NCBI GenBank assembly: GCA_050250895.1
Contig: JBFWNU010000001.1
Span: 192,001-256,000 of the forward strand
Source: Vulcanimicrobiota bacterium
GTDB lineage: Bacteria; Vulcanimicrobiota; Xenobia; Xenobiales; JADMJV01
Reading direction: 5' to 3'
Length of the DNA stretch: 64,000 nt
The translations under genes and the position numbers were made by a program. This document shows, piece by piece, positions 1 to 64,000 of this stretch. Every line of letters starts with the position of its first letter. Position 1 is the stretch's first letter. The notes beneath the pieces are model-generated. The model was not told the DNA's origin. It saw only the letters and a program-made list of their open reading frames with translations, and made no database searches.

Positions 1-516
1 GCTCAGGTGCTCGAAGAACTCGGTCCCGCCTGGACCGAAGCGGTCTTCTGGCAACTCTCCCAGCCTCGTCGAGAAGTCTTTGACCTGGCGGCTGTCCGCC
101 AGCGGTTCAGCGGCAACTGCGCCCTCGATGAAGAGCCAGACCTGATCGCACGACGACTGCTGCAACTCTGGCTTCGCGAGGTTCGATTCAACCACACAGA
201 CTCGCTCGAGACCCTGGTCCTCATGCGACCTTCGTTAGCCTTGATGAGCCCTCAATACAAAGCCTGGGTTCTGCTGACCTCGATCCCCTCCGAAGTCGCC
301 GAGGCGGCCCTCCTGGCCGCCCCGCCAGAGGTGGCCGACTCCATTCGGACCGTGGCTCGGGGCCTTTACACCCTGACCACCAGCGAGCGAATCCGAGCCG
401 ACTTCTTTAGCAGCCCCGGAGCGCTACTGGCGCTGTCGAATCCCGAGCAGCTGATGGCCCAGCTGCTGAGTCGTTGGTTTTTGCCGGTTGCGCTCCAGGC
501 CTGCCTGGCGAGGTAG
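1..516 (+). CDS. Hypothetical protein, C-terminal part (runs off the window start)
   Basis: Open frame from the window edge to TAG at 516 with GC-rich coding bias; no recognisable motif. Confidence 0.6.
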   Translation, partial: AQVLEELGPAWTEAVFWQLSQPRREVFDLAAVRQRFSGNCALDEEPDLIARRLLQLWLREVRFNHTDSLETLVLMRPSLALMSPQYKAWVLLTSIPSEVAEAALLAAPPEVADSIRTVARGLYTLTTSERIRADFFSSPGALLALSNPEQLMAQLLSRWFLPVALQACLAR

Positions 517-613
517 GTGCCGTCCGGATGCCCTGCTGGTGTCCCCGAGAAGGAGCCGGTTCGCTGGTCCTGGTCTTAGACTAGACCCAGCACTCTAAAT
601 GATGGAGGGACTT

Positions 614-1105
614 ATGAAAGTCAAAACACTCGACGAGTTGTTGGTCCATGAACTCAAGGATCTGTACAACGCCGAGAACCGAATCACCAAAGCTCTGCCC
701 AAGATGGCCGAAGCGGCCAGCGATCCCGAACTGGCTCAGGCCTTTCGCGACCACCTCGAGGAGACCCGCAACCAGGTAGCCAGGTTGGAAAGGATCTTCG
801 CGGGCCTCGACTACGAGCCCGGCGGCCAAAAGTGCGAAGCCAGTGAGGGCCTCATCTCTGAAGGAGACGAGATCATCAAAGAACTCGATAAAGGAGCCGT
901 GCGAGACGCCGCCCTGATCGGCGCCGCCCAGCGAGTCGAACACTACGAAATGGCCGGCTACGGGACCGCTCGCACCTATGCCCAAATCCTGGGCAAAAAA
1001 GAGGCCATGCAGTTGCTCCAAGAGACCCTCGACGAGGAAGGCGAAGCCAACAAAAAGCTCAACGCTTTGGCCCAACGCATCAATCAGAAAGCTCTCTCGG
1101 TATAA
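614..1105 (+). CDS. yciF: Ferritin-like DUF892/YciF stress protein
   Basis: Motifs ELKDLYNAE, HLEETRNQV and AQRVEHYEMAGYG; SD GGAGG before ATG 614. Confidence 0.92.
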   Translation: MKVKTLDELLVHELKDLYNAENRITKALPKMAEAASDPELAQAFRDHLEETRNQVARLERIFAGLDYEPGGQKCEASEGLISEGDEIIKELDKGAVRDAALIGAAQRVEHYEMAGYGTARTYAQILGKKEAMQLLQETLDEEGEANKKLNALAQRINQKALSV

Positions 1106-1128
1106 TCCCGACGTGCCGGCGGTCTCGC

Positions 1129-2097
1129 CTAGTCGCGGCTGACCGGCACTTCGAAGCCGCCCACATCGACAAAGTCCCAGTCGGTGGCTACTTCGCCCGC
1201 CTCGGGCGCCTTACCCAATACCCGGCGGGTTTCTTGGATGTCCTCCAGCTGAGGCTGCCAACGGTCGAGGGTGTCGCGCAACAGGGCTGGGCGATCGTCA
1301 TCCTGGACCATAATCCCGCCCAGTAAGAGGCCTCCCATGCCGATCAGACCCGGCAATTGCAGGCCCGGCACGAAGAGGCAACTCAAGGTGGATACTCCAG
1401 CCCCGATCAGACAAGCGTTCTTGATCTTCTCCTGGCGAACCTGAGTCGCTTTGATGGCCTGGCGCATCTCGTCGAGGGTGTCACCCTTGCCCTTATGCAC
1501 CCGAGCCAGGTCATCTTCCACCTGAGCCAGAGCGTTGCCGGCCCCATCGCTATCCTGATGAGCCTTCAGCCAGTCTCGGGCCGAGGTCATGATCTGCACC
1601 AATTCTTGCCGGTTGGATTGGGGCGGGTGGGAGTTGAGTTCTTGCACCAGCTCGGCCTCGGCGCGAGCGTCGCTCGGCTGTTGATGGCGCAGCTGCTGGC
1701 TCCAGTAGGACAAAGTGTGCTGCTTTCTCCAGGCCTCGTCGACCTTATCGCCCGTCATTCCGCCGGTCACCATCAGCCCGACCGCGCCCACTACGCTCCC
1801 CAGTCGCAAGAGCATATGAGCCACGCTGGTCGGGCCAGGATTGAGGGTAAAGTCGACGGCCAGGGCCCCCATCAGACCCAAACCCGCCATCAGACAGGTG
1901 TGCTTCTTGCGGCTAAACCCCTGGCGCTCGAGTTGCAACAAGTGAAGCGTCTCACCGACGCTCGAACCCGGCATGGCCTCGATGGTGGCGGCGTCTTGCT
2001 GTTCTCGCCATGGAGAAATCCCCTGCGCTTGCTTCTCTTGGGCGCGCTGGCGGATGGTGGCGACCATACTCTCGCGAGAGCCGGACATGACTCGCAT
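1129..2097 (-). CDS. Orphan membrane protein with two repeated hydrophobic hairpins (effector-like)
   Basis: 322 aa; internal duplication (KKHTCLMAGLGL..TLSYWSQQL vs KIKNACLIGAGV..TLDRWQPQL); leaderless start 6 nt after TAGAGT. Confidence 0.75.
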   Translation of the reverse strand: MRVMSGSRESMVATIRQRAQEKQAQGISPWREQQDAATIEAMPGSSVGETLHLLQLERQGFSRKKHTCLMAGLGLMGALAVDFTLNPGPTSVAHMLLRLGSVVGAVGLMVTGGMTGDKVDEAWRKQHTLSYWSQQLRHQQPSDARAEAELVQELNSHPPQSNRQELVQIMTSARDWLKAHQDSDGAGNALAQVEDDLARVHKGKGDTLDEMRQAIKATQVRQEKIKNACLIGAGVSTLSCLFVPGLQLPGLIGMGGLLLGGIMVQDDDRPALLRDTLDRWQPQLEDIQETRRVLGKAPEAGEVATDWDFVDVGGFEVPVSRD

Positions 2098-2103
2098 GCT
2101 CTT

Positions 2104-2136
2104 ACTCTAGACCAGCCCCCTGAAAAGGCTATGAAA
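2104..2136 (-). promoter_or_regulatory. Direct-repeat promoter TTTCA-N6-TTTCA-N11-TAGAGT
   Basis: Read directly; same geometry at five other loci in the window. Confidence 0.7.
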
Positions 2137-2140
2137 GACT

Positions 2141-3448
2141 CTAGACAGCCTCGATGGGCACTGGTTCGACCGGCTCATAGTCGGTGAGGATATGCTCGAA
2201 CTCTTGCTTGAACTGCTCGGGCGAGACGTGAGCGGATGAAGCCAGCCGGCGCAGCGTCTCGGCGTTATCGAGATCAGAGCGATTGAGGCGAATCATGTAC
2301 TCGCGGGCGATGCGGAAGGACAGGCTATCGGTGTCGACCGCCCGGATGCGGGTCTTGCCGGTTTCGGCGTCTTGCAGCTCTTGGAAGGTCATGGGCACGA
2401 ACTTGTCGCCCTGGATGGTGATCATGGCGTTGGAGCCGCCGTTCTCGAGAAAGTCGACCGCTCCGAAGCCGAGATTGCGGGTGTAGTCGATATCAAAGGC
2501 GCAAGGCGGTACGCAGCGCAGTTCATAGCCGATCTCTTGATCGATCACCCGCAAGTCGATGCCAAACTCGCTCAGACGCTTGCGCAGGGCGAACTTGAGA
2601 ATGTCCGAAAAATTGAGTTCGGAGAGGCGAAGATGACCATGCTCATCGTGCTCGATGAACTGGTGGGCCGTGAGCAACCGCTTGAGTTCTTCCTCGTTGA
2701 GAAACTCGAGAAAGCCCTCGGCCACGATGGCCACACCGTGTGGGCGGCCCATGGCCATGCGCTTGATGACCGAACCGGCGATGGTATCGACGATCAGCGG
2801 CAGGCTGATGCGATTGGGAAACTCCTCGGGAATCAAGGTCAGGGTGGCCGAAGCAGATTTGCCGATGCCCAGAGCCAGATGGCCGGTCTTGCGCCCCATG
2901 GCTACCACCACGAACCAGCGCCCGGTGGCTCGGGCGTCGGTGAAGTAGGTGCTCACCATACGAGCTCCCTCGGAGCGGGCCGTCTCGAAGCCGAAGGTCG
3001 GCACGCCGGCCGGCAGGGGCAGGTCGTTGTCGATGGTCTTGGGCACATGACAGAAAGAAAGCTCATGATTGAGATACTTGCGCGAGTATTCGGCCACGGT
3101 GGTAGCCGAGAACAGGGTATCATCACCGCCGATGGTCACGAGGTGGGTGATTCCGATATCTTTGAGCGTCTCGACGGTATTGCGCAGATGGACATCGTTC
3201 TTGGTGGGATTGGCCCTGGAAGTGTGCAGGATGCTGCCGCCGCGCCGATGGATGCGAGTGACCTTGGGGATGGTCAAGAATTCGATCTTGGTATTGCCGT
3301 CCATGAGATGCTTGAAGCCATCATAGATCCCGATGACGGTATGACCCCGTTTGGTGGCCTCGATCGTGACCGAACTGATCACCGAGTTGATACCCGGCGC
3401 CGGACCGCCGCCCACCAGGATGCCGTATCGCTTGCTCTCTGCTTTCAT
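2141..3448 (-). CDS. pfp: Pyrophosphate-dependent 6-phosphofructokinase
   Basis: GGGPAPGIN, GGDD (PPi-type Asp), PKTIDND, MGR and GYELR motifs; start taken at MKAESK. Confidence 0.9.
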   Translation of the reverse strand: MKAESKRYGILVGGGPAPGINSVISSVTIEATKRGHTVIGIYDGFKHLMDGNTKIEFLTIPKVTRIHRRGGSILHTSRANPTKNDVHLRNTVETLKDIGITHLVTIGGDDTLFSATTVAEYSRKYLNHELSFCHVPKTIDNDLPLPAGVPTFGFETARSEGARMVSTYFTDARATGRWFVVVAMGRKTGHLALGIGKSASATLTLIPEEFPNRISLPLIVDTIAGSVIKRMAMGRPHGVAIVAEGFLEFLNEEELKRLLTAHQFIEHDEHGHLRLSELNFSDILKFALRKRLSEFGIDLRVIDQEIGYELRCVPPCAFDIDYTRNLGFGAVDFLENGGSNAMITIQGDKFVPMTFQELQDAETGKTRIRAVDTDSLSFRIAREYMIRLNRSDLDNAETLRRLASSAHVSPEQFKQEFEHILTDYEPVEPVPIEAV

Positions 3449-3527
3449 ATGGGCCCAAGCTTCTGCCCGTGGTAAAGCGGGACCTCCTGGGGAGGAATGC
3501 AAGCTGTCTAGCCAAAAGGGCCCGCCC

Positions 3528-4313
3528 ATGCAGACCATCACCTTAGAAATTTCGGCGGGTGTTGCCCGTCTTACCCTCAACCGGCCCGAAGTGCACAACG
3601 CCTTCAACGAGACTGTCATTCGCGAGCTCGACATGGCCATCACCGACCTGGGTCAGGACCCCAACGTTCGGGTGATTGTGCTGCGCGGCGCCGGCAAATC
3701 GTTTTCGGCCGGGGCCGACATCGACTGGATGCGCTCTCAAGCCCACGCCACCGATGACGAGAACCGCGCCTCGGGGGCAAAAATGGCCGGCCTATTCACC
3801 ACCATCGACCACTGCCCCAAGCCGATCGTGGCCGGCATCCAGGGCGCCGCCCTGGGTGGGGGCAGCGGGCTGACCTGCTGCGTCGACATCGCCATCGCCG
3901 CTCCCAACGCCCTGTTCGGCTTCACTGAGGTTCGCCTGGGCATTATTCCGGCCGTCATCTCGCCTTTCGTGATGCGCCGCCTGGGCTATTCCGAGGCTCG
4001 AGCCCGCTTTTTGACCGGCAGTCGGTTTGGGGCCGAAGAAGCCCTGCGCATCGGCATGGTCCACGCGGTAGCCGATGACCTCGATGCCGAGGTGGAGAAA
4101 ACGGTGCAAGAGTTGCTGGCCGGTGCCACCGGAGCCCACGCGGCCACTAAGGCCTTGATTCGTGAAATCTGGGACACCCCCCATCACCAGCAGTTGCCCA
4201 TCACGGCTGAGGCGACAGCCAAAGCACGGGCTTCAGCCGAAGGGAAAGAGGGGCTGTCGGCCTTTCTCGACAAGCGCAAGCCTAACTGGCATCCCCAGGC
4301 GGCCGTACGCTAA
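3528..4313 (+). CDS. Enoyl-CoA hydratase/isomerase (methylglutaconyl-CoA hydratase-like)
   Basis: LNRPEVHNAF, FSAGAD, GAALGGG, EVRLGIIPA and EGLSAFLDKRKP motifs. Confidence 0.9.
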   Translation: MQTITLEISAGVARLTLNRPEVHNAFNETVIRELDMAITDLGQDPNVRVIVLRGAGKSFSAGADIDWMRSQAHATDDENRASGAKMAGLFTTIDHCPKPIVAGIQGAALGGGSGLTCCVDIAIAAPNALFGFTEVRLGIIPAVISPFVMRRLGYSEARARFLTGSRFGAEEALRIGMVHAVADDLDAEVEKTVQELLAGATGAHAATKALIREIWDTPHHQQLPITAEATAKARASAEGKEGLSAFLDKRKPNWHPQAAVR

Positions 4314-4321
4314 AGGTCGAT

Positions 4322-4377
4322 AAAAGCAGAAAAACCTCCGGGTTCCGTCCGAAGGCTCTTCGATGCGACTCATCGCT
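4322..4377 (-). ncRNA. Putative small RNA of about 55 nt
   Basis: Lies between a TTGACA-17-TAACTT promoter and a hairpin followed by a U-tract (CCTTCGG..CCGGAGG TTTTTCTGCTTTT). Confidence 0.5.
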
Positions 4378-4382
4378 CACGC

Positions 4383-4411
4383 AAGTTACCACGAGTCAGC
4401 CGATCTGTCAA
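4383..4411 (-). promoter_or_regulatory. Sigma70 promoter TTGACA-N17-TAACTT with extended TG
   Basis: -35 at 4406-4411 and -10 at 4383-4388 on the minus strand. Confidence 0.7.
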
Positions 4412-4429
4412 GGCCCCCGGCAGCAATCC

Positions 4430-4462
4430 GTTAAGGCTGATTTCAGAGCGGCCTATTAAGGT
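4430..4462 (+). promoter_or_regulatory. Direct-repeat promoter GTTAA-N6-TTTCA-N11-TAAGGT
   Basis: Read directly; shared geometry. Confidence 0.65.
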
Positions 4463-4497
4463 TTGGTCATCAACTTCCGTGCAGGAGACCACGACCG

Positions 4498-4743
4498 ATG
4501 ATCAAGCCTTTCGCTTTTAACACCCCGAGCCTGGCCGCCACCGGCAGCAAACCCCCCGCCGACAAACCTGAGGCCGACCCTTTCCTGGATTGCGTCCAGG
4601 TCAAAACCACGGTGACCTTCGATAAGCCGTTCACCATGGAAGATCTGGCCAAGGCGATGCGCAAGAACGAGGACGGCAGCATCACGTTTAGCTTTGGTGA
4701 GGATTCTGGTGCTCACGTCGTCCACCACGACCAGGACAAGTAG
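4498..4743 (+). CDS. Small hypothetical protein with Pro/Ala-rich leader
   Basis: 81 aa; SD AGGAG; good codon bias. Confidence 0.7.
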   Translation: MIKPFAFNTPSLAATGSKPPADKPEADPFLDCVQVKTTVTFDKPFTMEDLAKAMRKNEDGSITFSFGEDSGAHVVHHDQDK

Positions 4744-4748
4744 CCCCG

Positions 4749-4781
4749 CTTAACGCCCGTTTGACGCCGGACGGATAGGCT
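4749..4781 (+). promoter_or_regulatory. Direct-repeat promoter CTTAA-N6-TTTGA-N11-TAGGCT
   Basis: Read directly; ATG 7 nt downstream (leaderless). Confidence 0.65.
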
Positions 4782-4788
4782 CGTGTCG

Positions 4789-5844
4789 ATGAGAATCGAG
4801 CCCGTCCGTCCTCGCTATGTACAGCCCGGCTCGCTGGTGGTCAGCGATTTCTTCGATGGTCATGGGGGGCCGACCCACGGTGATATCGTGGAGCAATCGG
4901 CCCGCGACCTCGGCTTCACCGGCACCATCGAGCGACATCAGGCCGAGCGCACCCATGAGATGGTGCTGGCGGATCGCTTCTTTTCGCGTCTCGACAATCG
5001 CAACTTCACCCCCGACGAGATGCGGGCTTTCGTCTATGACTATGCCCTCAATCGTCAGGTGGGAGAACTCAAATCGGCCAGCCTCGAGCTGCAGAGCCTG
5101 GGCGAGGCCCGCAATTCGGTGCTTAACCTCAGCCGCGGCTGGGGACAAGCCCAGGTGGTCGAGGCCATCTATAGCCGGCTGCGCCTGGCCTGGGACGTGT
5201 CGGCTTATCCTCAAGACAAGATCGTAGCTCGACGGCGGCTGGCCAAGATTGCGCCGGCCCTTGGCCTGGATGCCGAGCGGGTGCAACAGCGAGGTCCCGA
5301 GCGCAATCGGCTGCAACAGGCGCTGATCGATCTGGTGGCAGGTAGCGCTTGCGACCACCGCTTGACCGAGGCCCAGCAAGCCTACGATCAACTGGTGCAC
5401 GCCTTTGAATCAGGCCATAACTCGGTAGTGGTGGCCGCCGCCAACTCGGGCGAGATCCTGCCCATGATGCACGAAGACGGAGGTCAGCCCAACCTGCCCC
5501 CTGGCTTTTTCAACAACCGCCTGGCTAACCCCGAGACCACCACCGTGGGCGCCACTCGTTGCTACGGCGGCTCCGAGCGGGTGGCCGGCTACACCAACCC
5601 CGACCCGGGCATCGATGTCTACGCCGACGGGGATATCGGTCAGGCCTGGGGAACCTCGTTCGCCACCCCACGCACCGGCGGCCTGATGGCCGAGTTGCAC
5701 GGACGCAACCCCGACAAGACGAGCGCCGAGATCGAAGGCCTGGTGGCCCACGACTTCGCCGAAAACCTGCCTGACTACGACGGCTACCCCAACGCGCCGG
5801 CCCTCAATGAAGAGCAGACGCGGGAGTGGTTCAAAGCCACCTAG
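4789..5844 (+). CDS. S8 (subtilase) family serine protease without Sec signal
   Basis: Catalytic D (VSDF), H (THGDIV), oxyanion N (AAANSG) and S (GTSFATP). Confidence 0.85.
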   Translation: MRIEPVRPRYVQPGSLVVSDFFDGHGGPTHGDIVEQSARDLGFTGTIERHQAERTHEMVLADRFFSRLDNRNFTPDEMRAFVYDYALNRQVGELKSASLELQSLGEARNSVLNLSRGWGQAQVVEAIYSRLRLAWDVSAYPQDKIVARRRLAKIAPALGLDAERVQQRGPERNRLQQALIDLVAGSACDHRLTEAQQAYDQLVHAFESGHNSVVVAAANSGEILPMMHEDGGQPNLPPGFFNNRLANPETTTVGATRCYGGSERVAGYTNPDPGIDVYADGDIGQAWGTSFATPRTGGLMAELHGRNPDKTSAEIEGLVAHDFAENLPDYDGYPNAPALNEEQTREWFKAT

Positions 5845-5876
5845 GTTCCCGGTCGGCTGGCGGCGAAACTTACGCC

Positions 5877-7283
5877 ATGGCCATCACCTATCTGCTCGAA
5901 CGCCGTCGTCGCCTGCTCGACAGCAAGCTTGACGAGAACCTCATGGCCGGCGTCGGTGTGGTCGGTGTGCTTTTCTTTCTGGTGCCGATGCTCATTGGCG
6001 AAGTCCACTGGAAGTGGGGGGTCTTCGCCATCAGTCTGGGGCTGGGTTGCCTGGCCTGTGCCTTCGCCTACGCCACCTGGCAGATTTGGCGCTACGGCTC
6101 GATCTGGGCCGAATTGCAGGCCGGACGCGGCCTGGAAGAGTTGGCCGCAACCCCGGCCGATCTGACGCAGATGGTCGACCAGACGGCCGCCTATACGGTC
6201 AAACGGGCGCTCAAAGTGGTCGGTGTTCCTTTGCTAGCCCTGGTGGTGGGCTTGTTGGTGTCGGAGGCCCCGGTGGGCCTGATGGCCCTCGCCTTCTTTG
6301 CCGTTTTAGGCATCTCGCTGGCCTACACGGTTCAGGCCTGGTCGAGTTGGAGCGCTCTAGCCTGGTATTGGAGCATCTTCGGCATCCCCATCGCCTATGA
6401 GTGCCTGGCCGGCTGTATGGGCTTCACGGTGGGCCTTTCGGCGGTCACCGAGGTGGAGCTGCTATTCTGGCTCACCATCCCCATCGCCCTGGCCGGGATG
6501 GTCCTCATCCCCCGCTGCTTGACGCTGCTCGGCTTGCGCCATCGCGAGGATGTGCGCGCCAGGCTGGCCCGGCTTAGCTTTCGCGACCGCCGGCCTGTGA
6601 GCCAACGCTGGTGGGACGCCAACCCCGTACTGGCGCGATTGCTGGCTCCTTACACCCGGTCCGCCGTTCGGACCGGAGTGCTGATGGGTGTGATCGGTTC
6701 GACGCTGATGGGACTTGAACTAGCCCACGAACTCTCCACCAGTGCCAACGCCTGGCTGGGACCCGGCTACACCTTGCCTCTCGATCCCGAGCCCGGCCTC
6801 AAGGCCATCTTGACCGGCTTGCTCGTTCTTTTTGCCGGTGCGGCCTTCCTAACCTATTTCCAGGTGCACCGCGAGCACCGCTCGGCTTCGCTTGAACTGG
6901 TGCAACTCGCCAATGTGCCGGCCGCCCAACTGGTGGGCGGTTGGGTGACCTGGGGTTCGCTCGGGCCCCTGCTGTTGCTCGCCTCCAGTTTGCCTGGAGT
7001 GGCCTATGGCGCCTGGATGACCGGTTGCCAGGCCCAGGCAGCCGTGCTCCTCTTGACCGCCCCCTTGCTGATCCTGGCCGGGGCCCACCTGGGCGCCGCC
7101 GCCGTGCGGCCTGGCGAGTGCAAACCAGCCTTTGTGGTGGTAGCCCTCGGGGTGCTGCTGTTCCTGGGCCTGGGCGGAGGCCAACCCAGTTTGGTCGCAC
7201 CCGGGGCCATGGCCGTCCTCTTCGTCTACGCCGTCGGGGCCCTGGTCTACGTGCGCCACAAGACCCTGCGGGCCTACAGCTGA
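5877..7283 (+). CDS. Polytopic membrane protein, ABC-2 permease-like with internal duplication
   Basis: About 12 hydrophobic segments; LEELAATP and LELVQLAN loops; NPVLARL linker. Confidence 0.7.
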   Translation: MAITYLLERRRRLLDSKLDENLMAGVGVVGVLFFLVPMLIGEVHWKWGVFAISLGLGCLACAFAYATWQIWRYGSIWAELQAGRGLEELAATPADLTQMVDQTAAYTVKRALKVVGVPLLALVVGLLVSEAPVGLMALAFFAVLGISLAYTVQAWSSWSALAWYWSIFGIPIAYECLAGCMGFTVGLSAVTEVELLFWLTIPIALAGMVLIPRCLTLLGLRHREDVRARLARLSFRDRRPVSQRWWDANPVLARLLAPYTRSAVRTGVLMGVIGSTLMGLELAHELSTSANAWLGPGYTLPLDPEPGLKAILTGLLVLFAGAAFLTYFQVHREHRSASLELVQLANVPAAQLVGGWVTWGSLGPLLLLASSLPGVAYGAWMTGCQAQAAVLLLTAPLLILAGAHLGAAAVRPGECKPAFVVVALGVLLFLGLGGGQPSLVAPGAMAVLFVYAVGALVYVRHKTLRAYS

Positions 7284-8524
7284 TGGCCATCACCTATCTC
7301 CTCGAACGCCGTCGGCGTAGCCTGGCAAAGCTGGCGCCAGAAGCTTGGGGGTGGGCGTTCTCGTGGTTGACCACTCTCACGGTCGTGGTCGAACCGCTTC
7401 GAATCCTCTGCCCGCTGGCACTCGCCGGGCTGGCCAGCTACCTGGCCACGGTGATCTGGCGCTATGCCTCGTTGTGGTTGAGCCTGCGCGACCAACAGAC
7501 CTTTGACTCTTTGGCCTCGACCTCGCTGCTACCGAGGCAGCTCGTGGACGAGGTGACCGGCTACACCCTCAAGCACATCGCGCTATTGTTCCTACTCCCG
7601 GGCCTGACCTTCGGTGGCCTGACTCTGGCCCGCCAGGCGAGCCTCGATACGCTGGCCCTGCTGGGCACCCTGATGCTGCTGCCTATAGCTATCATCTACA
7701 CTGTTCAGGTATGGACGACCTGGACCAATCTCGGCTCCGTCTGGGCGTTTTTGGGGGTGCCGTTGTCGTATAGTGGCCTGGGCCTGGCCACGCAAGCGAC
7801 GGCCCAGGGCCTGGGCCTCTCGCCCTGGCCCCTGGCGTTGTTGGCGGTCGGTGGGGTTGGATTGCTGGCCCGCTGGGGCGCGATTCGGGGCCTGAGAGTT
7901 CGTGAGCCGGCCAGAAGCCGGTCGCCGAGACCCATTTCCGTTGCGCTGTGGGACTTCAATCCGGTATTGGCCAGACTGGCAGCTCCCCTGGCCGAGCCTC
8001 GCCTGCGGGCCTTCTCTGCGCTGGGACTGGTCCTCTGGTGCCTGGGAGGGTTGCTGGCGCCCCCCTGGTTCCTGACAGTAGCGGCCTCTATCTTGTTGAT
8101 GCTGGCGGCCGGTTCCGGCTACATGCACGCCCAACAAGAGCGAGCCCGGGCCACCCTCGATGTGCTTCGCCAGACTAGCCTGAAAGCGAGCGTCCTGGTC
8201 GATGGCTGGGCGCTGGCCGCCTGGCTGCCCGCCCTGGCAATGCTGCTGGCTTTGACCCCGCGACTCCTGACGCTGTGGGCCTGGCCGAGCGTTCTGCTGG
8301 CGACAGCAGCCGCTGCCCTGACCTTGCTGCTGGCCAGTTACATCGGGGTGGGCCTGGTCCACTGGCAGGACATCATGACCGAACTGGCCCTGGTCAGTTA
8401 CGGCTTTGGGGCCTATCTCCTGACCTGCCCCGAGCAGGCCAGCAGCCTCTGGTGCCGGGTGCTGCTGCCTCTGGTGCTGCTAGCCCGCTGGCGGGTCGTC
8501 TCGGCCCACAGGGCAGGATTATAG
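7283..8524 (+). CDS. Paralogous polytopic membrane protein
   Basis: TGATG overlap with the upstream gene; identical N-terminus MAITYLLERRRR; NPVLARL linker. Confidence 0.7.
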   Translation: MAITYLLERRRRSLAKLAPEAWGWAFSWLTTLTVVVEPLRILCPLALAGLASYLATVIWRYASLWLSLRDQQTFDSLASTSLLPRQLVDEVTGYTLKHIALLFLLPGLTFGGLTLARQASLDTLALLGTLMLLPIAIIYTVQVWTTWTNLGSVWAFLGVPLSYSGLGLATQATAQGLGLSPWPLALLAVGGVGLLARWGAIRGLRVREPARSRSPRPISVALWDFNPVLARLAAPLAEPRLRAFSALGLVLWCLGGLLAPPWFLTVAASILLMLAAGSGYMHAQQERARATLDVLRQTSLKASVLVDGWALAAWLPALAMLLALTPRLLTLWAWPSVLLATAAAALTLLLASYIGVGLVHWQDIMTELALVSYGFGAYLLTCPEQASSLWCRVLLPLVLLARWRVVSAHRAGL

Positions 8525-8570
8525 GCAAATTACCACAAAGAGTCCGCCTATTATCGAGGAGGGTTCTCTT

Positions 8571-9146
8571 TTGACAGAAGACGAAAAAGAAAAGGTTTTT
8601 ACCAATCTCGTCCAGCAAAGCTGGCACTACTACGGCGAGCGATTTCGCAATAGAAAGCTCGATGAGGTCCTGTTAGGAGCGGTCATCACCGCCTACGTCA
8701 AGATCGGCTTCATGCTGATCGACCTCAACTCCGACGGCACCAATCACTTCTTGCGCTTCGAAAATCCCGATGACAACACGCGCTTGCTGGTCAAGCTCAA
8801 CAACCTCTCCGAGGATTTCATCTCGGCCAAGGTCCAGGGTCATCTGGCCGAAGTCGAAGTGGGTTACGGCGAGAAGGCCGGCAACATGTCGTCCGTCTGG
8901 AATGCCTTCAAGAACGAGTTCAAAAGCGCGTTCATCCTGACCAATGAGCCAGGCGTGGTGAGCTTTGACGCCGATATCACCGGCGGCTACATCTACGCCA
9001 ACCTGCCCCTGATCCTCAATCTCGACAACTATCTCGAATCGCACTACTCGATCAAGGTCGCCGACCTCACCCGCGACCTCGATTGTGTCGTTCACTCGCT
9101 CCGCAAGTATCTGCGGGGACGTCTCAATATCGCGGCGGGGGTGTAA
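8571..9146 (+). CDS. Hypothetical soluble protein (paralog of the next gene)
   Basis: SD GAGGAGG and TTG start; strong codon bias. Confidence 0.8.
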   Translation: MTEDEKEKVFTNLVQQSWHYYGERFRNRKLDEVLLGAVITAYVKIGFMLIDLNSDGTNHFLRFENPDDNTRLLVKLNNLSEDFISAKVQGHLAEVEVGYGEKAGNMSSVWNAFKNEFKSAFILTNEPGVVSFDADITGGYIYANLPLILNLDNYLESHYSIKVADLTRDLDCVVHSLRKYLRGRLNIAAGV

Positions 9147-9147
9147 A

Positions 9148-9690
9148 ATGGGCCTTTTTGAATTGATGCAAAAGTTCTCGCACGGTCGCGAGATGCGCGA
9201 GAGCATGGACGAGATTCTGGTCGGCAAGATCATTGCCGTGATGGTCGACAAAGGCTATCCCGTGCTGGCCATCCGGTCGGATATGGACCGCCAACAGGTG
9301 CAATTCCGCATGGTCGGTGACGAGGTGTTGCATTGCGTGATCATCACGCTCGACCGCAAGACGGCCGGACTCACCGCCAAGGTGGTTGGCAACGTGGCCA
9401 CCCTCACCTTCCAGGCCGAGGTCAAGAACTTCCTGTGTGACCCCGACGACCTGCTGCACATGTACAAGACCGACATCCAGAACATCTTGAAAGTGCCGCT
9501 CATGGGTCAGGTCAAGATCAATCACCAGCTCAACTCGGTCTTCGCCACCACCACCAAGATCATCCGCATCGAAGACGTCGACCGGGGCGGTCTCGAACAC
9601 CTCTCCGGCGAAATCTTCCCCACCATCGACGACCTGCGCGAGAAACTACGCCAGTATAAGAAAGCTTCGACCCTCCAGGTCAACTACTAA
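9148..9690 (+). CDS. Hypothetical soluble protein
   Basis: ATG 1 nt after the upstream stop; MDEILVGKII aligns with LDEVLLGAVI of the upstream gene. Confidence 0.8.
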   Translation: MGLFELMQKFSHGREMRESMDEILVGKIIAVMVDKGYPVLAIRSDMDRQQVQFRMVGDEVLHCVIITLDRKTAGLTAKVVGNVATLTFQAEVKNFLCDPDDLLHMYKTDIQNILKVPLMGQVKINHQLNSVFATTTKIIRIEDVDRGGLEHLSGEIFPTIDDLREKLRQYKKASTLQVNY

Positions 9691-9990
9691 GGAGCTCTCG
9701 CTTCGCTCGAGGGAAAGGAGCGGCCCTTCGGGCCGGGAGAAGGAGCGAACTGAGCTGTCGCTCAGTTCGAGACGAGGCGCCCTCGGCGGCGTAGCCGCCG
9801 CTCCCTGTCGGCCGCAAGGCCGAAATCTCCGGGCGAAGCCCACGGCTCCTTCTCCCGCCGGCGCAGCCGGCGCTCCCCGTCGGCCGCAAGGCCGAAATCT
9901 CCGGGCGAAGCCCACGGCTCCTTTTCCCGCCGACGCAGTCGGCGCTCCCTGTCGGCCGCCAGGCCGAAATCTCGGCGGCGTAGCCGCCGC
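9691..9990. repeat. Mosaic palindromic repeat (REP/BIME-like), copy 1
   Basis: 30-bp core GCTCCC(T/C)GTCGGCCGCAAGGCCGAAATCTC at 9800, 9872 and 9944 (72-bp period) plus modules shared with 16015-16375. Confidence 0.9.
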
Positions 9991-9996
9991 CCCTCG

Positions 9997-10029
9997 TGCA
10001 ATCGGCCTGCAACGCCCAGGGGTCATAGT
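9997..10029 (+). promoter_or_regulatory. Direct-repeat promoter TGCAA-N6-TGCAA-N11-CATAGT
   Basis: Read directly; ATG 6 nt downstream. Confidence 0.55.
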
Positions 10030-10035
10030 GGGGCC

Positions 10036-11232
10036 ATGGACACCTGGGAACTTGTCGATAGACATCAATCCAACACCTGGCACTGGACCGAATCGCTCAA
10101 GGCGAAGCTGGTCCAGGCGGGCGAGCGGCCGTATCATCCACGCACGAGATACGCCGACAGCGAACTCATCGAGGCCTTCGGCAGCGTCGAGCCCGGCCCC
10201 GAGCAGTTGCTGTTGCATTATGCCGGCCCGCCCTTTCCGGCGGCTTTGACGGCGCCGGTGTTGCTGGTGCCAGGGGCAACCAAGCCCGGCTACTTCTATT
10301 GGGACCCGCAAGAGAACGGAACCCGCCACGGATTGGCTCAACGGCTGCGCCACCGGGGTTGCCACGTCTATGCCCTGACCTTTTCGCACAGTCAGGACGA
10401 CAACTTCATCTGGGCTGACCAGATCGGGGCGGCTATCGACCGCATCTGCGCCCTTCATGGGGTCGATCAGGTCGACTGTGTGACCCATAGCAAATCGGGG
10501 GTGGCCGCTCGCATTCTGGCCTGCGATCTGCACCGGCCTTATCGAGGGCAGTTGCGTCGGTTGCTGCTGGTGGGGGTGCCCAACGGTGGAGTCGACTACT
10601 TCTTTCGCCACCCCGAGTTCAATCTCAACCTGATGCGCGACGACGACAACCCGCTGCTGAACTGGCCCATGTCGTGGGACGAGGTCAAACTGGCCAACAG
10701 TTGGAGCGACTGGCGCCACCAGGCCTACGATTCGGGCTTCTGGCCTGGGCAGAGCCAGTTGTTGGCCCGCTGGGACCGGCGCCATCCCCTACCCGACGAG
10801 GGAGTGGACGTCCAGAGCACCTATCATGGCGGCGAAGGCGAGCAGAGTCGGTCGCGGGGGATCGACTTCTTCATCGAATATGGCGGCCGGCTGATCGACC
10901 GATTGGCCGAGCAGCCCACCCACTCGGACATCGAGGTGGGTGTGCTGGCCGGAGCCTCCCCTTCCATGCCCCTGATCAAGAACGATCGCACCGGGCCTGG
11001 CGACGGCATCGTCACCATCGAGAGCGCGGCGGCGTTACCGGCCGGCTCGCGATTGACGGCCCTGGCCGTCTTGCCGCTACACCACAAGGCGCTGATAGCC
11101 GACCCGCTGGGACAAGAGTGGATATGCCGGTTTCTGCTGAGTGGACCCAAGCCAGGCTTGACCCGACCGGAGCGTGAACGCCTGCTCGCTCAGGGAGTCG
11201 AACTGGGTCGCCGAAAGCTCGTGAAAGTTTAA
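10036..11232 (+). CDS. Alpha/beta hydrolase (lipase/esterase-like)
   Basis: VLLVPG oxyanion motif, nucleophile elbow THSKSG, DGIV and a C-terminal His. Confidence 0.85.
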   Translation: MDTWELVDRHQSNTWHWTESLKAKLVQAGERPYHPRTRYADSELIEAFGSVEPGPEQLLLHYAGPPFPAALTAPVLLVPGATKPGYFYWDPQENGTRHGLAQRLRHRGCHVYALTFSHSQDDNFIWADQIGAAIDRICALHGVDQVDCVTHSKSGVAARILACDLHRPYRGQLRRLLLVGVPNGGVDYFFRHPEFNLNLMRDDDNPLLNWPMSWDEVKLANSWSDWRHQAYDSGFWPGQSQLLARWDRRHPLPDEGVDVQSTYHGGEGEQSRSRGIDFFIEYGGRLIDRLAEQPTHSDIEVGVLAGASPSMPLIKNDRTGPGDGIVTIESAAALPAGSRLTALAVLPLHHKALIADPLGQEWICRFLLSGPKPGLTRPERERLLAQGVELGRRKLVKV

Positions 11233-11320
11233 TCTTTTCCCAGCTAATGCTCGGATTGCGCGGATTGACCGAGAGATTTTTAAGGGTCCTTCGTTATTTT
11301 TAAGGCGGAGGACAAATCAA

Positions 11321-12703
11321 ATGAACAAACGCGTAATCTTCTGGTCAATCACGGTAGCTCTGGGAGGCTTTCTCTTCGGGTTCGACACGGCGGTCATCTC
11401 GGGAGCAGAGCAGTCCATCCAGAAACTGTGGAGCTTGAGTGACGGAATGCATGGCCTGGCCGTGGCCATCGCTCTCTATGGTACGGTCCTGGGAGCCTTC
11501 TTCGGCGGCGTGCCCGCTGACCGTTACGGCCGGAAGAAAACGCTGTTCGGTGTCGGTGTTCTTTACCTGGTCTCGGCGTTGGGCTCGGCCATGGCCCCCG
11601 AAGTCTTCTCGTTTATGTTCTTCCGCTTTCTGGGCGGCATCGGCGTGGGCGCTTCCTCGGTGGCTGCCCCCATGTATATCTCCGAGATCTCCCCTACCGA
11701 CAAGCGCGGTCGCCTGACCGCCCTGTTCCAGTTCAACATCGTGACCGGCATCCTGTGCGCCTACATGTCGAACTATCTGCTCACCGGCATCGGCGGCACC
11801 GCCTGGCGCTGGATGCTTGGCGTCGAAGCGCTCCCGGCTCTGGCCTTTACCCTGATGGTGCTGGCTGTGCCCCGTAGCCCGCGCTGGCTCTATAGCAAGC
11901 TCGGCGACGCCGCGGCTGCCCGCGAAGTGCTCGAATTGATCGACCCCTCGACCGCCGAAGCCGAACTGGAAGCCATCAAGAAGCAGAAAGCCGAAGAGGC
12001 CGGCTGCACCGGCAAGTTCTTCTCACGCCGCTATAGCTTCTCGATTTCACTGGCCGTCATTCTGGCCATCTTCAATCAAGTTTCTGGCATCAACGCCATC
12101 ATCTACTACGCTCCCCGCATCTTCGAGATGACCGGTCTTGGCGCCAGCGCCGCCCTGATGTCGAGTGCCGGCGTAGGGCTGGTCAACCTGCTGGCCACCG
12201 TGGCCGCCATCGCTGTCATCGACCGCTTCGGACGCCGCTCGCTGATGCTGGTCGGTTCGGTCGGCCTCATCACCTCGCTGGCTCTAGTGGCTCGCGCCTT
12301 CTACCTCAACTCTTTCGCCGGCGTCCCCATCCTGATCTTCTTGTTCATTGCCTCTTTCGCCGTCAGTCAGGGTTGCGTGCTCTGGGTCTATCTCTCCGAA
12401 ATCTTTCCCAGCCAGGTGCGGGCCAATGGCCAATCGCTGGGCAGCTTCACCCACTGGATTTGCGCCGCTCTGGTGGCCAACTTCTTCCCGGTGGCTGCCG
12501 GCGCTGTGGGCCCGGCCGCTGTCTTCGGCTTCTTCGCTACGGCCATGGTCGCTCAGTTGATTTACGTGACCCTGGTGATGCCCGAGACCAGCGGCGTCTC
12601 GCTGGAAGAACTGCAGGCTCGGCTGGCCGTCGAAGATGCCCCGGCCGCCGGCTTCAACCCGGCCCGCTACGTGCTCAAGCCAGCTCGCCAGCTAAACTCT
12701 TAA
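11321..12703 (+). CDS. Sugar porter family MFS transporter (XylE-like)
   Basis: GGFLFGFDTAVISGA, DRYGRK, YISEISP..RG, QVSGINAIIYYAP and PET motifs. Confidence 0.95.
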   Translation: MNKRVIFWSITVALGGFLFGFDTAVISGAEQSIQKLWSLSDGMHGLAVAIALYGTVLGAFFGGVPADRYGRKKTLFGVGVLYLVSALGSAMAPEVFSFMFFRFLGGIGVGASSVAAPMYISEISPTDKRGRLTALFQFNIVTGILCAYMSNYLLTGIGGTAWRWMLGVEALPALAFTLMVLAVPRSPRWLYSKLGDAAAAREVLELIDPSTAEAELEAIKKQKAEEAGCTGKFFSRRYSFSISLAVILAIFNQVSGINAIIYYAPRIFEMTGLGASAALMSSAGVGLVNLLATVAAIAVIDRFGRRSLMLVGSVGLITSLALVARAFYLNSFAGVPILIFLFIASFAVSQGCVLWVYLSEIFPSQVRANGQSLGSFTHWICAALVANFFPVAAGAVGPAAVFGFFATAMVAQLIYVTLVMPETSGVSLEELQARLAVEDAPAAGFNPARYVLKPARQLNS

Positions 12704-13910
12704 GTCGCTGCGCGGCCCGAGCAAAGGTGTGCCTGTCGGCATACGCTCGGGCCGCTGCCTTGAGCGGCTCGGCCTCGCGCTCGAGCAGGTCGCGCACAGT
12801 ACACCATAGTCGCAAACTCAACTCGGCACCCGGTGGAACCAATCGGCCGAAGCTCGGCTCGACGGTTGCTCGAGTGCCGTAGCTCTCTACCGCTACCACC
12901 GGACACCCCTGTTGCAGGGCCTCGAGGGTGGTCAGGCCATAACTCTCGTGGCGTGAGGCCACCACGAACAGGTCGGCCGCCCGCAGAAAGGCTTGCTTGC
13001 GCAGCCCACCCAGATGGCCGGGAAAAAGCACCGGCAGATCGCCGGCCAGCTTCTGCAGTCGCGCGAAGAAACGCTGCCCCTGCATGAAGGCCGGTTGGCC
13101 GCAGATAGCCAGTTGCAATCCCGGTGGCAACTCGCCCCGCTGGCGCCCCAGCCGCAGGGCCTCGAGCAAACGGTCCTGCCCCTTCTCGGGCGAGATTCGC
13201 GAGAGAGTCACCAGAAAGGGTTGGCCGGGCCCGAGCCCAAGCTCGCGGCGCAGCTCGTGAGCCGCCTCGTCGACCTGGTCTTGGGCAAAGACCGGCTCGG
13301 GAGAGCCCCACCCCACCACCTCGGTACGGCCAAGCTCGGGGTAGCAGCGGGCCATCACCTCGCCCATGGCGGCGCTGGGCAAGATCAGGGCCGGACAATG
13401 TCGCACGGCCGCCTGCTGCTTAGTGAATACCAGCTTGAGCACATCGGGCAAAGGCATGCTAGCGGCCCAACGAGCGACCCGCTCGACCGGAAAGATGCCT
13501 TTGAGGTAAATGCGGTTGAAAAAGTCCACAACATCCACGTGAAAGATGGGCAGGCAGGTCACTCCGGCCGCAGCCAGGCGCGCGAAGTCGGGGCCCTCCG
13601 AGATGTCGTGGCTAAAGACCGCGTCCACCCCTTCCAGGGCCAGGATGCCGTCGGTGATACCTCGCTCGAACTGGCGGCAAAAGCGGGCATAGGTCAGCTC
13701 GTCAAGCGAAGACGGAGGCTGCTCGAGTAGCTCGAGCCGATGGTAGGTGACCCCCTCGGGCGGGTTGGGCCCGGGCGCAAACAGATGCAGATCGATCTCG
13801 GGGTCGCCGGCCCAAACCCGGCAGAGGCGCTCGCAAATGGCCGCCCCACCGCCCAGCGGCACCTTCTCTGAACCATAACCGCCGTGGGCGGCCGTCATCA
13901 CGATGCGCAC
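12675..13910 (-). CDS. Glycosyltransferase family 4
   Basis: LSRISPEKG and SRHESYGLTTLEALQQGCPVV motifs; start taken at GTG 13910. Confidence 0.88.
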   Translation of the reverse strand: MRIVMTAAHGGYGSEKVPLGGGAAICERLCRVWAGDPEIDLHLFAPGPNPPEGVTYHRLELLEQPPSSLDELTYARFCRQFERGITDGILALEGVDAVFSHDISEGPDFARLAAAGVTCLPIFHVDVVDFFNRIYLKGIFPVERVARWAASMPLPDVLKLVFTKQQAAVRHCPALILPSAAMGEVMARCYPELGRTEVVGWGSPEPVFAQDQVDEAAHELRRELGLGPGQPFLVTLSRISPEKGQDRLLEALRLGRQRGELPPGLQLAICGQPAFMQGQRFFARLQKLAGDLPVLFPGHLGGLRKQAFLRAADLFVVASRHESYGLTTLEALQQGCPVVAVESYGTRATVEPSFGRLVPPGAELSLRLWCTVRDLLEREAEPLKAAARAYADRHTFARAAQRLKSLAGELA

Positions 13911-13959
13911 CTGGCGCGGTTTGGCGAGGGCACGGACCCTCCCTGCCGAAGGCTGGGCC

Positions 13960-14505
13960 ATGCGTGTCTTTTACCTGGTGATTCTGTCGGTGGCCCTGGC
14001 CTGGGCCGAGCCTGCCTGGATTGAACTGCCCGAGCCCAGCCCGGCCCAACTCGAGGAGCTGCATCGCGCCATCGGGGTCGAGAATTCCCCCGAACACACG
14101 GCCAACTCGGTCAAAGCGCTGTTCTACCGACCCGAGCTCGCTCCCCTGGTGGTTGGGCTCGACCGCGCCAGCCGGGCCAAGCTACCCGCCCGTCTCTACT
14201 GGTTGCTAGCCGTCGAGGTGTCGCGAGCCAACGGGTGTGATTATTGTCTTTCGAGTGCTCAAAGCGCTCTGGCAGCTGGCGGGGGCGGCCCGCCCGATGC
14301 TCGCGAGCAAACGGCACTGGACTATGCCCGCAAACTCACTCTCTATCCCGGTGATACCCGGCCCGAGGATTTGCGCAAGCTTGAAAGCGCGGGCTTCCGC
14401 CAGGACGAGATCTTCGAGGTCGCCTTGACCGTAAGCTGGTACAACTTCATGAACCGGATGGCGCGCGGATTGGGTTATGGGCCCGATCACTTCCACCGCT
14501 TCTGA
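13960..14505 (+). CDS. AhpD/carboxymuconolactone decarboxylase-like peroxidase with signal peptide
   Basis: VSRANGCDYC, ALDYARKLT and YNFMNR motifs; N-terminal signal ending ALAWA. Confidence 0.8.
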   Translation: MRVFYLVILSVALAWAEPAWIELPEPSPAQLEELHRAIGVENSPEHTANSVKALFYRPELAPLVVGLDRASRAKLPARLYWLLAVEVSRANGCDYCLSSAQSALAAGGGGPPDAREQTALDYARKLTLYPGDTRPEDLRKLESAGFRQDEIFEVALTVSWYNFMNRMARGLGYGPDHFHRF

Positions 14506-14539
14506 AGGCCTCATCCCCTTCATCGAGAAAATAGAAGAC

Positions 14540-14950
14540 GTGAGACTACTTCTTACACTACTCTACCTGACGGCGGTGGTGGCGGCCGAACCCGCGCCCG
14601 ACAAGCAGGTTGTGGAGGACTTCTACCGGCTCTATCTGGCTCGTTTTGACTCGGCCCGCGAGCCGGCCGAGCTAGAAGAGTTCCTAAGCCAGAGCGCCTA
14701 TGAGCGATTCAGCCAACTGGCCGAGCGACCCGAGCGCTTCCAGCATATGAAGCTCTTTCTGCCCAAAGAGCCCGAAGTGGTCGAGGTCGAGCCTCGAGGC
14801 GAGCGAGTGCTCGTGACCATCCGGGCCAGGGTGCCCGAACCGCGCCAATTCAAGCTGATGCCGGCCACCGGAAGAATCGAGTTGCTGTCCCAAGACGGCT
14901 GGAAGGTCGACCGCGAGGTCTGGACCTTCGGAACGGGGGAAACACCATGA
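14540..14950 (+). CDS. Small exported protein (possible NTF2-like fold)
   Basis: Signal peptide; VVEDFY helix and C-terminal DGWKV. Confidence 0.65.
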   Translation: MRLLLTLLYLTAVVAAEPAPDKQVVEDFYRLYLARFDSAREPAELEEFLSQSAYERFSQLAERPERFQHMKLFLPKEPEVVEVEPRGERVLVTIRARVPEPRQFKLMPATGRIELLSQDGWKVDREVWTFGTGETP

Positions 14951-16017
14951 AACGAGCGATACTCACGATCCTACTGGCCACCAGCCTGGCAGCTGGCGCC
15001 GATCCCTGGGGAATGCGGGCCGGCGGAGCCGCTGGCGACGTGAGCGCCCGACCCCGTCAGGCGCAGATTCCCGCCATTCCGGCCGTGCCCGAAGGTATCG
15101 AGACCCGAGCCCAGGCGGCTCAGTGGATCTCGTCTATTCACCACGAAGACCCGGCCACCCAGAACGCCATGCGGGCCGAGGCGGCGCGCCAAATCGTGGC
15201 CACTCGGGTCGATGTGGTCAACGACGTTTCGGGCTATGCCTGGCAAGTCAACCCCCTCCAGCCTTTGAAATTTTGGGGAGATGGCCTGCATCCCGACGCC
15301 CCCATCCCCACTAGAACCTACGGCGATCGGGCCGAAGCCGTGATGGATTATGCCCGAGGAACCATCAAACCCAAGACTCCCGAGCAACAGCAGAATCTCG
15401 ACTATTGGCGAGAAATCGGCCCTGAACAAGCGGCCTGGGACCTGGGTCTGGGAGCCTGCACCGAGCACGCTCACCTGGTAGCCGAAATCTTGCGCGAGGC
15501 CGGAGTCGAGGTCCAGGTCTTGAACAGCACCAACGGGCACGTCTTTCCGGTGGTCAATCTGCCCCCGGGCGCCGACCCCGACATGCCATGGACCTGGGGC
15601 GACGCCTACATCCCTGACTCCTGGATGGGTCAGGGCCTGACTCCGGAACAAGCCTGGTATAATCATTGGATCTTTGGGACCGGCAGCGGATTCGTGGGCC
15701 TGGGTCCTGGCAACACCAGTCGCGAGCGCCTCTTGGCCCTGGCTCGCTCGATCCGAAACGACGACCCCGACATCATCGACGAATGGCGAGAAATCTGGGA
15801 GAAGTTGCCACCCTCGATCCGCGACCGCTATCCCGAGCCGCCCCGGGCCAACAACAGAATCCAACGCGGCACCATGGGCGGCCAGGGGGGCGGGCAAAAC
15901 GGCTTCACCGGCAGCGGCCCTCGCAACACCGGCAACATCGGAGGCGGCCCCACCGGTGGCCACACCCATCAGGGCGGCCGCGACGTCCCCACCGGCGGCG
16001 GCTGCTCCGGCTACTGA
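14947..16017 (+). CDS. Exported transglutaminase-like (papain-fold) protein with Gly-rich tail
   Basis: Signal peptide; GACTEHA, GHVF and DSW triad; ATGA overlap. Confidence 0.7.
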   Translation: MKRAILTILLATSLAAGADPWGMRAGGAAGDVSARPRQAQIPAIPAVPEGIETRAQAAQWISSIHHEDPATQNAMRAEAARQIVATRVDVVNDVSGYAWQVNPLQPLKFWGDGLHPDAPIPTRTYGDRAEAVMDYARGTIKPKTPEQQQNLDYWREIGPEQAAWDLGLGACTEHAHLVAEILREAGVEVQVLNSTNGHVFPVVNLPPGADPDMPWTWGDAYIPDSWMGQGLTPEQAWYNHWIFGTGSGFVGLGPGNTSRERLLALARSIRNDDPDIIDEWREIWEKLPPSIRDRYPEPPRANNRIQRGTMGGQGGGQNGFTGSGPRNTGNIGGGPTGGHTHQGGRDVPTGGGCSGY

Positions 16018-16375
16018 CGGGGAGCAGCCTGCGGCTGAGATTTCGGCCTGCGGCCGACAGGGAGCGCCGGCTGCGCCGTCGAGATTTCGGCCTTGCGGCC
16101 GACGGGGAGCAGCCTGCTGAGATGCCTTGAAGCCGCTCCCGAACTGAGCGACAGCTCAGTTCGCTCCTCTCCCCGCCCGAAGGGCGGCTCCTTTTCCTTC
16201 GAGCGAAGCAAGAGCTCCTTCTCCCCGCCCGCAGGGCGGCTCCTTTTCCCTCGAGCGAAGCAAGAGCTCCTTCTCCCCGCCCGAAGGGCGGCTCCTTTTC
16301 CCTCGAGCGAAGCAAGAGCTCCTTCTCCCCGCCCGCAGGGCGGCTCCTTATCCCTCGGAGCGAAGCGAGAGCTCC
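16015..16375. repeat. Mosaic palindromic repeat, copy 2 (inverted relative to copy 1)
   Basis: Reverse complement of the 30-bp core twice, a shared central palindrome, then four 52-bp tandem units at 16163, 16214, 16266 and 16318. Confidence 0.9.
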
Positions 16376-16472
16376 TCGGAGCGAGCGGTCCGATAGGATA
16401 GGGCCATCGGGCCCGGGTGGATCTCGGACCCAGGCGAGCAGCAGGTTAGGCTAAGAGACAAAGGAGGCTATT

Positions 16473-16670
16473 TTGTCTATTCGAAAACACGTAAAAGCAC
16501 ACCCCGGAAACCAGCTGACTCTGTCTCAAGCCGTCAAAGAATCTAGCTTTGACGAGTTCCAACTAAGAGAATTCATCCGCCAGGGCCACCTCGCGGCCAC
16601 CCGGACGGATGAAGGGTTGCGCATCGAACAGCGCGATCTGGAGAAGCTCGAAGAGCTGCAGGATCAGTAG
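16473..16670 (+). CDS. Small excisionase/MerR-like HTH protein
   Basis: SD AAGGAGG and TTG start; LTLSQAVKE..LREFIRQGHLAA..LRIEQRDLE pattern. Confidence 0.65.
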   Translation: MSIRKHVKAHPGNQLTLSQAVKESSFDEFQLREFIRQGHLAATRTDEGLRIEQRDLEKLEELQDQ

Positions 16671-17698
16671 GCGACACCTCGCGCCCGGGCCTCGTCCATC
16701 ACCTGTTCGGTGAGAGCCCGGTCGAGGTTGTTCTCGAGCCCGCCGCCAGCGGAGCGGTAGTCTTTCGTCTTGAAGCTGCCGCTGCCGTAGGCGGTAGGAG
16801 CCGAGTAGCTGGCCGCCGGGAGCGGGGTGGCCTTTTTGCCGATCCGCACGCTGCCGGCCTTCCAGTCGGCCCCTTTCTCGACTTCATAGGCTTTGTCGCC
16901 TTCAAAGACCACACTGGCGCTGGTGCCATCGGCCTTGACCACCTGCTGACGGTAAGTCAGAAACTGGAACTGCCCGCCGCCGATGGCGGCCATCTCTTGA
17001 AACTCGTTCTGGCCCGATTCGACGATCCCGCTACAACCCCAGGCGTGCAGCTTGATGCCCTTTTTACGGGCCGCCGCCAGCTCCTGGCGGTAGTCGAAAT
17101 TGCCGTAGTCGGTGTGAGGCGCGGCGTCGCCAATCAACACCAGCATCTTACCCGTGTTCTGAGAGGGATCCCACTCCAGATCATTGATGGCCACGTGGAG
17201 CGCTTCGCTGACCGCCTCCGGCACGTCTCCGCCGCCCTCGGCCGTGACGCCTTGCAGCTGACGGGCCAGGGCTTCGACGTCCTCGCTGAAGGGCAGCACC
17301 CGGGTGACGTAAGCATCGCCGTGGTCGCGGAAGAGGACCATCCCGAAGCGCACCTGAGGACGAGGGTTACCGTTCTGGACTCGCTCCATCATGTTGCGGA
17401 CCTGAGTCTTGACCACCTCGATCTCGTCATCCATGCTACCGGTGGTATCGATCACGAAGGCCACGTCGATACGGGGGGCCGAAGCCACCGCCGGAATCGG
17501 CTTGAGCCAGCGGGCTGCCGCCCCCATCAAGATCCCGATGAGCACGGCCGCGATCCAGGGCCAGGGATTCGTCGCTCGGGTTGGGGCTAGTTCAAGCTGG
17601 TTGCCGGCTAAGGCCAGTCTGGTCCCGCACGATCCACAAATCAAGTCATTTCCTACATATCCTCGGTCACCGCAGGCCGGGCATCGATGTTGCTCCAT
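16664..17698 (-). CDS. Zinc-ribbon, transmembrane and vWA domain protein
   Basis: CPAC..CGSC, one TM helix, MIDAS DTTGSM, GGGDVPE and IGDAAPH. Confidence 0.88.
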   Translation of the reverse strand: MEQHRCPACGDRGYVGNDLICGSCGTRLALAGNQLELAPTRATNPWPWIAAVLIGILMGAAARWLKPIPAVASAPRIDVAFVIDTTGSMDDEIEVVKTQVRNMMERVQNGNPRPQVRFGMVLFRDHGDAYVTRVLPFSEDVEALARQLQGVTAEGGGDVPEAVSEALHVAINDLEWDPSQNTGKMLVLIGDAAPHTDYGNFDYRQELAAARKKGIKLHAWGCSGIVESGQNEFQEMAAIGGGQFQFLTYRQQVVKADGTSASVVFEGDKAYEVEKGADWKAGSVRIGKKATPLPAASYSAPTAYGSGSFKTKDYRSAGGGLENNLDRALTEQVMDEARARGVAY

Positions 17699-17815
17699 GG
17701 GGGCTCCTCCTTGACGGACGGTTTCGTCGTGGCTCGAGTGGATTTATTCCCAGGGAGGGAGAAATAGGCCGAGCTTGGAATGCTCCGGGAACTTTTCAAA
17801 AAGGGAGGGATCACC

Positions 17816-18016
17816 GTGAAGAAGTTCATCGAAGAACTCGGCAATTTGCACAATGACGTCAAATGCCCAATCTGCGGCACTAAAGAATGGGGAACGCTGC
17901 CCATTCACGGGAAGATTCCCGTGGGGGACGATGGGGCCCAGTCGGTGGGTATCGCCATCAAGTTCTGCACGGGTTGCGGGCTGGCTCTTAACTTCATGCG
18001 CCTCAACAAAGGCTAG
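17816..18016 (+). CDS. Small zinc-ribbon protein
   Basis: CPICG and CTGCG; SD GGGAGG before GTG. Confidence 0.7.
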   Translation: MKKFIEELGNLHNDVKCPICGTKEWGTLPIHGKIPVGDDGAQSVGIAIKFCTGCGLALNFMRLNKG

Positions 18017-18117
18017 CTATTTGACGCCGACCACAGGTGCGCCCCGTCCGGGGCTAGAAATTTCGAGAGATGCGTTTTCGGAATGAGCTTTGCTGTTGGT
18101 CGAGGCCTGGCTGACTA

Positions 18118-19050
18118 GTGGCCGATCTTGAGCGCCATCTCCACGCTCTTCGCTCTGAAGGTAGTTCGGTGGATGAGGGGGTCTTCACCCTCAATCAAGA
18201 GCGGGCGACCGAGCTGCTGAGCCGGCTCAAGCTGGCCGACCCCCACGCGTACCTGCTAAAGATGGTCCAGGCGGCCGTCCGGGGTGAGGCTAGTTGGATT
18301 CGCATCACCCAGGAGGCCCAGGGCTTGCGCTTGGAGCACGATGGTCCCGGCAACGAGGCGGCCGACCGCCACTTCCAGGTAGCCGTGGGCGCTTTCACCA
18401 GCCTGACCCAGCAAACCCCGAGCCAGCTGGCCAGTCCGGCCGCTCGCGCCTGGTTCTTTCAGCGTCCGACGAGGCTCTTCGGCCTGGTTGGACGCCGACC
18501 TGAACTCGAGCTACTCAAGACTCGATGCGCCTATTGTCCCATCCCCGTGTGGCTTGACGGCAAGCTGGTCAACCGGCCACTGTTCGGCCAGCGCCTGGCT
18601 TACGAGAAGAAGGGCACTCGGGTCGATTTTGCCAAACCGTCACGAGCAACGCCGATCACCTTCGTCACCTCGCCCGCCTGCGGGCCGTCGCTATTGCCTG
18701 CTCCGGCCGACTATCCCAACGAGCGACGCCTTCACTATACCTCGCTGGTCAGCGAAGAAGAAAGCGACCAACCAGCAGCCGAGTGGGCCGGTCTGTCCAT
18801 GAACGGCAGGCCGATGGTCGCCTGTCACGCCATGTTGCAGCGGGTGTGGGAGTCGTGGTCGGATCTGACCTGGGTCCTCGATGGGGTGGCGCTGACCAGC
18901 GAACGCAACGTGCTCGACCGGCCCGGTCTTCAGGCGGTGGTCAGCGCGGCCGAACTCGAGGTCGACCTCTCCGAGTTCGGCGTCGTTCACAACGACGCTT
19001 TCTATCGCCTTACCAATCAGCTTCGCCAGAGGGTCCTATGGATGTATTGA
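18118..19050 (+). CDS. Hypothetical protein with degenerate GHKL/HATPase-like N-terminus
   Basis: GVFTLN..LADPHAYLLKMVQAAV..EHDG pattern. Confidence 0.65.
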   Translation: MADLERHLHALRSEGSSVDEGVFTLNQERATELLSRLKLADPHAYLLKMVQAAVRGEASWIRITQEAQGLRLEHDGPGNEAADRHFQVAVGAFTSLTQQTPSQLASPAARAWFFQRPTRLFGLVGRRPELELLKTRCAYCPIPVWLDGKLVNRPLFGQRLAYEKKGTRVDFAKPSRATPITFVTSPACGPSLLPAPADYPNERRLHYTSLVSEEESDQPAAEWAGLSMNGRPMVACHAMLQRVWESWSDLTWVLDGVALTSERNVLDRPGLQAVVSAAELEVDLSEFGVVHNDAFYRLTNQLRQRVLWMY

Positions 19051-19661
19051 AAACTCTTCTCATCGTTTTGCTGGTGGCAGCCTCGGCCGGAGCCGAGAGC
19101 TTGTCGGATCTCGACACCCAGTTGAAGCGCGACCCGCACAACGCACCGGCCTTCTACCGACGGGCCAGCCTCTATTTTCGCCGGGGCAATCTCGACGCCG
19201 CTATTCTGGATGCCAGCCGCTCTATCTCGAATAGGCCCGATCGGCCCCAAGCCTATCTGCTGCGCGGCCATGCCTATTGGAAGATGGGACGCCTCGAAGC
19301 GGCCGGCCAGGACTTTGCCTGGGCCCGCCAAGCCGATCCCGAGGCTGTCTCGCCATTTCTCTTTTATTATCTCTCTAAACGCGAAGCGGGTGCACCGGTT
19401 CAAGACGAACTCAAGCGATTTGCCGAAGGGCGCGACGACCCGGCCCTGCTGATGCTGCTCAACCGCATTCCCCCTCAGGCTTATCTGAGCACGGTGCAGA
19501 TGACCGAGACCGATCGCGCCCACCTGGCCAGCGCCGAGGCGCAGGCTCACTTCATCATCGGACATTACTATCGTCTGTTAGGACGAGAGAAGATCGCCAA
19601 AGCCGAGTTGGCCGGGCTGATGCCGGTCGACTTTATTTGGGCGCAGGAGTTGCGTTGGTAA
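19038..19661 (+). CDS. Exported TPR protein (NlpI-like)
   Basis: Signal peptide; AFYRRA and AYLLRG TPR motifs. Confidence 0.8.
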   Translation: MDVLKTLLIVLLVAASAGAESLSDLDTQLKRDPHNAPAFYRRASLYFRRGNLDAAILDASRSISNRPDRPQAYLLRGHAYWKMGRLEAAGQDFAWARQADPEAVSPFLFYYLSKREAGAPVQDELKRFAEGRDDPALLMLLNRIPPQAYLSTVQMTETDRAHLASAEAQAHFIIGHYYRLLGREKIAKAELAGLMPVDFIWAQELRW

Positions 19662-20052
19662 CTTCGTCGACGCTGAGACTAAAGGCCACAAAGCCCAACG
19701 GCAGGGGGTCTCCGGCCCGCCACAACTCCAACTGATAGTTCTCGATGGGCCGTTCCTGGTCGGGCGGCGTCACGATCACCTTCTGAGCTCCCGTGATCGC
19801 CTGCCGCAAGACGTTCTCGCGCTGAGTCCCCCCGCGTCGCAGGCGGGCTAAGACCAGGTGGCCCTCGCCGTTGTAGTCGGTCCAGACCTCGAGCGGCTGA
19901 CCGGCCGGAAAGACCTGCTGGCTACCGTCAGCGATCCGCATGGGAACGCGCGGTTCCATCGTCGTCTCACCCGGCGTGAACTCGGGAACCGGCGGCTTTT
20001 GGGGACCACAGCCGGCCAGCATCAGGACCAGCAGCAGCCAGCGAAGCCTCAT
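19633..20052 (-). CDS. Lipoprotein, unknown function
   Basis: Lipobox LAGC after a hydrophobic stretch. Confidence 0.75.
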   Translation of the reverse strand: MRLRWLLLVLMLAGCGPQKPPVPEFTPGETTMEPRVPMRIADGSQQVFPAGQPLEVWTDYNGEGHLVLARLRRGGTQRENVLRQAITGAQKVIVTPPDQERPIENYQLELWRAGDPLPLGFVAFSLSVDEVTNATPAPK

Positions 20053-21242
20053 CCCTGGCCTTTCTGGGCCAAAACCTCGTCGAGGAAGCTCAAAATGGCC
20101 GTGGCGCCTTGATCACGCACCGCCGGAACCTTGTCGGGCGAGGGCTGAAAGGCGGTGCCCAACTCGAGTCCCATGCTGAGCATCCCCTTGGCCTCGCCAA
20201 AGGCGGTAATGTCGCCAGTGGTCGGATAGAGGTCCGGGATGGCCAGCGGCGTGTAAGGAACATCCAGTTTGCCCTGGATGCGGGTGGCGATGTCGCGATA
20301 CATCTGCTGGCGCTCTTCGCTCTTCACTCCGGGAAAGAGGATCAGACGGCCGAAAGCGTGCACGTCGAGGGCGCCGGCCAGGTTGGAGTGGGTCTCCATG
20401 AAGTCGGTCAGGGCCCGGCTCTCCTTTTCGCTCACGGCGTGGGGACCCCGGAACGTCAGGTTGAAGGGGTCGTCGCTGGCGCCCAAATCATCGCTGGTGG
20501 TGTCGGGGGCGTCGCCATAGAAACGGAAATCGGCTGAATAGTTGCGATTGAGGTCCACTCCCACCTTCTCGCCGTTGACCGTGCCGCGATTCTTGCGCCA
20601 GTCTGGATTGGCGTTGCGCGAGAATTCGTAGCCGTCAGGATTGGACATCGGTACGAACCACAGCTCGAGGTTGTTGACCCGGCGGGCCATCTCGGGGTCG
20701 TTCTCATAGCCTTTGAGCAGGCGCTCGGCGGCCTCGGTCACGGCCTGGTTGGGAGCCCACTCGCGGGCATGTTGACCACCCACTACCAGCACTCCGGGCT
20801 TTTCGCCGGTGGGTCCCCGGCCCACCCGCAAGGCCCACAGAGGGCGCCCCTCTTCACTGATGCCGATCTGCTCGCGATGAGCCAGGTCAGGAAAGGCGGC
20901 CTCGAGTTGTTCGAGCTTGGATTCGATCTGGGCCGCGCTGGGATAGGCCTGGGCGTAAGGCGAGGCCAGTCCCGTCAGGGCGTGCTTGAGACCGAAGGTA
21001 AAGTCGGGCTGGTCGATCTGAATCGGAGCCAGATCGGTGTCGGGGCTGAGAATCTCGTCAGAGGAGACGACGCCATCGCCGTCGGCGTCCATGGCCCGAG
21101 CCATGGGAGTGAAGCGCTCGAGAATCGGCACCTGGGTGTCGTTGAGGATGACATGGTAGCGGTCGTGGGGCTCACCATCGACCGGGGCTACCGGCCGTTG
21201 GGGAAGGTGAACAGGGCTGTGACAGGCGCGATGTACGATCAT
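20049..21242 (-). CDS. M14 zinc carboxypeptidase with N-terminal EF-hand and no Sec signal
   Basis: HARE, NPDG, RKNR, DLNRN and DVH motifs; EF-hand DADGDGVVSSDE; SD GGAGG. Confidence 0.92.
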   Translation of the reverse strand: MIVHRACHSPVHLPQRPVAPVDGEPHDRYHVILNDTQVPILERFTPMARAMDADGDGVVSSDEILSPDTDLAPIQIDQPDFTFGLKHALTGLASPYAQAYPSAAQIESKLEQLEAAFPDLAHREQIGISEEGRPLWALRVGRGPTGEKPGVLVVGGQHAREWAPNQAVTEAAERLLKGYENDPEMARRVNNLELWFVPMSNPDGYEFSRNANPDWRKNRGTVNGEKVGVDLNRNYSADFRFYGDAPDTTSDDLGASDDPFNLTFRGPHAVSEKESRALTDFMETHSNLAGALDVHAFGRLILFPGVKSEERQQMYRDIATRIQGKLDVPYTPLAIPDLYPTTGDITAFGEAKGMLSMGLELGTAFQPSPDKVPAVRDQGATAILSFLDEVLAQKGQG

Positions 21243-21382
21243 AGGTCCTCCGTGATGGAGACATACTACTCAGGGTGTGCCCTGCTGGTGTTTCAGACAT
21301 GTTACGGAAAGGCCGAGTCGGGGCGAGCCTCCCTATTCGCAATCTCGCCAAGAAAAAAATTTTCTATCGAGAACGGACCATA

Positions 21383-21415
21383 GGAAACACTCTGGCAACA
21401 ATAGTCCGTTAATAT
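21383..21415 (+). promoter_or_regulatory. Direct-repeat promoter GGAAA-N6-GGCAA-N11-TAATAT
   Basis: Read directly in an AT-rich intergenic region. Confidence 0.5.
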
Positions 21416-21438
21416 GTAACACGCAGGAGGGTTTATCT

Positions 21439-21930
21439 ATGAGAGTCAATGGTGCTTCAACACATCCCCTGGCGCGGTGCGGGCTGGTCGGGATCCCGAG
21501 CCGCGATGGCCTGATCGCCAAAGAACAGCCCGAGGGCCCTGTCAGCGCCAACCCATACCATGATGTCTGGCTCGATCCGGATCCTGACGCCACCAAGTTC
21601 AAAGTGGTTACTGCCCCGATGACCTCTGAGCTCAAGGGCATTCTCGAGCAAACGATCATGGGTAGTCTCCGCCAGACCTGCCCGTTCGGTGATTTCGCCA
21701 TACAGATGGCCAAATTAGACGCCGAGAACCTGGAGCGGGCCAATGGAGTGGCTTATGAGGTCCCCCTTGAACAACCCAAACCCAGAGGCCTGTTTGGCGC
21801 TTTGAAGCAGGCCGTCTTCGGGCCTGATCAGCGTGCTCCCGAGGCCTGGCTGCTCGTCGATGGTCAACCGATCTGCGACTACAACATCGCCCAGCAAAAT
21901 CTGCCACCACGAGCGCGCCTGGAAAGTTAA
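21439..21930 (+). CDS. Hypothetical protein
   Basis: SD AGGAGG before ATG 21439. Confidence 0.75.
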   Translation: MRVNGASTHPLARCGLVGIPSRDGLIAKEQPEGPVSANPYHDVWLDPDPDATKFKVVTAPMTSELKGILEQTIMGSLRQTCPFGDFAIQMAKLDAENLERANGVAYEVPLEQPKPRGLFGALKQAVFGPDQRAPEAWLLVDGQPICDYNIAQQNLPPRARLES

Positions 21931-21957
21931 ACGGCGCCGCCCGCCGAACCGGGCGGG

Positions 21958-23592
21958 ATGAAACGCTGTCTCGCCTGGTTCTTGTGGTTGGGTCTGGTCT
22001 CGTCGGCCCTGGCCGCCCCCGCTGAAGTCGTTCTCTATAATGGCCAGATTGCCACCATGGATCCGGCCCGCAGTTGGGCCAGCGCCCTGGCCATCGACCA
22101 GGGCAAGATCTCGTGGGTCGGCTGGGACCCGGCCGACCAGATCGGCCCCCACACCGAGGTCGTCGACCTCGAAGGCCAGATGGTTTTGCCCGGTTTTACC
22201 GACAGTCACGTTCACCTCGTGCTCGGCGGCATCGAGGCCGACCAGTGCCCGCTAGCCGATAGCCCCGACGCGGGCACCGTGTTCGAGCGAATTCGCACTT
22301 ATGCCCAGAACCACCCAGACCGGCCGTGGATTCTCGGCTCGGGCTGGGACACCACCGAATTCGGGCCCCAGGGACCGACCCGCCAACAGCTCGACGAGCT
22401 GGTTGGCGACCGGCCGGCCTGGCTCTACACTTCGGACGGTCACTCGGCCTGGGCCAATAGTAAAGCTCTGGAATTGGCCGGCATCACCGCCGCCACTGCC
22501 GATCCTGCGGCCGGCCGCATCGAGCGCGATCCAGAAGGCAATCCGCGGGGAGTGCTGCGAGAATCGGCCATGGCGCTCATGGAGAAGGTCGTGCCCGCCA
22601 CCACCGCCGCCGATTACGAGAAGCACCTTCCTGAGGTGATCCGTCTGGCCAACAGCTTCGGCATCACGGCCGTGGACGAGGCCAACACCAGCGAGCCCAT
22701 GCTGCAAGCCTACCAGGCTTTGGAAAAGCGAGGGGAACTCCACCTGCGCGTGCTGGCCTCACTCCAGGTCGACATGCCCCTTGACCTCGACAAACTCAAG
22801 GCACTGCGCCGCCGCTATGACGGCCCCCGCCTGAAAGCCACGGCGGCCAAGTTGTTTCTCGACGGGGTCATCGAAAGTCGGACGGCGGCTTTGCTCGAGC
22901 CGTATCTGGGCGAGGGGCCCCAGGGTGAGCTCAACCTGCAACCGGCCCCCATCATCGCGGCTCTCGACGGGGCGGACTTTCAGGTGCACCTGCATGCCAT
23001 CGGCGACCAGGCTGTGCGAGCCGGCCTCGACGCCTTCGCGGCCCTGCCTCGACGCGACGCCCGCCACCATATCGCCCATCTGCAGTTGGTCCATCCCGAC
23101 GACTATGCTCGCTTTCGCCAACTGGGAGTGGTGGCCAACATCCAGCCGTTGTGGGCCTTTCCCGACCAATACATCACCGAACTTACCGAGCCGGTAATCG
23201 GACCCGAGCGCTCGGCCCGCCTCTATCCCTTCGCCAGCCTCTTCAACGCTGGGGCGGTAGTAGCGGCGGGTAGCGATTGGAGCGTGTCGAGCCTCAACCC
23301 CCTCGAAGCCATCGAGGTAGCCGTCACCCGCCACGACCCCTCGGCCCCCGCCACCCCGGCCTGGCATGCCGAGCAATGCCTGCGGTTGACCGAGGTGCTG
23401 GCGGCCTACACCAACGGAGGTGCCTGGGTCACCTTTCAAGAGCGGCAGCGCGGCTCGCTCGAGGTGGGCAAATGGGCCGACCTGATCGTGCTCGACCACA
23501 ACCTCTATGAAATTCCCCCCGAGCAGATCTCCGAGACCAACGTGGTCTTGACCCTGCTCGAGGGGAAGGAGGTCTATCGCCGACAGCCGTGA
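21958..23592 (+). CDS. Exported amidohydrolase 3 (YtcJ-like)
   Basis: PGFTDSHVH, KLFLDG, HAIGD, GSDW and GSLEVGKWAD motifs; signal peptide. Confidence 0.95.
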   Translation: MKRCLAWFLWLGLVSSALAAPAEVVLYNGQIATMDPARSWASALAIDQGKISWVGWDPADQIGPHTEVVDLEGQMVLPGFTDSHVHLVLGGIEADQCPLADSPDAGTVFERIRTYAQNHPDRPWILGSGWDTTEFGPQGPTRQQLDELVGDRPAWLYTSDGHSAWANSKALELAGITAATADPAAGRIERDPEGNPRGVLRESAMALMEKVVPATTAADYEKHLPEVIRLANSFGITAVDEANTSEPMLQAYQALEKRGELHLRVLASLQVDMPLDLDKLKALRRRYDGPRLKATAAKLFLDGVIESRTAALLEPYLGEGPQGELNLQPAPIIAALDGADFQVHLHAIGDQAVRAGLDAFAALPRRDARHHIAHLQLVHPDDYARFRQLGVVANIQPLWAFPDQYITELTEPVIGPERSARLYPFASLFNAGAVVAAGSDWSVSSLNPLEAIEVAVTRHDPSAPATPAWHAEQCLRLTEVLAAYTNGGAWVTFQERQRGSLEVGKWADLIVLDHNLYEIPPEQISETNVVLTLLEGKEVYRRQP

Positions 23593-23954
23593 CCGCGGTG
23601 GTGCTTGTTGTGCCCACGCCCGCGGCTTTGTCCGTAGTTGTGGCCGCGATAGCCCCGATTGCTGTAGCCAGTGTTGCAGGCCCCCTGGTTGGAATAGCCC
23701 TGATTATAGTAACCCTGGTTGTAATAACCCTGGTTGTAGTTGGTCTGATAATAGCTATTCTGACCGTGGTTGCAATACTGCCCGTGCTGGTTGCAGTAGT
23801 AATAGCCCGGAGGGCACTGGCCTTGATAATTGCCCCTGTTACCGCCCAGGTCGAGCCGAATCTGAAGGCGCGGCTCCGCCGAAACGGCGCTGGTAAACAA
23901 GGCAACCATCAGAGCCAGAACGGAAAAACGAAACCCCATGGTTCTAGTCTCCAA
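23574..23954 (-). CDS. Exported low-complexity protein with YNQGY repeats
   Basis: Signal peptide; 15-bp tandem repeats; SD GAGA upstream. Confidence 0.7.
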   Translation of the reverse strand: METRTMGFRFSVLALMVALFTSAVSAEPRLQIRLDLGGNRGNYQGQCPPGYYYCNQHGQYCNHGQNSYYQTNYNQGYYNQGYYNQGYSNQGACNTGYSNRGYRGHNYGQSRGRGHNKHHRGHGCRR

Positions 23955-24038
23955 ATGGATGAATCTCTCGGCCTCGCCGAGGATGCGGCGATTCTAACAG
24001 ACCGGCTCCGAGAAAAAATGACAAGCTCTGACAGGGCG

Positions 24039-25127
24039 CTATGGGATGAAGACGATGCCGAAGGGGTTGGTGCCCGCCTGGACCTGGCCGGCGAGCACAG
24101 GCAAACTGGTGGGACTGGCCACGGTATAGATCGAGACCGTTCGGCCGGCGTTGGAATGGGTGAGATAGAGCTTGCTGCCGTCGGCGGTACTGGTCAGATT
24201 GTGGGCCTGGGCGACTGGCGTGGCCAACGAACCGATGGCCGTGTCGTTGTTGAGATTGACGGCGAACAGACCATCGGGGTTGGGACCCGGCAGGCCGCCC
24301 ACCACATGGCCCGGGAAGTTGGTGACGTAGAGGCTCTGCCCATGGGGAGGCACCCACACCCCGTGCCCGCCGAGGATCGGTATCACATCGAGCTGGGCCA
24401 GGGTGTTGCGATTGAATACAAACACGTTGTCGGTGGACTGGCAGGCTACAAACAACCGGTTGTCAGTAGGATGCAAAATGACGTGAGGGTCAAGGCCGAC
24501 GTTGGCCCGGCCGACTTCGGCCAGGGTGGTGGTGCTGTATTTGACCACCACGTCCGGGCCGCCACCCCCGACCCCCAGGATGGTAGCGTAGGCCGCCTGG
24601 TCGTCGACCACGATATCATGGGGAACGCCGCCCAGCGCCTCGAGATCGGCCGGAATCTTGATGACAGCCAGGCGAGTGTTGGTGATCAGGTCAAAGACCA
24701 CCAGGCTCTTGTCCTGGCGGTCGATAGCCCACAACTGGGTCTGGTTGAGCCACATGTGGAAGACATCCATGGGAACGGTCAGAGTGGCCACGAACGAAAA
24801 GTCGTTGGCCGCCAGCGCCACGATGCGGTCGTTGGCGTCGTCGCCCACATAGATCCGATTCAAAGCCGCCGAATAGACGACGTATCCTGGCCGGGACGGG
24901 TTGGCCGCTGGCGGCAGCGTGATGGTGGCGAAAACCGTGTCGGTGCTGGCATCGATGACGGTGACATCGCCCGAGGTGCGATTGGCCACCAGCACGACCT
25001 GGGGTGGACGCTGCAGACCCGCCACCACGTTGGCCGAGCCTGTCGAGGCATCTTGCTCGTCATTGGTTCCCACCACACAGCCGGCCAGGGCGGCCAGCAA
25101 TATTAATCCCCAGGCTAAACGCTTCAT
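24039..25127 (-). CDS. YVTN/YncE-type beta-propeller lipoprotein
   Basis: Lipobox LAGC; repeated LYVTN/VTVID blades. Confidence 0.88.
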   Translation of the reverse strand: MKRLAWGLILLAALAGCVVGTNDEQDASTGSANVVAGLQRPPQVVLVANRTSGDVTVIDASTDTVFATITLPPAANPSRPGYVVYSAALNRIYVGDDANDRIVALAANDFSFVATLTVPMDVFHMWLNQTQLWAIDRQDKSLVVFDLITNTRLAVIKIPADLEALGGVPHDIVVDDQAAYATILGVGGGGPDVVVKYSTTTLAEVGRANVGLDPHVILHPTDNRLFVACQSTDNVFVFNRNTLAQLDVIPILGGHGVWVPPHGQSLYVTNFPGHVVGGLPGPNPDGLFAVNLNNDTAIGSLATPVAQAHNLTSTADGSKLYLTHSNAGRTVSIYTVASPTSLPVLAGQVQAGTNPFGIVFIP

Positions 25128-25182
25128 CGTCCCATACCCTCCCTTGCAGACCTGGTTTAGGATCGAGTCCTAAAGACCTTTG

Positions 25183-25215
25183 TTTCACGGAAATTTCAAT
25201 CCGAGGTGGTATCTT
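25183..25215 (+). promoter_or_regulatory. Direct-repeat promoter TTTCA-N6-TTTCA-N11-TATCTT
   Basis: Read directly; GTG 6 nt downstream. Confidence 0.7.
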
Positions 25216-25221
25216 GATCGA

Positions 25222-27924
25222 GTGAAACCAGGCGATTCACTTTTCTCGAACAGCTTCGTACCCGAATACGCACGACGCCCGCTGGAGCATTTTCGCGGCA
25301 CCGGCAAGATCGAAGCCGAGCAACCCGTGGACACCTTTTTGCCCGAGACCTCGAATGTCCAGGGCTGGAGTCACCGAGGTTTGATGCTCTGGGCCCGGGG
25401 CAATGACGAAGGCCCCCAGGACCAGGCCAAAAACGAAGAGGGAGTCTTCCAGGACCAGCGCTACACCGTTCGCTACGACGGCGACTCAAATCGTGGAAGC
25501 CTCACCGGGGTCACTCCCCAGGCTTTCGAGTTCATCGAGTTCGATGGTCCTCGCATCGACTATCTCAGGGTCACCCCCAACGGAACCCAGGTGGCCCACC
25601 ACATCAACCTCGAGCGGCCCGACCAGTCGACGATCCAGTTCTTCGCGACCCTGGAAGAGACCGAACCCACCCCGGGCAGCCCGGCCTGCGCCAGCCTGGC
25701 CAGTTCACTGGCTGCCGAGAACGGCAGCCTCAAGAGCATCTATCTCGACGGCCGGTCTCTGCCAGAGCGCCGGATGCAACTACTGTCCGAGCTCGGGCAG
25801 CAACTCGACAGCCTCGGAGCCGCCGAACTCAAGGCCCTGCTCGAGCGGCCTCGGGCCGATACCCCGCTGCGGTTGGTCCATGGTCTCATCGAACGAAGTC
25901 GAAGCGACCCCCGCGCCCGAACCGCTCGCGAGCTGGCCGGCGAGTGGTTGGCCCTCGAAGACTTGCCCCGCGCCTCGGCCGACGGCCTGACGCGCACTTC
26001 GGTGAACTATATCTCGCCGGCCGGCCTGCAGTTGGCCACGGCCGCCCGCGGCTGGGAGTTCGACGAGACCAGCGGTCTGCCTATCGCTGACAGCGTGGTG
26101 ATCGGAGCCGGGCCGGGTGGGCTAGCCTCGGCCTATCATCTTTCTGAGGCCGGTCAGCACACGGTAATACTCGAGGCCGGGCTGGCGGGGCAGGCCTTCT
26201 CTGACGGCCACGCCATGAGCGTGCATTCCTTGCGCACCAACAGCGCCGCCACCGACCTGATCTATACCAACGACAACCGCCAGGAGGGCATCGAGGTCTC
26301 GTTGGCCCAATCGCTGGGTCCGTCTCGCGCCCTGGCCCGGCAGGCCCGCCAGGAGTGGACCGAGGCCACCGGTCAGGGCTGGCAAGGGCTCTCGCCCGCC
26401 CACCAGAGCGAAGGCTTTCTGCCCCTCAATCGGTCCGAGTTCTTCGACCACATGGCTCGCCTGGCGCTGGGCCTGGCCGAGCACTATCCCGACACCTTCA
26501 TGACCGAGCATGCCCCCGTCTCCAGCGTCACCCGGCGCTCCGACGGTCTGTTCGAGGTGGCCACCGCCGTGGGTCACAAGCTTTTGACTCGCAGCCTGGT
26601 AATGGCCACGGGGTTTGTCGGCACCCACGGCGAGCATGCCCGAGAACTAGCTCAGTTCGAACAATTCACCCAGGCTCACCAGGGGCTCTGGCTGGCTGAC
26701 AATCACGACGAAATGGCCAACACCGGCGCTCTGCTCGAGGCGACCCGTCAACTCGAGCAGGGTAAGGTCGAGCACAACCTCGTCTGCTCGGACCGTCTGC
26801 TGGGCCAACCCGGGGTGCGCGACTACGTGAAAGCCTTGCCCGAGGGTTCGCACGTCGGCGTGACCGGGGGCGGCGAATCGGGCATCAAAGCCGTGCTCGA
26901 GCTGTTGCATCTCAACCCGGGCATCGGGGTGGAATACTACACCAGCGAGCCTCTCGAGGCGTATCAGACCCAGTTGCCGAGCGGACATCTCCACCCGGGG
27001 GTGGTGGAAGGCCTGCTCACCCACCCCGATCTGGCCGCCCAATCACTCGACAAGTTCAAAGCCTTTAAAACACCGGTGACGCCGCGCAGCCTGCTGAGCC
27101 TGTTCGAAGCCGAGCAACAGGGCCGAGTGCGGGTGCGCACGCTGGGGCGGCACTTGAGCCCGGACACCGTGGCGCTGCAAGAGGTCAAGACCGAGCGTGG
27201 CCGGGCCATCGGCCTGCGCGTGACCGATCCCGGCGTGCTCCAAAACCTCGAGAGCGAAGCGCGGCATTTTCAAGAGGTGGGCTTGATCGGGCCCGAGCGA
27301 ACCGAACTAGCGCCGGTCGAGATGATGGTCACTGCCGTCGGCTACGACGGGCAATCCATGCGGGCCGGCCCCCTCCTGCAACAACTCGGCGACCAGGGGC
27401 TGGTCGACTTCCAGGCGCGCACCACCGTTCCCGGCCTGGTTTTCAATACGGCCGGCTGGGTCGAGAACTCGGCCGACACCACCCTTCGCGGTCGGGCCAT
27501 CCGGGCCCGCCACATCGTCGAGCAACTGGGCGAGGTGCTGCCCCAGCGCGACCCGCCCCAGGACCGCATTCCCAGCGGCCTGTCCTGGTTTGGCCTCGAC
27601 ACCAATTCGACCGACCCTATCTGGCAGCTCGAGCCCGACACCGTCAAGGAGTTTCTCGATACCAACGTAGCCAACGTGCGCACCCTCGAGTTCGCCAGCG
27701 AGCGCATCCGAATCCAGAAGAACGAGGCAGACCGCAAGGCCGCCGAACTCGATCAGACCTCGAGCCTGGTGTTTCCCGACTTCTATCTGCAGACGCTCTA
27801 TCGCCGGGCCGCCGAATATCCTGATAGCTTGAGCCCGGCTGAGAAGCTGGTGCTCGAGCGCGCTCTTCTGGTCTCGCAGCGGAGCCATACCGGCCCCGAG
27901 CTGCTCAAAGAGCGCCTGAAGTGA
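25222..27924 (+). CDS. Large FAD/NAD(P)-dependent oxidoreductase (class B flavin monooxygenase-like) with long N-terminal extension
   Basis: VIGAGPGG, ATG, second dinucleotide motif GGGESG and TAVGY. Confidence 0.8.
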   Translation: MKPGDSLFSNSFVPEYARRPLEHFRGTGKIEAEQPVDTFLPETSNVQGWSHRGLMLWARGNDEGPQDQAKNEEGVFQDQRYTVRYDGDSNRGSLTGVTPQAFEFIEFDGPRIDYLRVTPNGTQVAHHINLERPDQSTIQFFATLEETEPTPGSPACASLASSLAAENGSLKSIYLDGRSLPERRMQLLSELGQQLDSLGAAELKALLERPRADTPLRLVHGLIERSRSDPRARTARELAGEWLALEDLPRASADGLTRTSVNYISPAGLQLATAARGWEFDETSGLPIADSVVIGAGPGGLASAYHLSEAGQHTVILEAGLAGQAFSDGHAMSVHSLRTNSAATDLIYTNDNRQEGIEVSLAQSLGPSRALARQARQEWTEATGQGWQGLSPAHQSEGFLPLNRSEFFDHMARLALGLAEHYPDTFMTEHAPVSSVTRRSDGLFEVATAVGHKLLTRSLVMATGFVGTHGEHARELAQFEQFTQAHQGLWLADNHDEMANTGALLEATRQLEQGKVEHNLVCSDRLLGQPGVRDYVKALPEGSHVGVTGGGESGIKAVLELLHLNPGIGVEYYTSEPLEAYQTQLPSGHLHPGVVEGLLTHPDLAAQSLDKFKAFKTPVTPRSLLSLFEAEQQGRVRVRTLGRHLSPDTVALQEVKTERGRAIGLRVTDPGVLQNLESEARHFQEVGLIGPERTELAPVEMMVTAVGYDGQSMRAGPLLQQLGDQGLVDFQARTTVPGLVFNTAGWVENSADTTLRGRAIRARHIVEQLGEVLPQRDPPQDRIPSGLSWFGLDTNSTDPIWQLEPDTVKEFLDTNVANVRTLEFASERIRIQKNEADRKAAELDQTSSLVFPDFYLQTLYRRAAEYPDSLSPAEKLVLERALLVSQRSHTGPELLKERLK

Positions 27925-27928
27925 GCGG

Positions 27929-28261
27929 TCAAATGATGATGCCCTCTCTCTGGATGTCCTGGGCGTAGAGGCGCTCGCCTCGCAGCAGGCCTTCGAAGTG
28001 TTCGCAGGTCATGCTCTGCGGCATCAGCGTAAAAGGCCACCCTCGCCCCAAAGATACGCTGGCAGCCACTTCGTGGACCCGCTCGCGGAGTTCAGCGCAA
28101 TTGCGCCGGGTCAGCACCAATAGGTCGAGATCGGAATCGGGCCGTGCGTCGCCGCGAGCCCGCGAGCCGTCCATGCGAACTTCGACCAGGTCCTCACCCA
28201 GTGCATCCTGGCAGCCGTGGCGAAAGGCCTGGGCCAATTCGAGTTCAAGCGTAGTCGGCAC
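27929..28261 (-). CDS. Minimal nucleotidyltransferase (MNT) domain protein
   Basis: GSRARGDARPDSDLDLLV and C-terminal IQREGI motifs. Confidence 0.8.
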   Translation of the reverse strand: MPTTLELELAQAFRHGCQDALGEDLVEVRMDGSRARGDARPDSDLDLLVLTRRNCAELRERVHEVAASVSLGRGWPFTLMPQSMTCEHFEGLLRGERLYAQDIQREGIII

Positions 28262-28330
28262 CAGAGCTTCTTCGGCATGAGCGCCGAGGCGTCCTTGATT
28301 TCTGCTCGCCCACGACGTATGGTGGGGGGC

Positions 28331-29278
28331 ATGAAGATCGCCTTCTTCATAGCCGCCCTGTTCTGCCTGAGCCCGTGGGCCTCGCCGCCCATCGCCCTCA
28401 CGCTGGGTATCGTGCTGGGCTTGTCGCTGGGCAATCCTTATCCCAAGAAGACCGGCCCCTTCTCGAAGACCTTGCTGCAGATCGCCGTCGTATGTCTCGG
28501 CTTTGGCATGGATCTGGGGGTGGTCTTGCGGGCGGGACGCGACGGCTTGCTCTTTGCGGCCGTCTCGATCCTGGTCACGCTGGGGCTGGGCTGGTGGCTG
28601 GGCAAGGTGCTCAGTATTCATCCCCGCACCAGCGCCCTGGTCAGCTCTGGCACGGCTATCTGCGGCGGCAGCGCCATCGCGGCCGTGGGCGGCGTCATCG
28701 CCGCCACCGAAATCGAGATGTCGGTGGCCATGGGCACGGTCTTCATGCTCAACGCCACCGCGCTTTTCATTTTTCCCCCGCTGGGTCACTGGCTCGATCT
28801 CACCCAGTTGCAGTTCGGCACCTGGGCCGGGGTGGCCATTCACGATGTGTCGAGCGTGGTGGGGGCGGCGGCGAGCTACGGTCCCGACGCCCTCAACACG
28901 GCCACCGCCGTCAAGCTGTCGCGAACCTTATGGATCATCCCGGTGGCGCTGGCCTTTGGGGCCCTGCTCGGGCAGGGCGAGCCGGATGGTGAAGAAGGCG
29001 AGAAGGCCCCCAAGGCCAAGCTGCGGGTGCCCTGGTTCATCTTCGGCTTTCTGTTCGCCTCGCTGTTGCGCAGCACCGTCCCGATGGTGGCTGCGATAGC
29101 CCCTTACATCGCCCACCTGGCCCATCCCGGCTTGCAGCTGGTCCTGTTCTTGATCGGAGCCGGCATCAACCGCACCACTCTGAGCAAGGTCCAGCCTGCG
29201 GCCCTGGTCCAGGGCGTAATCTTGTGGGTGGTCATCAGCGTCGGCTCGCTGGCGGCCGTCACCCTGCTAGGCGCCTAA
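28331..29278 (+). CDS. yeiH: YeiH family putative sulfate exporter
   Basis: GTAICGGSAIAA, IHDVSSV and VKLSR motifs; TTGATT-17-TATGGT promoter, leaderless. Confidence 0.92.
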   Translation: MKIAFFIAALFCLSPWASPPIALTLGIVLGLSLGNPYPKKTGPFSKTLLQIAVVCLGFGMDLGVVLRAGRDGLLFAAVSILVTLGLGWWLGKVLSIHPRTSALVSSGTAICGGSAIAAVGGVIAATEIEMSVAMGTVFMLNATALFIFPPLGHWLDLTQLQFGTWAGVAIHDVSSVVGAAASYGPDALNTATAVKLSRTLWIIPVALAFGALLGQGEPDGEEGEKAPKAKLRVPWFIFGFLFASLLRSTVPMVAAIAPYIAHLAHPGLQLVLFLIGAGINRTTLSKVQPAALVQGVILWVVISVGSLAAVTLLGA

Positions 29279-29348
29279 CCCGGGGCTACCCCCTCTGCAT
29301 CCAGTCGGATCTGGTCTGGGCATCAGCTCGGTCTTTACCCTGAGAACT

Positions 29349-29867
29349 ATGGATATGCAGACCTTTTACCGAATTCTCGGCACCACCGCCGCAGTCTATT
29401 TCGGCGTCGTGGCCATGACCCGTCTCAACGGCCTGCGCACCTTTTCCAAGATGTCGTCGTTTGACCTGGCAGCCACGGTGGCGGTGGGTTCCATCATGGC
29501 GACCACCATCGTCAACGCCAAAGTGAAGTGCGCCGAAGGCATCTTGGCCATCGTGCTGCTGGTGGCTGCCCAGCGATTGCTCGCTACCCTGCGCGAGCAC
29601 GGCTGGATGGCCTGGGCGGTGGATAATCGTCCGGTCCTGTTGATGTGGAACGGCGAATTTCGGCACGAGGCGATGCGCCGTTCCCGGGTCACCGAAATCG
29701 ACATCTACGCTAAGCTGCGCGAAGCCAACATTCTGCGCCTGGACCAGGTGCGGGCGGTGGTGCTCGAGACGACGGGCGACGTCTCGGTGCTGCACGGTGA
29801 GGACGAGCCGGCCGCGACGGTCTTGAAAGACGTCAACGGAGCACCCGGCAACGATCCTCGTTCATAG
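29349..29867 (+). CDS. DUF421/YetF family membrane protein
   Basis: GLRTFSKMSSFD and AVVLETTGDVSV motifs. Confidence 0.9.
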   Translation: MDMQTFYRILGTTAAVYFGVVAMTRLNGLRTFSKMSSFDLAATVAVGSIMATTIVNAKVKCAEGILAIVLLVAAQRLLATLREHGWMAWAVDNRPVLLMWNGEFRHEAMRRSRVTEIDIYAKLREANILRLDQVRAVVLETTGDVSVLHGEDEPAATVLKDVNGAPGNDPRS

Positions 29868-29870
29868 AAC

Positions 29871-29900
29871 GGCAACATCTCTCTAACATCCTGGCAACAC
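29871..29900 (+). promoter_or_regulatory. Triple 11-bp-phased repeat GGCAACA / TCTAACA / GGCAACA
   Basis: Half-sites at 29871, 29882 and 29893; the last ends 44 nt before the -10 TATTCT. Confidence 0.55.
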
Positions 29901-29953
29901 TTCACGAGGCGCCCCCAAAGTCGGGTCCAGAAAGGTCCGCCTATTCTCTGAGT

Positions 29954-30595
29954 ATGGGAAACTACGTCGCCAAAGCTCCTCCGAAAGCGCCTCCGAAGGC
30001 CAGGCCGCCGCAAGCACGTCCACCCGCCAAAGTGGCAGCTCCACCGGCCACCCGTGGAGCCAAGGACGGCAGCAAGCTCAACCCGCCGGCCCAGCGCAAT
30101 GAAACCCCCTCCCCCGGCGCGGCCGGGTTGGCCGCCACCATGACCAGCAACTTCGCGGCGCCCAACCCGACCAGCAATAGTCCCGGCCAAGCCAGCGTGG
30201 ATCTGGCTCGCCAGTTCGAAGGGATGAACTCGGCCGACGTCAAAGGCAAACTGCCCAACTTCGAGGCTGCCGGCGGCAACACCAACAATTGCGCCGACTT
30301 CGTCAGCTCGGTGCTGCAAGCCACCGGGCGGCTCGATGGCCACGAAATCAACGTCGACGACTTTCGCGAGCGGCTGCAAGAGGAAGGTTGGCGACAAATT
30401 CCCCGGGATGAGGCCCAACCCGGCGATGTCTGGATCACCAAGCCCGACCAGGGCCGACACACCGAACTGGTAACCGAAGCGGGCGGGGGCCGCACCATCG
30501 GCTCCAACAACGTCCGCCCGGGCTTTCAGCAGATCACGGAAAGGGAGAAAGAGGCCGACACCGGCTATTACTACACCGATCGCCCAGCCAATTAA
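29954..30595 (+). CDS. NlpC/P60-like cysteine peptidoglycan hydrolase with Pro-rich leader
   Basis: NCADFVS, QPGDV and HTELV motifs; no Sec signal; leaderless start. Confidence 0.8.
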   Translation: MGNYVAKAPPKAPPKARPPQARPPAKVAAPPATRGAKDGSKLNPPAQRNETPSPGAAGLAATMTSNFAAPNPTSNSPGQASVDLARQFEGMNSADVKGKLPNFEAAGGNTNNCADFVSSVLQATGRLDGHEINVDDFRERLQEEGWRQIPRDEAQPGDVWITKPDQGRHTELVTEAGGGRTIGSNNVRPGFQQITEREKEADTGYYYTDRPAN

Positions 30596-31539
30596 GGGGC
30601 CCTAAGGCCACCGAGCACCTTTTGGGTGCGGGCCCGGATTGCCGGGCCGCGTAAGTGATAGATGGTGTCATAGAAGTCAGCGGCCGGAAAAATCATCTCC
30701 TGAGCGCTGTTGATGACGGGGATGGCGCTCGCACGCAGAGCCGACTCGATGCCAGCGAGCTGCTCTCGATGACGCTGGTAGAGGAACTGTGGGGTGGGTG
30801 GCAGGCTCACCACCATCCGGGCGCCCCGGGCCTGATACCGATGCTCGAAGTCTTTTAGTGTCTTTACGGCCTGCTCGAGCCGATGGGTGTCATAGCCCTC
30901 TTTGAAGAGATCTCCCGAGCGAATGCGAGCCAGATGCTCGCGGGCATCGGGTGGCGTCCACTCCCGGTGCCCCACCACGTCTCCCCGCTCATCAAGAGCC
31001 GACCGAACCATCACCGGTAAAGCCTGAGCCCTGAGTTTGCGCTGGTCAGGACTGCGTCCGAAGCCACGGAGCACCGAGCCGAGATAGGGCAGACCGCCGT
31101 CGAGCAGTCCCGGCCACTGGCGCGGTGGTACGTAGGCCAGATTGTGAGGGCGCAATTCGAGAATCCAGACCAGTGTTTCGGGCTTGAGGTCCGAGGCCAA
31201 CAGCTCATACTCAGGGCAGACGACGACGAGGTCCCCGGGCTTGAGGCTCGACTCGACCTCGGCCAGCATATAATCGAGGCCGAACGGCGCGTGAATCCCC
31301 ATGTTGACCACGGGCCGTCCCAGGCCGGACTCGAGCAGCTGCGAATCAAAGCCGTAGGCCACGTTGGAGCCTCCTACCAGAACCACCTTGGGGCTGGGCA
31401 GGCTCTCGAGTCGGGCGGTCTTGTCGATGACCGAAGCGAAATAAGCGAACTCGTTGGGTGTGTATTGATAGGCGACCCAGCCGGCCAGGGGCAACTGGAG
31501 CAGCAAGAAGAGCGTCACCTCTTTGACGAATCTGGCCAT
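30592..31539 (-). CDS. SGNH-like membrane-anchored partner of the MBOAT acyltransferase
   Basis: GGSN block I and FYDTIYHL (DxxH); N-terminal TM helix. Confidence 0.8.
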   Translation of the reverse strand: MARFVKEVTLFLLLQLPLAGWVAYQYTPNEFAYFASVIDKTARLESLPSPKVVLVGGSNVAYGFDSQLLESGLGRPVVNMGIHAPFGLDYMLAEVESSLKPGDLVVVCPEYELLASDLKPETLVWILELRPHNLAYVPPRQWPGLLDGGLPYLGSVLRGFGRSPDQRKLRAQALPVMVRSALDERGDVVGHREWTPPDAREHLARIRSGDLFKEGYDTHRLEQAVKTLKDFEHRYQARGARMVVSLPPTPQFLYQRHREQLAGIESALRASAIPVINSAQEMIFPAADFYDTIYHLRGPAIRARTQKVLGGLRAP

Positions 31540-31546
31540 CTGTGGA

Positions 31547-32998
31547 TTAGAACTGAAAATAGATAAAGGGTCCTGTCTGACGAGTTACCGACAAAGTGAG
31601 CCAGAGTAACATCGAGTAGAAAAACCAGCGAGCCGCCCGCGGCCAGGTGGGAAATCCCAACGGATTCTCGCGTTCGCGGTGGGCCCACTCCAGCCCCACC
31701 ATGGCCAGCGTCAGGGCGATGGGCAAGAGCATCTCGCTGCCCGAGCTGGCAATGACCAGGGCGGTGGCCTTCCAGCGGGCCAGGTCGAACAGTTGGAGCA
31801 GAATGGTGGTCACGATGTTAACGGCCTGGCCCAGGGTTCGAGCCCGGAAGAAGACCCAGGTCAAGCAGATCAAAGCAAAAGTCGTGAGCATCCGCCGGGC
31901 CGCCGCCGGGGTGGGCAGCCAACCCTCACCACCGGGCGGGCCGTGACGGTCGCGCCGAGTTGCGCTGCCGGGGAGGATCCCAAGCCCGTTGAGGCCACCC
32001 CAGACGACGAAATTCCACGAGGCTCCGTGCCAGAGACCGCTGACCAAAAACGTGATCAGGATGTTGGCCAGCTTGCGACCCGAGCTGACTCGGCTGCCGC
32101 CCAGCGGAATGAAGACATAGTCACGAAACCAGGTCGACAGCGAGATGTGCCAGCGGCGCCAGAATTCGTCGAGGCTCTGGCTGAAGTAGGGGTAGGCGAA
32201 GTTGCGCATCAGCCGAAATCCGAGCAACCGAGCGGTGCCGATGGCGATGTCGGAATAGCCCGAAAAATCACCATAAATCTGGAACGCAAAGCATACGGTG
32301 GCGAAAATCAGGGTGGGCCCGCTGACCCGTTCGGGGCTGGCATAGACCAGATCGACGATGGGAGCGAGCTGGTCGGCCACGGCCAGTTTCTTGAAGAAGC
32401 CCCACAGGATCTGGCGACACCCTTCGCGCGCTTCTTCGAGTTCAAAAGCTCGTGGCTGGGTGAACTGGGGGATCAGGTTGGTGGCCCGTTCGATGGGACC
32501 GGCCACCAACTGCGGAAAGAAGGCTACGAAAGCGAGAAAATCGACCAGATTGTCGGTGGGCTCGAGCTGGCCGCGATAGATATCGATGGTGTAGCTCATC
32601 GTCTGAAAGGTGTAGAAACTGATGCCCACCGGCAGCACCACATGGACCGTGAACGGATCGAGGGCAAGGCCAAGGGACGAAGCCAGGGCCACGGCGTTCT
32701 CGGCGAAGAAGTTGAAGTATTTGAAGAAGCCCAGCAAGCCCAGATTGCAGACCAGCGAGACCAACAACCATCCCCTTCTCGAACCGGCTTGCCGGGCCCG
32801 AAACAGATTGCGACCGGCTACGAAATCGACCAGTGACGAAAACAGCATCAATCCGCAGAAACGCCAGTCCCACCAGCCATAGAAGAAATAACTGGCCAGC
32901 ACCAAGAAGACGTTCTGGCGCCGCGGCTCTTTGAGCCCCCAATAGAGCGCGAACACCATGGGTAGAAACAGGACGTAGGTGAGGGTGGTGAAGGTCAC
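31547..32998 (-). CDS. MBOAT family O-acyltransferase (AlgI/PatA-like)
   Basis: LPVGISFYTFQ, FFPQLVAGPIER, FWRRWHISLSTWFRDY, GLWHGA and FIYFQF motifs. Confidence 0.95.
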   Translation of the reverse strand: MTFTTLTYVLFLPMVFALYWGLKEPRRQNVFLVLASYFFYGWWDWRFCGLMLFSSLVDFVAGRNLFRARQAGSRRGWLLVSLVCNLGLLGFFKYFNFFAENAVALASSLGLALDPFTVHVVLPVGISFYTFQTMSYTIDIYRGQLEPTDNLVDFLAFVAFFPQLVAGPIERATNLIPQFTQPRAFELEEAREGCRQILWGFFKKLAVADQLAPIVDLVYASPERVSGPTLIFATVCFAFQIYGDFSGYSDIAIGTARLLGFRLMRNFAYPYFSQSLDEFWRRWHISLSTWFRDYVFIPLGGSRVSSGRKLANILITFLVSGLWHGASWNFVVWGGLNGLGILPGSATRRDRHGPPGGEGWLPTPAAARRMLTTFALICLTWVFFRARTLGQAVNIVTTILLQLFDLARWKATALVIASSGSEMLLPIALTLAMVGLEWAHRERENPLGFPTWPRAARWFFYSMLLWLTLSVTRQTGPFIYFQF

Positions 32999-33063
32999 TG
33001 GTTGAGCGTTTTCGCAGCAGAAACTGGCGTTTCCTAGGCCCCTTTGTGTGCTACACTATCAGG

Positions 33064-33555
33064 GTGACGGAATCGGATTTTCTCGGACTGGTGGACACCA
33101 CTTTTCTACCCGAGCCCTACACCGAATCGACCGACGGCCCCGAGTCGGTGCTTAGACTCTTTCAGTTGCGCTCGGTCGGGGCCCGCTATGCGCTGGCCGT
33201 AACCCGCTGGACCAGCGGCGTGGCGGGCCAAGAACAACTGCAGACGCTGCGGCTTCGCCTGACCACGCACTTCAAAGCGGGCTGGCTCTCTCAAATCGGA
33301 GCGATCGCCTTCTTCCTCGGCCAGCCCTTCGATTGGGAAACCGCGACCGTCGAACTGCAACCCGACTGGCACGGCCTGCATCCCATCATTTTCCAGGGAG
33401 TCATCTTCGTCGATCTAGCCACCGTGCGCGCCCACGTGGCCCGTAGTCAGTGGGGGCCCATCAAGTTCGGCAACATCCAGGGCCAGTTCACCCGCGTCCA
33501 CGAGTTTCTCGAACTGCTCGAGGTCAACAGCAACGCTCAGGCCGGCTGGGCCTGA
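33064..33555 (+). CDS. Hypothetical protein
   Basis: Extended -10 TGcTACACT 6 nt before GTG 33064. Confidence 0.65.
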   Translation: MTESDFLGLVDTTFLPEPYTESTDGPESVLRLFQLRSVGARYALAVTRWTSGVAGQEQLQTLRLRLTTHFKAGWLSQIGAIAFFLGQPFDWETATVELQPDWHGLHPIIFQGVIFVDLATVRAHVARSQWGPIKFGNIQGQFTRVHEFLELLEVNSNAQAGWA

Positions 33556-33585
33556 ACCGCGAGGGGGTGGCGCCTCCTTCGTCGC

Positions 33586-35325
33586 CTAGCGAATGACGAA
33601 GGAATTGAGCATCTCGTCGACTTCGGCCAGCACGTCCCGGTCGCCCGGAGTGTCTGAGTCGAGGGCCACGATGTAGAGGCGGTTGTTGGCCGTGGCCACG
33701 ATGGTCATCAGGGCTCCCCCATTGGGCTTGGTGCAGTCGAGCACGGTGGCCGGAAAGCCCCCCAGCTTGTTCTGGTTCTCGGTGTCGACCGTCACGCTTC
33801 GTTTGGCCAGCTCGTCGCGCAGGGCTCTGACTGCCCCGGCCACATCGTTGTTGTTGGGAGCGACCGCCACCTCGAGAGTGCTCTGCGAGCCGCGGGTCAA
33901 CTTCAAGACGGTGTTCTGGTCGGGGGTGGCCTTGACCCAGTTGAAGGGGATGGTCAGGCCAAAGCCGTTTTGAGTGTCGAAATAGGTCTGACTACCGTTC
34001 GGGTTGGGGGCCGGCGGCGGCGCGACGGCCACTTTGTCGATCTTGAACTTCCAGCTGCGCGACTGCTGCACGCCGTTGACCCAGGCCGTTACGGTGGCGC
34101 TATGCTGGGTCATATCGAGATCCCATTGGGCGTCCCAGACAATCTCCTGGCCAGAGAACCGGGCCTGCTGGGTAAAGTCGCGTCCGTCGATGACCAGCTT
34201 GGCTTTGGAGGCGCGTTGGTCGAAGGTGGAACCGATACGGGGGCGGCGCTCGGTGGTGACGCTGCCGTCGGCAGGCGTCGGGGTGAAGTTCATCGCGGCC
34301 GTGGGAGCCGTCCCGGTACTGGTGGTCTGGGTGGCGTTGCCCCGCTCGGTCGTCAAGTTGACGGCCGGGCTGTTGGCGGAATCGGTGACGGTGATTTCCA
34401 TGGGCTGGCCACGCTTGACCGCGCCGGCATCGAGAAGAACCGAATAGGTTCCGTCCCTGGCGACCAGAGCCTGGCCCTGAAAACGCAATTTGTGTCCGGC
34501 CAATTGAGAAAGCACGTCCATCTTCGGGTGCTCGACGGTGACGCTCACGGTGGAACCGGGTATGCCCTTCCCCTGGACGTTGAAGTTGGGGCCCAGAATG
34601 GTGCCGTTGCGCATGTTCGTCACCGTCAGCGCGGGGCTCACCGGAGCCGGCGCCGTGGGATTGACCGGTGACGGGGAGACCGGCGTGCTTGCACCCCTCA
34701 CCGTGTCGAAGTTCCAGTTGTGGGAAAGATTCTGGCCGCTAGAGCCACGGGCGGCCACCTCGACTTTATGGTTGCCCAGACCCAGGTCAAAGCCCGGCGT
34801 CCAGGTCAACACCTGCCCGCTGACATTGGCCTGGCGGCTAAAGTTGACTCCGTCGACAAACAGGTCGACCGAGTTGGAACGAACCTGTTCGGGAAACTCG
34901 ACCCGAATCACCGGGCGAGCGAACCGAACGCTACCCATCGGCGAGACGACAAAGGCCGGGGCCGCAGCCACCGGGGTACCGTTGGCGGCCACGGTGATCA
35001 GTCGAGAGGCCTCCTCGGTAGCTTGCCGTCCCTGCACTACCAGAGTGACCAGCACCACCCCATTTTGGACATCAAGCCCTCGGGGGATGCTCCAGTGAGC
35101 CTCGTAGCGCCCAAACGACGTTTCTTGCATCGAGAACTTCTTGGTCTTGCCAAGAATCTCGAACTGAGCCTGGCCGCCGCCCGTGCCCGTCATGATCACA
35201 TGCAGGTCGTCGCCGGATCGCAGCACGGTGGTGGCATTGTGAAATACCTTGTCGATGCGTTGGGCGGCCGCGGGCGCGGCCAACAGCAAACACAACAGCA
35301 GCGTAGAAACGCTAAAAATCCGCAT
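33586..35325 (-). CDS. Exported protein with repeated Ig-like domains and a C-terminal PsbP-like domain
   Basis: Signal peptide; duplicated RP.I..LFVDGVNFS..DL..H..W.F unit; GFGLTIPFNW. Confidence 0.8.
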   Translation of the reverse strand: MRIFSVSTLLLCLLLAAPAAAQRIDKVFHNATTVLRSGDDLHVIMTGTGGGQAQFEILGKTKKFSMQETSFGRYEAHWSIPRGLDVQNGVVLVTLVVQGRQATEEASRLITVAANGTPVAAAPAFVVSPMGSVRFARPVIRVEFPEQVRSNSVDLFVDGVNFSRQANVSGQVLTWTPGFDLGLGNHKVEVAARGSSGQNLSHNWNFDTVRGASTPVSPSPVNPTAPAPVSPALTVTNMRNGTILGPNFNVQGKGIPGSTVSVTVEHPKMDVLSQLAGHKLRFQGQALVARDGTYSVLLDAGAVKRGQPMEITVTDSANSPAVNLTTERGNATQTTSTGTAPTAAMNFTPTPADGSVTTERRPRIGSTFDQRASKAKLVIDGRDFTQQARFSGQEIVWDAQWDLDMTQHSATVTAWVNGVQQSRSWKFKIDKVAVAPPPAPNPNGSQTYFDTQNGFGLTIPFNWVKATPDQNTVLKLTRGSQSTLEVAVAPNNNDVAGAVRALRDELAKRSVTVDTENQNKLGGFPATVLDCTKPNGGALMTIVATANNRLYIVALDSDTPGDRDVLAEVDEMLNSFVIR

Positions 35326-35453
35326 GAAAACACCCCTGGTCCCAATCCTCGATTAGAAGAGGGCGTTTTCGTCGCGAACCTGACGACCCCAACGTTGGAC
35401 CTTTCGTCGCCTTCTTGGGTCAACCTTCCGACCACACTGCAAGCGTTCGACCC

Positions 35454-35632
35454 GGAAAACACTGCCCGAGGTGCTCGAGCGGGTCAAGCCCAACGTGATT
35501 TGCGTGGACAACGTCATCTTGTTTCCGGCCATCAAACAGTATGGAAGCCGTGGGTGCGCATCATCTCGTGCAGCGAAAACGAGATTGCCGACCCCGACAT
35601 TCCGCCTAACTTGTCGGGCTGCGCTCAAGACG
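35454..35632 (+). pseudogene. Diverged internal fragment of the downstream glycosyltransferase gene
   Basis: Aligns with 36772-36951; 1-bp deletion at tatgg-aagccg; no start or stop context. Confidence 0.85.
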
Positions 35633-35649
35633 GCGCTGGCTGGGCCTGA

Positions 35650-36066
35650 TCACAGGAACGGATTCTCGACTCGGACACCGCCGAAGTCCTGATTGTGATT
35701 CAAATCTTCGGAAAGCAACACTCGACATCCCGACACCCTTGCCGCCTCGACGATAGCTGCGTCCCAGTAGGAGATTTGATATCGCTCTTTGGACGCTAGA
35801 GCGGCATCAACGAGATCGAGGGTCAAGTCCGCTACCGGGTATCGCTTGAATGTTTCCCCCAATTCGACGGCTTGCTGGTGCGATAAAGGGGCCGGATGAC
35901 CTGGACGGGTCGCTTGGACGTAGAATTCTTGCAACACCTGAACTGAGAGGGCCAGGTCTTTCGAGCGAAGGATTCTCCTCGCCGTGGCTGCTTTGGTCGA
36001 TTCGTTCGGAGTTCGGCTGATGGCGTAAAGGAGAATGTTGGTGTCGAGAAACCTAAGATCGCTCAT
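35650..36066 (-). CDS. vapC: PIN domain toxin
   Basis: FLDTNILLYA, QVLQEF, SYWDAAI and LSEDL motifs. Confidence 0.93.
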   Translation of the reverse strand: MSDLRFLDTNILLYAISRTPNESTKAATARRILRSKDLALSVQVLQEFYVQATRPGHPAPLSHQQAVELGETFKRYPVADLTLDLVDAALASKERYQISYWDAAIVEAARVSGCRVLLSEDLNHNQDFGGVRVENPFL

Positions 36067-36286
36067 AGAGCGAATCTCGGTTCAACCGGCAACCGGCCGA
36101 GAACGGCGGCAAGGTTTCCATCAACTCTTCCTGTCTCCGCAACTTGCGGTCGAAGTCCGATTCCTCTTGCGTTAACCCGGAGAGAAACTCGCGGACCAAA
36201 GCACTCACGGAGGTATTCTTTTCTGCCGCGAGTACACGTGCCCGGCGATAAACTTCCTCCGGCACAGAAACTGTGATATTCTTCAC
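36053..36286 (-). CDS. vapB: Ribbon-helix-helix antitoxin
   Basis: KNITVSV..ARVLAAEKNTSVSALVREFL; overlaps the toxin start. Confidence 0.88.
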   Translation of the reverse strand: MKNITVSVPEEVYRRARVLAAEKNTSVSALVREFLSGLTQEESDFDRKLRRQEELMETLPPFSAGCRLNRDSLYERS

Positions 36287-36321
36287 AGCATCACAGTAGC
36301 ATCCAGGGTCTGCCCTGTCAA
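36270..36321 (-). promoter_or_regulatory. TA promoter TTGACA-17-TACTGT with operator ACTGTGAT-N12-ATCACAGT
   Basis: Inverted repeat 36270-36297 overlaps the -10 and start codon; leaderless GTG. Confidence 0.8.
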
Positions 36322-36386
36322 CGAACGCCGTCAGGAGACCGACCGCGCTGCTAACGTCACACTCGGCCGGCCCGGGGCCTCGGGGG

Positions 36387-36401
36387 TTTCACACCGTGAA
36401 A
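36387..36401. promoter_or_regulatory. Palindrome TTTCAC-N3-GTGAAA, putative operator of the GT1 operon
   Basis: Perfect inverted repeat 45 nt upstream of the ATG. Confidence 0.45.
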
Positions 36402-36446
36402 TCTCGGCCAGGAGCGATTGTCAGAATTGCCGAATCGGGGCCTTCT

Positions 36447-37721
36447 ATGTCACAAAAGGTCATCGCTTTTTTTCCCGAAGCCGCCTACGGGCCGGCGCTC
36501 AACTCGGTGGGCATCGCCCAGGCGTGCGAACGCCAGGGCCACCGGGCCGTCTTTCTTACCGCCCCCGACATGGAGGGCACCTATAAAGCCTATGGCTTCG
36601 AAGAGCACCTGGTGCCGATGTCGGCCCCCATGCCCCCCGAAGAGGTGGCGGCCTACTGGCAGAACTTCATCGACGGTCACATTCCCAACTTCAACAAGAC
36701 CCCCTACGAGCAGATCGACAACTATGTCAAAGACTGCTGGGAGGCCATCGTCGAGACAGCCATCTGGGCCCAGAAGACGCTGCCCGACGTGCTCGAACGG
36801 GTCAAGCCCGACGTCATTTGCGTCGACAACGTCATCTTGTTTCCGGCCATCAAGCAATACGGCAAGCCGTGGGTGCGCATCATCTCGTGTAGCGAAAACG
36901 AGATTCCCGACCCCGACATTCCGCCCCATCTTTCGGGCTGTGGGCAAGACGACCACGACGGGTTCGAGGCCTACGAGCAGCGCTTCCAAGAGGTGATCGG
37001 CCCGATCCACCAACGCTTCAACGCCTTTTTGGATGAGCACGGCGAAGACCCGTACCCCTCGGGCGAGTTCTTCGAGGCCTCGCCCTATCTCAATCTGCTG
37101 CTTTATCCCGAGCCGGTCAAGTTCAAACGACGCGAGCCCCTCGACCCGGCCCGCTTTCAGTATCTCGAGGGCTGCGTGCGCAAGGAGGCCGACTATACCG
37201 TGCCCACCTTCAAGGATAAACAGAATCAGCCGCTGGTCTACGTCAGCTTCGGCTCGCTGGGGTGCGGTGATACGGCCACTCTCGATCGCCTCATCCAGGC
37301 CCTGGGTCAGCTGCCGGTGCGGGCTCTGGTCAATGTAGGCGCCGCCCTCGACAGCTATCAGAACGTGCCGGCCAATGTCCACCTCGATAAGTGGTTTCCC
37401 CAACCCTCGGTCATTCCTCAGGTCGACGCGGTGATCCACCATGGCGGCAACAACACCTTCACCGAGTGTCTCTACTTCGGCAAGCCGGCCATCATCATGC
37501 CCTACGTCTGGGACGGCCACGACAACGCCACCCGGGTGCAAGAAACAGGCCACGGCCTCAAGATGCACCGGGCCGACTGGACCCTCGAAGAGCTGGCCCA
37601 GAACCTGAACTTCATCCTCACCGACCCGGCCATGAAAGGCAAACTGGCCGAGACCTCGGCCCGCATGCAGGCCGCGCCCGGCCCGGAGAAGGCTGCCAAC
37701 CTGATTGCGGGGCTGCTGTGA
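36447..37721 (+). CDS. Family 1 (UDP-glycosyltransferase/MGT-like) glycosyltransferase
   Basis: VYVSFGSLG and WFPQ..IHHGGNNT..E..P..DGHDNA signature. Confidence 0.92.
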   Translation: MSQKVIAFFPEAAYGPALNSVGIAQACERQGHRAVFLTAPDMEGTYKAYGFEEHLVPMSAPMPPEEVAAYWQNFIDGHIPNFNKTPYEQIDNYVKDCWEAIVETAIWAQKTLPDVLERVKPDVICVDNVILFPAIKQYGKPWVRIISCSENEIPDPDIPPHLSGCGQDDHDGFEAYEQRFQEVIGPIHQRFNAFLDEHGEDPYPSGEFFEASPYLNLLLYPEPVKFKRREPLDPARFQYLEGCVRKEADYTVPTFKDKQNQPLVYVSFGSLGCGDTATLDRLIQALGQLPVRALVNVGAALDSYQNVPANVHLDKWFPQPSVIPQVDAVIHHGGNNTFTECLYFGKPAIIMPYVWDGHDNATRVQETGHGLKMHRADWTLEELAQNLNFILTDPAMKGKLAETSARMQAAPGPEKAANLIAGLL

Positions 37722-38323
37722 AGGCGGTGGCTGTGCGGGGTACCGACCTGCCCCACCAGTTGCACCCCGACGTGGCCGTGGCCCACCTGACGGTGGGCAG
37801 CCACGCCTGGCGCTTCGAGCGCGACCAGGTGACCCACATCACCGCCGGTCGGGCGCTCTGTGACGGCCTCTTGCTCGAACCCGACATGCTGGTGCACTTC
37901 AAGCAGGGCACGGCCGTCACGATCGAGGTGGACGAGCCACTCCACTACGTCTACATGCAGTGTGAAGGCGGGCCCGCCGCTCAGACGCCGGTGTTGCGCC
38001 AGGTCAACGGCAGCCTGCCCGAAAAGGACTGGGGTCCCATCCCCACCATGCTCGAGGGCGAGTCGCGCACCAGCGGCGTGCTGCTCTCGCGCGAGCCCGA
38101 CGGCCGGGCCGAGAGCGGCATCTGGATCTGCACCCCGGGAGTGTGGGCCTGTCACGTGACCCGTGACGAGCTGTGCCACTTCTTGCTGGGCCGCTGCACT
38201 TACACCTCGGATGAGGGCGAGGTGCTCGAGATCGTGCCCGACACCGTCGCCTTCTTTCCCCAGGATTGGCGCGGCACTTGCGCGGTCCACGAGACGGTGA
38301 GAAAGGTCTATTGCATCCGATGA
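37718..38323 (+). CDS. Cupin (DUF861/EutQ-like) protein, tandem domain
   Basis: SGIWICTPG, DELCHFLLG and ETVRKVY motifs; GTGA overlap. Confidence 0.85.
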   Translation: MKAVAVRGTDLPHQLHPDVAVAHLTVGSHAWRFERDQVTHITAGRALCDGLLLEPDMLVHFKQGTAVTIEVDEPLHYVYMQCEGGPAAQTPVLRQVNGSLPEKDWGPIPTMLEGESRTSGVLLSREPDGRAESGIWICTPGVWACHVTRDELCHFLLGRCTYTSDEGEVLEIVPDTVAFFPQDWRGTCAVHETVRKVYCIR

Positions 38324-39789
38324 GCGCCCATCACTTTCTCGGCGGGCTGGTGCCGGCTCAGGGAACGCCCCGCCCAGTGATAGACCCGGCCACCCTCGAG
38401 ACGGTGGGCTACATCGCCGACGCCACCGAAGCCGAGATGCAGGCAGCCTTCGCAGCCGCCGCGGCCGCTCTTCCCGCGTGGCCCAATCTCGACGGCAAGA
38501 CGCGGGCCAATTTTCTGCACAAGGTGGCCGAGGTCATCGAGAAAGGCAACTTGCGCCCCATCGCCGAGCTGATGAGCCGCGAGATGGGCAAGCCCTTTCC
38601 TGAAGCGATGGGAGAACTGGCCAATGTCGCTCCCATCTTTCGCTACTATGCCGAGATCGCTCGCGACGAGGCCGGCAAGGTGGCCGCTCCTATCCAGCCC
38701 GGCTCGTTCCAATACTCGCGCAGTTTTCCTTACGGCACCAGCCTGCACATCGTGCCCTTCAACTTTCCCATCCTGCTGTTGTGCTGGACTCTGGCCGCCT
38801 CGCTGGCCGCCGGCAATGTGGCCATCGTCAAGCCGGCCGAGCCCACCACTTTGTGCACCTGGGCCTTTCTCGAGCTGATCGCGGCGGTCTTGCCCCAGGG
38901 GGTGATCAGCGGCCTGGCCGGCGGAGCCGAAGTGGGCAAAGCCCTGGTCGCCTCAGAGCACACCCAGGTGGTGGCCTTCACCGGTTCGGTGGCGGCGGCC
39001 CGCTCGGTGGGGGTGGCCTGTGCCGAGCAATTCAAACCGTGTCTGCTCGAAGCCGGCGGCAGCGACCCGCTGTTGGTGTCGGACAAGTGCAACCTCGAGG
39101 TGGCCATCGCCGGCTCGGTCACGGCCGCCTTTCACCTGTCGGGCCAGATCTGCACCTCGGCCGAGCGCTTCATGGTGCATGAGGCCGTCCACGACCGCTT
39201 CGTCGAAGGTCTGGTGGCCGGGGCCAAAAAGCTTCGCATCGGCCCGGGGCTGGGCAAAAGCGAGCTCGGTCCGCTGGTGTCTGAAGCCGCCCGCAACAAG
39301 GTGGTGCGACTGGTCGAGGGGGCACTGGCCAAAGGCGCCCGCCTCGAGACGGGCGGGCGTATTCCGCCCGAGCACCCGAGCGGCTGGTTTTATGAACCGA
39401 CCGTGCTGACCGGCGTCACTCCCGAGATGGAAATCTTCCACGAAGAGGTCTTCGGTCCGGTGGCCTCGGTCTTGAAAGTGAACTCGTTTGACGAGGCCCT
39501 GCGGCTGGCCAACGACTCGCGCTTTGGCCTGGGGGCCTCGCTTTTTTCCAACGACCTGGCCGAATCACTGCGCTTTGTCGACGAGGTCGAGTCAGGCATG
39601 GCCTGGGTCAACAATCCCCTCATCGATAACGACGCCCTGCCCTTCGGCGGCTGGAAGTGGTCGGGGCTGGGGCGGGCTTTGGGGCGCGAGGGACTCAACG
39701 CCTTCCGGCGCACCAAGATGGCCGTCATCGATCCCGTGCCCAAGATTCACGACTGGTGGTATCCTTACTCCGACGAGGTCTTTTTCTAG
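38320..39789 (+). CDS. Aldehyde dehydrogenase family protein
   Basis: PFNFP, FTGS, LEAGG, GQIC, EEVFGP and PFGG motifs. Confidence 0.95.
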   Translation: MSAHHFLGGLVPAQGTPRPVIDPATLETVGYIADATEAEMQAAFAAAAAALPAWPNLDGKTRANFLHKVAEVIEKGNLRPIAELMSREMGKPFPEAMGELANVAPIFRYYAEIARDEAGKVAAPIQPGSFQYSRSFPYGTSLHIVPFNFPILLLCWTLAASLAAGNVAIVKPAEPTTLCTWAFLELIAAVLPQGVISGLAGGAEVGKALVASEHTQVVAFTGSVAAARSVGVACAEQFKPCLLEAGGSDPLLVSDKCNLEVAIAGSVTAAFHLSGQICTSAERFMVHEAVHDRFVEGLVAGAKKLRIGPGLGKSELGPLVSEAARNKVVRLVEGALAKGARLETGGRIPPEHPSGWFYEPTVLTGVTPEMEIFHEEVFGPVASVLKVNSFDEALRLANDSRFGLGASLFSNDLAESLRFVDEVESGMAWVNNPLIDNDALPFGGWKWSGLGRALGREGLNAFRRTKMAVIDPVPKIHDWWYPYSDEVFF

Positions 39790-40971
39790 ATGCGCGTGTT
39801 GGTGCTGGGAGGGGCTGGCATGATGGGAGCCGGCACCATTCGTGATCTGCTCTCCGACCTTTCCCGGGGCATCTCGCAGGTGATTGCGGCCGACTTCCCG
39901 GCCGCCCTCGAACGCCTGCCTGAGGACCCCCGGCTGGTCAAGAGGCCCCTCGACGTCAACGACCAGCCGGCGCTGGCGGCGCTGCTGGCCGAATGCGACC
40001 TGTGCGTCAACGGCGTGCCCACCTTCGCCGGCCACCAGATGCAGCTTTTCGAGGCTTGTCTGGCGGCCCGGCGCACCTACGTCGACTATGGCGGCATGGG
40101 CGTTTATACGGTGCAGCAGAAGGCCGAGCACCAGCGCTTCGTCGAGGCCGGGGTGACGGCGGTGGTAGGGCTGGGAGCCGATCCGGGTCTCTCCAACGTC
40201 ATCTGCCGGGCCGTAGCCGATCGCCTCGATCAGATCGACAAGATCAACCTTTACTGGACGGCCACCTCGGTCGGCCCGGAGTGCCCGGTGCTGGTGCCTC
40301 CTTACTCCGTCTCGACGGTGTTGGCCGAGTACGCCAACCCCAGCCAGCAGTTCGTCGACGGTCGATTGCAAGAGATGCCGCCCCGGTCAGGGGTCGAGAC
40401 CATCGACCTGCCTGCGCCGTTCGGGCCGACCACCTTCATGTTCAGCCAGCACAGCGAGCCGCTGACGGTTCCCTTCGCCAAAGGCATCGCCGAGAAGGGT
40501 ATCCGCGAGTTCACCTGGCGGCTGGCCTTGCCCCACCGCGAACACGAGGCCTGGGTGGGTCTGGTCAAGGCCGGCTTTGGCGATTTCGACAACCCGGTCA
40601 GCGTGCCCGGAGGCACGGTGCGGCCGCTCGATGTGCTGCAAGCGGTCATCAACCGCAACCTGGCCGCCCATCCCGACCGACCCGAGGGCGAGGCCCACGA
40701 ACTGCACTTCGCTATCGGGCACGGCCGCAAGGCTGGCCACGCCACCCGAGTAACGGTGCGGGTGACGGGCCGACCCGATCCCCTCTACGACGGCTACGTC
40801 GACGCCGGCACCTCGATGAACATGTCGATCGGCGTTCAGCAGATCTTGCGGCGACCGCTGGTGCCGGGAGTGTGGGCTCCCGAGGAGTATTTCGAGGTCG
40901 AGCCCTATCTCGAAGAGGTCAGACGACGCCGCTTTCAGGTCGAGGTCGAAACCGTGATCACCGAAGCCTGA
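39790..40971 (+). CDS. Saccharopine dehydrogenase/carboxynorspermidine dehydrogenase-like oxidoreductase
   Basis: LGGAGMMG, YVDYGG, GLGADPG, HSEP and PGVWAPE motifs. Confidence 0.9.
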   Translation: MRVLVLGGAGMMGAGTIRDLLSDLSRGISQVIAADFPAALERLPEDPRLVKRPLDVNDQPALAALLAECDLCVNGVPTFAGHQMQLFEACLAARRTYVDYGGMGVYTVQQKAEHQRFVEAGVTAVVGLGADPGLSNVICRAVADRLDQIDKINLYWTATSVGPECPVLVPPYSVSTVLAEYANPSQQFVDGRLQEMPPRSGVETIDLPAPFGPTTFMFSQHSEPLTVPFAKGIAEKGIREFTWRLALPHREHEAWVGLVKAGFGDFDNPVSVPGGTVRPLDVLQAVINRNLAAHPDRPEGEAHELHFAIGHGRKAGHATRVTVRVTGRPDPLYDGYVDAGTSMNMSIGVQQILRRPLVPGVWAPEEYFEVEPYLEEVRRRRFQVEVETVITEA

Positions 40972-40982
40972 CCGGCTAGCCC

Positions 40983-41015
40983 GGTCAGATATTTTTCAGG
41001 TTCCTCACCTATGCT
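40983..41015 (+). promoter_or_regulatory. Direct-repeat promoter GGTCA-N6-TTTCA-N11-TATGCT
   Basis: Read directly; shared geometry. Confidence 0.6.
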
Positions 41016-41102
41016 ATGGGGGCAGCGGGGGTCCCACCATTTGCGTCTCACTAACCTTTGGCTCGACTCTTGACTGCAAACTGCAGGAGAGTGTCCACGC
41101 CT

Positions 41103-42293
41103 ATGAATCCCGTGACCGCTGCCGTCCAGAACGGCATGGGGCCGGTGGATTTGTTGCCGGGTCGTCGCCAGGTCGCGACCACAGCAAGTACCACCCAGAG
41201 CCCACCATCACCAGCGGGTGATGTCGTTTCTCTCAGCCGTCCCCCCGAGGGCGATCCCAAGACCATCGAGGTGGTGGTTGATGCCTGGGGCAAGGGCAAG
41301 AACAGTTCCCTTTCGGGGATCTTGCTCAATCAGGGCTATCCGCGTGAAGCGCTGACAGCCCGCGATGCCGAGGGACATACTATGCTCGAGCGGGTGGCTG
41401 CCCAGAACGGGCTGAGAAATCCCGACCTGATCCACCCCGGCCAGAGACTCAAGATACCCATCCGCGCCGAAGCGTCGTCGGAGCCCGAGCACTCGGCCAG
41501 TTCGACCAGGGTGACCGTCGACCCCTGGGGTAAAGGTCCCAACAGCAGCCTGGAAGGCATTCTGAAGGGACAGGGCTACAGCCCCGCCGAGATCTATGCC
41601 AGGGACGACCAGGGCAAAACGATGATCGATCGGGTGGCCGCCGCCAATGGTCTGACCAGGCCTGACCGCATTCGGGCCGGGCAGCAGATCGAAGTGCCTG
41701 GCCGCCAGCCGGCCGCAACCGAGGCTCCCAAGCCCGCCGAACCGCCTCGAGAGCCCGAGACCGAACGGCCCGTCGAGCCGCCCCAAGAACCAGAACCGCC
41801 GGCAGCACCAGAACGGCCCAAAGAGCCAGAGCTGCCCAAAGGGCCCGAGATCTCGAGGCCAACAGAACCGGCTGGCAACGGCCGGGCCACGCTGGAGATG
41901 AGTCTAATGCTCGACGGGGCCCGAGAAGGCACTTTCAATCGCAACGAATTTCAGGCACTCAACGCCTTTGCCAACCGCTACGAAGAGACTCGTGCCGAAT
42001 ACTCCAGCGACGGCTTCACCCCCGACGAGCTGCGCAACCTCGGCCAGCTAGAAAAGCAGTACGGCGACCTCTACGTGCGCTTCCAGGACCATGATCGCTC
42101 TGACATCAACTTCTCGGCCCAGCACACCGACGACCCCAGGGTGCAGGTGCGTATGCGCCATCTCGAGGAGAGCGGCGTCCTCTTTGACGGTTTCAAGGCC
42201 GGCAGCACCGACTACGAACAAGCCCTCGAGGTCTTGATGCGCCAGCGCCAGCAGGCGCGCAACCTCGGCCTGCCTCAAGAGAAAGAAGAATAA
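41103..42293 (+). CDS. Tandem LysM-like domain protein with Pro/Glu linker
   Basis: Two repeats VDxWGKGxNSSLxGIL..VAAxNGL..PD.I..GQ.L.IP. Confidence 0.85.
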   Translation: MNPVTAAVQNGMGPVDLLPGRRQVATTASTTQSPPSPAGDVVSLSRPPEGDPKTIEVVVDAWGKGKNSSLSGILLNQGYPREALTARDAEGHTMLERVAAQNGLRNPDLIHPGQRLKIPIRAEASSEPEHSASSTRVTVDPWGKGPNSSLEGILKGQGYSPAEIYARDDQGKTMIDRVAAANGLTRPDRIRAGQQIEVPGRQPAATEAPKPAEPPREPETERPVEPPQEPEPPAAPERPKEPELPKGPEISRPTEPAGNGRATLEMSLMLDGAREGTFNRNEFQALNAFANRYEETRAEYSSDGFTPDELRNLGQLEKQYGDLYVRFQDHDRSDINFSAQHTDDPRVQVRMRHLEESGVLFDGFKAGSTDYEQALEVLMRQRQQARNLGLPQEKEE

Positions 42294-42296
42294 CCC

Positions 42297-44210
42297 ATGG
42301 TGATCACACAGACTCAAAACACGCGTTATCTCGCCCCCCCGCGGGGCAAGACCACCAGAAAGGGGGCCACCGAACCGCAAGATGCCTTCGCGCCCTCTAG
42401 CCTCCAGGCGCCCGAGCCGACTCTGAACCCGCAACAGCCTCAGTTGTCAGGATGGCGCAAGACAGTCCTGGCCGTAGCCCTGGCCACCAGCGCGCTGACA
42501 GGAATCGCCGGCAACGCCATGGCCGCGCCCATGGCGGTGTTAAACCAGGATACCCAGCAACAGCAGGTCGACCTGCCGGTGGTGATCATTCCCGAGGGCA
42601 CCCCGCGCCTGGACGTGATTCGCGAGGTGCATCAGTTCAATACCTCGGGCGGCACCCATGAAACCCGCACCGACTACTCGCCGGTCGGGGTCCACCTGGG
42701 CGGCGGCCTGGTGCATGACGCCAACGGCAACCTCACCATGATACCCAGCCTGGCCCACGACTGGAATCTGACCATCGACAACTTCGAGATGGTCAACCTC
42801 CAGAATCGCACGGTCAGCCGCTTCGGCCACACCGTCCACTACAGCCCCTCAGCGAGCAAGCGCTTCGTCTTTACCGAGCACGACCACTCGGTCGACATTC
42901 AGTCGACCCGCGGTCGTACCACCATCGAAAAAAACGAGCAGGGGCAAATTCATGTCCTGGGACCCGACGGTCTCGACTACACGATTACCCCGCAGGGGTC
43001 CAGCTTCGCCATCTTTTCGGCGGGCCAGAACCTGTCGGTACTGCGGGTGGCCGGCGAGATTCGCGTGACCGATGCCGAGGGGCGAGTCACCGGTGGATCA
43101 TCCCTCAGCGATGCCGGACTGGAAGTGGTGGCCCAGACCGGTCGCGCCAAGGTGACCCGGTCGGCCGGCGGGGTCATCACCGAGGTCGACGGCTCGCGCG
43201 GGTGGAGTGACTACAAGTTGATTCGTGACGGCGATGTCATGCTGATCCAGAAACCGGGTCGAGATCAGCGGGTCGAGATCAACCCCGAAGAGCCGCTGCG
43301 CCAGGCCCGGGCGCGCTTCGACCAACTGGCCGCCCAACTCGAAGCCCGTGATCCCGGCTATGCCCAACGGCATCCCGTCATCATGTCGCTGCTCGAGTAT
43401 GCCGCCGCCAATCCGGCGCTACTGGTCGATGAGGACGGCTCCGGGTTGCTCGAGGCCGGCACCCGAGTGGCCACCGTGGGCACGTTGGTCGAGACGGGCG
43501 TGGCTCTGACCCGCGGAGCGACAGCCCTCAGCCTGGCCGAGAACGCCCAGGCGTTGGGCGCGGCGGCCCTGACCACCAAGGCGGCAGCCGAGGCGGCTGC
43601 CAGCGCCGGTCAGTTGACCCAGGCGGCCGCCCTGGCCAATGAGGCGCGCGAGCTAGGTAGCCGAGCCAAAGAGCTGGGGGCCGAGGCCATGAAGAAGGGC
43701 CAGACGGCCAAGAACGCGGCCGAGGTCGCCCGCATCATGATGGGCGTGGGAGCAGCCCTCGAGATGGTCGACGGTGGGATGGGCTTGAGCCAGGGCAAGT
43801 CTGAAAAGGCTCTCATCGAAGGGGCCGTGGCCGTGGCCCAGGCTCGCATGGACGAACTCTCGTCAGAACTTTCGGGACCCGACCTGGAACGGGCGATGGC
43901 CGACTATACTCACGTCATGCGCGTGCTCGAAGAACTGCAGAAGGAAGCCGGCAAGAAGGTGACGGTGGGCAAGCTGAAGATCGTGTTCGGGGGCGTGATG
44001 CTGGCCTCGGCCATCCTTGGCCCCGAGGCGCCCATGGCCCTGGGCATCATCGGGCTGGCGGGCACCGCCGGAACCACCATCTACGAGCACTGGGATCCCC
44101 TCTACGAGTTCTTCACCGGCGAAAAGTCGCAGGGCCCGCCGGCCTTCCTCGAGGTCGTGCCCGGCGGCGATCAGATCAAAATCTCCCTCGATAACAAGAA
44201 GGGCGGCTAG
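42297..44210 (+). CDS. Effector/translocator-like protein: beta-rich domain, Ala-rich coiled coil and C-terminal hydrophobic hairpin
   Basis: 637 aa; 3 nt after the LysM gene; internal signal-like segment at about aa 52-77. Confidence 0.75.
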   Translation: MVITQTQNTRYLAPPRGKTTRKGATEPQDAFAPSSLQAPEPTLNPQQPQLSGWRKTVLAVALATSALTGIAGNAMAAPMAVLNQDTQQQQVDLPVVIIPEGTPRLDVIREVHQFNTSGGTHETRTDYSPVGVHLGGGLVHDANGNLTMIPSLAHDWNLTIDNFEMVNLQNRTVSRFGHTVHYSPSASKRFVFTEHDHSVDIQSTRGRTTIEKNEQGQIHVLGPDGLDYTITPQGSSFAIFSAGQNLSVLRVAGEIRVTDAEGRVTGGSSLSDAGLEVVAQTGRAKVTRSAGGVITEVDGSRGWSDYKLIRDGDVMLIQKPGRDQRVEINPEEPLRQARARFDQLAAQLEARDPGYAQRHPVIMSLLEYAAANPALLVDEDGSGLLEAGTRVATVGTLVETGVALTRGATALSLAENAQALGAAALTTKAAAEAAASAGQLTQAAALANEARELGSRAKELGAEAMKKGQTAKNAAEVARIMMGVGAALEMVDGGMGLSQGKSEKALIEGAVAVAQARMDELSSELSGPDLERAMADYTHVMRVLEELQKEAGKKVTVGKLKIVFGGVMLASAILGPEAPMALGIIGLAGTAGTTIYEHWDPLYEFFTGEKSQGPPAFLEVVPGGDQIKISLDNKKGG

Positions 44211-45514
44211 ACCCAGGCGTGATGGGCCGAGAGGCTGGGCTTGAACCGCTTGTCGGCCGGCCTCGGCCCGCGCGAGGTCAGACACACCGGCGCCTCGACC
44301 ACCTCGGCTAAGGCGGCGCAAAGCGACGGGGCGTCGGCCACCGAGGCATAAACCGGCTCGACCGCGCCCAGGGCACGCCCCAGCCGCTCTTGATAGTCGA
44401 GATCGGTGAAGCGACCCAACCTCAACCGATCGCCCTGCAAGAACTCGGGGGCTAGCCGCCGATAGCCCAGGCCCAACTTGCAGCCGGGACCGACCCGATC
44501 GAGGTGGGTCACGGCCAGGCCGTCGATGCCTCCACAGGCATCGACGGCATAGCCCAACAGCATCGTGTCGAGCCAGCCCAGGCGAAAGCCCTCCTGCCAG
44601 GGGCCCCAGCGATTGTGGGGCTCGGGCCAGGCCAGCGCGGGGTCTTCGGTGGGAAAGGGCCCGGCCCCGTGGCGGGTGGCATAGCTGCGCACCACTCCCA
44701 GCCGAAAGCTCTCGCCGCCCCACTCCTTCACCAGTTCGAGACCGTTGGCAAAGGTGCAGGTGGACCAGGTAGTGTGGGGATGAAAGCCCCGCCACTCGTC
44801 AAGTAGCACCCCCTGGGCGCCCTCCAGAATGACGGTGCCTTCGGGCACCACCGACTCCACCAGGGGCGCCAGCCGAGCAGCCAGACCGAGAAACTCGGCG
44901 GCGGCCCGGGAGCTCTCGAGCACGGCCACCTCGGCCGAACCCAGCGGGTGCGAGACGAGCTGCCGGCGCTGGCCCGCGAACTCTTGCCAGTAGCGCTGCT
45001 GAATGCGACAGAGCTTCTGGCGCAAGCTCTCGGGATGGGCCAGGTCGGCGGCCACCACCGCCTCGTCAGGGTGCTCGAGCGAGTGGTGCATGGTCTCGCC
45101 CACCCCCAGGCCGCACGAGCCGTGCCGGTCCTCTCCGCGCAGCACCTCGCGCAGCCGGTTGGCGGCCTGATGAAAGGGAGTGATGAGCCGGGCCCGGGGA
45201 TCGATGCTCACCCGCTCGAGGGCGTCAGGCACCCCTTTGCCGGCCAGCACCCGGCCCTCTTCCAGCAGGCCGCTGGGATGCACCACCATAAAACGCGACA
45301 GATAGGTGCGCACCCCGGCCACGAAGCTGCCGGCTCCCAGTTGAGAAAAGGTGTGAAAGCGCCCGTCTTCGAGCGCCACCGTGTGGCCCGCCTGGGCTCC
45401 ACCGTTATAGCGAACCACCAGGCGAGCTCCCAGGCGACGCACCAGGGCATCGGTTACCGTACCCTTGCCGGAATCGCCGAACCCGAGATCGGCCACGATG
45501 ATGCCTCTTACCAT
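44207..45514 (-). CDS. Divergent adenylosuccinate synthetase (PurA)-like ligase
   Basis: GFGDSGKG, GGAQAGHT, EGAQG and TRHGAGPFPTE motifs; aspartate-binding TTGR loop absent. Confidence 0.9.
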   Translation of the reverse strand: MVRGIIVADLGFGDSGKGTVTDALVRRLGARLVVRYNGGAQAGHTVALEDGRFHTFSQLGAGSFVAGVRTYLSRFMVVHPSGLLEEGRVLAGKGVPDALERVSIDPRARLITPFHQAANRLREVLRGEDRHGSCGLGVGETMHHSLEHPDEAVVAADLAHPESLRQKLCRIQQRYWQEFAGQRRQLVSHPLGSAEVAVLESSRAAAEFLGLAARLAPLVESVVPEGTVILEGAQGVLLDEWRGFHPHTTWSTCTFANGLELVKEWGGESFRLGVVRSYATRHGAGPFPTEDPALAWPEPHNRWGPWQEGFRLGWLDTMLLGYAVDACGGIDGLAVTHLDRVGPGCKLGLGYRRLAPEFLQGDRLRLGRFTDLDYQERLGRALGAVEPVYASVADAPSLCAALAEVVEAPVCLTSRGPRPADKRFKPSLSAHHAWV

Positions 45515-46446
45515 GGCGCCACCGCCGTTACCGGCACCCGACCGGCGCCGTCCTTGTCGAGGGTGGCCGCGAATGGGCTCAGGGCTCGCACAATCCCGCC
45601 GATCTGCTTGGAGGCCAGTCCCTTTCGCTTGAGCCTGGCGGCCAACTCGTCGATGTCGGCTACTAAACCCTCGCCCAGGGCCACCAGTCCGGCGGACACA
45701 TGGCAGGTATCGCCAGGATTGTCGAGCACCAGCACATGGTCACCCAGGTGTTTGCGCCAGATCTGTTCCACCGAGGCCCGCCCCGGGTCGGGGATCAGAA
45801 AGAAGGCGTGGTAGCCGGCCGACAGCTCTTTGACTACCTGGCGCAACTGCAGATCGGCCTCGAGATCGACATCCATCAGCGACTTGACGATCGACTTCGA
45901 GGTCTTCTTATAGGGTGGCTCGTCACCGGTCATGAAGAAGTAGCCTCGCTTATTGCGCCGCTCCATCGAGTCGGTGACGGTGTGGCGGGCGGCAAAGTAC
46001 ATGGCCAGGTCGTAAGACTCGCCGCCGTTGCCTCCGCCGCCGCCTTCGAGCCAGGTCCAGGTCAACCAGCGGTCGATGTCTTCGGCCGCCGATTCGAACT
46101 GACCAACCTGTAACGGTCCCTGGTCGCAGAAAGCGTCGCCGACGGCAAGAAAGAGCACCTGGGGGTCGGCCACGCCGGCATCGAGCAGGCCCTGCATGAA
46201 GCCCGGCAGCTCCTTCTTGGCTAGCAGTTCGGGAATGGCCCCCATGGAGCCGGTCACGTCCAGGGCAAAGATGATGGGCAGCGAGTTGGGATGGTCGGCG
46301 CTGTCGCGGCTTTCGCGCAGACGAACTCCGTGGGGATTCATCAGCGGGTGCACCTCGCGCTGGCGAAAGACTTCTTCGCGCTTTCGGGTGCTGCGCGTCG
46401 AGACCAGCCGCTGGTGGGCAGTGTAGCTATAACTTCCGTATCCCAT
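45508..46446 (-). CDS. vWA domain protein
   Basis: LDVTGSM, AVGDA, EGGGGGNGGESY and TGDE motifs. Confidence 0.9.
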   Translation of the reverse strand: MGYGSYSYTAHQRLVSTRSTRKREEVFRQREVHPLMNPHGVRLRESRDSADHPNSLPIIFALDVTGSMGAIPELLAKKELPGFMQGLLDAGVADPQVLFLAVGDAFCDQGPLQVGQFESAAEDIDRWLTWTWLEGGGGGNGGESYDLAMYFAARHTVTDSMERRNKRGYFFMTGDEPPYKKTSKSIVKSLMDVDLEADLQLRQVVKELSAGYHAFFLIPDPGRASVEQIWRKHLGDHVLVLDNPGDTCHVSAGLVALGEGLVADIDELAARLKRKGLASKQIGGIVRALSPFAATLDKDGAGRVPVTAVAPW

Positions 46447-46454
46447 GTTTCCTC

Positions 46455-47300
46455 CTAAGGCTTGTTCACCCGGGGTAGGGCGAACGGTCGATAGCGCGGC
46501 GGGCCGAAAGCCGCCGCGGCAACATCTTTCAGGGCCGCTCGCAGTTGGCGAGGGCAGTCAAAATGGTGAGCGTCGTGAGCCAGCTGGACCAGAGCTCTGG
46601 GGGCCTTGCGCCCGAGCAGAGCGGCGATACACTGGCCACTACGAGCCAGGTCGTTGCCTGGGCCAAGCTCGGCCCGACCCCAGCCGCAGAAGGCCACCCC
46701 GTGATCGCGGGGATGGAGAAGCAAGTGTTCGGGGCGCAGGTCGTTGTGGCTATAGCCAAGCTCGTCGAGGCAGCTGAGCTGATCGAGGATGCGATTCCAC
46801 ATCCAGACGGTAGCGGCCGGATCGACCCCCTCCGAGTACTGCTGGCGAGCCTGGGCGGCGGTGTAGACAAAACCGCTGCGCCAGCGCGTCACCAGCGTCA
46901 GTCGGCCCCGGGCCTGAGCCAGTTGCAGCGGATGAGCCAACAGACAATCCAGATAATCGCTGCGACCGTGCAGATGCCGCAGGGTGGCCCATTCTCGCTC
47001 GAGCACCTCAGCCTTGCCGGGCTCGGCAACTTTAAGCACCACCTGTTCGGTGGCGGCCTGGGCCCGCCGGGCCAGCAGCACACGCGCGTTCTCGCCCTGA
47101 GCCAGTTGCCCCAACACACAGTAAGGCGTGTCGCCGACTTCGACGGTGAACAGGCCCTGGGGAAGAATCTCGGGGCGGGTTCGGGCCTGGGGACGAACGG
47201 GAGCCTCCGCGAGCTGCGAGTCGCAGTAGGCGCAGACCACCTCGTCTTGGCGCGGGGCACCGCAGTTCGGACATCGTCTTGCTATCAACATTGTGCTCAC
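46455..47300 (-). CDS. Zinc ribbon plus protein kinase-like (probable pseudokinase) protein
   Basis: CPNC..CAYC, VVLKV, HNDLRPEH, and CGWG in place of DFG; start is GTG 47300 (leaderless) or ATG 47291. Confidence 0.8.
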   Translation of the reverse strand: MSTMLIARRCPNCGAPRQDEVVCAYCDSQLAEAPVRPQARTRPEILPQGLFTVEVGDTPYCVLGQLAQGENARVLLARRAQAATEQVVLKVAEPGKAEVLEREWATLRHLHGRSDYLDCLLAHPLQLAQARGRLTLVTRWRSGFVYTAAQARQQYSEGVDPAATVWMWNRILDQLSCLDELGYSHNDLRPEHLLLHPRDHGVAFCGWGRAELGPGNDLARSGQCIAALLGRKAPRALVQLAHDAHHFDCPRQLRAALKDVAAAAFGPPRYRPFALPRVNKP

Positions 47301-47336
47301 AATGAGCATTATAGCTCCGACCTGGCGCCCTGTCAA
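47291..47336 (-). promoter_or_regulatory. Perfect sigma70 promoter TTGACA-17-TATAAT with overlapping palindrome TGCTCA-N3-TGAGCA
   Basis: -35 at 47331-47336, -10 at 47308-47313, palindrome at 47294-47308. Confidence 0.85.
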
Positions 47337-47363
47337 ATTTATACTCAAAGTTAGCAAAAATTC

Positions 47364-47396
47364 TTTCAGAAACCTTTTAGCCAGATGGTCTAGACT
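47364..47396 (+). promoter_or_regulatory. Direct-repeat promoter TTTCA-N6-TTTTA-N11-TAGACT
   Basis: Read directly; ATG 5 nt downstream; near-identical to the 2104-2136 promoter. Confidence 0.7.
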
Positions 47397-47401
47397 GCGG
47401 T

Positions 47402-49240
47402 ATGGTCATCCGTCCCGGGCTTCCCATTCCTCAAGCCTACCGAGCAACCACAGCTCGGACGGCCGCTGTCGAGGCACCCGACCGGGTCGAACTGTCGACC
47501 ACTCCCCCTTCCTTGAAAGGCCTGCTGCTGGCCGGCCTGACCCCGGCTACCGGTATCCCCCTGGCCGGCACGCCCGTCTCGCTTGACTTTGCGACCCTGC
47601 ACTGGCCCGAAGCCGCCCGCCGAGAAGTGCGAGGGCACCTCGAGAGTCTCTCGCTCAGCGGCCGAGCCACCCCCACCGAATTGGCTCAAGCCGAACTGGC
47701 CAGAGCCCAGCAACTAGAGCCCCGCGTTACAACCGCCGACCTGGCCACCGCTATCGAGCGAGCCGCTCAGGCCACCGAGCTCAAACCCAATCAACACCAG
47801 GCGCTGTTCGGCTTCAGCCGCCTGATCGACGCCAAGTTCCACCTCAGTCCCGCCCTCATCGACAAGCTGGCCGGTAGCTGCGACCAGACCGCCTTGACCC
47901 GGATGATCGACGGCGGACCTGACGACGGAGCGCCGGTCTGGGCGCATCCGCGCAGCCCCGAAGAGTTGGTGGCCAGCCTGGTACGCCATCTGGTAGTGGG
48001 CCAGGGCTCGTCGCTGCAGCTCGGCCTCGACCACGGGCTGGCCGAATGGCTGGAGCAACACTTCGACGACTCCTCTCCCCTAACCCAGGCGGTGGGTGGG
48101 GCCGGCGCTTTCTGCGCCAACCTCTCGGCCGCCCTGCCCGAGGTGAACGGATGCTTCTTCGCTCCCGGCAAGCTGTCGAACCGATTAGCCCAGAGATTCT
48201 CGCCAGAACTCCAGGCAGTGGATGAAAGCGGCCGAGCCTCTGGGCCCGACGGTCAGATCGACCCCGGCCTCAAAGAGCGGGTAAACTACGTGGCCGAATA
48301 CCGCCAGGGCGAGAGCTTCGAACTCTTTGGTAACCAGCAGCTCAGCCTCAACGGGCAGGTGCGCGACCTGCAGGTCAGCGGAACCTCGCGAGTCATCCTG
48401 GGCACTCCCACCAACCTCAATCCAGATTTCGGCCACACCAGCGACAGCGTAGCCCGGCAGTTGGCCGCTGAAAACGATGTCTTCTTCGTCTCGGGGGCCC
48501 ACTACCTGACCAAACGGCCAGAAGCCGAAGCCGAAGAGTTCGCGGCCCGACTGCTGGCCATGAAAGACGAGAATCCCGAACTGGTGCGCCACAACCAGTA
48601 TGTGGTTCCCAAAGACCCGGCCACCGAAGCCCAGCTCTATCGCCACCTGCACGGGGCCTTCGACTCGATGTCGCTCAATGCGGTGGAAATGGCCGGAGTG
48701 CTGGGTCGCCTGGCCGACGACGGGCAGACCGACTGGAATGGCGAGCGATTTCCCGACCCGACCACGGCCGAAAGCCTGAAGTTTCAGCTCGACTCGGCTT
48801 TAGAACTGAAGTCGGCTCTCGACTTGCAGCGTCTGCATGTGCACAGCTACAGTGGCGACCTGCTGGTTCTACAAGGCCGGCAAGCTCCTGATCGACAGCG
48901 CCTGGCCCTCTTGCGGGCCCGCCAGGTGGCCGCCATGAAGACCGCTAACGACAACGGAGAGATTCGCTCTCCGAGTGACCTCTGGCCCATCTTGCCGATG
49001 GTGGACGCGCGTGGACTGGCGGGCCTCTATCGCTTCGCCGACGCCATCAGCGAGCGCTTCGGGCTCGATGCCGACCAGCACGCTGCGGTGGTGAAAGACT
49101 GGCACTATCACGATGCAGCCAGCCAGACGACCTTCTTGTTCTCGCCGGCCCGAGCCCTGCACGACAAAACAGGGGGCACCGTCAGTCTGGGCGATACCAT
49201 CGACTATACGGCCCTGGCTCACGGATACACACCGGCATAG
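47402..49240 (+). CDS. ADP-dependent glucokinase/phosphofructokinase family protein with N-terminal extension
   Basis: GGAGAFCANL, VNYVAEY, SGAHYL, SMSLNAVE, RLHVHS and TVSLGDTI motifs. Confidence 0.8.
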   Translation: MVIRPGLPIPQAYRATTARTAAVEAPDRVELSTTPPSLKGLLLAGLTPATGIPLAGTPVSLDFATLHWPEAARREVRGHLESLSLSGRATPTELAQAELARAQQLEPRVTTADLATAIERAAQATELKPNQHQALFGFSRLIDAKFHLSPALIDKLAGSCDQTALTRMIDGGPDDGAPVWAHPRSPEELVASLVRHLVVGQGSSLQLGLDHGLAEWLEQHFDDSSPLTQAVGGAGAFCANLSAALPEVNGCFFAPGKLSNRLAQRFSPELQAVDESGRASGPDGQIDPGLKERVNYVAEYRQGESFELFGNQQLSLNGQVRDLQVSGTSRVILGTPTNLNPDFGHTSDSVARQLAAENDVFFVSGAHYLTKRPEAEAEEFAARLLAMKDENPELVRHNQYVVPKDPATEAQLYRHLHGAFDSMSLNAVEMAGVLGRLADDGQTDWNGERFPDPTTAESLKFQLDSALELKSALDLQRLHVHSYSGDLLVLQGRQAPDRQRLALLRARQVAAMKTANDNGEIRSPSDLWPILPMVDARGLAGLYRFADAISERFGLDADQHAAVVKDWHYHDAASQTTFLFSPARALHDKTGGTVSLGDTIDYTALAHGYTPA

Positions 49241-49329
49241 AGTTGCAACAAATTTGTAATATCTAGCCATGGAAGTTCAAACCAGAATTCCACCTCGCCC
49301 CCCTAAACTAAGTGGGCAGGAGGTCATCA

Positions 49330-49446
49330 ATGAAGTATCTCGCTACCGTTTTGCTCAGCCTACGCTTGAGGCTGGATCCCCCCACCCCATCCGCCCCCGT
49401 CAGTGACGACGACGATAGCTTTCTGGGTATCGCGCTGCGCGACTAG
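49330..49446 (+). CDS. Putative 38-aa small protein (not in the ORF track)
   Basis: SD AGGAGG, -10 TAAACT; MKYLATVLLSLRLRLDPPTPSAPVSDDDDSFLGIALRD. Confidence 0.5.
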   Translation: MKYLATVLLSLRLRLDPPTPSAPVSDDDDSFLGIALRD

Positions 49447-50954
49447 ATCGTTCTATCTCCGTTGGGAAAGTGAACTCGCAGAAACTCTCGCAACCCTTCC
49501 CGCTCGTTCATCTCGCCCAGAGTCAGAAAGACGTCGTCGGCCAGGCTGCCGGGCTGGTCGCGCAAAATGGCGCGGGCCTCGTCTCTGGCTCTGGCCTGAT
49601 AGTCGCGACCAAGAAAAGTGGTCTCGTTGAAGCTGGCCGAGGTCCACTGAGCATAGCAGGCGCTCAGTCGGTTGTAACGGGCTCGCTGGTCATCACCCTG
49701 ACACAGTTGCAGCAGATGCTCGTTCTGATTGGCCAGCCGGGCTTCGGCCTGCAGCTGCTGGCCGTCGGCTCGGTTGAGGTCGGACATGTAGGCATCCCAG
49801 GTATAGGCCCAACGAAAGGAGCGCGAGCCCCGATGGAGCAGCAGATAGCCAATGCGCCAGCCGCCAGCCTGCGACCACTGGCTCACGAGCCCGGGTCGGG
49901 TCGACCAGGCGCAACGCCGCCAGAGGGCGCGCTGGGCTTGCAGCTCTTCGTTCATGGCGGGCGGCAGACGGTGCAGGCTCGAGTTGGCCACATCCGGCTG
50001 AGCCAGGCTAAAGTCCCAGTCATTGTAGACGTCGGCCGCATAGGGACGCCAGGCTTTCGTGAGGTTCAACTCTCGGGTTAGCTCGAGCGCTTCGCGATAG
50101 GCGTCATGGCGAGCCAGCCGCAGGGCTTGAGCATAGACCACCAGATCCCTGGCGGGATGGTCGGGGTAGCGCCGCACGAACTCGGCCAGGTCGTCTCCGG
50201 TGGTGCCGATGTCGAGCAGCCACAACAGGTGGTCGCTAAAGCGCCAGCCCATGTCGCCGTCACCGGGCACCTGGCCTAGAAAGACGTAAAGAGCTTCGAC
50301 CCGCTCGCCACGCCACTCGAGACAGCGGCCCTTCCAATAGAGAGCATCGTCGGCGCCGGGGTGGTCGGGATGGCGTTCGAGCCAGGCCTGCCATTGCTCG
50401 ACCGTGCCCCGAGGGCGGGTTGACGGCGATTGGCCGTAACGCACGTGAGACCAGTAGTATTCGTCGCCGAAGTAGGTGCCGCCGCGAATCTGGGAATACT
50501 CGCGGCAGGCCTGGGCAAACTCGGATTTCGGCTCGGCCTCGGCTCGGGCCAGAAGTTCGAGTTCGCTGTCATACTGTTGCCACCACCAGCGATTGGCCGG
50601 ACCCAACTCGAAGCGCTTGCGCAGATAGAGTCGGCGGGCTATCTCTTTCTGGACTTCTGTCAGAGGACTCTCGTCGCCCAGGTAAAGGCGACCGTCTTCG
50701 AAGGATTCTCCGCTGCCCAGCAGGCTCAGCACGTGCAGCGCCCGCTGGGGTGGCGCGGAGCGCGCGAACTCGAGCATCTGCGGCGCAAATCGCTCACGGC
50801 CTTCGCGCAGATAGCGACCCAGACGCTGTTCTTCGGCCGGCCGGTCGAGACGGAGCAGGCGACAAGCTAGCTCGCACTGGTCGGGAGGGGAATGGAGGAG
50901 GGAGACTACCAGGGTTAAGAATAAGACGCGACGGGACACTTGATTAAAATTCAA
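49443..50954 (-). CDS. Exported helical-repeat (TPR-like) hypothetical protein
   Basis: N-terminal hydrophobic segment; repeated HPDHPGADDALYW and YPDHPARD motifs; start uncertain. Confidence 0.7.
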   Translation of the reverse strand: MNFNQVSRRVLFLTLVVSLLHSPPDQCELACRLLRLDRPAEEQRLGRYLREGRERFAPQMLEFARSAPPQRALHVLSLLGSGESFEDGRLYLGDESPLTEVQKEIARRLYLRKRFELGPANRWWWQQYDSELELLARAEAEPKSEFAQACREYSQIRGGTYFGDEYYWSHVRYGQSPSTRPRGTVEQWQAWLERHPDHPGADDALYWKGRCLEWRGERVEALYVFLGQVPGDGDMGWRFSDHLLWLLDIGTTGDDLAEFVRRYPDHPARDLVVYAQALRLARHDAYREALELTRELNLTKAWRPYAADVYNDWDFSLAQPDVANSSLHRLPPAMNEELQAQRALWRRCAWSTRPGLVSQWSQAGGWRIGYLLLHRGSRSFRWAYTWDAYMSDLNRADGQQLQAEARLANQNEHLLQLCQGDDQRARYNRLSACYAQWTSASFNETTFLGRDYQARARDEARAILRDQPGSLADDVFLTLGEMNEREGLREFLRVHFPNGDRTI

Positions 50955-51006
50955 CAGGCCGGTTTTGGGGACCTCTCGCCGAAATGATTCATCGAAAGAA
51001 GAGTTG

Positions 51007-51033
51007 TGTCGATCTCGGCCCTGGTCGGTCGAC
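51007..51033 (+). promoter_or_regulatory. Possible ECF sigma promoter TGTCGA-N17-CGAC
   Basis: Resembles ECF42-type promoters as recalled for YciI/VOC genes. Confidence 0.4.
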
Positions 51034-51083
51034 CAACCGATGGAGGGCGAGAATCGTCCTTACGACCAAAGGAGAGTAATACC

Positions 51084-51509
51084 GTGAAAGTTCTACCTTA
51101 TCTTTGCTTTGAAGGCCGCGCCCAGGAGGCCATCGATTTTTATCAGAAGGTGCTGGGGGCCGAAGTGACCATGCTGATGCGGGGCAAAGACGCCCCCGAG
51201 GGGGCCTGCGCGGGCGGCAATCCCCGTGAGTATGCCGACAAGATCATGCACGCCGAGCTAAAGCTGGGCGATGACCGGTTGCACGTCAGCGACGGCATGA
51301 ATACCGGCCAGGCCGAGTTCAAAGGGATCACGCTGTCGGTGGCGTTGAGCACTGACGATGAGGCCAGGAAGAAATTCGCCGCTCTGTCGGAAGGTGGCGA
51401 AGTGCGTATGGCCCTCTCCGAGACCTTCTTTGCCTCGAGCTTCGGAATCTGCAACGATAAGTTCGGTGTGCCGTGGATGGTGCTGGTTCCCAGCCACGTG
51501 CCGGCTTAA
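51084..51509 (+). CDS. phnB: VOC family PhnB/YjdN protein
   Basis: PYLCFEGRAQEAIDFY, IMHAEL and DKFGVPW motifs; SD AAGGAG. Confidence 0.9.
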   Translation: MKVLPYLCFEGRAQEAIDFYQKVLGAEVTMLMRGKDAPEGACAGGNPREYADKIMHAELKLGDDRLHVSDGMNTGQAEFKGITLSVALSTDDEARKKFAALSEGGEVRMALSETFFASSFGICNDKFGVPWMVLVPSHVPA

Positions 51510-52855
51510 GGCTTACGCCGCAAAAAGAGAGCCGCCCCGGCCAGTCCCAGGCCCCCGCCGGCCAGTGTCAACCCGAGCAAGAGATTGCTTCTGTCCTGTT
51601 CGTGCCGGCGGGCCTGGGCCATGGCCTGATCGACCAGTCGGTAGAGATTGGGATCGCTAACCTTGAGAGCCTCGGGGTCGGTCTTGAAGCTGCGCACCCC
51701 GTCGGCAAAATACTCGCCCACCTGGGTCAGACCGTAGTCGGTATTGCGGGGGCCGCCACAGCGGGCCGTCTGATTGGCTTGCGAAAAGGCTTCGTCAAGC
51801 TGGGCTGACCATTCTCGATAGAAAGCCGGCTCGACCTCGCGCAGGCGCGCCATCAAGGCGTGCCCCGTCTCGTGACGGGTGGTGTGGCGGGTGCCCAGAG
51901 TGTTGGCGTCAACCTGCAGCAGGCCGTCGCTTGAGGAGTGGAAGCCGTGGGCTCCGCCGGTCAGGTGGTCGAGATTGAAGCTGGGGTGAACCCGCAGTGC
52001 CACCCCTTCGGAGGGGTATGCATAGCGGGCGGCTGGCACGAGGATGGCCTGGCTTTCGAGGTCGACGGCCGCTGTCAACCTGCCTCCCGCGGCCATCTCG
52101 ACCAGCGAGCGATACTCGGCTTTCTCGTTGTCGTCGCGCGCTCCGCTGCGTCGCACCAGGCCGGCCACATCGAACCGACCCTCGACGACCACGGTCGGGT
52201 CGAGTCCGGCCTGGCGCACCTGTTCGAGCAGAAACTGGTGGCGTTGGCTGCGGGCCTGCTCTAACGGGCTCGCTACGGGAGGGGCGCAAGGGTCCGGGCT
52301 GGGCTGCCCGGCGGCTTCTTCCGCCAGACGCTCGATGCGCTCGTTGAGTTCCAACAGCCGTGGATGCACGGACAGTTCTTTGCCCAGTCGGTCCAGGGCG
52401 TTGGCCTGCTGCACCAGAGTGGTCATCGGCACCGACCGGGTGTGGCGTCCGTGCTCGCGCAAGACTTGCAAGGTCTGGGCGTCGGACTCGGTCACCTGAA
52501 TCTCGGTCCCGGCCCGAGCCACGAAGGTCAACTCGTCGCGGTCGAAGGCAGCTAACTCGTCCCCCAACTCGATTCGTTGCCGGGGCGTTAGATCGAGATC
52601 GCGAGCGGTCATCTGAGCCACCGGGTCTTGACCGGCGTAAGAGGCGCCGGCACCCAGGGCCACGCTCAGCGACGAGAGAATGGCCAGTCCGTGCCAGAGC
52701 TTGGAATAGCGGGCCAGACGAGAGAGAATAGGTCGACTGGCCGGAACTGGCTGGTTGATGGTGACCTGGTCGACGGGGTCGGGCGCGGGGTTCTCAGACC
52801 GGTGTGCTTTGGCCGGCGGCAGAAACGGACCGATGCCCGAAACTCTCGATATCAT
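51506..52855 (-). CDS. Zinc metalloprotease of the anthrax lethal factor/Pro-Pro endopeptidase-like type with C-terminal membrane anchor
   Basis: HETGH, downstream Y..EYFAD and DPNLY motifs; C-terminal TM helix plus RRK. Confidence 0.78.
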   Translation of the reverse strand: MISRVSGIGPFLPPAKAHRSENPAPDPVDQVTINQPVPASRPILSRLARYSKLWHGLAILSSLSVALGAGASYAGQDPVAQMTARDLDLTPRQRIELGDELAAFDRDELTFVARAGTEIQVTESDAQTLQVLREHGRHTRSVPMTTLVQQANALDRLGKELSVHPRLLELNERIERLAEEAAGQPSPDPCAPPVASPLEQARSQRHQFLLEQVRQAGLDPTVVVEGRFDVAGLVRRSGARDDNEKAEYRSLVEMAAGGRLTAAVDLESQAILVPAARYAYPSEGVALRVHPSFNLDHLTGGAHGFHSSSDGLLQVDANTLGTRHTTRHETGHALMARLREVEPAFYREWSAQLDEAFSQANQTARCGGPRNTDYGLTQVGEYFADGVRSFKTDPEALKVSDPNLYRLVDQAMAQARRHEQDRSNLLLGLTLAGGGLGLAGAALFLRRKP

Positions 52856-52895
52856 TGCCTTTAGAATTCGAGCGAATGGGCTCGTTCCCCTCGTC

Positions 52896-53444
52896 TCAGG
52901 CCGCCGCGGTGGCGGCCACGACCGAGAAGAGAAACTCCTCGTAGCTCTGACCCTGCGAGTGAAGGAACTGGGTCACGAAATTCAAGCCTAACTGAACCTG
53001 CTGCTTGGGGTTGGACACCTTCTGCTCCTCGGCCAGGATAGCTGCATAGATCGGCTCGACGGCAGCGATGGCGGCCCGGGCCGGGCAGCGCCGGCTGGAG
53101 TGATAGCCTATGATGGTCTTGTGATCGGGCCCGAAGGTGGGCGAGACGTGGGCCAGCACCCAATAATGGTCGCCGCCTTTGCACATGTTGAGGACATAGG
53201 CGAAAATCTCGTTACCGGCCCCGATAGTGTCCCACAACAGGGCAAACACCGAGCGAGGCATACCCGGATGGCGAATGAGGTTGTGGGCCTCTCCCAGGAG
53301 TTCTCTCTCGGTGTAGCCAGCTACCCGCTGGAAGACCGGGTTGGCATAGGTGATGATCCCTTTGGAATCGGTCTTGCTGACAATGATCTCGTCGGTGCCG
53401 AAGCGTCGTTCGACGCCGGTCGGCTTGAAAGTCGGTACGGCCAT
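52896..53444 (-). CDS. Stand-alone Aer-type PAS domain protein
   Basis: IVSKTD..ITYAN, HNLIRHPGMP and YWVLAHV motifs. Confidence 0.9.
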   Translation of the reverse strand: MAVPTFKPTGVERRFGTDEIIVSKTDSKGIITYANPVFQRVAGYTERELLGEAHNLIRHPGMPRSVFALLWDTIGAGNEIFAYVLNMCKGGDHYWVLAHVSPTFGPDHKTIIGYHSSRRCPARAAIAAVEPIYAAILAEEQKVSNPKQQVQLGLNFVTQFLHSQGQSYEEFLFSVVAATAAA

Positions 53445-53475
53445 AACCTTACCATCGGTCGTTAGCCACGGCCCG

Positions 53476-56100
53476 TTAGCCCCACAGTTGCCACCACTTT
53501 TTCTTGGTTGCGGTCGGCTCGGGCAAATCGGGTTCGGGTTCGGGGCAGGTGGCTTCGGGGTAGTTGGCCAGGGCTTCATCCAGCGAGCGTTCATCGCTGA
53601 CCACGTAGGCGATCGGACAACCCGTAAGTTCTTCGAGATAGGCGCGCTCATAGGGGGTGCCGGGACGCTGGCAGGCCACCACCAGACTCTCCCCCGCGAG
53701 AGCAACCGGCATGACTCGGTATTCGCGGGCTCGCTCCGGGCTCAAGCGAGCTGCGGCGGCCGGGTCGCAGGGGGTCTCGTCAAAGAAGAAAGGGAGCAGC
53801 CCGAACTGCTGGGCCAGGGCCCGGGTGCGCTCCCGGGGAGAGAGTTCTGGCAGCCCCTGCGGCACGGGCTCCGGTTCGGGTGCTGGCGGTTCCACCGACA
53901 CTTCGGGGGCAGCCTCTTCGACCCGGTCGACAACCTCGAACACCTCGATATTGTCGCGATTGGTGCCCACGGCTCGATAGCTGACCACCTCGTGGGTGCC
54001 ATCGGCCGTCTGCTTGCTGACCCTCACCCGACCCACCGGACATTCCTTCTCGAGGTGTCCGGCCACATCCACCGTCGAACTCGTGAATTCTCCGAGAGAG
54101 CGGCGCGGATCGTAGTAGACCTCTCCAGTGTGCACGCCCACCCGGGCCAGCAAGGGTCCGTCCATACCGGGATAGCGAGTCTCGCTCAGTTCACGCTGGA
54201 TCTCGACCGCCGCCAGCACCGCCTGGTCGGGCCGCCTGAAGATGCATACGACTCCGTCGCCTGACCAGCCGAACCGCTCGCAGTCATAGCGCTCGACCAC
54301 GCGATTGACCAGGGTGCGAAAATCACGAAAGGCGCTATCCACCAGCAGCGGACGATCGGGGCGCTTGAGTCGCGACGAACCGGCCATATCCAGAGCCAGG
54401 ATCGAGAACTCGCGCTTGAAGCAGGTGTCGATGGCTCGGTTGAGGGTGGTGCTAGTGGCTACCGCCTCATCCAGACTCACCTTGCCCGCCTCGAGTTCCT
54501 CGAGATAGACCTGCATCGAGCCCGAAACGACCCCTTCCATACCGGCCAGCAAACATTCGCGCATCTCGCCGGCCGAGGCGAAACGCTCTTCGGGGTTGGC
54601 CGATAGCGAGCGCAACAAGGGGCTCACCAGTCCCTGAGGAATGGCCTTGAGGCGGGCTTTGAGCACGGCTGGATCAGCACTTTCGGGCGGCGACCCTAGC
54701 AGCAGTTCATACAGCACCAGGCCGGCCGCGTGCAGGTCGGCTCGCCCGTCGGCCGGCTGACCTGCAGCGGCCTCGGGCGACTGGTAGTCGGCCGACACGT
54801 AGAGCGAGCCGCGCGGGTAGGCAAGCAATGGCTGGCGTGTTTGGGGCCGGGCTGGCAAAAGGTCCAGACACGCCCTCAGCCGGCTCGCCACCTCAGTGCT
54901 GGTGGGCCGCAAGGCGGGCTTCTTGCGCAGCATGTCATCGAGCAAAGAGTCGAGTTCTCCCGGCAGCTCGGGGCGCAACTCGGCCAACCGGGGCGGGGGC
55001 TCGTTGATATGAGCGTGGAGTAGCTCGAACTGCCCTTTGCCGGTAAAGGGCAAACGCTCGGTCAGGGCCTCGAAGAGACAAATCCCGAACGAGTAAACAT
55101 CAGCCGCCGGGGTCACCTGACTGCTCAAGATCTGTTCGGGGGCCAGATAGGCGTACGAGCCGAGGATCTTCCCTGCTTCGGTCAAACGAGTCTGGCTGTC
55201 CAGGGGGCGAACGGTGCCCAGACGGGCTACTTTGGGACTGCCGTCCACCCCGGCCATGACGCTTTGAGGACAAAGATCCCGATGGACGATGCCGCGACTG
55301 TGCAGATGCTCGAGCCCATCGGCAATCCCGCAGAAGACCTCCAAAATGGTGGCCGGGTCTTTGCCGGCGGTCATGGTCTTGAGATCGGTGCGATCGAGAA
55401 ACTCCGAGACCAGATAGGGACGGTCGTCGTGGCGCCCGACTTCCAGGAAGCTGACCACATTAGGATGAGAAAGAGCCGCCATCACGCGGGATTCTCGCTC
55501 GAAGCGAGCCGAGTCACCCGATTCTTTGAGCAGCTTGACCGTCACCTCGCAGCCGTTGAGCCGGTCGAAAGCCTGATAGATGTCGCAACCGGCGTCTCCG
55601 CCCAGGTCGGCCAGCACCTCGAAGCGAGAAGGAAGCACGCCGTTCTGACCCGGTTCTCCGGGCTGCGGACGGGCCACGCCACTTAGCCCAAAGTCGCTCA
55701 GGGCCACCCGATCGTTGGCGCCCAGCAAGACGTTGCCGGGATGCAAACGACCATGCACTATCCCTTCCGAGTGGGCGTAGTCAAGACCGGCCAACACCTG
55801 CTCGATCAACCTCAGGGCTCGCTCGGGCGCGACCGGCTTGGCCAGCGCCCTCAGGTTGGAGCTGAGTCGCTCACACACCAGGTAGGGGTGGAGCCGTTCG
55901 CCGGCGTCATAGATGGTGACGATATTGGTATGGCGCAGTCCGGCCTGACGGCGTAGGGCCTCGAGCAGTTCGGCTGACTTCTGGCTGAAGACCTTGACCA
56001 CCCGAGGCTCTTCCAGCAACTCGTGACGAGCCGAGTAGACCAGCCCCATGGGACCGCTGCCGATGAGTTGACCCAACTGGCAGTTGCCAAAACTATCCAT
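53476..56100 (-). CDS. Nested double protein kinase, class III nucleotide cyclase and MshEN-like domain protein
   Basis: Two Hanks kinase motif sets; LDMAGSS, GDG and RVGVHTGEV; C-terminal T2SSE_N-like domain; KKKWWQLWG tail. Confidence 0.88.
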   Translation of the reverse strand: MDSFGNCQLGQLIGSGPMGLVYSARHELLEEPRVVKVFSQKSAELLEALRRQAGLRHTNIVTIYDAGERLHPYLVCERLSSNLRALAKPVAPERALRLIEQVLAGLDYAHSEGIVHGRLHPGNVLLGANDRVALSDFGLSGVARPQPGEPGQNGVLPSRFEVLADLGGDAGCDIYQAFDRLNGCEVTVKLLKESGDSARFERESRVMAALSHPNVVSFLEVGRHDDRPYLVSEFLDRTDLKTMTAGKDPATILEVFCGIADGLEHLHSRGIVHRDLCPQSVMAGVDGSPKVARLGTVRPLDSQTRLTEAGKILGSYAYLAPEQILSSQVTPAADVYSFGICLFEALTERLPFTGKGQFELLHAHINEPPPRLAELRPELPGELDSLLDDMLRKKPALRPTSTEVASRLRACLDLLPARPQTRQPLLAYPRGSLYVSADYQSPEAAAGQPADGRADLHAAGLVLYELLLGSPPESADPAVLKARLKAIPQGLVSPLLRSLSANPEERFASAGEMRECLLAGMEGVVSGSMQVYLEELEAGKVSLDEAVATSTTLNRAIDTCFKREFSILALDMAGSSRLKRPDRPLLVDSAFRDFRTLVNRVVERYDCERFGWSGDGVVCIFRRPDQAVLAAVEIQRELSETRYPGMDGPLLARVGVHTGEVYYDPRRSLGEFTSSTVDVAGHLEKECPVGRVRVSKQTADGTHEVVSYRAVGTNRDNIEVFEVVDRVEEAAPEVSVEPPAPEPEPVPQGLPELSPRERTRALAQQFGLLPFFFDETPCDPAAAARLSPERAREYRVMPVALAGESLVVACQRPGTPYERAYLEELTGCPIAYVVSDERSLDEALANYPEATCPEPEPDLPEPTATKKKWWQLWG

Positions 56101-56183
56101 GGCTGTCCATTCTGCAAGTTCAGTTCATTTCCGCCTGCTTCGAGAGCAGCCGGGATGGGTATGAACCGAGTCGGAGGGTTGTT

Positions 56184-57650
56184 ATGAAAGTTTTGGAACG
56201 TGCTCAGCTTTTTCTTGATGGTAAGTGGGTAGACCCCAGCCAGAACAAGCGCTTCGAGGTGATCGACCCGGCCACCGAAGAGGTTATCACCCAGGTGGCG
56301 GCGGCCGGCCCGGCTGATGTCGACAAGGCCGTCGCAGCGGCCTGCCAGGCTCAAAAGAGCTGGGGACGCACCAGCGGGACCGAGCGGGCCGCAATTTTGC
56401 GGCGCATCGCGGCCGGCATTCGCGAACGCCAGGACGAACTGGCTCGCCTGGAAGTGCGCGACAACGGCAAGCCGTTGCCCGAGGCCGAGTGGGACATCGG
56501 GGACGCGGCCGGTTGCTTTGACTTCTATGCCAACCTGGCCGAAGAACTCGACGGACGCCAGGGCCAGGTGATCAAGGTTCCCGACGAGCGCTTCACCACC
56601 AAGATTTTCCACGAGCCGGTGGGCGCAGCCGGCCTGATCATCCCCTGGAACTATCCCCTGCTGATGGCCGCCTGGAAGGTGGCCCCCGCGCTGGCCGCTG
56701 GCTGCGCCTGTGTGCTCAAGCCGTCGGAGCTGACGCCCCTGACGGCTCTCGAGCTGGCCGAGATCACCTCCCAGGCCGGTCTGCCGGCCGGGGTTTTCAA
56801 TCTGGTGACGGGCTTTGGCCCCGAAGCCGGGGCGCCTTTGGCTAACCATCCCAAGCTGCGCAAGCTGGCCTTCACCGGCAGCGTGCCCACCGGACGCGGC
56901 GTGATGGCCGCCTCGGCTCAGCATATCAAGAACGTCAGCCTCGAACTGGGCGGCAAGTCGCCACTGGTGGTCTTTGAGGATGTCGACATCGAGGCCGCCG
57001 TCGAGTGGACCATGTTCGGCATCTTCTGGAACCAGGGCCAGGTCTGCAGCGCCACCTCGCGGCTCCTGGTCCACGAACGGATCGCCGAAGAACTGCTGCA
57101 CCGCCTGGGTCAAGAGGCCTCGCGGATCGAGATGGGCAACGGTTTGGCGCCCGGAACCAAGCTGGGACCGCTGGTCAGCGCTCCCCAGCGCGACAAGGTC
57201 GAGAAGTTCGTGGCCGAGGCCGGGGGGCGCAAAGTCTGCGGCGGCGGACGTCGCTTCGATAAAGGCTATTTCTACGAGCCCACCATCCTGACCGACCTGA
57301 CCGACGATTCCCCCGCCTGGCGCGAGGAGATCTTCGGCCCGGTGCTGGCGGTTTCGACCTTCAAGACCGAGGAGGAGGCGATCGAGCGAGCTAACGACTC
57401 GGAGTTTGGTCTGGCGGCGGCCGTGATGTCGGCCGACCTCGAACGGGCTCAGCGGGTGGCCCGGGCCTTCGAGGCCGGCATCGTATGGATCAACTGCTCG
57501 CAACCCACCTTCACCGAGGCTCCCTGGGGGGGCATGAAAGAGTCGGGCATCGGACGCGAACTGGGCCAATGGGGTCTGGCCAACTACCTCGAGGTCAAAC
57601 AGGTCACCAGCTATGACTCCCAAGAGCCGTGGGGTTGGTACCTGGGCTAG
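56184..57650 (+). CDS. Betaine/aminoaldehyde dehydrogenase family protein
   Basis: PWNYP, LELGGKSP, GIFWNQGQVCSATSR, EEIFGP and C-terminal PWGWY. Confidence 0.95.
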   Translation: MKVLERAQLFLDGKWVDPSQNKRFEVIDPATEEVITQVAAAGPADVDKAVAAACQAQKSWGRTSGTERAAILRRIAAGIRERQDELARLEVRDNGKPLPEAEWDIGDAAGCFDFYANLAEELDGRQGQVIKVPDERFTTKIFHEPVGAAGLIIPWNYPLLMAAWKVAPALAAGCACVLKPSELTPLTALELAEITSQAGLPAGVFNLVTGFGPEAGAPLANHPKLRKLAFTGSVPTGRGVMAASAQHIKNVSLELGGKSPLVVFEDVDIEAAVEWTMFGIFWNQGQVCSATSRLLVHERIAEELLHRLGQEASRIEMGNGLAPGTKLGPLVSAPQRDKVEKFVAEAGGRKVCGGGRRFDKGYFYEPTILTDLTDDSPAWREEIFGPVLAVSTFKTEEEAIERANDSEFGLAAAVMSADLERAQRVARAFEAGIVWINCSQPTFTEAPWGGMKESGIGRELGQWGLANYLEVKQVTSYDSQEPWGWYLG

Positions 57651-57670
57651 GCAAAACACCCGCCCAGGGG

Positions 57671-57790
57671 CTCACGATCCGAGTTCTGGGGGGCTTTTCG
57701 CTCTCGCTAGACGGTCAGGCCCTCAACAGCCTGCGTCCGGGGAGGGCTCAATCTCTATTGGTGTATCTGCTGTTACATCGCCAGGCGCCC
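57671..57790 (+). pseudogene. Remnant of a SARP/BTAD transcriptional activator N-terminal winged helix
   Basis: LTIRVLGGFSLSLDG..RAQSLLVYLLLHRQAP; no start codon; similarity stops after about 40 codons. Confidence 0.6.
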
Positions 57791-57838
57791 GCTAGCCCGC
57801 TAAAACCCGGGGTCGCCGCTCCGCCGGGGCGGCGACCT

Positions 57839-58933
57839 TTACAGGTTCTGCGGGCAAAAGCCCACGGCGGCCAACACCCCAAAGGCCAACGTCAAGAGCA
57901 CCATCTCGCGGGGCAGAAGGTCGCAACCCGGTCCCCGCGGCAAGGGACCAGAGAAAAGGTGAAATACCGCCCTGGCCAGGGTCACGGCGTTGAGGGCGCT
58001 GGCCCCCAGCAAAGCCAGCGCGAAGCCGGCCTGGTGGTGGACCAGCGGTTGGACCAGCAGGTCCTCGGCTACATAACCAAGAGTGCCGGGCAGCCCGACT
58101 GCCACCAACCCGGAAAAGAGAAACGCGGTCGACAGCCGGGGCATGGCTTCGAAACTGGCCGCAAAACGATCCAAGCGGGGGTCTTCGCCGTAACGCACCT
58201 CGACCAGTTCGGCACAAAGCGCCCAGCTCACCGTCGCCACAGCCAGCAGCACCACCAGCGTGCCGACGGCCCCGGGCGCCCAACCGACGGCCATCGCCAA
58301 CATCCCGACCTGGGAAAGGACAAGGCAGGCCACGGTCCGGCGCAGTCGGCTCTGCGCGCTGGCCAGGACAGCCCCCGACAGCATGGTCAAGGCTCCCAGG
58401 GGGCCCATCCAGCCCACGGCGTCGTGGACCACCACCAGGCCCGCGCCGAGAAAAGCCACGGCCACCGGGGTAGGCCCTCGTTCGAAGCTGTTTAACAGCC
58501 AGCTGTGCAAAGGCACGAGGCCGAGTCGCACTGCCAAACCCACAGCCACCAGCTCCGGTTGCTCGCAGGCCAGTCCCGCCCCCACGCTCAGGCTGCTCAA
58601 AAGCCCGGCCAGAGCGAGCCCCCGCGAAGGCGAGAAGCGATACATCAACAGCCAGCCGAGCGCACCGGCCGCCAGGGGCTGACCGGCCGCTCCCAGCCAG
58701 CCGGTGGCCAGCAGCAACTGGGTGTAAACCAGGCTGCGGGTCGTAGTCCGCGGCTGACTGGCCAGCCCCACCGCTAACAGGCCCACCAGCCCCAGCCACC
58801 AGCTCGCTGTGAACAAGCCCGCCACCAGGGCCAGGGCCGCCCCCACCATTCCCCGACGCCGCGCACTCGGGATCCCGCGCCCATGGCCAAGGCCCGCGCT
58901 CAGACAGAGAGTCAGCATGCTCAGCCAAGCCAT
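57839..58933 (-). CDS. Proton-conducting membrane subunit (NuoM/N-like), third gene of the DAB operon
   Basis: RLGLVPLHSWL and GLPGTLGYVAEDLL motifs; overlaps the dabB stop. Confidence 0.85.
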   Translation of the reverse strand: MAWLSMLTLCLSAGLGHGRGIPSARRRGMVGAALALVAGLFTASWWLGLVGLLAVGLASQPRTTTRSLVYTQLLLATGWLGAAGQPLAAGALGWLLMYRFSPSRGLALAGLLSSLSVGAGLACEQPELVAVGLAVRLGLVPLHSWLLNSFERGPTPVAVAFLGAGLVVVHDAVGWMGPLGALTMLSGAVLASAQSRLRRTVACLVLSQVGMLAMAVGWAPGAVGTLVVLLAVATVSWALCAELVEVRYGEDPRLDRFAASFEAMPRLSTAFLFSGLVAVGLPGTLGYVAEDLLVQPLVHHQAGFALALLGASALNAVTLARAVFHLFSGPLPRGPGCDLLPREMVLLTLAFGVLAAVGFCPQNL

Positions 58934-60141
58934 CGCGAAAACCGCCTTTCCAGCCCGTCGAGTCCCCGAGCCAGACGGAGCCAGGCCGCCACGGCCGCCT
59001 CGAGCGCCTCGTCGACATAGAACCGGGCCAGGGCCAGAGCGTAGAGTCGGGATTGCAGCGTCGGCGGGAAAATCCGCTCGAGATGGGCGCCCATGCGAGG
59101 CAACTCGCCCAGGGCTTGTTCGAGTTCGTGATAGTCGTGAAGCAAACTGGGCGAGCGCAGAATCTCGAGAGTGCGCACCAACCCGTGGCCCAGCATATGC
59201 AGCAGGGCCAGATGCTCGAAGCCCAGCCCGAGCTCGACGAAGATCAAGCCCGACTGGGTCATGGAGGCATAGGCCAGAGCGTTCTTCACGTCGGGCTGGA
59301 CCCTTCCCACGACGGTGGCATAGACAGCGGTGACGCTGCCCGTCAAGACCAGAGCCAGGCTGGTCGGCCACGAGGAAGCTATCAGCGGGGCTACGCGCAG
59401 CAGCAGCAGGGGTCCGAGATGAATCGAGATGGCTCCGTAAAAGATAGCGCTCGACGGGGTCGGCCCTTCCATGGCGCGGGGCAACCAGCCCCCCACGGGA
59501 AACTGGGCCGACTTGCCCATCGCCGCCAGCACCAGCAACAGTCCAATCAGGTGACGATCGAAGGCTTGCCCGGGCAGGGCGAGTCCCATCAGGCGGGTGG
59601 TGCCGGTGGTGTGATGCAGCCACAACAGCCCGGCCAACAGGCCCAGATCACAAACGCGATAGGTGACGAAGGCGCGCAGACCGTGACGGGCGGGACCGGG
59701 ACGGTGAGCAAAGAAGCCAATCAAGAGGGCCGACGTCAGGCCGACCAGTTCCCAGCCGACCACGAACAGGTCCAGATTGGCCGCCAGGGCCACCGTGATG
59801 ACTCCCGCGCCAAACAGGCTCAGCAGCAGGTAAAAGCGCAAAAAACCCGGTTCACGGTGAAGATAGCGGGCCGAAAACAAACCCACCAGACCCACCATGC
59901 AGGCGGTGAAGGTGGCAAAGGCCAGACCCACCGCATCAAACTGCAGAGCCAGCTCGAAATTGGCGTACCACAGGCCAAGCTCGAGGACGGCCGGACCGCC
60001 CATCAGGCAGGCCAGACTGGCGGCCGTGAAGGCGAGCGCCACGAGCAGACTGATCCTGCCTTCGCCAGGCTTGCCCCCGAACCACCAACAGGCCATCAGG
60101 ACCAGAAAGGCCAACACCGGACCGAGAACGACCAGGCTCAT
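58921..60141 (-). CDS. dabB: DAB inorganic carbon pump membrane subunit (NuoL-like)
   Basis: WELVGLTS, KSAQFP..WLPRAMEGPTPSSA and DVKNALAYAS motifs; ATGA overlap with dabA. Confidence 0.9.
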   Translation of the reverse strand: MSLVVLGPVLAFLVLMACWWFGGKPGEGRISLLVALAFTAASLACLMGGPAVLELGLWYANFELALQFDAVGLAFATFTACMVGLVGLFSARYLHREPGFLRFYLLLSLFGAGVITVALAANLDLFVVGWELVGLTSALLIGFFAHRPGPARHGLRAFVTYRVCDLGLLAGLLWLHHTTGTTRLMGLALPGQAFDRHLIGLLLVLAAMGKSAQFPVGGWLPRAMEGPTPSSAIFYGAISIHLGPLLLLRVAPLIASSWPTSLALVLTGSVTAVYATVVGRVQPDVKNALAYASMTQSGLIFVELGLGFEHLALLHMLGHGLVRTLEILRSPSLLHDYHELEQALGELPRMGAHLERIFPPTLQSRLYALALARFYVDEALEAAVAAWLRLARGLDGLERRFSRWLG

Positions 60142-62780
60142 CGTGACAGGCTGGCCGGAGCCAGCGGACCTCGCTGGCCGCGAAAGTAGGCTACCGAGTC
60201 CGTGGCCTGGCTCACCCTCGGCCGGGGCTCGTAGCCGCGGACGCCGACCGCGGTGTGTTTGACCATCTGGCCGCTGTCCGGATTCCAACTGGTCAGCCAG
60301 AGCCAGCCGTTGTCGACCAGTCGGGCCAGAGCGGGCAGCCGCTCGAGCAGACGTTCCAACAGGTCGGCCGGGGCCTCGATCACCAACAGCAGGCGGACCG
60401 GCTCATGGATCTCGACCATCTGCCAGGGCAGACCGGTGCGCAAATCCGACGAGTGCCCATCCATCACCCCCAGTAATCCTACGATGTTATGGGGAAGCTT
60501 GGTTCCGCACCCAAACCCGTTGGGGTCGACGTAGCTGAAGTAGTATTCGAGGTTGATACCGGCCCCCACCGGAGCTACCGACTGCAATAGCTTCTCTAAC
60601 TCGACCCCATCGGGGTCCTGATGATAGTCGTAGGAGACCAGGAAGGCTCGCCGGTCAAGAAACAATCCGCGAGTACTCTGTCGTCGCCCGATAATGCACA
60701 TCGAGTTGGTGGCATGACCATACTCGGGCCGGGGCTGGGCCAGGTCCACGGCCCGGGCCTGGACGTGGGCCAGGCAGCGGCCGGGGCTCCAGCCCACATC
60801 GGCCGCGTCGAAGCGTCGGCAGCGTTCCTGGGCGTCGAGTTGGCACGCCTGGCCGAAGGCCCGCTGCATCCCTTTCACCTTCTCGGCGAACGGTTCGGGA
60901 CACAGGTCCAGATCGTAGTAGGTCAAGGCATCGTCGCAAGTGTTATGATAGGCTCCCACGAACCAGGTCGAGGCCGGGAAGCCCAGCCGTCGACGCACCT
61001 CGGGATGGTTGGCCATCATAGCCAGAGCCCGGGCGTTCGGTCCCCCTCGACCTCCTCCGCAGGCTCCACAGTCGTGGGCGGCTTCGTGCGGGTTATTGAG
61101 ACTGCTCGAGCCGTGCCCGACCACCACGACCAGGGGGGCTAGTTCTCTTAGGCCCACGGCCTTGAACACGCTCTCGACCACCCCGGCCATCTCTTCGGGA
61201 GTATAGCCGGGCCACCAACCGTGCTCGCCAGGCTGCGCCCCGGGCTCGCGTTCGAACAACAGACGAGTGGCGGGACGGCGACCTTGCAAGCTCAGCTTGG
61301 TCTTCTCGAACAGCCGACTGAACATCACCCGCCCAACCAGTGGCAGGGCCGCCCCCACTCCCACCAGAGACGAGAGAAGGCCGCCTCGCAGCAGGCTGTT
61401 GCGACTGGCCCGCCAGACCTGCTTGAAACTGCCCCAGTGGCGGCGCCGGTCGGGCTCCAGGGCCACCTCGCGCACCAGGTGGGTGGGCTCGACACTCACC
61501 GGACACAGCGGCAAAGGGTGGTGGTCCTCCAGACCCTGATAAGCCATCGCCAGGCCGAAAAAGCCGGGGTAGCCGAAGGTCTCGACCGCGCTGTTCTCTT
61601 CCAGATGGCGCCTTAGCGACTCGCAGCGCTCGTCGATGCAGAAGATAGCCTGAAACTCTGGAGCCTTGGCGGGCTTGGGAGTGTGACTGGCCAGGGCATC
61701 GAGGATGGTGCGGCGATAGCGACGCTCATAGGCCAGATGGAGCAGCCGCCGTCGCTCCAGTTCGCCGAAGGCTGCCACCTCATCGAGAAAGCCGCTCAAA
61801 TCCTGCAGTTGGGCCGGCCCGAGGCCGGCAGCTTGAGCCACCAACAGAGCTTCATAGGCCAGTAGCCGATCTGGTCGAGCCTCTTCTACGACCGGCTGGA
61901 GTGTATCCACCTCGAGCAGCAGCATGATGGCCAGAAAGTCCAACAAACGAACGGGCCCCACCGGACCGGGGGCCAGCTCGGGATGAAGCTCGAGACGGAA
62001 GATCATGCCGGCCCAGCCCCGCAAGCTCAACAAACGACCCTCGATGAAGGCCGACCAATCCTCGACTCCCAGCTTTTCGAGGCAGGCCAGCACGGCGTCT
62101 TCCGGGCACCCGTAGTGGCTTCCATAGAGGGCTCGAAAGGCAGCGAACAGGCCTTCTTCTCGGTTGGGCATGGGCCAATAGGCCAGCCCACAATCGAGAT
62201 AGGCAGCACAGAATCGAATCAAGATCGGATGGGCTAACTGATCGTTGGCTGGAGGAACGAGCCTGGCTGGGCGGCTGGGCAAGGCCTGGCACAGACGCTG
62301 CCAAAGGTCTCCCAAAGCCCGCTCCGGGGAACTTCCGGCCAAAAAGGCGACTCCGGCCTCGGGCTCGATCCAGTCGGCCAGACGGCTCAAACCCTGGCCT
62401 TCGGTGAGATGCCATTCAAGGGCACACCCGTCGGGCAAGCGCAAGGGCCACTGTAGACGCGCCAGGCGAAGCCGCCGACGACAGCCAAAGGCCGTCTCTT
62501 CCGGGGGACAGTCGAGCACCGCCTCGAGATCCTCCGGCAGAATGCGGCCCTGGGTGAGAGCCCGATGCATCTCTGCCAGGCCAGGGTAGCCCTGGGTGCC
62601 CAACTTGCGGGTCGCCTCGGCCACCGCCTGGTCGAAAGGCAGGTGCTCGAGATGGTGCAGAGGGTTGTGGTGGACGAAGCGGCGCAAAGGCGCCTGCTCG
62701 GGAAGCAGGTGAGTGGCCTGAGCAAGAGCAGCCTGAATTCTGGCCAGGTTGTCCTGGTCGCAGCGGCGACGTAAGTTCAT
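60138..62780 (-). CDS. dabA: DAB inorganic carbon pump soluble subunit (DUF2309)
   Basis: FVHHNPL; Zn ligands in FCIDER, GHGS and DCGAC; RPEYGH and HEPVRL motifs. Confidence 0.93.
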   Translation of the reverse strand: MNLRRRCDQDNLARIQAALAQATHLLPEQAPLRRFVHHNPLHHLEHLPFDQAVAEATRKLGTQGYPGLAEMHRALTQGRILPEDLEAVLDCPPEETAFGCRRRLRLARLQWPLRLPDGCALEWHLTEGQGLSRLADWIEPEAGVAFLAGSSPERALGDLWQRLCQALPSRPARLVPPANDQLAHPILIRFCAAYLDCGLAYWPMPNREEGLFAAFRALYGSHYGCPEDAVLACLEKLGVEDWSAFIEGRLLSLRGWAGMIFRLELHPELAPGPVGPVRLLDFLAIMLLLEVDTLQPVVEEARPDRLLAYEALLVAQAAGLGPAQLQDLSGFLDEVAAFGELERRRLLHLAYERRYRRTILDALASHTPKPAKAPEFQAIFCIDERCESLRRHLEENSAVETFGYPGFFGLAMAYQGLEDHHPLPLCPVSVEPTHLVREVALEPDRRRHWGSFKQVWRASRNSLLRGGLLSSLVGVGAALPLVGRVMFSRLFEKTKLSLQGRRPATRLLFEREPGAQPGEHGWWPGYTPEEMAGVVESVFKAVGLRELAPLVVVVGHGSSSLNNPHEAAHDCGACGGGRGGPNARALAMMANHPEVRRRLGFPASTWFVGAYHNTCDDALTYYDLDLCPEPFAEKVKGMQRAFGQACQLDAQERCRRFDAADVGWSPGRCLAHVQARAVDLAQPRPEYGHATNSMCIIGRRQSTRGLFLDRRAFLVSYDYHQDPDGVELEKLLQSVAPVGAGINLEYYFSYVDPNGFGCGTKLPHNIVGLLGVMDGHSSDLRTGLPWQMVEIHEPVRLLLVIEAPADLLERLLERLPALARLVDNGWLWLTSWNPDSGQMVKHTAVGVRGYEPRPRVSQATDSVAYFRGQRGPLAPASLSR

Positions 62781-62915
62781 TCGACCCCCCCGCCCTCGCG
62801 AAATGCAAAAACGGGCATCATTTCTCTTCCCAATTCCTGCCGAGCTATTCTGCCCTTCGAGCCGGACCTCCTCCAGGCAACCAGAGCGACTTTCGGACTA
62901 GCGGGCGGCGCGCAC

Positions 62916-64000
62916 TTAATCCGCGCGGCGTTGGAAGCGCAGGACGGCCAGACTGAAGAACAAGGTCATCAGAATCACCATCGGCACGATGAATCGAATC
63001 AACATCCCCAAACCTACGCCTTTCAGGATAATGCCACGCAAGATCTCGAGGAAGTAGGTCAGGGGGATGACCAGGCCCAGATAGCGAGCGGCCACCGGCA
63101 TGCCGGCCCGGGGGAACATGAATCCCGACAGCAAGATGGTGGGCAGGAAGATAAAGAAAGACATCTGCATCGCCTGCTGTTGCGAACGAGCCACGGTAGA
63201 GATCAAGAGACCCAGCCCCAGATAGCAGAAGATATAGAAGAAGGCCATCGAGTAGAGGGCCACCAGGCTGCCGCGGATGGGCACTCCGAAAACCAGCACG
63301 CCCACCAACAAGGCGATGGTGACCTGAACATAGCCCACCACCATATAGGGCACGATCTTGCCGATCATCAACTCGACCGGCCGCAGAGGGGTGGTGATGA
63401 GCTGCTCGAGGGTGCCGGTTTCGCGCTCTTTCACGATGGCCATCGAGGTAATCATCATCATCGTCATGGTCAAGATCACGCCGATCAGGCCGGGCACGAT
63501 GTAGTGCGAGGTGACCAGATCGGGATTGTACCAAGCCCGGATCTCCATCGACACCGGCATATCTGGCAGGCGATAGGCGGTCCCTGCCTCGAGATGACGA
63601 TAGAGGATGGGCAGGCTAAGATAGTTGGCCACCCCCTGAGAGTTAGACAGAGCCGAGGAGGCGATGATCGGGTCGGTGGCGTCGACCACCACCTGCACCT
63701 TAGCGGGCAAGCCGCGGCTGAGATGATTGGCATAGTCGGGGGGGATGACCAGGCCCACTTTGACCGTGCCCCGGTCGATCATGTCGGCCAGGTCCGACTC
63801 GCGTGTGACCGTGGCCACCACGTCGAAGTATTCCGAATTGGTGAAGGCTTGAATGAGTTCGCGACTGTGGCGGTCCAGGCTGCGGTCGAGCACCGCCATG
63901 GGCACGTGCTTGACGTCGGTATTGATGGCAAAGCCGAACACGGCCAATTGGATCAGGGGCAGCATCAGCATCATGGCCAGGGTCAACCGGTCCCGGCGCA
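62916..64000 (-). CDS. ABC-2 type exporter permease (YbhR/YbhS-like), 5' end outside the window
   Basis: WYNPDL, IVKERETGTLEQL and LLSGFMFP motifs. Confidence 0.93.
   Translation of the reverse strand, partial: RRDRLTLAMMLMLPLIQLAVFGFAINTDVKHVPMAVLDRSLDRHSRELIQAFTNSEYFDVVATVTRESDLADMIDRGTVKVGLVIPPDYANHLSRGLPAKVQVVVDATDPIIASSALSNSQGVANYLSLPILYRHLEAGTAYRLPDMPVSMEIRAWYNPDLVTSHYIVPGLIGVILTMTMMMITSMAIVKERETGTLEQLITTPLRPVELMIGKIVPYMVVGYVQVTIALLVGVLVFGVPIRGSLVALYSMAFFYIFCYLGLGLLISTVARSQQQAMQMSFFIFLPTILLSGFMFPRAGMPVAARYLGLVIPLTYFLEILRGIILKGVGLGMLIRFIVPMVILMTLFFSLAVLRFQRRAD

What the first reader, a model, noticed from the sequence alone, without database searches (positions are those of the whole stretch)
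53476..56100. Kinase nested inside the activation loop of another kinase, fused to a cyclase and an MshEN-like domain
Seen: kinase 1 runs from GSGPMG through HGRLHPGN to DFG (aa 136), but its APE-equivalent (YQSPE, aa 441) and C-lobe (ADLHAAGLVLYELL..PEERF) only resume about 300 aa later. The gap holds a complete second kinase (VKLL, HRDLCPQS, ARLG, YLAPE, DVYSFG, RPT). The defects are complementary: the outer domain keeps DFG but lacks the catalytic Asp, and the inner keeps HRD but lacks DFG. A class III cyclase follows, with metal Asps retained but N-x-A-x-R changed to D-V-A-G-H. Then come a T2SSE_N/MshEN-like domain and an amphipathic KKKWWQLWG tail. Inference: a domain-in-domain pseudokinase switch controlling a cyclase, possibly linked to pilus/T2SS machinery. 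I know of no described example of this nesting.
Basis: partly seen in the sequence, partly recalled or inferred. Interest (0 to 1): 0.85.

Follow-up and report, generated by a model that had tools for sequence, protein, structure and literature searches.

The report
Kinase domain nested inside another kinase
One bacterial gene encodes a signalling protein in which a complete but catalytically crippled protein-kinase domain sits inside the activation loop of a second crippled kinase, a domain arrangement for which I found no precedent and which may act as a natural allosteric switch.

Summary
The ORF at 53476-56100 (-) encodes 874 aa. A kinase HMM matches aa 9-140 (positions 7-147), aa 156-413 (1-264) and aa 433-518 (162-260). 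In 9 of 9 complete members of an un-nested kinase/cyclase-homology family, including a paralog in the same genome, the two outer pieces are colinear with 8-11 residues between them, against about 288 here. A quick tree puts the outer kinase inside that family and the inner kinase in a different local clade. As separate chains the outer halves are predicted to form a canonical C-lobe core (ipSAE 0.86; best of 3 controls 0.00). Two independent orthologs (92%, 83%) share the nesting, so it is not a chimera. Both kinases lack catalytic residues. The cyclase-like domain keeps both metal Asps but has Asp/His for Asn/Arg, as does its whole family. The MshEN-like domain lacks the c-di-GMP motifs. The tail is a vestige of a lost membrane anchor. 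No other nested case appeared among 1.84 billion representatives (best 150 listed) or in phrase searches. Function is inferred: probably a non-catalytic switch or scaffold.

The parts
53476..56100 (-). Whole gene, 874 aa plus stop
   Evidence: orthologs P0002 (92%) and P0003 (83%)
55669..56100 (-). Outer pseudokinase, first part (aa 1-144): N-lobe, alphaE, catalytic loop HGRLHPGN and DFG. Keeps K36, N123, D136; lacks alphaC Glu (Q52), HRD Asp (R118), catalytic-loop Lys (H120)
   Evidence: Pkinase 3-149, E 1.3e-18; HMM 7-147; residue audit in A4; 35% identical to paralog residues 10-159
55636..55668 (-). Tether 1 (aa 145-155), predicted disordered
   Evidence: pLDDT below 50 at aa 137-156 and 143-153; region aa 145-161 is 53% identical between P0001 and P0003, against 88-91% in the flanking domains
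54862..55635 (-). Inner pseudokinase (aa 156-413): complete contiguous Hanks-type fold. Keeps K189, E203, HRD D275, APE, D334; lacks second G-loop Gly (D169), catalytic-loop Lys (C277), Asn (S280), DFG Asp (R293)
   Evidence: Pkinase 3-258, E 2.3e-38; HMM 1-264, 285 bits; 29 of 29 relatives keep the canonical residues; StkP/PknB are the best solved matches
54805..54861 (-). Tether 2 (aa 414-432), predicted disordered
   Evidence: pLDDT below 50 at aa 418-437 and 419-438; region aa 406-432 is 67% identical between P0001 and P0003
54535..54804 (-). Outer pseudokinase, second part (aa 433-522): P+1/APE (YQSPE), alphaF to alphaI. Keeps E443, D455, R506; about 13 residues shorter than the family in the alphaG region
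   Evidence: HMM 162-260, E 2.5e-9; 40% identical to paralog 169-275, E 7e-18; A5; A7; predicted to pack on alphaE and the catalytic loop
54418..54534 (-). Helical linker (aa 523-561) between outer kinase and cyclase-homology domain, conserved in the un-nested family
   Evidence: helices 529-537 and 543-561 in the model; invariant S/D/A/I-D/F positions in A6
53923..54417 (-). Class III cyclase-homology domain (aa 562-726). Metal Asps D571 and D615 kept; transition-state Asn/Arg are D678/H682; adenine-Lys position is G611
   Evidence: family profile vs PDB: 3mr7 E 4.5e-15, CyaC 5.7e-8; Pfam 19.8-22 bits; invariant columns
53845..53922 (-). Pro/Glu-rich linker (aa 727-752)
   Evidence: pLDDT below 50 at aa 728-752; region aa 726-772 is 66% identical between P0001 and P0003
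53560..53844 (-). GSPII / MshEN-like alpha/beta sub-domain (aa 753-847) without c-di-GMP motifs. It is an insertion relative to the family ground plan
   Evidence: PF05157, E 2.4e-10; aligns to PilF/PilB/MshE residues about 49-160; 0 motif hits; 47% identical to the N-domain of a PilB-like ATPase in the same genome
53479..53559 (-). Pro/Glu-rich tail ending in KKKWWQLWG (aa 848-874), a vestige of the family's WWGW pre-membrane motif; the membrane region is missing
   Evidence: 15 of 17 family members have the WWGW-type motif; 16 of 17 have a TM-like span; none in P0001
52896..53444 (-). Downstream gene, 31 nt after the stop: stand-alone PAS protein of 182 aa, probably co-transcribed
   Evidence: PAS_3, E 5e-11; sequence and spacing; no terminator-like site between the genes
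51506..52855 (-). Third gene of the putative operon, 40 nt further on: 449 aa with an HExxH motif, hydrophobic segments and a weak Peptidase_M90 match

Best explanation
Architecture. The gene encodes a remodelled member of a bacterial family whose ground plan is: active Ser/Thr kinase, helical linker, cyclase-homology domain, Pro-rich linker, WWGW motif and membrane region. In this lineage three changes happened:
1. A complete kinase domain from a different local kinase clade was inserted into the activation segment of the resident kinase, between DFG and APE. It is held by two flexible tethers, so the resident kinase still folds from two pieces about 288 residues apart.
2. A GSPII/MshEN-type alpha/beta domain was inserted in the Pro-rich linker.
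3. The membrane region was lost.

Mechanism (inferred). Both kinase domains then lost catalytic residues, so the protein most likely no longer phosphorylates anything. I propose it works as a non-catalytic switch or scaffold. The outer pseudokinase keeps the beta3 Lys, the catalytic-loop Asn and the DFG Asp, so it may still bind nucleotide. The inner pseudokinase sits where the activation loop should be, and it may be repositioned by nucleotide, by a partner kinase or by phosphorylation of its own retained activation-loop Thr residues. This state would pass through the conserved helical linker to the cyclase-homology domain. The GSPII domain and Trp-rich tail would dock the protein to a partner or to the membrane.

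The architecture is shown. The mechanism is inference.
For: Topology:
- Split, whole, split kinase matches with complementary HMM coordinates 7-147 / 1-264 / 162-260.
- In the same-genome paralog the outer pieces match residues 10-159 (35%, E 3e-22) and 169-275 (40%, E 7e-18), which are 9 residues apart.
- The same colinearity holds in 9 of 9 complete family members, with 8-11 residues between the pieces. They are 31-40% and 39-43% identical to the outer parts, against 26-32% to the inner kinase.
- The official alignment A7 shows family rows ending at DFS-I-A and resuming at G-x-x-I-G-T-P-E-Y-M-A-P-E on either side of the insert.

Two origins: in a quick IQ-TREE tree the outer halves (joined in the script) lie inside the family clade (SH-aLRT 99). 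The inner kinase lies inside another clade (97 and 100).

Fold:
- Two-chain prediction of aa 1-150 with aa 425-530 scored 0.86, best of 3 controls 0.00. That mark was reached by 58 of 80 solved complexes and 2 of 110 mismatched pairs. These counts hold only roughly because my own alignments were used.
- The three runs agree in at least 78% of their contacts, and the partner's pLDDT is at least 79.
- The contacts are alphaE and the catalytic loop (83-124) against APE, alphaF and alphaH-I, including H116 with D455.
- Kinases are abundantly solved, so this pass shows likeness to a kinase fold. It does not prove that this copy folds so.
- AlphaFold2 on aa 1-530: mean pLDDT 73.7, pTM 0.50; outer alphaE 91-92; outer alphaF to alphaI 73-90; both tethers below 50. 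The full-length model agrees at lower confidence.

Real and maintained:
- P0002 (92%, 875 aa) and P0003 (83%, partial, an NCBI MAG labelled Eremiobacteraeota) keep the nesting and all the degenerate motifs.
- P0003 vs P0001 identity is 91% in the inner kinase and 88% in outer N, but 53% and 67% in the regions holding the tethers.

Dead sites.

Ground plan and losses.

Precedent for a pseudokinase with an ATP site placed next to a class III cyclase domain: membrane guanylate cyclases (PMC4718504, passage in section 20).
Against: - No experiment or expression data exist. No RNA run was listed.
- Only three near-identical sequences carry the nesting. It was not found in 40 related species genomes, including a 98%-complete genome of the same genus. 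A lineage-specific oddity of little consequence therefore cannot be excluded.
- The structure predictions rest on shallow alignments (16-18 rows). The full-length model is mediocre (pLDDT 65.7, pTM 0.35). I could not inspect contacts in the AlphaFold models.
- Pseudokinase status is a sequence prediction. CASK lacks the DFG Asp yet is active without cations (PMC4718504, passages).
- Nothing tested here links the kinase module to the cyclase-homology domain functionally.
- The tree is the quick search with SH-aLRT support only, and the outer branch is very long (1.81).
Confidence: 0.6

Rival explanations
1. One domain is still an atypical active kinase, most plausibly the inner one acting in a cation-independent, CASK-like way. 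The nesting would then be a way to regulate a real enzyme.
For: The inner domain keeps the beta3 Lys K189, alphaC Glu E203, HRD Asp D275, APE and a Thr-containing activation loop. CASK lacks the DFG Asp, yet it phosphorylates substrates without cations (PMC4718504, passages). The inner domain is the best conserved part, at 91%.
Against: Besides both Mg ligands (S280, R293), the inner domain has lost the catalytic-loop Lys (C277). It also carries Asp at the second G-loop Gly (D169). [quoted passage not shown] All 29 relatives keep these residues.
Confidence: 0.2
2. A functionless, recently formed fusion that is drifting. The nesting would be an evolutionary accident tolerated in one lineage.
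For: Found only in three close sequences. Not found in 40 related genomes or as another cluster among the best 150 of 1.84 billion representatives. Catalytic residues are lost in both kinases. The stems are very long on the tree (1.81 and 0.79).
Against: The ORF is intact in three assemblies down to 83% identity. Domains are much better conserved than the tether regions (91/88% vs 53/67%). The degenerate motifs are identical in all three. Structural keystone residues of both folds are retained.
Confidence: 0.1
3. Remnant of a tandem array: a truncated first kinase, a whole second kinase and a truncated third. In this reading the two outer pieces are unrelated leftovers that do not fold together.
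For: Tandem multi-kinase proteins are common among the hits, for example P0121 with 6 and P0124 with 4 tandem domains.
Against: The break points complement each other to within about 15 HMM positions (147 and 162). Both pieces belong to the same family, and the C piece runs straight into that family's linker and cyclase-homology domain. The predicted assembly scored 0.86 against 0.00 for the best control, with the caveats given above.
Confidence: 0.03
4. A composite active site: the outer DFG/Asn and the inner HRD Asp complement each other across domains.
For: The outer domain keeps K36, N123 and D136. The inner domain keeps K189, E203 and D275.
Against: Each domain is predicted to fold as its own complete kinase with its own cleft. 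Both lack the catalytic-loop Lys. I know of no precedent for a shared kinase active site (recalled, not searched).
Confidence: 0.03
5. Assembly chimera.
For: None found.
Against: The same nesting occurs in two independent records at 92% and 83% identity. The gene lies on a 3.9-Mb contig with even G+C of 0.60-0.67. One 151-nt contig from another public run (2 mismatches) bridges the first junction at 55598-55746, although it may come from a closely related sample.
Confidence: 0.01

Closest known systems
Un-nested bacterial kinase / cyclase-homology / WWGW-membrane family (P0128, P0129, paralog L003:1168-3069; uncharacterised)
   Same: Homologous outer kinase, helical linker and cyclase-homology domain (39-46% identity). 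Same D-x-A-G-H in place of N-x-x-x-R. Same Trp motif near the C-terminus.
   Different: In the family the kinase is contiguous with all catalytic residues (DFS in place of DFG), and the protein ends in a membrane region. The family has no inner kinase and no GSPII domain.
Greatwall / MASTL
   Same: The kinase domain is interrupted within its activation segment by a very long insertion (550 aa), yet it still works as one kinase (PMC11961639, abstract only).
   Different: That insertion is described as a non-conserved middle region, not a second kinase domain. Greatwall is an active eukaryotic AGC kinase. I recall that the insert is largely disordered; I did not read this here.
Tandem kinase-pseudokinase proteins (JAK JH2-JH1, GCN2, plant tandem kinase proteins)
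   Same: Two kinase-fold domains in one chain, at least one of them a pseudokinase with a regulatory role. JAK2 JH2 is mentioned in PMC4718504 (passage); the rest is recalled.
   Different: Those domains lie one after the other. Here one lies inside the other, and both look dead.
Membrane (receptor) guanylate cyclases
   Same: A pseudokinase domain with a functional ATP site lies next to a class III cyclase domain (PMC4718504, section 20 passage).
   Different: That is a single un-nested pseudokinase with a catalytically competent cyclase, and the proteins are eukaryotic receptors. Homology beyond the shared folds was not tested.
MshEN / GSPII domains of MshE, PilB and PilF
   Same: A Pfam MshEN match, and alignment to residues about 49-160 of these ATPases' N-domains.
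   Different: It lacks the two 24-residue c-di-GMP-binding motifs (MshE R9-Q32 and R38-Q61; PMC5013675 passages; 0 regex hits). It is not attached to an ATPase.
Receptor tyrosine kinases with a 'split kinase domain' (PDGFR, KIT, VEGFR, FGFR)
   Same: A kinase domain interrupted by an insert (listing only).
   Different: The insert is a short kinase-insert region at another position in the fold (recalled), not a kinase domain.

Membership tests
Hanks-type Ser/Thr protein kinase (PF00069): outer domain | Bilobal kinase fold | tested here: met
   HMM 7-147 plus 162-260. Predicted assembly scored 0.86 vs best control 0.00, possibly from memory of solved kinases. pLDDT 73-92 in alphaE and alphaF to alphaI.
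Hanks-type Ser/Thr protein kinase (PF00069): outer domain | Catalytic residues: beta3 Lys, alphaC Glu, HRD Asp, catalytic-loop Lys and Asn, DFG Asp | tested here: not met
   K36, N123 and D136 are present. Q52, R118 and H120 replace the Glu, Asp and Lys that at least 90% of the 55 rows have.
Hanks-type Ser/Thr protein kinase (PF00069): inner domain | Bilobal kinase fold, contiguous | tested here: met
   Pkinase 3-258, E 2.3e-38. StkP/PknB E 3e-35. Foldseek hit to PknB with TM by target 0.74-0.81; the table gives no query range, so I presume this is the inner domain.
Hanks-type Ser/Thr protein kinase (PF00069): inner domain | Catalytic residues | tested here: not met
   K189, E203 and D275 are present. 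D169, C277, S280 and R293 replace G, K, N and D, which 29 of 29 relatives keep.
Class III nucleotidyl cyclase (PF00211) | Cyclase-homology fold | tested here: met
   Family profile vs PDB: 3mr7 E 4.5e-15, plus 25 further chains with E up to 1. Pfam alone is borderline at 19.8-22.0 bits vs a 21.9-bit cut-off.
Class III nucleotidyl cyclase (PF00211) | Two metal-binding Asp | tested here: met
   D571 and D615 are invariant and align with the D and GDG of 3mr7 and CyaC.
Class III nucleotidyl cyclase (PF00211) | Transition-state Asn and Arg, and substrate-defining Lys | tested here: not met
   D678 and H682 stand where 3mr7 has N and R, and this is invariant in 11 of 11 family rows. G611 stands at the Lys position. 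The assignment of roles to these positions is recalled from the cyclase literature.
MshEN c-di-GMP receptor domain | Pfam PF05157 match | tested here: met
   38.2 to 40.7 bits vs a 23.1-bit cut-off.
MshEN c-di-GMP receptor domain | Tandem 24-residue motifs RLGxx(L/V/I)(L/V/I)xxG(L/V/I)(L/V/I)xxxxLxxxLxxQ | tested here: not met
   0 matches to the paper's relaxed pattern in P0001, P0002 and P0003. The alignment to MshE starts at residue 49. Motif positions come from PMC5013675.
Un-nested kinase / cyclase-homology / WWGW-membrane family | Kinase, conserved helical linker and D-x-A-G-H cyclase-homology domain | tested here: met
   tree.
Un-nested kinase / cyclase-homology / WWGW-membrane family | Contiguous active kinase and C-terminal membrane region | tested here: not met
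   An insert of about 288 aa and lost catalytic residues. No TM-like span, against 16 of 17 family members that have one.
Greatwall-type bifurcated kinase | Long insertion within the activation segment | tested here: met
   The insert lies between DFG (136-138) and the APE equivalent (441-443).
Greatwall-type bifurcated kinase | AGC-family active kinase with a non-conserved middle region | tested here: not met
   The insert is a conserved folded kinase domain, 91% identical between orthologs. The host kinase is a bacterial Hanks-type pseudokinase.
Tandem kinase / pseudokinase proteins | Two kinase-fold domains arranged one after the other | tested here: not met
   The order along the chain is N1, then N2-C2, then C1.

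The most novel reading that the evidence does not exclude
The inner pseudokinase is a folded, regulatable stand-in for an activation loop. Partner-kinase binding or phosphorylation of the inner domain, together with nucleotide binding to the outer domain, would form a two-tier allosteric relay. That relay would set the state of the cyclase-homology domain and the docking of the GSPII domain. This would be a natural example of the domain-insertion switches that protein engineers build by hand, and the first kinase-in-kinase signalling module.
Probability: 0.25. Interest if true: 0.85.

Novelty: new variant of a known kind. Interest (0 to 1): 0.62.

Why it matters
The activation segment is the main control element of protein kinases. 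Finding a whole second kinase fold there, kept under constraint in nature, shows that the fold tolerates a roughly 290-residue folded insert at its regulatory centre. It offers a natural template for insertion-based allosteric switches.

It also gives a rare bacterial case of paired pseudokinases. The ancestral un-nested form is still present in the same genome, which makes a clean before-and-after comparison possible for studying how pseudokinases and new domain topologies arise.

The work also exposes an uncharacterised family: kinase, then a cyclase-homology domain with D/H in place of N/R, then a WWGW membrane region. Its chemistry is unknown.

Tried and rejected
The metagenome scan with P0001 found only one distant relative at 29%. 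I therefore used only protein-level conservation.

Sequencing runs. One DNA run was listed, with 0.05 of the sampled words, and no RNA holder was listed. Laying it gave 11 short contigs, most under 90% alike. Large parts of the gene had no cover, which says nothing.

The genome-contig scan with the family alignment keyed on generic kinase peptides and returned 80 ordinary kinases. I used them only as alignment rows and as a test set.

Full-length alignment for folding:
- MAFFT stacks every kinase row on the inner domain as soon as whole-kinase rows or many C rows are present.
- Only 9 N rows with 4 C rows (A7), or those plus 2 whole family proteins on aa 1-530 (A9), placed correctly.
- The fold alignments are therefore shallow. 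The inner domain had only 3 rows.
- Window-derived anchor rows were tried only in a local test. They did not help and were not submitted.

Foldseek on the full-length model returned PknB-type kinases without query ranges, so it cannot speak to nesting. The ESM Atlas returned only ordinary kinase clusters. The search of earlier findings gave nothing by sequence or by words.

PAS neighbour. No PAS or third-gene homolog lies in the roughly 1.5-kb flanks of 10 family loci. One 63% paralog lies elsewhere in the genome. No ortholog was found in G001, G003 or G005 with this query. I found no conserved neighbourhood to support a functional link.

P0058, a 52% Eremiobacteraeota hit, turned out to be an ordinary kinase related to the inner domain.

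Paper supplements were closed and were not consulted. They might list further MshEN architectures.

The careful tree search did not finish in 300 s, so the quick tree is reported.


Full report
**What is there**

The window holds an 874-aa ORF on the minus strand at 53476-56100. G+C is even across it, at 0.60-0.67. Pfam reports three Pkinase stretches, a weak Guanylate_cyc match and an MshEN match.

- aa 1-150 matches Pkinase profile positions 3-149 (E 1.3e-18).
- aa 151-424 matches positions 3-258 (E 2.3e-38).
- aa 425-530 matches positions 157-199 (E 2.4e-4, below the gathering score).

A kinase HMM built here from 29 relatives of the inner domain gives a cleaner result:

| Residues | HMM positions | Score |
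|---|---|---|
| aa 9-140 | 7-147 | 77 bits |
| aa 156-413 | 1-264 | 285 bits |
| aa 433-518 | 162-260 | 30.9 bits, E 2.5e-9 |

The two outer pieces therefore complement each other to within about 15 profile positions. Of 80 unrelated bacterial kinases, 79 match the outer N piece and 74 match the outer C piece over about aa 431-520.

**The decisive comparison**

The window's own genome (9.5 Mb, 17 contigs, 99.6% complete) has about 75 kinase matches. One is a 634-aa paralog (L003:1168-3069:-) with a contiguous, canonical kinase followed by the same linker and cyclase-like domain. BLASTP against this paralog gives:
- Outer N piece (aa 5-142) matches paralog residues 10-159 at 35%, E 3e-22.
- Outer C piece (aa 431-522) matches paralog residues 169-275 at 40%, E 7e-18.
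- Inner kinase matches at only 30%.

Nine residues separate the two matches in the paralog, against about 288 in the query.

The same holds for all 9 complete members of this family found in the phylum's genomes. The pieces are colinear with 8-11 residues between them. Identity is 31-40% to outer N and 39-43% to outer C plus the cyclase-like domain, against 26-32% to the inner kinase. The official alignment A7 shows the family rows stopping at the DFS-I-A motif and resuming at the G-x-x-I-G-T-P-E-Y-M-A-P-E motif on either side of the insert.

**Two origins**

I built a quick IQ-TREE tree of 68 kinase rows (SH-aLRT support; the careful search did not finish). The outer halves, joined only inside the script, fall inside the un-nested family clade (support 99) on a long stem of 1.81. 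The inner kinase falls inside a different clade of kinases from the same bacterial family and order (support 97 and 100) on a stem of 0.79. The nearest relatives of the inner kinase are about 50% identical.

**Do the outer halves fold together?**

Given as two chains with their own 55-row alignments (A4, A5), aa 1-150 and aa 425-530 are predicted to bind:
- Score 0.86, best of 3 controls 0.00.
- That mark was reached by 58 of 80 solved complexes and 2 of 110 mismatched pairs. These counts hold only roughly here because my own alignments were used.
- The three runs agree in at least 78% of their contacts, and the partner's pLDDT is at least 79.
- The interface is the textbook C-lobe core: alphaE and the catalytic loop (83-124) against APE, alphaF and alphaH-I, including H116 with D455.
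- Kinases are among the most-solved folds, so this pass shows likeness to a kinase. It does not prove that this copy folds so.

AlphaFold2 on aa 1-530 (A9, 18 rows) gives mean pLDDT 73.7 and pTM 0.50. Outer alphaE scores 91-92, and outer alphaF to alphaI scores 73-90. Both tethers (143-153 and 419-438) and the inner activation loop (294-314) score below 50. The full-length model (A7, 16 rows) shows the same pattern at lower confidence (pLDDT 65.7, pTM 0.35). I could not inspect contacts in these models.

**Not an artefact, and maintained**

The word-indexed search scored the 8000 candidates sharing most words with the query and lists the best 120. Among those, only two other proteins cover the query end to end: P0002 (92%, 875 aa, Logan) and P0003 (83%, partial, an NCBI MAG labelled Candidatus Eremiobacteraeota). 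Every other listed hit covers 44% or less. Both orthologs keep the nesting and every degenerate motif.

Identity between P0003 and P0001 by region:

| Region | Identity |
|---|---|
| Inner kinase | 91% |
| Outer N | 88% |
| Outer C | 78% |
| Cyclase-like domain | 83% |
| MshEN-like domain | 85% |
| aa 145-161 (holds tether 1) | 53% |
| aa 406-432 (holds tether 2) | 67% |

A 151-nt contig from another public run bridges the first junction with 2 mismatches.

**Rarity**

- An exhaustive phmmer search of 1.84 billion representatives found 931,682 proteins at E up to 0.001. Among the best 150, only the query's own cluster has the whole architecture (1972.7 bits). Next come giant tandem multi-kinase proteins (429 bits and below), then the un-nested family (318 bits and below).
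- None of 40 related species genomes has the nested gene, including a 98%-complete genome of the same genus.
- The un-nested family was found in 9 of 300 other genomes sampled from the phylum.
- In 8.1 million papers and 0.36 million preprints, 'nested kinase', 'kinase within a kinase', 'kinase-in-kinase' and 'kinase inserted into' gave no occurrence. 'Split kinase domain' refers to receptor tyrosine kinases. The one hit for 'kinase domain inserted into' is a THEMIS CABIT2 structure preprint, seen only in the listing.

**Catalytic audit**

| Domain | Residues kept | Residues lost |
|---|---|---|
| Outer | K36, N123, D136-F137; structural E443, D455, R506 | alphaC Glu (Q52), HRD Asp (R118), catalytic-loop Lys (H120) |
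| Inner | K189, E203, H273-R274-D275, APE, D334 | second G-loop Gly (D169), catalytic-loop Lys (C277), Asn (S280), DFG Asp (R293) |

The residues the outer domain has lost are present in at least 90% of 55 rows. All 29 relatives of the inner domain are canonical at the positions it has lost. Both are therefore pseudokinases by the sequence definition.

**The rest of the protein**

Cyclase-like domain. A profile of this domain from 11 family rows hits solved class III cyclases (3mr7 E 4.5e-15, CyaC 5.7e-8, Ma1120, AC8/AC9). The two metal Asps (D571, D615) are kept. The positions where 3mr7 has Asn and Arg are D678 and H682, and this is invariant in all 11 rows. It is a family trait, not decay in this protein.

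C-terminal domain. It matches Pfam MshEN (E 2.4e-10). However, it aligns only to residues about 49-160 of PilF, PilB and MshE. The c-di-GMP site of MshE is R9-Q32 plus R38-Q61 (PMC5013675, passages). The paper's relaxed motif finds nothing in the three orthologs.

Tail. In 15 of 17 family members a WWGW-type motif directly precedes an 80-90-residue hydrophobic region. The nested protein stops at KKWWQLWG and has no TM-like span.

Relative to the family ground plan there are therefore three structural changes: a kinase inserted in the activation segment, a GSPII domain inserted in the Pro-rich linker, and loss of the membrane region. On top of these come the catalytic-residue losses.

**Context**

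A 182-aa stand-alone PAS protein starts 31 nt after the stop codon, with no terminator-like site between. A 449-aa HExxH protein follows 40 nt further on. I found no conserved neighbourhood to back a functional link. The closest in-genome relative of the GSPII domain (47%) is the N-domain of a 1247-aa PilB/GspE-type ATPase that itself carries a kinase domain.

**Interpretation**

The architecture is established as far as sequence and prediction allow. For mechanism I favour a non-catalytic switch or scaffold (confidence about 0.6 for architecture plus 'non-catalytic' together):
- The outer pseudokinase may still bind nucleotide, since it keeps K36, N123 and D136.
- The inner pseudokinase occupies the place of the activation loop on flexible tethers.
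- The conserved helical linker would pass the state on to the cyclase-homology domain. Membrane guanylate cyclases offer a parallel: a pseudokinase with an ATP site lies next to the cyclase domain (PMC4718504, passage).

The main rival is residual atypical activity of the inner domain. CASK works without the DFG Asp and without cations (PMC4718504, passages).

The closest structural analogy for the insertion site is Greatwall, with a 550-aa insertion in its activation segment (PMC11961639, abstract). That insert is not a kinase domain.

Noticed in passing
G000:C10:65319-69059 (+), read as L115:1820-5560: A 1247-aa PilB/GspE-type secretion ATPase (T2SSE, E 1.4e-124). It has N-terminal MshEN domains and a Ser/Thr kinase domain (aa 432-643, E 1.7e-29) between them. 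Its first MshEN domain is 47% identical to aa 757-850 of the nested protein.
   Followed up: partly
L003:1168-3069 (-) and loci L104-L112; proteins P0128, P0129, P0132, P0133, P0142, P0146: An uncharacterised family: active-looking kinase with DFS in place of DFG, a conserved helical linker, a cyclase-homology domain with invariant D-x-A-G-H in place of N-x-x-x-R, then a WWGW motif and a membrane region of about 85 aa. Some members carry zinc ribbons, and P0131 carries FHA instead. It was found in 9 of 300 other genomes of the phylum.
   Followed up: partly
Proteins P0121-P0127: Giant proteins of 1536-2911 aa with 4 to 10 tandem kinase domains.
   Followed up: no
window 54535-54804 (-), aa about 472-487: The outer C-lobe is about 13 residues shorter than every family member in the region between alphaF and alphaH (alphaG area), as seen in alignment A7. 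This could remove a substrate- or partner-binding surface.
   Followed up: no
window 57839-62780 (-): A DabA (E 3e-221) and Proton_antipo_M pair, i.e. a DAB-type inorganic-carbon uptake system, a few kb from the finding.
   Followed up: no
window 52896-53444 (-) and G000:C4:16105-16641 (-): The stand-alone PAS protein downstream of the nested gene has a 63% paralog elsewhere in the genome. Neither copy's partner is known.
   Followed up: partly
window 47402-49240 (+): A 612-aa protein with an ADP-specific phosphofructokinase/glucokinase region (E 3.9e-17). From recall, this family is better known from archaea.
   Followed up: no
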